19,008 nt of DNA, from contig CAZPUN010000046.1 in assembly GCA_964589775.1 (NCBI GenBank), positions 1-19,008 on the forward strand. Direction: 5' to 3'. The notes under the pieces were generated by a model that saw only the letters and a program-made list of their open reading frames with translations, made no database searches and had not been told where the DNA came from. Of this stretch, positions 1 to 19,008 are shown piece by piece. Within the stretch, counting starts at the first letter, position 1; each line of letters begins with the position of its first letter. The position numbers and the translations under genes were made by a program. Source of the DNA: an uncultured archaeon (lineage in GTDB: Archaea > Asgardarchaeota > Thorarchaeia > Thorarchaeales > CAZPUN01).

Positions 1-885
1 AAATGTGATAGGCGTTTTAGTAATTATAAGATCTATGTAATTATTTGTGGGAATTAAAAGTATGATGGCGGCGAATATTCCCAAAATAAAATTCATCAAA
101 GAGACCTGATTGGGTGTGATATTTGTTCTTGAAAGTACCGCTGTGAGCCTTCTGGAAATACGCCGATTGTATTCACCTACCAGTTCGCCCTCGATTTTTG
201 TTGTTTGCTTCAATAGCAATGATTTTGCCTTCTTAAAGGCTTCTTTACTTCTATTATGGCACCACAATGTACCGTCTACATCAAATGTATTGACCTTTAC
301 GTCCTTGAGTCCTTGTTTAATTAATTGATACATATCTTGTGCAGAATCCAATGATATTAATCGTTCAATTGTTTCTCTATCAAAGAACATAACATCTGTA
401 AATACGGATCCATTCTCTAATTGTGTGCCTATATCTTTTAATTCATTATTTTCCACGATAATTTTTGTTGCCTGTGTTGTATCGCAACCCTTGACTTTTG
501 AATCTATAAACAATGTAGTTTTTCCAGTCAATCCATTTTTAAAACCGCGATAATCTATCAAATGATCTCCAAAAGTTACAACTGCAGGCCATTTTGTGTG
601 TTTTAGTCCTTCAATTATAGGCGTTGCATCTTTTCCATTCTTTACTCGAACAATCTCCATGACAAATGTTGAGTCTAATTTTTTCTTTTGTATATATTCT
701 TCAAGTTTCGTATCCCCATCATTAATCACAATTATGAATCGTTTAATTCCTATTTGATGGAACCTATACATATGTCGCTCCAGTAATGATAACCCGTAGA
801 CTTTATGTAAATATGCTGGAGTATTCTTGTTGGACAAAACCTGATTTTCGGTAGTACATAAAATGACTGCTTGAATTTGCTCCAA
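1..885 (-). CDS. 5' part of an IPCT/DIPPS-like fusion: degenerate nucleotidyltransferase-like domain plus CDP-alcohol phosphotransferase (runs off the window edge; absent from the ORF track)
   Basis: Translated by hand: TTG at 885, 5 nt after a GGTGA RBS, open to position 1 (295 codons). Reads MEQIQAVILCTTENQVLSNKNTPAYLHKVYGLSLLERHMYRFHQIGIKRFIIVI...FGDHLID...QATKIIVENNELKDIG...DVDGTLW...KKAKSLLLKQTTKIEGELVGEYNRRISRRLTAVLSRTNITPNQVSLMNFILGIFAAIILLI. The segment NRxISxxLTxxL...ITPNQVS is typical of the start of the CDP-alcohol phosphotransferase domain. The DxxDGxxAR signature would lie outside the window. Confidence 0.85.
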   Translation of the reverse strand, partial: MEQIQAVILCTTENQVLSNKNTPAYLHKVYGLSLLERHMYRFHQIGIKRFIIVINDGDTKLEEYIQKKKLDSTFVMEIVRVKNGKDATPIIEGLKHTKWPAVVTFGDHLIDYRGFKNGLTGKTTLFIDSKVKGCDTTQATKIIVENNELKDIGTQLENGSVFTDVMFFDRETIERLISLDSAQDMYQLIKQGLKDVKVNTFDVDGTLWCHNRSKEAFKKAKSLLLKQTTKIEGELVGEYNRRISRRLTAVLSRTNITPNQVSLMNFILGIFAAIILLIPTNNYIDLIITKTPITF

Positions 886-920
886 CTATATCACCGCTTT
901 TATTTCAATATTTTTCAATT

Positions 921-1108
921 CTGAGATGTTCTCCGCGATGAGCTGCGGAGATTGTGAATATTAGACTACCCAAATATAGTCTTTCAGTGTATATACTCGC
1001 TATATTTTAGCGAGGGCTCTTAGTTACTGCTTCACAATCTTGAGGATTTTAGATGCGAAGAGAATAACCTAAATCCTCAGATTACTTGATTTGAGATACG
1101 TATACACT
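921..1108. ncRNA. Putative structured RNA element (leader or small ncRNA) of unknown family
   Basis: Six perfect helices in about 190 nt: 931-936/945-950, 949-958/1031-1040, 963-968/977-982, 986-993/1101-1108, 996-1002/1008-1014 and 1041-1049/1071-1079. Confidence 0.5.
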
Positions 1109-1121
1109 TTTATTAACTTTT
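1108..1121 (-). promoter_or_regulatory. Candidate BRE/TATA promoter for the IPCT/DIPPS-like gene
   Basis: The minus strand reads AAAAGTTAATAAA, a purine-rich BRE followed by a TATA-like box. This would put the transcription start near 1083. Confidence 0.35.
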
Positions 1122-1197
1122 AGGCAATTTGTCTTTGTTTTAAAGATATACTTTTTTGTTTTGTTCATATCCTGATTTCTGGCTGTTATTCATGCGG

Positions 1198-1216
1198 CAA
1201 AGACTTTTTAAAAAAA
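1198..1216 (+). promoter_or_regulatory. Candidate BRE/TATA promoter for the bcs1-like gene
   Basis: CAAAGACTTTTTAAAAAAA lies about 45 nt upstream of the TTG start, with a GGGG RBS-like element at 1244-1247. Confidence 0.35.
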
Positions 1217-1255
1217 TCCACTTTATTTGAATAAAAAAAGATTGGGGAACCGAAA

Positions 1256-2635
1256 TTGTCTGGAAAGAATGTAGCGATAATTCTGGCTGGTGGTTCTGGA
1301 GTTCGATTTGGTGCTGAAAAACCCAAACAGCTTGTCAAATTAGCCGGTAAGACTGTAATTGAGCATACAATTGAGAAATTTGAAAAACATCCTATGATCG
1401 ATAAAATCTATCTGGTTGTAAATCCCTCATATCGCGATTATATTGAGGAACTGATAAAGGGTAAATTTTCAAAAGTAAAGAAGGTTTTAAATGGCGGAAA
1501 GACACGGCAAGAATCTTCCAGCATTGGTATCATGGCATGTGAAGATGAGGATGAGAATGTGCTTGTACATGATGCAGTTCGTCCATTTGTTTCAGCGGAA
1601 ATCATATCTGAAATGGTCGAGCAGCTTAAAACTCATGTGGCTGTTGATGTAGCGATTCCAAGTCCAGATACAATAATCCAAATCAACGATGAACATTATA
1701 TTGTAGACATTCCACAAAGGAAGTATATGTGGCGAGGTCAAACGCCGCAAGGATTTAAAAAAGATATATTATTGAAGGCGCACAAGTTAGCCATTGAAAA
1801 CGGAATTGAAAATGCATCTGATGATTGTTCTCTGGTATTAAAATTAAATCTGGGCGATATTTTTGTTATTTCCGGTTCGAAGTTCAATATTAAAATAACA
1901 TATCCACTAGATATACACATTGCAGACAAGATCTTTCAGATTTATCAGATTAAGATTCCTGAGGTCTCTTCTGATGAGTTGAAAAAGTATTTCAGAGATA
2001 AGGTGGTAGTTGTTTTTGGTGGAACCAGTGGTATCGGTTTAGAAATATGTAATCTTACAAAATCCTATGGTTCCCGTGTTTATAGTTTGTCTCGTAGAGT
2101 TGGTGTAGATATTCGAAACTATGACAGCGTAAAAAAGGCATTAGATGAAATATATGAAAAAGAAAAGCGTATTGATGTTGTAGTGGTTAGCTCTGGAGTC
2201 TTAAAGCGAGCCTTTATTGAAAGTGCAGATATTGAGACTATCCGTGAACAAATTGAAACGAACCTAATGGGCAACATTCTAGTTGCGAAAGCATCAATTC
2301 CATATCTTAAGGAATCTCATGGTTCTATTACGTTCTTTGCGTCCAGCTCATATACTCGTGGTAGAATGGGCTATACACCCTATAGTTCATCAAAGGCTGC
2401 ATTGGTTAATTTCGTGCAAGGATTTTCTGATGAAGTTTCCGAGTACGGAATTTGTGCTAATGTTGTTTCTCCGGAGCGGACTGCAACACCTATGCGCGTT
2501 ATGAACTTTGGAAAGGAAGACCCCAACAAGTTATTGTCTCCTGAATTTGTCGCACTTGCAACATTAAAGACCATAGCGAGTCGAGTCACCGGTTCAGTGA
2601 TCAGTGTTACAGTTGCTGATGAAAAAGGAAGCTGA
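1256..2635 (+). CDS. bcs1: Bifunctional cytidylyltransferase / SDR reductase (Bcs1-type CDP-ribitol synthase: ribitol-5-P cytidylyltransferase plus ribulose-5-P reductase)
   Basis: The N-terminal domain has IspD/TarI motifs LAGGSGVRFG...PKQL, GGKTRQESS, VHDAVRPF, GQTPQGF, SDD and NIKITYPLD. The C-terminal SDR has FGGTSGIG, SSSYTRGR, the catalytic YSSSK and PERTATPMR. Architecture and motifs match Haemophilus Bcs1/Acs1. Confidence 0.88.
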   Translation: MSGKNVAIILAGGSGVRFGAEKPKQLVKLAGKTVIEHTIEKFEKHPMIDKIYLVVNPSYRDYIEELIKGKFSKVKKVLNGGKTRQESSSIGIMACEDEDENVLVHDAVRPFVSAEIISEMVEQLKTHVAVDVAIPSPDTIIQINDEHYIVDIPQRKYMWRGQTPQGFKKDILLKAHKLAIENGIENASDDCSLVLKLNLGDIFVISGSKFNIKITYPLDIHIADKIFQIYQIKIPEVSSDELKKYFRDKVVVVFGGTSGIGLEICNLTKSYGSRVYSLSRRVGVDIRNYDSVKKALDEIYEKEKRIDVVVVSSGVLKRAFIESADIETIREQIETNLMGNILVAKASIPYLKESHGSITFFASSSYTRGRMGYTPYSSSKAALVNFVQGFSDEVSEYGICANVVSPERTATPMRVMNFGKEDPNKLLSPEFVALATLKTIASRVTGSVISVTVADEKGS

Positions 2636-2639
2636 GAGT

Positions 2640-2914
2640 TTTACAAACGCTCTGCGAGAAAGTATCGCTTTAGAAAGCAGTGATAAACCGCATAAATGTT
2701 CATAAGTATATACATGATACTGAATCAACCAATTTGAGGATTTAGAATGGGCTGCGACTTGCATACAACATTGCATTCAAGGACGGCTTCAGAAAAACTG
2801 GAGCGCATTGTGGTCTCGTCGGGACATGGTGTGTATATGCGTGAAATGGCTATCGCTGTGTAATCTACACGCATAACCATTGCGTCTCAATGTGGAGAGT
2901 ATGTCTGACTCTCC
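2640..2914 (+). other. Structured intergenic element between convergent genes (possible ncRNA or small-ORF transcript)
   Basis: About 275 nt, visibly less AT-rich than other spacers. Stems include TATCGCT/AGTGATA, GCTTCAG/CTGGAGC, ATGGT..TATGCGTG/CACGCATA..ACCAT and GGAGAGT/ACTCTCC. G-U wobbles favour the + strand. Confidence 0.35.
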
Positions 2915-2922
2915 TATTTTCT
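2894..2922. terminator. Hairpin abutting the flippase stop codon, followed by a T-rich tract on +
   Basis: GGAGAGT-atgtctg-ACTCTCC (2894-2914), then TATTTTCT. Confidence 0.4.
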
Positions 2923-4419
2923 AATTAATAACTTTTTAATTAGCTTTATTATTGGGCTTGGTAAGAAACTTGTGGCTATCGATAATTCATGCTCTGATAC
3001 TACATTTGCAAATCTGCAATAGATCATATAGACTAAAGCACCTGCTACAAGGTCAATTAATAGTGCTATAATTCCTGAATATTGCTGATTTATGAAATAA
3101 ATTGGTATATACATTAAGATTGCGCCAAAGATTATTTTCACAATAGCTCGTGTATCCACGTATATATCTGGCAAGTATTTTCGACTGTAATAGACTAAAA
3201 TGAGATTACCTGTAATTTCTGAAGCGGCTAAAGCAAGTGCAATTCCTATTGGTCCAAATGGTACAAATAGAACGCCACATGCAATAGCAATAATTGTAGC
3301 TACAGCTGCTGAAATATAATATCTGTCGGTTCGTTTGATTGCTGCAAGCATACTGTTAAAAGGTCTCATCAAAAAGATTGGCAAAATTCGTATTGCCAGT
3401 ATTATAAAAATTGGAAGTGCAGCTTGATAATTTGGGCCAAATATTGAGAAAAATGGTTCGCTTACGAAGATCAGTCCCAGTGTGAGTGGTGCGAAAACAA
3501 ATGCCGATGATTTAATCGTCCAGCTTACTCCTTGGAGTTTTCCTTTTCCTCGTCCTAAGCTTTCTGAAAAGTATGGTGTAAGTGTTGCATAATATCCTAC
3601 GCCAAACGTCACAAGAAGATTTGCCTGTCTCATAGCAAACTCATATAAACCTAATGCACTAATTCCAAATGATGTGAATAGGAATACTCTAAGGAAGAAA
3701 TTCTGACTTAGAAATGCAAGTAGATAGGACGAAACTGTAGGGAACCCGAATAGCAGAAGTTCTTTTGTGGGATATCTATCACGCTGAATTTTAAGCGAAA
3801 TCGGTTCGAACATTGCCATGAATAATATACTTAGCAAGGCAGCAATGAGAAACTTGAGCAACAGCGCATTTATACCAAAACCTTGAATTAACAAGAATGC
3901 AGATACAATTTGGCCTGTAACGGTACCTCCGAGTGATGCAAGTCCGACTTTTTTCATATTCTGGAAGCCTTTCTCAATTCCGGACAATATATTAAATGAA
4001 AAAATAGCGATTATTGCGCCCGTATATATAAGCAAAGTATCCCAGCCAATTACTATGTTAAGCGAATCTAAAATGAAGAGTGTAATTCCCGGAATAAGTA
4101 TTATTGAAATTACAATAACTGAGATTAGAAACAATGTAACGCTAGCGATTATCCTAATCACTTCGTCTCTTTTTTCCTCGCCAATTGCATGTGCAATATA
4201 TCGTGTAGCGGCGCCGGGCATACCGAGTCCAATTATTGTCGGTATTCCGCCAATTAATGTGGCAAGGATCGAATACGTACCAAAATCACTTGTTGCGATA
4301 ACGTTAGAGATAATCACACTGATGATTAAACCCAGTATTAGAGATATAATGGGTTTTAACGATAGGTAAATGCTGTCTGCAATAACTTTTGTTTTCCTGT
4401 TTTTCGGTGAGTCTGGCAT
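2914..4419 (-). CDS. MOP-superfamily (Wzx/RfbX-like) oligosaccharide flippase
   Basis: 501 aa with roughly 12-14 hydrophobic segments. Motifs DFGTYS..., GLGMPGAATRYIA, LLLFGFP, ALGLYEFA and PFGPIGIALA. Glycan-cluster context supports the call. Confidence 0.88.
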   Translation of the reverse strand: MPDSPKNRKTKVIADSIYLSLKPIISLILGLIISVIISNVIATSDFGTYSILATLIGGIPTIIGLGMPGAATRYIAHAIGEEKRDEVIRIIASVTLFLISVIVISIILIPGITLFILDSLNIVIGWDTLLIYTGAIIAIFSFNILSGIEKGFQNMKKVGLASLGGTVTGQIVSAFLLIQGFGINALLLKFLIAALLSILFMAMFEPISLKIQRDRYPTKELLLFGFPTVSSYLLAFLSQNFFLRVFLFTSFGISALGLYEFAMRQANLLVTFGVGYYATLTPYFSESLGRGKGKLQGVSWTIKSSAFVFAPLTLGLIFVSEPFFSIFGPNYQAALPIFIILAIRILPIFLMRPFNSMLAAIKRTDRYYISAAVATIIAIACGVLFVPFGPIGIALALAASEITGNLILVYYSRKYLPDIYVDTRAIVKIIFGAILMYIPIYFINQQYSGIIALLIDLVAGALVYMIYCRFANVVSEHELSIATSFLPSPIIKLIKKLLIRK

Positions 4420-4628
4420 ATTCTCGTATTCCTATTTACTTGATTTGTAATTTTATTCTAAATAACTTCTATATAAAACTCTTCATAATATCTATTGATT
4501 GTTATCCCTTTACGTGCTTGGTGAATAATATTCAATTTTGATAATTAATAGATAACTTTTTCTTGTATTTATTCAATTGATAGGCACTAAGTTTTTATGA
4601 TATTCATTCGGATTATTTTCAGAATCTA

Positions 4629-5732
4629 ATGGGTGGTCAAAAATTGAGAATTACGATTGTAGACGAAATTGCAAATGTAGCGTTTCATTTATCCAAAGGT
4701 CTTTCTTCAAAGGGTCATCATGTGACGGCTGTGTTAGATATTGCACGAAAGCTTCCTCGTCTTCTGTTTGTGCATAAAAAACTACCGAATGTCGATGTAA
4801 AATGGATAAAGCCACTCCCAATTAAGCCGCGAGCCTTTGGGCTAGCTCTTCCAATGATACGCGCCATTATCAAGTCTCGTCCTCATGTGATTAATGTCCA
4901 GTATTTATGGAGTCAATTATTTATCTCATGGTTTGCTGCAAAGTTGCTTGGTGTTCCGATTATTGGAACAGGGCATGGTTGGGAAGTTCTTGATGTACCA
5001 AAGAGCCGAATTCGCGGTCGTATTCAGAGGTGGTTTCTGAATAGGCTCGATAGAATTATAGTTACTGCAGAATACTATAAAGAACACTTACCGGTTCCAA
5101 AAGAGAAAATGGTTTATATTCCACGTATGATCGATACGGACATGTTTCGTCCGGGTATTCCGTGTGATGATATTATAGAGAAATATGGAAACCATATTGT
5201 GACATTTATTGCACGTTTATATCCTATAAAAACGCCCTACAAAACCCTTGATGCATTTAGAAAAGCTCTTGATGTTGTTCCTGATGCCCATCTACTCATT
5301 CTTGGAGTAGGACCTGAGTATGAAGGTATGGTTAAGCACGTAAAAGAATTAGGCATGGAAGATCATGTACATTTTCTCGGTGAAGTGCCGAATACAGAGA
5401 TCCCTAGATACTTGAATGCATCAAAGGCCGAAGTTCGTGGTTTTAATCCTGAGACCCCTGAATTAGGTATTTCACATTTAGAGGCATTAGCATGTGGAAC
5501 CCCTGTATTAACCTATACCGACTATAAGGATATGGGCGGAGTTATTGTAGCATTAGAAGTTGATGATATTGCAAAGCACTTGATTCGAATTTTGACTGAT
5601 AAAGAATTTCATGATGAATTAGCGCGTCAAGGACGCGAATATGTTATGAAGAATTTTAGCATTGAAGCAGCAACACAAAAGACATTGGAAATATTCTACG
5701 AAGAACTTAAGAAAAGGAAGTCCAAAAAATGA
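4629..5732 (+). CDS. Glycosyltransferase family 4 (GT-B fold)
   Basis: LSKGLSSKGHHVTAV, GTGHG, IDTDMFRP, FIARLYPIK, LGVGP, VHFLGEVP and LEALACGTPV. Confidence 0.9.
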   Translation: MGGQKLRITIVDEIANVAFHLSKGLSSKGHHVTAVLDIARKLPRLLFVHKKLPNVDVKWIKPLPIKPRAFGLALPMIRAIIKSRPHVINVQYLWSQLFISWFAAKLLGVPIIGTGHGWEVLDVPKSRIRGRIQRWFLNRLDRIIVTAEYYKEHLPVPKEKMVYIPRMIDTDMFRPGIPCDDIIEKYGNHIVTFIARLYPIKTPYKTLDAFRKALDVVPDAHLLILGVGPEYEGMVKHVKELGMEDHVHFLGEVPNTEIPRYLNASKAEVRGFNPETPELGISHLEALACGTPVLTYTDYKDMGGVIVALEVDDIAKHLIRILTDKEFHDELARQGREYVMKNFSIEAATQKTLEIFYEELKKRKSKK

Positions 5733-6973
5733 AAGTACTGACAATTCTTGGTACTCGTCCAGAGATAATAAAATTGTACTCCTTAATCCACGAATTTGAG
5801 CGCAATAGCGAAGTGGAGCACATTCTAGTACATACCAGTCAGCATTATGATTTTAAAATGTCCCAGGTGTTTATGGAAGAGCTAAGAATTCCTACGCCTG
5901 ATTACTTTCTAAACATTCGATCAGGAACCCACGCGGTTCAGACTGCTCGCTTATTAGAATCTCTTGAAAAAGTATTAATGGAAACAGAACCTGATCTTGT
6001 AGTTGTTCTTGGTGATACTAATTCCACATTGGGCTCTGCACTGGTAGCGGCAAAGCTCAAAATACCTGTGGCACATATTGAAGCTGGCTGTCGCAGTTTT
6101 GATTTGACTATGCCCGAAGAAGTTAATCGTCTCGTCACTGATGCAATTTCTTCATTATTGTTTGCACCCACGGAAACCACAGCTCAAAATCTATATTTCG
6201 AAGGCCATCCGAGAGATCGTGTATTTATGTGTGGAAATACCATTGTTGATGTTGTCGAGGAAGTATTAAAGAATCATCGTAGCAATCGTCCTATGGATGA
6301 TGAATACATACTTCTGACAATGCATCGCGCTGAAAATGTTGATGACCCACAGAGGCTCAAGAGTATTCTTGAAGGCATAAAGCAGATAAATACCAAGGTA
6401 GTTTTTCCGGCACATCCGCGAACAATCAAGCGCATTAACGAGTTTGGCTTGAAATCGTTTGTTGACGACATTGATAATTTGGAGATTATTGAGCCTCTAG
6501 GCTATGTTTCATTTCTAAATTATATGATGCATTCAAAAATTGTTTTGACAGATAGCGGTGGTGTTCAAGAGGAAGTAATTTTACTGAACCGTCCCTGCTT
6601 AACCTTGCGGGATTCTACAGAATGGCCCGAAACCGTTTGGGCTGGTGGAAATATTCTTGTAGGCTGGGAAAGCAAGAAAATTTCAGAAACTGCAAATAAA
6701 CTATTAAACAACGAAGATGAATATGATAGAATGGCTAATGCTAAGAACCCATTCAAAGAAAATGCTGCGAAATGTATTTCTCAAAAGATCATCGAACGAT
6801 ATCACGCCCGTTCTCTTAGCCGCAAGAGAATCGACCTGAGATTTGCAAAATATCCCCTTCCACATTTGCATATTGGTGCTTCTGTAGAGCCTCAAAACGT
6901 ATCACTTAGTTTTGATTCAGATGGAAATTCCCTGCCTAAAGACATTGGCGAGTACAATATTTCGCGGGATTGA
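5729..6973 (+). CDS. wecB: UDP-N-acetylglucosamine 2-epimerase (non-hydrolysing)
   Basis: GTRPEIIKL, HTSQHYD, GDTNS, HIEAGCRS, PEEVNR, TMHRAEN, TDSGGVQEE and RDSTEWPE. The start overlaps the GT4 stop (ATGA). Confidence 0.95.
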   Translation: MKVLTILGTRPEIIKLYSLIHEFERNSEVEHILVHTSQHYDFKMSQVFMEELRIPTPDYFLNIRSGTHAVQTARLLESLEKVLMETEPDLVVVLGDTNSTLGSALVAAKLKIPVAHIEAGCRSFDLTMPEEVNRLVTDAISSLLFAPTETTAQNLYFEGHPRDRVFMCGNTIVDVVEEVLKNHRSNRPMDDEYILLTMHRAENVDDPQRLKSILEGIKQINTKVVFPAHPRTIKRINEFGLKSFVDDIDNLEIIEPLGYVSFLNYMMHSKIVLTDSGGVQEEVILLNRPCLTLRDSTEWPETVWAGGNILVGWESKKISETANKLLNNEDEYDRMANAKNPFKENAAKCISQKIIERYHARSLSRKRIDLRFAKYPLPHLHIGASVEPQNVSLSFDSDGNSLPKDIGEYNISRD

Positions 6974-7104
6974 TCTCCATTTATATTCAAGGCTGATGTC
7001 TTAGCCATTATTTTTTCTTCTCCAATAATCCTATAAATCAGTTTTCGTATATTTTTCTTAATTGGATTGGTTGAATAATTTTCTAGTATAACTATAAAAG
7101 GAAG

Positions 7105-7953
7105 ATGATTAAAATGGTGGGAATTCGAGAGCCTCATGTTGCCGGGCAATTCTATGCAGGTTCGCGTGAGAGTCTCATTAAGCAAGTTGAGTCAGCTTTT
7201 TTACATCGTCTCGGACCGCAGGAATTACCAAAAGGAGAACCGGGTTATGATAGAAAAATAAAATCTATTGTAAGTCCTCATGCCGGGTATATCTATTCGG
7301 GGCACATAGCAGCTCATGGGTATCTTGAGCTTTTTAAAGATGGAAAACCGGAACATATTGTTATTCTAGGTCCCAATCATACAGGAATTGGTGAAGGTGT
7401 GGCAATATCAAATCTTGCATGGCGCACACCATTAGGCATTGTAGAACCTGATTTTGAAATTATTGATTCATTAGCGGAGCATCACATATTTAGTATTGAT
7501 AATTCTGCACATGCATGGGAACATAGTATCGAAGTGCAATTGCCTTTTCTCCAATACATTTTTGGTGATTTTCAATTTACTGCGATATGCATTAAGAACA
7601 TTAATTTTGAAGTATGCTCACTTGTAGGCGAGGTTCTTGCAGATCTTTCGAAGGATAAGGATCTACTTGTAATTGCAAGTTCTGATTTCACTCATTTTGA
7701 ATCTGCAGATTCTGCACGTAAAAGAGATACGCCTGCAATTGATTTCATCACAAAGTTAGATGCTGCTGGCTTTCATTCATATGTTGTACAGAATAATGTT
7801 TCAATATGTGGGCTTGGTCCAATTACAGCTGCGATATCCTTCTCGAAATCTGCAGGTGCACAAAAAGGCACATTATTGAAGTATGCAAATTCTGGTGATG
7901 TGAGCGGCGATTTTGGTAATGTTGTAGCTTATGCTTCAATAAAAATAGAATAA
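7105..7953 (+). CDS. amrB: MEMO1 family protein (AmmeMemoRadiSam system protein B)
   Basis: REPHVAGQFY, SPHAGYIYSG, LGPNHTG, EHSIEVQLPFLQ, ASSDFTH, SICG and VVAYAS. The start may be ATG 7114. Confidence 0.95.
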   Translation: MIKMVGIREPHVAGQFYAGSRESLIKQVESAFLHRLGPQELPKGEPGYDRKIKSIVSPHAGYIYSGHIAAHGYLELFKDGKPEHIVILGPNHTGIGEGVAISNLAWRTPLGIVEPDFEIIDSLAEHHIFSIDNSAHAWEHSIEVQLPFLQYIFGDFQFTAICIKNINFEVCSLVGEVLADLSKDKDLLVIASSDFTHFESADSARKRDTPAIDFITKLDAAGFHSYVVQNNVSICGLGPITAAISFSKSAGAQKGTLLKYANSGDVSGDFGNVVAYASIKIE

Positions 7954-7969
7954 AAAAGAAGCAAAGGCA

Positions 7970-8605
7970 CTATTCGACATTTGCATGTCTTTGCTTCATA
8001 TCACTTTCTGTTATTTCTAGTTTCTCCATCATGAGTGTCACTATGCTCTCAAGCAGTATCAGTGTAGTATCCTCAAATAGGGATCCCATAGGCGGTACTG
8101 GATGTCCAGCGCCAATTAGTCGTAATTCGCTCCAATCTAAGTTGGTTTCTTCTGATTCTTTATTCTTGACCTTAATTATTATAGATACATCAACGTATTT
8201 CATCAATGGGCTATCCGGATTTGTAGTAATTGCTAAGGTTTTCGCACCAATTCGCTTTGCGACTTCTGCTGCATTAACTGTGGATTTTGTTCTTCCACTT
8301 CCAGAAATTAGAATTATTGCATCATTTGAGCGTAGTGGTGGTGTGGTCGTACGACCGACAACATGTACTTCAAATCCGAGGTGCAACAGTCGCATAATGA
8401 ACGTTTCGCCAATTAATCTACTGCGTCCTTGTGCTGCAAGAAATATTCTGCCATCTCGGACTTTCGTCATGATTATCTCATCAATAAATTGTAAAACTGC
8501 GTCATCATCAACTTCATTAATGGCAAGCTCGATCATTTTTAGGATATCTTTTCCAAACAGCTTAACTGAAGGGAGCTCTTTTCTTTTATTATTTTTTTGA
8601 GTCAT
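7970..8605 (-). CDS. hxlB: 6-phospho-3-hexuloisomerase (SIS domain)
   Basis: GRS...F.MRL.HLG, ISGSGRT, PMGSLFE and a C-terminal RHANVE. Confidence 0.88.
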   Translation of the reverse strand: MTQKNNKRKELPSVKLFGKDILKMIELAINEVDDDAVLQFIDEIIMTKVRDGRIFLAAQGRSRLIGETFIMRLLHLGFEVHVVGRTTTPPLRSNDAIILISGSGRTKSTVNAAEVAKRIGAKTLAITTNPDSPLMKYVDVSIIIKVKNKESEETNLDWSELRLIGAGHPVPPMGSLFEDTTLILLESIVTLMMEKLEITESDMKQRHANVE

Positions 8606-8725
8606 ATGAGCGTCATTCCTTTACGACTGGCTTTCATTTTTTTTACTACTGTAAAGAATTTTAAATTTTTGCTTTCTCTATTATATTATTTCATGGATTT
8701 TTTGTTTCATAATTGATCGTAAGGT

Positions 8726-9463
8726 TTAGAATTCCCTTTCTTCGATCTTTTTTCTTCTTAAAATGTCTGGAAGAATTCTGTGTAAGATGTAGAGAAAGAT
8801 TGTCGGTAGGATAAATGAAATTGCTACAATAAGCATTTTCAAATTTTCCGGAACGTATTGTGAAGGGAGCATTGCTGAAATATAGTAAAAAGCCACAATT
8901 ACTGCGGAGATAGCATCTGGTGCGATATTATAAAAGGCTCCTGCTAATGCGCATAACACTCCAAATATTAGAAGCTTGCGTGATAATATGTTGGTTTGGC
9001 TGATCGTGATTTCTGTAAATTCAACATCTTCCTTGGGGATCGTATCAAAGTGAGCTGTCAAATATCTAATGAACCTAAAAGAGTCTAGTTGTTCTGAATT
9101 TTTAAATATGAATAGAAAACTAATTACTACTAATAGCAATGGCCAACCGATTGATTCAAATGCAATTAGAAAAACGAAAACAATTACGAATGCAATAATA
9201 ACCATGAGAATTCCCATCAGAGGTCCGGAAATTATACTACGGTCGTCTGCGAAGCTTCGCATTTTTTTACGGAGATGAAATTTTGATTCCTCAGTGAGGT
9301 TTTGTGAAATCCATTTTCCACTAATGTTATTTTCTTCTCCTTCAATTGGGAGTTCTCTCACACGTTTGATAAGTCCCTTTTGATAAACTGAGATTAGAAT
9401 TAGAAATAATCCAAATATTGTTATGAATATCTGAGATGCAACTGCGATTTCAGGACTTATCAA
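8726..9463 (-). CDS. Hypothetical multi-pass membrane protein (about 5-6 TM)
   Basis: Alternating hydrophobic and soluble segments. The ORF extends to 9565, but TTG at 9463 after a GGGTG RBS is more plausible because it leaves room for the divergent promoters shared with tyrS. Confidence 0.7.
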   Translation of the reverse strand: MISPEIAVASQIFITIFGLFLILISVYQKGLIKRVRELPIEGEENNISGKWISQNLTEESKFHLRKKMRSFADDRSIISGPLMGILMVIIAFVIVFVFLIAFESIGWPLLLVVISFLFIFKNSEQLDSFRFIRYLTAHFDTIPKEDVEFTEITISQTNILSRKLLIFGVLCALAGAFYNIAPDAISAVIVAFYYISAMLPSQYVPENLKMLIVAISFILPTIFLYILHRILPDILRRKKIEEREF

Positions 9464-9574
9464 ATTTAACACCCACTGGATATCAAAAGAGATGAGTTTA
9501 TATTCGTTATTGAAACGGTAATGTATAGTTTTATTGTTATATTTATTGAACAGCGCAATCATCAATAAAAAAGT

Positions 9575-10723
9575 GTGAGTACAATGGATGTTGAAAGTAG
9601 ATTAAAACTAATTAAGCGACTACCAACTGAGGAAATCTTGGTGGAAGACGAACTTGTTCAGATGCTTGAAACGGGAGTTCCTATCAAACATTATATCGGA
9701 TTTGAAATTTCTGGCTTGGTTCATATAGGTTCTGGACTTGTATGCACATCAAAAATAGCAGATTTTCAAAAGGCTGGCGTGGATGTTGAGATCTTCCTTG
9801 CTGATTGGCACGCGTGGATCAATAACAAATTAGGTGGCGATCTTGAGTTCATAAATGAAGTTGGGCATCTCTACTTTAAACAAATGCTTCTTGCTGGTTT
9901 GAAATCGATGGGTGGAGACCCTGATAAGGTTCGCGTGGTTTATGGTACTGAACTTTATCACAATAATGATGAATATTGGCAGATTATGATTGATGTTGCA
10001 AAGAATATGACTCTTGCGCGTGCAAAGCGTTCGATCACAATTCTTGGGCGTCAATCTGCAGAAGAAGGTATCCCTCTTGCACATTTGATTTATCCCGCAA
10101 TGCAAGTTGCAGATATTTATTCGCAGCGAGTAAATCTTGCGCATGCTGGTACGGACCAACGAAAGGCACATGTAGTTGCACGTGACGTAGGTAAGAAGCT
10201 CAAATATAATCCTCTTGAATGGAATGGGGAGAAGCATAAACCAGTCGCGATTCACCATCATGTTGTACTTGGTCTTCAACAGCCTGCAGTATGGCCAATT
10301 CCTCCAGACATGGACCGAAAAGAGCTCATGGCAAGTAATAAAATGAGCAAATCAATTCCCGGTTCCGCAATTTTCATACATGATCCACCTGAGGTTATTC
10401 GAAAGAAAATCCGAAAAGGTTTCTGTCCTGCGAAAATCACTGATTATAATCCTGTTCTTGATTGGGCTAAGCATATTATATTCCGTGGAGGAGAAGTTGA
10501 GCTTAATATTTCACGCCCTGCAAAGTTCGGCGGTGATATTACATACTATCGTTATGAAGATCTCGAGAAAGATTTTGCAGAGGGTAAGTTACATCCGATG
10601 GATCTTAAGAACGGTATTGCAGAAAAGCTCATAGAAATTCTGGAGCCTGCTAGAAAGATTTTTGAGTCTGATAGGAAAATTCAAGAAATAGCCGAACGAA
10701 TCAGTAAGTCTATAACGCGATAG
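9575..10723 (+). CDS. tyrS: Tyrosine--tRNA ligase, archaeal/eukaryotic type
   Basis: YIGFEISG..HIGS (HIGH motif), LADWHAWINNK, IYPAMQVADI, GTDQRKAH, KMSKS and LHPMDLK. The start may be ATG 9584. Confidence 0.97.
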   Translation: MSTMDVESRLKLIKRLPTEEILVEDELVQMLETGVPIKHYIGFEISGLVHIGSGLVCTSKIADFQKAGVDVEIFLADWHAWINNKLGGDLEFINEVGHLYFKQMLLAGLKSMGGDPDKVRVVYGTELYHNNDEYWQIMIDVAKNMTLARAKRSITILGRQSAEEGIPLAHLIYPAMQVADIYSQRVNLAHAGTDQRKAHVVARDVGKKLKYNPLEWNGEKHKPVAIHHHVVLGLQQPAVWPIPPDMDRKELMASNKMSKSIPGSAIFIHDPPEVIRKKIRKGFCPAKITDYNPVLDWAKHIIFRGGEVELNISRPAKFGGDITYYRYEDLEKDFAEGKLHPMDLKNGIAEKLIEILEPARKIFESDRKIQEIAERISKSITR

Positions 10724-10742
10724 GCATCAAGCTGGTGATCAT

Positions 10743-11285
10743 TTGCTAATGCGGGAGCACAGATTCAAAACAAAAGATGGTCGCGATATTTTAGTAAGAC
10801 CTGCTGAAATCCGAGATGCTCCCGCACTTAATAAAATATATGCGGATACAATTGCTGAACGTAAGTATCTTCCTGAACTTTTTGTATCTCTTTCTCTTGA
10901 CGAATGGCGTGAATGGTTAGCAAAGGTAAATCAGAATCGAGAGGTCATATTGGTTGCTGAGGTGGATAAACAAGTCGTAGGACATGTTTCTTTGCAACCC
11001 GAGGAATGGCAAACCTCACAACATGTCTGTATTCTTGGAATTATCGTTAAGAAAGGATTCAGAAATATTGGTATTGGAAAAGCGTTGATCCTTGCAGCTA
11101 TTGATGCGGCCTTAATTGTTGGATACAAAAAGATAACTCTCAGTGTTTTCGCAAATAATTCGCGAGCAATTGCATTATATAAAAAAATTGGATTTGAGCA
11201 GGTTGGATGCCGTAGGAAACAATTCTACATGAATCATGAATATATCGATGAGGTTTTGATGGAATTGTTTATTGCGCCTCTTTAG
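10743..11285 (+). CDS. GNAT family N-acetyltransferase
   Basis: Acetyl-CoA motif FRNIGIGKAL, plus LSVFANNSRAIALYKKIGF and YIDEVLM. A GGTGA RBS precedes the TTG start. Confidence 0.9.
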   Translation: MLMREHRFKTKDGRDILVRPAEIRDAPALNKIYADTIAERKYLPELFVSLSLDEWREWLAKVNQNREVILVAEVDKQVVGHVSLQPEEWQTSQHVCILGIIVKKGFRNIGIGKALILAAIDAALIVGYKKITLSVFANNSRAIALYKKIGFEQVGCRRKQFYMNHEYIDEVLMELFIAPL

Positions 11286-11287
11286 AT

Positions 11288-13297
11288 TCAGACCCAGTAG
11301 CCTTCAAAAAATTCGTCTAGTGCATGAGTGATCACGTTAAAGTTTGTGCCCGGGTTGATAATTGCGAGGCGTTCTCGAAGCCATGGGCTTATTCTTGCGA
11401 TATTTCTGGATGCTTGATATCGTGTATCTAGAAGAATTCCTACTGCGAAATCTTTTTTATGTCTCCAGACTCTACCGAGAGCTTGATTTAATGCGCTGAA
11501 TGCTTGGTCCATATACCACTCATTTCCAAGTCCCCGTTTCTTATTTTCGAAGTAGTTTATCTGAGCGACTATTCGTGGATCTGTTATGTTCGGATATGGT
11601 AAGCCAACAATAATTACTGCACGTCCGAGTCTATCTGGGAAATTTTGCCCCTCACTAATCGTGCCTCTGGAGACTGCGAACAGAACTGCTTGCCCCTTTT
11701 CTGCTTTTTCTTTAAACTCCATTAGATATTTAATATCCTTTTTTGCTTGTTCTACATAAGTTGGAACATTAAATGCATCGAGAATTTTCTCATCGCTCCA
11801 GATTCTCAAAAACTTCCACATTAAGTCATAACTTGGGAAAAATACTAGTGTTCCAAAGGGAATGTGCTCTATCAAATGTTGAATTGTTCTTCCATATTCT
11901 TTGATTATTTCCATATTCTCTCTGAATTCGAATTTTGTGCTTAGTGGGACTCTATTGGGGCCTTCAGCTATCGATAATAATAGAATATTTTCGCGTGGTA
12001 TTACTGTTGGATATGCTTTGGTCATGGGTTTATATGCTCCAAGTCGTGTTGCGGTAGATTCTAACGGGCTTAAAGTTCCGCTAGTAATTATGATACTTTG
12101 TGGTCCTGAGCCAAGTAATCTGTTAAAACCTAAGCGTGGATCTAAGCACCGCCATTCCAGAATTTTGAGCGAATCAATTGACCTCCATATTCCTGAATAA
12201 TATTTCTCGTCGGTGTGCAACAATGCATTAAAGAACATATAGATTTTAAAGATGGCAGTTTGTTCAAGTAGAATTGCTTTCTGTTTCTTTTCAACAAGTA
12301 ATCTATGAATTTCTACAATATCGTACCATGCGCCTCCTAGTCTTTCAATATCCGGCATGGTCATGTCGAAATTTCCAAGTTCCTCTAAAATTTCTTTTCT
12401 ATCCAAAATTTGGCCATCTTCGAAGTGAACGTCATCGAAAAAGTTTTCGAGTTTTACCAGAGCTGAGTAAATCTCAGTCAAATGTGGATTTTTTACTTCT
12501 CTAATCTCGGAAATGGCTGTTGTAACATCAATTCGGTCCATCTGGAAACTCAATTCATCCTGGAAGAAATTCTCAATGTTGTGACCTTCATCCAAAACAA
12601 TAATTTGTCCTTTATATTGATCATTTCCAGTTAATAGATAGTTATAGGCACTGATCACAACATCATATTCCTTTGCAAGTAGTCTCGCAAGGTAGTATGG
12701 ACAAAATCCGTTTTCTTCGCCATATCTTCGTAACTCATCTGGTCCTGCAACTATAGGTACATCTTCTGGAATTGTTTGTGGAATTCTGATTCTTTGTCCT
12801 TCAAAATCACACCATAGACTTTCTGCGGGTAGTCGTTCGAACATATCTCCTGCAGTAAAACCTTCTACTTTTCGTAATTCAACCAATCTACGTCCATCGT
12901 ATTTTCGCCTTATATTACTCAAACAGATTTCAGCACCCTTTGTATATGTGGCTGCTCGGACATCTTTTCTTAGGCACAAAATCTCTCTGGAGCCTCTCAC
13001 TACCGCACGTATGTTATGCCCGTGCTCATTAATCTTTTTAATCTCTTCGATGATCTGTCTCATCTGATTGTGTGTTCTTGTGAAATAAAAAATCCTTTTC
13101 CCACTACCTAACGTTGCAGACAATATCGCAAGTGTTTTGCCGAATCCTGTGGGTGCTTCAGATAGAAAGACCTTTTCATTTTCTATTGCTTTTTCTATAT
13201 CTTTCATAAATTCTTCCTGTATTGTATATGGTTCATAAGGAAAATATTTCATATATTTGTTCGTGCTCATTTGTATCCCTGAAATCCTTTGCTTCAA
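11288..13297 (-). CDS. xpd: XPD/Rad3-family Fe-S 5'-3' DNA helicase
   Basis: Q motif FPYEPYTIQ, Walker A APTGFGKT, RTHNQ, four Fe-S Cys (LC, IC, WC, CPYY), LDEGHN, TSGTLSP, VFFPSY, VGLPYP and NQALGRVWRH. The real start is probably ATG 13270. Confidence 0.93.
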   Translation of the reverse strand: MKQRISGIQMSTNKYMKYFPYEPYTIQEEFMKDIEKAIENEKVFLSEAPTGFGKTLAILSATLGSGKRIFYFTRTHNQMRQIIEEIKKINEHGHNIRAVVRGSREILCLRKDVRAATYTKGAEICLSNIRRKYDGRRLVELRKVEGFTAGDMFERLPAESLWCDFEGQRIRIPQTIPEDVPIVAGPDELRRYGEENGFCPYYLARLLAKEYDVVISAYNYLLTGNDQYKGQIIVLDEGHNIENFFQDELSFQMDRIDVTTAISEIREVKNPHLTEIYSALVKLENFFDDVHFEDGQILDRKEILEELGNFDMTMPDIERLGGAWYDIVEIHRLLVEKKQKAILLEQTAIFKIYMFFNALLHTDEKYYSGIWRSIDSLKILEWRCLDPRLGFNRLLGSGPQSIIITSGTLSPLESTATRLGAYKPMTKAYPTVIPRENILLLSIAEGPNRVPLSTKFEFRENMEIIKEYGRTIQHLIEHIPFGTLVFFPSYDLMWKFLRIWSDEKILDAFNVPTYVEQAKKDIKYLMEFKEKAEKGQAVLFAVSRGTISEGQNFPDRLGRAVIIVGLPYPNITDPRIVAQINYFENKKRGLGNEWYMDQAFSALNQALGRVWRHKKDFAVGILLDTRYQASRNIARISPWLRERLAIINPGTNFNVITHALDEFFEGYWV

Positions 13298-13393
13298 TGA
13301 TATTTTTTTAGCGATCCTATTTTAAGTAAACCATAATTATTTTATTAAATTTTAATTTATATTTACTAGTAAAAATTGAAAAAATTCGGAGAA

Positions 13394-13714
13394 CTAATAG
13401 AAGAAGATATCGATAATAACTTCCAATACGAATAACAATCCTGATAATATGATATATTTTACACCTTGTGAATATTTCTCTGTGGGTAATGATTCGCCTC
13501 TATGTTCTTTCTTGAGCTCTCCAGATAGGATGCATCCACCAAAAATAAGGAACAGACCTATTTCTGCGAACATGAATAAATCCAAGAGACTAATAGGATT
13601 TGCTCCTGTACCCAAGCTTATAATTGTACTTGCAACAACATTGATTAATAGAAGAACTCCAATATACAAAAACATATCTTCTATTAGATCGAATACTTTT
13701 TCTTTGTTTTTCAT
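13394..13714 (-). CDS. Small hypothetical membrane protein (3 TM; DUF3899-like layout)
   Basis: 106 aa with three hydrophobic helices and a GGTG RBS upstream. The family assignment is tentative. Confidence 0.7.
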   Translation of the reverse strand: MKNKEKVFDLIEDMFLYIGVLLLINVVASTIISLGTGANPISLLDLFMFAEIGLFLIFGGCILSGELKKEHRGESLPTEKYSQGVKYIILSGLLFVLEVIIDIFFY

Positions 13715-13905
13715 GAATTAAACACCGTTTTAAGGAATTTATGCAGTTATTCTATCAGATATATTTAAGATTTTCCAGATGGCAAATAAGATTAACTTTT
13801 TCATCTTTGCAATAGAATTTATTCTTGTTTAGTTTAAATCCCGCATAATCTAAAAATCCGTAAGCTACTAAATCTCATGTACTGTCCTCTTTTAAAAAAT
13901 TAAAT

Positions 13906-14115
13906 TTATAAAATTGCGAACAATATTGTTATTGCAAACATGACGAGGAGCATAACTACAATTGGCAAGAATATTGTTTCTAAGCTTGCGATGAATATCG
14001 CTATATAATCTTTACCTTCTAATTTTACTGGCTTTTTCTTTTCTTCGGGATTTTGTTCTTCCAGATACCATAGTGGATCTCTTTCATGGTCTGAATCTGT
14101 CATATCATTCACCAC
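13906..14115 (-). CDS. Small membrane protein downstream of the peptide ABC operon
   Basis: Acidic N-terminus followed by a hydrophobic C-terminus (LEGKDYIAIFIASLETIFLP...). The likely start is ATG 14103, after GGTGA. Confidence 0.7.
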   Translation of the reverse strand: MVNDMTDSDHERDPLWYLEEQNPEEKKKPVKLEGKDYIAIFIASLETIFLPIVVMLLVMFAITILFAIL

Positions 14116-14134
14116 TTCAAAACGAGTTTATTTT

Positions 14135-14174
14135 TTAATATAAATAAAATTGTAGGTTAGGGATTTTCCCTAAC
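14135..14174 (-). terminator. Hairpin terminator or 3' stabiliser after oppF
   Basis: 8-bp stem GTTAGGGA/TCCCTAAC (14156-14174) starting 2 nt after the stop codon, followed by TTTTATTT on the minus strand. Confidence 0.6.
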
Positions 14175-14176
14175 TT

Positions 14177-15142
14177 TTAATCAAACAAGTGACAGGCAAC
14201 AAAATGTCCGCCGCCAATATCCTTGAGCTCTGGTTCTTCTTCTCTACAAATCGGCATAGCCTCTGGGCAACGTGGATGAAATCTGCAACCTTTCGGTGGA
14301 TTTACTGGACTTGGGACTTCACCTTTTAGAACACCTAGTTTGCCTTTGAATTTGGGATCTGGAATTGGAACAGCTTTGATAAGGGCTTTTGTGTATGGAT
14401 GAGCGGCTTCTTCGAATATGTCGTGTGGTGATAATTCTACAAGTTTTCCGAGATACATGACACCGATTCTATCGCTTACGTGCTTTATAACTGATAGATT
14501 GTGTGAAATGAATAAGTATGTGAGTTTGAATTCTTCCTGTAAGTCCTTTAGCAAGTTCAAAATCTGAGCTTGAACTGACACATCTAATGATGCTGTTGGT
14601 TCGTCTAACACAACGAATTCTGGTTTCAGTGCTAAAGCACGGGCAATAACGATTCTTTGTCTCTGGCCTCCACTAAATTCATGTGGGAATCTGTTCAAGT
14701 GGTCTTCGTTCAAACCGACTTTCTGCAAAAGTTCTAGTACCATATCTCTCATTTTGCGTCCTTTTGCAATTCCATTAATGACTAATGGTTCTCCGACTGC
14801 ATTTTTAATAGTAGTTCTTGGGTCTAGTGAAGCAAATGGGTCTTGAAATACCATCTGCATTTTAGTTCTAAGATGGCGTAAATCTTTGCCCTTTAATTTA
14901 GTGATATCCTTTCCATTGAATTTAATTTTGCCTGATGTTGGTTCGATTAATCTAAGCAAGAGTCTTCCGGTGGTTGTCTTTCCACAACCTGATTCTCCTA
15001 CAAGTCCGACTGTTTCACCCTTGTAGATTTTAAAGCTCACATCATCAACTGCATGAACATATCCAATTACTTTTCGGAATACTCCTCCGGTCAATGGGAA
15101 GTATTTCTTTAAATGTTCAACTTCAAGCAATGGTTCTGCCAT
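14177..15142 (-). CDS. oppF: Oligo/dipeptide ABC transporter ATP-binding subunit
   Basis: GESGCGKTT, FSGGQRQR, LDEPT, AHPYT and the C-terminal Cys motif GCRFHPRC..C..C. Confidence 0.95.
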   Translation of the reverse strand: MAEPLLEVEHLKKYFPLTGGVFRKVIGYVHAVDDVSFKIYKGETVGLVGESGCGKTTTGRLLLRLIEPTSGKIKFNGKDITKLKGKDLRHLRTKMQMVFQDPFASLDPRTTIKNAVGEPLVINGIAKGRKMRDMVLELLQKVGLNEDHLNRFPHEFSGGQRQRIVIARALALKPEFVVLDEPTASLDVSVQAQILNLLKDLQEEFKLTYLFISHNLSVIKHVSDRIGVMYLGKLVELSPHDIFEEAAHPYTKALIKAVPIPDPKFKGKLGVLKGEVPSPVNPPKGCRFHPRCPEAMPICREEEPELKDIGGGHFVACHLFD

Positions 15143-15143
15143 T

Positions 15144-16280
15144 TTAGTTTCCTCCGTTGGTTACTGGATGGTAGCAGGCGACATAATGTCCCGGCTCTAC
15201 CTCCTGAACTGGTGGCTTTTGTTTCTTACATTCTTCAGTTGCGTAATCACATCTGGGATGGAATCTGCATCCAGATGGTGGATATATTAAGTTTGGAACG
15301 CTTCCTCTTATAGTTGCAAGTCTATCTAATTTCTTATCAAGTCGTGGAATTGCTGCAAGAAGACCCTTGGTATATGGATGTGTAGGATTATAGAATACTT
15401 TCTCAACAGGTCCTCGCTCTACAATTACACCTGCGTACATGACTGCTACACTATCACAAGTGTTTGCGACAACTCCAAGATCGTGCGTAATAATTATGAC
15501 TGAAGAATTGAATTTATCCTTAAGCTCATTAATGAGTTCTAGAACTTGTGCCTGAATAGTTACATCGAGAGCTGTAGTTGCTTCATCTGCGATAAATAGT
15601 ACAGGATTACACGAAAGTGCCATAGCAATCATTGCTCGTTGTCGCATTCCACCGCTAAGTTCATGTGGATATTGATCGACTACTTTTTCCGGATATGGCA
15701 TTCTTACAAGCTTAAGCATTTTGATTGCTTCTTCTCTTGCAACTTCATCTAGTTCCTTCTTAGTGGGCTTAGGAGGATTATCTCGTAATGCTTCATATTC
15801 TTTTAGTTTTTTCTCAAGTTTTTCCCGCTTACTATCTGGAAGATTCTTATCTTCGAGTGCTTCCTTTAGTTTTTTGATTCGCATATCATGTACGCGGTCT
15901 GTAAGGTCTTGGTGTAGCTTTATAACTTCTGCAATCTGATATCCGATTGTAAATACCGGGTTTGTATATGTCATTGGGTCTTGGAATACAATTGCGATTT
16001 TGCTGCCTCGGATCTTTCGCATTTCTTCATCACTAAGCTTAAGGAGGTCTGTTCCTTCTAGAATAACCTGTCCCTCTTCAATTTTTCCGGGTGGTAGTAC
16101 TAATCTCATAATTGATCTTGCCGTGACTGATTTTCCGCATCCTGTTTCGCCTACAAGTCCTACGGTCTCGCCTCTTCTGATTTTCAGGTTTATTCCATCG
16201 AGTGCTTTTACAACACCTTCATATGTGTAAAAGTTCGTTTTTAGATCTTTTATCTCTAATACAATATCTTCGTTGGACAC
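15144..16280 (-). CDS. oppD: Oligo/dipeptide ABC transporter ATP-binding subunit
   Basis: GETGCGKS, FQDPM, LSGGMRQR, DEATTALDVTIQAQ, HPYT and GCRFHPRC. GTG start after GGAGG. Confidence 0.95.
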   Translation of the reverse strand: MSNEDIVLEIKDLKTNFYTYEGVVKALDGINLKIRRGETVGLVGETGCGKSVTARSIMRLVLPPGKIEEGQVILEGTDLLKLSDEEMRKIRGSKIAIVFQDPMTYTNPVFTIGYQIAEVIKLHQDLTDRVHDMRIKKLKEALEDKNLPDSKREKLEKKLKEYEALRDNPPKPTKKELDEVAREEAIKMLKLVRMPYPEKVVDQYPHELSGGMRQRAMIAMALSCNPVLFIADEATTALDVTIQAQVLELINELKDKFNSSVIIITHDLGVVANTCDSVAVMYAGVIVERGPVEKVFYNPTHPYTKGLLAAIPRLDKKLDRLATIRGSVPNLIYPPSGCRFHPRCDYATEECKKQKPPVQEVEPGHYVACYHPVTNGGN

Positions 16281-16284
16281 TTTT

Positions 16285-17205
16285 TTACCTCCTCAATCTT
16301 GGATCCATGATGTCTCTCATTCCGTCGCCCATGAGGTTAAATGCAAGTACTGCAAAGAATATCGCAAGTCCCGGGAACAGAACCTCCCACGGATACTGTA
16401 AGAAGTATTGTTGTCCTGCTGCAATCATCCAACCCCACTCAGGAGCTCCTGCTTCTGCACCAAATCCGATAAAGCTAAGACCTGCTGCAGTAAGCAATAC
16501 ACCACCTAAGTCCATTGTAGCTGCAACAATAAGTGGTTGAATTGAGTTTGGAATTATGTGCTTAAAGATGATTCTAAGGTCACTTGCACCGACTGAACGT
16601 GCGGCTTCAACATATAGTTTTTCACGCTCTGCAAGTGCTTGAGCACGAATAAGTCGAGTATATCCTGGCCACCACACAAACATAAGGGCAAACATGATAT
16701 TTTGTAATGACCTACCTATGACTGTAACAATTGCCATAGCAAGAATCAATCCGGGAAATGCAAAGAATATATCTGTGATACGCATGATTAATTCATCATA
16801 TTTTCCGCCAAGATATCCTGATGAGGCACCTAAGATCGTTCCAAATGTTGCTGTTACGAGAACGACTATCAAAGCCATACCAAAGTCTACTCTAGTACCC
16901 CAGATAACTCTGCTAAATATGTCCATTCCATAATTATCTGTACCAAACAGATGTCCATTTGTTAATGGGGGTAGGTTTCTGTTTGATAGGTCTATTAATT
17001 CGGGATCGTAAGGTGCAATCCATGGTGCAAATATCGCTATGAACACATAAAATAAGGTGATAACAATACCTGTGATAACTAATGGGTTTTGCTTTAGCAA
17101 GTGCAACGAATATTTGAACTCTTTAATATGAGGCTTGAGGTCCTCTTTCCACAATTCGAATCGTGAAAATTCTTGTTCTTCATTAGCTTGTATTTGTTCT
17201 GTCAA
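16285..17205 (-). CDS. oppC: Oligo/dipeptide ABC transporter permease
   Basis: HLFGTDNYGMDIFSR, EAA loop YVEAARSVGA, LSFIGFG..PEWG and GDGMRDIMDPR. TTG start after GGAGGAG. Confidence 0.95.
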   Translation of the reverse strand: MTEQIQANEEQEFSRFELWKEDLKPHIKEFKYSLHLLKQNPLVITGIVITLFYVFIAIFAPWIAPYDPELIDLSNRNLPPLTNGHLFGTDNYGMDIFSRVIWGTRVDFGMALIVVLVTATFGTILGASSGYLGGKYDELIMRITDIFFAFPGLILAMAIVTVIGRSLQNIMFALMFVWWPGYTRLIRAQALAEREKLYVEAARSVGASDLRIIFKHIIPNSIQPLIVAATMDLGGVLLTAAGLSFIGFGAEAGAPEWGWMIAAGQQYFLQYPWEVLFPGLAIFFAVLAFNLMGDGMRDIMDPRLRR

Positions 17206-17216
17206 TTTAACTCCTC

Positions 17217-18260
17217 CTAACTGTATCTAATTCTTGGGTCTAGAATTCCATATAGCAGGTCTACTAAGAGATTCATTATCACGAAGATAAATGCCACAAG
17301 TAATGTGAATCCATTAATCGCAGCAAAATCTGTTGTGAGAATTGCAGCTGTAGACCATTGACCCAAGCCATGCCATGCAAATATGGTTTCCGTAAGAACT
17401 GCACCTGTCATTAATCCACCGAATGCTAAACCGATGACGGTTACTGTTGGAATTAATGCATTTCTTAACGCATGACGATATATTACCACGCGTTCGGAAA
17501 GTCCTTTGGCTCTTGCAAGCAATATATAATCTTCTTTTAGAACTTCAAGCATGCTTGATCTCATCATTCTTGTAATTAATGCCATGGATATGTAACCTAA
17601 ACAGAATGCTGGCATTATTAGATGTATTAGTGCGCTCCAGAAGAATACAAAGTTTCCTTGGATTAATGAGTCGAACAAGTATAAACCTGTTATTCTTTTG
17701 ATTGGATACAATATTTCAACGAGGTGGTCTACACGTCCTACATTTGGTAGGTATGGTAATCCCCATTGCCAGAATTTGTAATAGAATATGTATTTCAACA
17801 TTAGCGCAAGCCAGAAGACTGGTAGTGAAACACCACTTAATGCAATGATTCTAGTTAATTGATCAATCCATTGATCCTTATGGGTGGCTGAAACAATACC
17901 CAATGGTATACCTAAGCCAACTGAAAATACCATTGCAGCCATTGCTAATTCAAAGGTTGCTGGAAAGAATGTTGCAATAGCAGCTGTTACATCCATATGA
18001 ACTGCCATAGAATAGCCCCAGTCGCCTGTGATTACATCTCTCAAATAGAAAAAGAACTGCTCCCAGATCGGTCTATCAAGACCATGCTGGTGAATAATTG
18101 CCGGAATGGCTTCTGGGGGTGTTCTTTCAGTCACATAGGCCGCAGCCGGGTTTCCTATTACGTGTGATAAAAAGAATGTTATAAACAACGCCCCTAATAT
18201 AACTGGGATAGATAGTATAATCCTTCTTATAATATAGTCTCGTACTTTCACAATCACCAC
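17217..18260 (-). CDS. oppB: Oligo/dipeptide ABC transporter permease
   Basis: YIIRRI, GLDRP, PATFELA, HLIMPA, ARAKGL..HALRNA and DPRIRY. The start may be GTG 18251. Confidence 0.95.
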   Translation of the reverse strand: MVIVKVRDYIIRRIILSIPVILGALFITFFLSHVIGNPAAAYVTERTPPEAIPAIIHQHGLDRPIWEQFFFYLRDVITGDWGYSMAVHMDVTAAIATFFPATFELAMAAMVFSVGLGIPLGIVSATHKDQWIDQLTRIIALSGVSLPVFWLALMLKYIFYYKFWQWGLPYLPNVGRVDHLVEILYPIKRITGLYLFDSLIQGNFVFFWSALIHLIMPAFCLGYISMALITRMMRSSMLEVLKEDYILLARAKGLSERVVIYRHALRNALIPTVTVIGLAFGGLMTGAVLTETIFAWHGLGQWSTAAILTTDFAAINGFTLLVAFIFVIMNLLVDLLYGILDPRIRYS

Positions 18261-18677
18261 ATTCCTTAATTTTTTAAGGAACCTTGCTACAATTAACCGA
18301 AGAACACTCTGTTTTAAATGTTCCTAGCTAAGTAATTTTTTTATGTTAGAAGAAGTTCATATATAATATAAATTGTTTCTTTTAACCTTTTACATAAGCG
18401 CCTTTTATATTTACACTTGTTGGTTTTAATATTATAATTTGCCAAATATTTTTTTGCAAAAAAACTACTAATATTCTTCAAATATACTTGGATTTGTTAT
18501 CTTTTTTATATTTTTTTTCTCATTCTAAAATCCGTTTAAAGGTTTTACAAGCAAAAATAATGCCATAACATATATATACTTTATTTTTATCTATTGATAG
18601 AATGAGCATTCCTGCTTATGCAGGTTTGACCCGTAGTATAATCGCTTAATTATGGCGATTGTACTTCTTACAAAATA

Positions 18678-18696
18678 GAAAAGTTATTATATATGA
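18678..18696 (+). promoter_or_regulatory. Candidate BRE/TATA promoter for the substrate-binding protein gene
   Basis: GAAAAGTTATTATATATG. Confidence 0.45.
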
Positions 18697-18790
18697 ATCG
18701 TTGATAAATAAAATAAGCTTGCTATAAATAGCCGTATGGCTATGAGGCAACTAATATGGAAGACGATACAACTTTGAGGAGGAATCGAAA

Positions 18791-19008
18791 ATAGAAAAGA
18801 ATCAAATGATAGCTCTCGTAGTAGTTGTACTCGTCGTTGCCGGTGTTGGTGGATTTTTATTCTTTAACCAAGCACCAACTGGATTTAATTTCCAGAACCA
18901 AATTGTCACAATTCAGACAATTGGTGACCCAGATTACATGGACCCCCATGTAAACTATGAAAGTTACGGCAGCGAGTTACACTACAATATTTACGAGACG
19001 CTTTACAC
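18791..19008 (+). CDS. oppA: 5' part of a family-5 (OppA/DppA) substrate-binding protein with an N-terminal membrane anchor (truncated by the window; absent from the ORF track)
   Basis: Translated by hand: (M)EKNQMIALVVVVLVVAGVGGFLFFNQAPTGFNFQNQIVTIQTIGDPDYMDPHVNYESYGSELHYNIYETLY. The pattern GDPxxxDP...NIYETL is typical of family 5 SBPs. The start is ATA 18791 or ATG 18806. Confidence 0.88.
   Translation, partial: MEKNQMIALVVVVLVVAGVGGFLFFNQAPTGFNFQNQIVTIQTIGDPDYMDPHVNYESYGSELHYNIYETLY

Follow-up and report, generated by a model that had tools for sequence, protein, structure and literature searches.

The window analysed here, a stretch of archaeal DNA of 19,008 nucleotides, corresponds to positions 1-19008 of contig C46 of the assembly (G000:C46:1-19008), so the gene at its left edge, hereinafter gene A, runs off the contig end. 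Gene A encodes a fusion of a nucleotidyltransferase (NT)-like domain with a CDP-alcohol phosphotransferase (CDP-AP) and is divergently oriented relative to gene B, which encodes a Bcs1-type bifunctional enzyme. Such a divergent pair, a Bcs1-type fusion and a gene of the IPCT/DIPPS architecture, had been proposed in an earlier, sequence-only reading of the window, and both genes are indeed present. The relevant features are as follows.

885-1, minus strand: gene A, first 295 codons, cut by the contig end; NT-like and CDP-alcohol phosphotransferase fusion, 491 aa when joined
G000:C2:9729-10319 (end of contig C2 of the same genome), minus strand: missing C-terminus of gene A, 196 codons; L003:1231-1824, minus strand, is the same segment and encodes the fragment P0006
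886-1255, no strand: intergenic spacer common to the divergent genes A and B, with a hairpin and an AT-rich element
1256-2635, plus strand: gene B, Bcs1-type bifunctional enzyme, 459 aa; IspD-family cytidylyltransferase (residues 6-227) and SDR reductase (residues 245-459)
2914-4419, minus strand: Wzx-like polysaccharide flippase (Polysacc_synt), convergent with gene B, conserved in the sister locus
4629-5732, plus strand: GT4 glycosyltransferase, conserved in the sister locus, with its end running into the start of the WecB gene
5729-6973, plus strand: WecB, non-hydrolysing UDP-GlcNAc 2-epimerase that yields UDP-ManNAc (TIGR00236, 399.8 bits, cut-off 210)

In this assembly, the two halves of gene A sit on separate contigs. 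The ends of C2 and C46 overlap by 4 nt (AAAT), and joining them yields a single 491-aa frame in which a decayed nucleotidyltransferase domain (residues 1 to ~225) is followed by a juxtamembrane helix and then by the first transmembrane helix (TM1). The orthologous protein of the sister genome (P0003/P0007) is continuous across the junction (...PITFVIAGILTYFFNVIDGSDGELARLKFMASEQGALIDSVYDRF...), and the sister locus, located on one 20.7-kb contig, shows an identical gene order on both sides of the CDP-AP junction. Gene A starts with TTG at position 885, with the Shine-Dalgarno sequence GGTGAT, and its first 38 codons are conserved in comparison with the sister genome (pN 0.045, pS 0.53); judging from the sequence, this start is real.

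The C-terminus located on C2 contains a perfect version of the signature that had been anticipated for the missing part of the gene, namely, DxxDGxxAR-x8-G-x3-D-x3-D. In particular, residues 309-334 of the joined protein read DGSDGELAR-LKFMASEQ-GALIDSVYD, so that all 8 of the 8 signature residues of class-I CDP-APs (D-x2-D-G-x2-A-R-x8-G-x3-D-x3-D) are in place. P0006, the C-terminal fragment, exceeds the gathering cut-off of PF01066 (25.4 versus 22 bits), and a search of the genome with the same profile retrieves the CDP-AP at 27.3 bits, again over the cut-off. The AlphaFold2 (AF2) model of the sister orthologue P0007 (pLDDT 86) contains six long, transmembrane helices (258-277, 293-318, 324-361, 382-408, 439-451 and 455-490), and its top Foldseek matches in the PDB are the IPCT/DIPPS structure 4mnd (E 8e-23) and AF2299, 4o6m (E 7e-14), both with probability 1.00. 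By signature, Pfam score and six-TM fold, the product of gene A is a class-I CDP-AP. Its membrane domain is much more similar to AF2299 (E 1e-19) than to phosphatidylinositol-phosphate (PIP) synthase (E 6e-3). At the start of TM5, an RDxR motif that is 95/96/78% conserved across the family, and intact in both AfDIPPS (KRDER) and AF2299 (TRDFR), reads RGLL in the gene A product. In PIP synthase, the arginine of an RxxR motif binds the acceptor phosphate, and we infer that the RDxR of TM5 is the counterpart of this residue. AF2299 has been solved with CDP-glycerol bound, and the donor pockets of AF2299 and DIPPS are small and hydrophilic; the six-TM architecture is associated with soluble acceptors, whereas CDP-APs that act on lipid acceptors typically possess 3-4 additional TM helices (PMC4634129). 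By this criterion, a solute pathway accounts for the six-TM form no less well than a lipid-linked glycan does.

The 295-aa part of gene A taken alone has no match in Pfam. Its match to NF041135, the Thermococcales model for IPCT/DIPPS, spans model positions 2-272 and reaches 119.5 bits, short of the equivalog cut-off of 580, and it aligns with 4mnd at E 5e-15; the full-length sister CDP-AP matches 4mnd at E 2.7e-26 with 22% identity. In an alignment of 84 sequences of the family, twelve columns that are 81-99% conserved (G12, G14, R16, K24, G55, N86, G87, S89, K154, G164, D210 and D212) are replaced in this lineage, including G12T, G14N, R16V, K24A, D210H and D212R at sites that are 86-93% conserved in the 83 homologues. 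The nucleotidyltransferase fold is retained, whereas about ten near-invariant catalytic or substrate-contacting positions are gone, and the NT active site, with its G-x-G-x-R loop, PK lysine and metal-binding aspartates, is missing from gene A. The suggestion that the cytidylyltransferase of this IPCT/DIPPS-type gene is dead is therefore borne out by the alignment: because the glycine-rich loop, Arg16, Lys24 and the second-metal aspartates have been lost, the domain should be unable to make a CDP-alcohol. In comparison with the sister gene, dN/dS of the NT domain is ~0.19, and ~0.05 over the first 38 codons; by this measure, the domain remains under purifying selection.

Inactivated N-terminal domains in CDP-APs are not unique to this lineage. 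A similar decay of motifs is seen in about 24 of 150 homologues, which adjoin other neighbours, and AF2299 is a structurally solved precedent. Two of the decayed homologues, P0012 and P0039, are adjacent to unrelated genes, one for a PLD-like protein and one for inositol-1-phosphate synthase, so motif loss alone does not imply that the donor is supplied by a neighbour; no neighbouring cytidylyltransferase gene was found next to either of these or next to P0008, the closest intact homologue.

The second member of the pair, gene B, is intact in both halves, in agreement with its earlier description as a Bcs1-type cytidylyltransferase/SDR fusion. Residues 6-227 match the IspD family (PF01128, 186 bits) and residues 283-415 match adh_short (PF00106, 102 bits); the score against TIGR00453 is 204 bits, above the cut-off of 181. 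The cytidylyltransferase loop (GGSGVRFG..KPKQL) and the SDR motifs (GGTSGIG and YSSSK) are both preserved. Gene B and its sister orthologue P0157 share 89% identity, and there are thousands of homologues at 50-61% identity, some of which are annotated (JGI/NCBI) as ribitol-5-phosphate dehydrogenase/cytidylyltransferase. The same fusion of an IspD-type cytidylyltransferase with an SDR reductase is found in Bcs1/Acs1 of Haemophilus influenzae, and Bcs1 converts ribulose-5-phosphate (Ru5P) to CDP-ribitol; gene B differs in its archaeal host and in its score against the ribitol-specific model NF001183, which is just below the cut-off (163.1 versus 166 bits). Accordingly, gene B is predicted, from its sequence, to catalyse the conversion of Ru5P, NADPH and CTP to CDP-ribitol. 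Given the NF001183 score, the product could instead be CDP-arabinitol or another CDP-alditol; TarI, for instance, also accepts D-arabinitol-5-phosphate.

The sister genome retains the gene order GT-C-like protein, CDP-AP, Bcs1, Wzx, GT4, WecB, with synonymous sites saturated, and the block common to the two loci ends with WecB; window positions 8726-9565 were considered as an extra member of the conserved cluster and rejected, since this region does not resemble the gene found at the equivalent place in the sister locus. The 428-aa membrane protein encoded beside the CDP-AP shows similarity to GT-C enzymes by the ESM Atlas alone. Searches with Pfam (E 10), with PMT_2 across the genome and with hhalign against a PMT_2 protein of the same genome gave no GT-C match, and an AF2 model built from a 2-sequence alignment (pLDDT 40) lends no support to a GT-C fold, so that this protein is, at most, a possible GT-C enzyme.

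The distribution of the CDP-AP lineage is extremely narrow. A word-indexed search of 5.8 billion clusters yielded the sister protein (75% identity) and two distant fusions only, and an exhaustive HMMER search of 1.84 billion representatives found one 50% cluster below E 1e-30; the lineage is carried by two genomes only, and no orthologue was detected in 40 genomes of the same order. The Bcs1-like gene is similarly sporadic in this clade: among 400 genomes of the same phylum, it was found in 1 of the 399 other Asgard genomes, where it is linked to TagF, and it is present in none of the 40 same-order genomes and in 2 of 99 Thermococcales. Thus, the CDP-AP lineage is as rare here as the Bcs1-like gene and is found only alongside it; a pattern scan of genome contigs with the Bcs1-like protein recovered only two full-length loci. 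The proposed conservation of the linkage in relatives holds in the one relative known, from which it has diverged to saturation at synonymous sites; since only two genomes carry the lineage, this is a single comparison.

What surrounds Bcs1-like genes elsewhere bears on the fate of the CDP-alditol. In six of eight other loci (L045, Thermococcus profundus, L047, L048, the Promethearchaeota genome G257 and the Thermococcales genome G482), a TagF-like transferase gene is immediately adjacent, and in the three archaeal genomes of this set, it is the sole PF04464 gene of the genome; a PF01066 neighbour was found in none of the eight. By contrast, in the genome analysed here (96.75% complete), a six-frame search detected no PF04464 (TagF/TarL) or PF04991 (LicD/fukutin) domain, so that the CDP-AP occupies, beside the Bcs1-like gene, the place that elsewhere is held by a TagF-like gene. 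The same genome contains no other IspD-family gene and no TagD (best score 43.9 bits, cut-off 165), which leaves the product of the Bcs1-like enzyme as the only identifiable soluble CDP-alcohol. The idea that the donor-making step has been handed over to the neighbouring gene thereby gains circumstantial support, even if the argument is one of guilt by association in two genomes.

Combining these observations, we propose, with a probability of about 0.45, that the pair is a two-step ribitol-phosphate module within an Asgard surface-glycan locus in which the CDP-AP decorates a lipid-linked glycan. On the basis of family membership, the Bcs1-like enzyme would reduce ribulose-5-phosphate to ribitol-5-phosphate and then use CTP to produce CDP-ribitol. 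The context suggests that the CDP-AP would bind CDP-ribitol in a small, cytoplasm-facing donor pocket typical of AF2299/DIPPS-type relatives and, employing the intact DxxDGxxAR..G..D..D metal-binding and catalytic site, would move ribitol-phosphate onto an acceptor hydroxyl, with the release of CMP; the NT-like domain presumably caps the active site or acts as its scaffold, like the corresponding domain of AF2299. The likeliest acceptor seems to be a dolichyl-phosphate-anchored oligosaccharide that the GT4 enzyme encoded nearby would assemble with WecB-derived ManNAc; the adjacent Wzx would then flip the product, and the adjacent GT-C-like protein would handle it outside the cell. Under this scheme, whose donor, acceptor and later steps are all inferred, the CDP-AP would stand in for the ribitol-phosphotransferases of the TagF/TarL type that accompany Bcs1-like genes in other archaea and in bacteria.

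The leading rival to this scheme is that the two genes are functionally uncoupled, with an AF2299-like CDP-AP of unrelated function lying by chance beside a horizontally acquired glycan island and CDP-ribitol used by an unrecognised transferase encoded elsewhere. The linkage is known from two related genomes only, the scattered distribution of the Bcs1-like gene across Asgard archaea and Thermococcales is typical of mobile glycan islands, and several assemblies break within the CDP-AP gene, as possible at an island boundary. Nevertheless, we consider such a coincidence unlikely: the CDP-AP lineage is equally rare in the clade and found only with the Bcs1-like gene, the two genes diverge from one common spacer, and the genome yields neither another detectable consumer of CDP-ribitol (PF04464, PF04991) nor another soluble CDP-alcohol donor for the CDP-AP (IspD family, TagD).

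The other two products offered by the sequence-only reading fare less well than glycan decoration. A lipid head-group or carrier synthase, which would attach ribitol-phosphate to archaeol or dolichol or else would combine a CDP-archaeol donor with a soluble alcohol, the Bcs1 neighbour being coincidental or a mere supplier of polyol, would make sense of the fact that the only other PF01066 gene of the genome, on contig C64, encodes a 229-aa AIPS-like protein, a small complement for an archaeon, and the adjacent GT-C-like protein would suit the use, on the outer side of the membrane, of a donor linked to a lipid phosphate. However, in its membrane domain the protein resembles AF2299 and DIPPS, with soluble CDP-alcohols as their ligands or substrates, far more than it does the CDP-DAG-using PIP synthases, only six TM helices are modelled where lipid acceptors would call for the extra ones, and there would be no point in keeping the cytidylyltransferase half of the Bcs1-like protein intact if only ribitol-5-phosphate were required, which makes this reading less probable still than a chance association. 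Least probable, in our assessment, is the synthesis of a compatible solute, whereby CDP-ribitol would be condensed with a soluble polyol-phosphate (inositol-1-phosphate, glycerol-3-phosphate or ribitol-5-phosphate) and dephosphorylated to a ribitol-phosphodiester analogous to DIP, GPI and DGP. The architecture and the best structural matches (DIPPS and AF2299), the six TM helices and the presence of an inositol-1-phosphate synthase gene in the genome all accord with a solute; the loss of the TM5 RDxR that AfDIPPS and AF2299 retain does not, nor does the company of a flippase, glycosyltransferases and an epimerase with no phosphatase or MIPS, and Bcs1-like genes elsewhere sit in polysaccharide loci. 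It is this loss of RDxR together with the neighbouring Wzx, GT4, WecB and possible GT-C genes that inclines us to glycan decoration over a solute.

Three known systems provide the closest comparisons. The bifunctional IPCT/DIPPS (AF0263, 4mnd; NF041135), the best match by both sequence and fold, has the same two-domain architecture, CDP-AP signature and juxtamembrane NRxxS motif. Its IPCT domain is active and makes its own CDP-inositol, whereas the gene A product lacks the GxGxR, the PK lysine and the WxDxD aspartates, and the locus is a glycan locus rather than one with inositol-1-phosphate synthase. AF2299 of Archaeoglobus fulgidus (4o6m/4o6n/4q7c), like the gene A product, combines a cytidylyltransferase-like N-terminal domain devoid of catalytic motifs with a six-TM class-I CDP-AP, and the motif regions are nearly identical (ARLKFMESKYGAWLDGVLDRY versus ARLKFMASEQGALIDSVYDRF). 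The AF2299 N-terminal domain, however, scores only 2 bits against the active NT profile, that is, no match, whereas that of the window protein is recognisably IPCT-like (119 bits with NF041135; 2xme, E 6e-6); the window protein further differs in the absence of RDxR, in longer TM3-TM4 and TM4-TM5 loops and in having a dedicated neighbouring predicted CDP-ribitol synthase. The TagF/TarL/TarK enzymes (PF04464) share the reaction predicted for the gene A product, in which CDP-ribitol donates ribitol-phosphate to a glycan or to a lipid-linked acceptor and CMP is released, and occupy the same genomic place beside a Bcs1-like gene with Wzx and glycosyltransferases. The two folds are unrelated: DxxDGxxAR is absent from the peripheral, GT-B-like enzymes of the TagF type, whereas the gene A product is a metal-dependent CDP-AP integrated into the membrane by six TM helices.

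To our knowledge, ribitol-phosphate transfer is performed by two folds, the TagF/TarL type and the LicD/fukutin type; FKTN and FKRP, the human enzymes implicated in dystroglycanopathy, belong to the second. The CDP-AP family is best known for the synthesis of phospholipids and DIP, and we are aware of no member that transfers ribitol-phosphate. Conceivably, at somewhat less than even odds, the protein described here is the first class-I PF01066 CDP-AP to use CDP-ribitol, in place of a TagF/LicD-type enzyme, and to build a teichoic-acid-like or ribitol-phosphate-decorated Asgard surface glycan. If so, class-I CDP-APs would comprise a third, independent fold for this transfer, and the donor range of the family would be extended. 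The locus would also be the first indication that Asgard archaea make ribitol-phosphate glycans, with teichoic-acid-like chemistry on their little-known surface. For the orphan AF2299-type proteins, AF2299 itself included, a concrete and testable model of function would emerge in which a cytidylyltransferase encoded next to the CDP-AP provides the donor in trans.

The spacer between genes A and B has no Rfam match, and promoter and terminator scans of it returned nothing. It is ~190 nt longer than its counterpart in the sister genome, and its AT-rich element (~1040-1125) recurs elsewhere in the genome.

The Asgard archaeal genome behind the window (2.16 Mb in 64 contigs, 96.75% complete; the window is all of contig C46) carries a Bcs1-like gene divergent from a gene for a CDP-alcohol phosphotransferase (CDP-AP) that is cut by the contig start, as seen in the ORF listing and translation:

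Window 1256-2635, plus strand: Bcs1-like gene, 459 aa
Window 885-1, minus strand: N-terminal part of the CDP-AP gene, a 295-aa open frame that runs off the contig start
Between these divergent genes: spacer of 370 nt

By its sequence, the Bcs1-like gene has the Bcs1/Acs1 architecture, a clean fusion of an IspD domain with a short-chain dehydrogenase. Its product matches PF01128 (186 bits, residues 6-227), PF00106 (102 bits) and, above the cut-off, TIGR00453 (204 bits), and scores 163.1 bits against a cut-off of 166 with the ribitol-5-phosphate cytidylyltransferase model NF001183; on direct reading, the nucleotide loop GGSGVRFG..KPKQL and the dehydrogenase motifs GGTSGIG and YSSSK are intact. 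The Bcs1 protein of H. influenzae converts ribulose-5-phosphate to CDP-ribitol (bioRxiv 10.64898/2026.07.27.741123).

The 295-aa fragment has no Pfam match; it matches the IPCT-DIPPS structure 4mnd and, at positions 2-272, the Thermococcales model of the bifunctional, CDP-inositol-making IPCT/DIPPS enzymes (119.5 bits against a cut-off of 580). These matches, together with the intact motifs of the neighbor and the divergent layout, bear out the head-to-head arrangement proposed in the sequence-only reading. A six-frame search of the genome detected two PF01066 genes, one of which is on the minus strand of contig C2, truncated on its N-terminal side where the contig stops. The product of this C-terminal fragment, P0006, starts with FVIAGILTYFFNVIDGSDGELARLKFMASEQGALIDSVYDRF and contains a perfect D-x2-DG-x2-AR-x8-G-x3-D-x3-D signature, the motif anticipated for the rest of the gene. 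Contig C2 ends, and C46 starts, with AAAT, and this 4-base overlap yields an uninterrupted frame of 491 codons. The closest relative, the sister-genome protein P0003 (75% identity), is the only close one among 5.8 billion protein clusters and runs unbroken across the junction; its 20.7 kb contig L011 presents, in a single piece, the gene order of C2 followed by that of C46 (thermosome, Rpb6, MgtC, HisRS, 430-aa membrane protein, CDP-AP, Bcs1-like, Wzx, GT4, WecB). P0003 is annotated too short at its start: the 38 codons upstream are conserved, their changes being mostly synonymous, and the sister also shares the TTG start and the GGTGAT ribosome-binding site of the CDP-AP gene. Contigs of three independent assemblies, namely, the MAG, ENA k141_174572 and Logan SRR8542060, end within ~20 nt of one point inside this gene; because the two public assemblies break in the gene just as the MAG does, the break stems from the data and not from one assembler. 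The shared end point suggests that strain-level variation starts here, a conserved left flank giving way to a variable glycan island on the right.

The signature, the Pfam match and the fold jointly place the reconstructed protein in the class-I CDP-AP family; it lies outside the bifunctional IPCT/DIPPS equivalog because it fails both the model cut-off and the active-site test. An exhaustive HMMER search yielded 1,782 homologs at E 0.001 or better, and the top-scoring ones are nucleotidyltransferase-CDP-AP fusions of about 430-490 aa with 25-33% identity. Across an alignment of 83 homologs plus the sister protein, conservation among the homologs is 89-93% in the columns of the glycine-rich loop, Arg16 and Lys24; in the window and sister lineage, all of these are replaced, the loop reading CTTENQV..TPA, and so are G55, the NG.S motif (86-89), K154, G164, and D210 and D212 of WxDxD. 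The GDH and ATK motifs, W208 and R37 survive. The AlphaFold2 model of the full-length sister protein is of high confidence (pLDDT 86, pTM 0.86) and retains the Rossmann-like fold, and its top Foldseek ranks are 4mnd, the Archaeoglobus fulgidus CDP-AP AF2299 and stand-alone IPCTs. Between the two genomes, the dN/dS of the N domain is ~0.19; the membrane half has a pN of 0.06, with synonymous sites saturated. Given the lost motif columns, the retained fold and the dN/dS, the N domain appears to be non-catalytic yet not junk, in agreement with the proposal of a dead cytidylyltransferase. Such decay is recurrent in the family, with about 24 cases among the best 150 matches. Closest in architecture is AF2299, a solved example of a decayed N domain joined to a CDP-AP, whose N domain has no match to the active nucleotidyltransferase profile.

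The donor-making step had been proposed to be handed to the neighboring gene. CDP-ribitol is known to be used by two classes of enzyme, PF04464 (TagF/TarL type) and PF04991 (LicD/fukutin type) (bioRxiv 10.64898/2026.02.12.704994); a search of this genome for both found neither. Because the genome has no IspD-family gene besides the Bcs1-like one and lacks TagD, the product of the Bcs1-like gene would be the only soluble CDP-alcohol identifiable here. At six of eight Bcs1-like loci of other organisms (an ENA contig, Thermococcus profundus, a second Thermococcales genome, a Promethearchaeota MAG and two bacteria), a TagF-like gene directly adjoins the Bcs1-like gene, in the second Thermococcales genome at 27 bp; at one of the remaining two loci, no TagF-like gene lies within 8 kb, and the other is truncated at a contig end. 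Each of the three archaeal genomes has a single PF04464 gene, namely this neighbor. In the window, the CDP-AP gene stands where the TagF-like gene lies at those six loci. The pair is found together in the window and sister genomes; none of the eight other loci has a PF01066 gene. In this clade, the two genes are both rare and co-occur: neither a CDP-AP ortholog nor a Bcs1-like fusion turned up in 40 genomes of the same order, and just one of 399 further genomes in the phylum carries a Bcs1-like gene. The sporadic distribution argues for horizontal acquisition of the Bcs1-like gene. We put the probability that CDP-ribitol is the CDP-AP donor at about 0.5.

In its membrane domain, the CDP-AP is much closer to AF2299 (E 1e-19) than to PIP synthase (E 6e-3). 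The donor pocket is small and hydrophilic in DIPPS and in AF2299, which was solved with CDP-glycerol, whereas PIP synthase has a lipid groove (PMC4634129; PMC8633023). Taken together, the missing CDP-ribitol users, the single soluble CDP-alcohol, the layout of the other loci, the joint rarity of the two genes and this resemblance make a circumstantial case for non-orthologous displacement of a TagF-type enzyme. Among the papers searched, none reports a class-I CDP-AP that uses CDP-ribitol, as had been supposed, and none deals with ribitol in Asgard archaea.

As to the product, six genes form a block conserved with the sister, encoding a multi-span protein, the CDP-AP, the Bcs1-like protein, a Wzx-type flippase, a GT4 and WecB (TIGR00236, 400 bits), and synteny stops just past WecB. 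The first lies on contig C2:

G000:C2:8421-9707 (= L025:8421-9707), plus strand: 428-aa multi-span membrane protein, convergent with the CDP-AP gene

This protein has no match in Pfam or NCBIfam and no detectable sequence family, and its only homolog among 5.8 billion clusters is that of the sister (69% identity). Its ESM Atlas model aligns over ~400 residues (TM 0.75-0.84) with clusters of PMT/PMT_2, ArnT and STT3, which are GT-C enzymes, and on this model it is a candidate GT-C glycosyltransferase. To the coincidence of an ISPD-like enzyme and a PMT-like protein we attach no meaning for eukaryogenesis. In the sister, a nucleotidyltransferase/HEPN toxin-antitoxin pair absent from the window lies between GT4 and Wzx (L011:3715-4436).

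Among the three products originally offered, the neighborhood favors glycan decoration, being the one expected for a lipid-linked surface glycan. Conceivably, ribitol-phosphate would be put on such a glycan at the cytoplasmic face, and the product would then be flipped and processed outside the cell. A DIP-like compatible-solute pathway may be the alternative, because the six-helix form of the family seen here is the one associated with soluble acceptors; however, where TM5 begins, this CDP-AP has RGLL in place of the RDxR motif (95/96/78% conserved, and present in AfDIPPS and AF2299). In PIP synthase, the acceptor's phosphate is bound by an arginine of an RxxR motif; by position, not by structural superposition, we infer that the TM5 RDxR is its equivalent. 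That CDP-ribitol is the donor and glycan decoration the outcome, taken jointly, we consider slightly short of an even chance.

The other PF01066 gene (G000:C64:23027-23716; L065:1028-1717) codes for an AIPS-like CDP-AP of 229 aa, with a PfkB-type sugar kinase gene next after it; a genome-wide complement of two CDP-APs is small for an archaeon. Some 5 kb from the Bcs1-like gene, window 7970-8605 on the minus strand encodes a 6-phospho-3-hexuloisomerase (TIGR03127, 165 bits, cut-off 160), an enzyme of the RuMP pathway, a route to ribulose-5-phosphate in archaea; it is probably housekeeping because it lies outside the block common to the sister genome.

In the spacer, window 1040-1125 contains a hairpin (TGAGGATTT..AAATCCTCA) and after it a conserved AT-rich stretch (..CTAAATCCTCAA-ATTACTTGATTTAT-TATATGTATACACTTTTATTAACTTTTAGG..). 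This element has no Rfam match and is missing from the shorter spacer of the sister; at least nine copies with 77-85% identity occur on other contigs of the genome, and it may represent a MITE-like element or, alternatively, a common promoter or small-RNA module.
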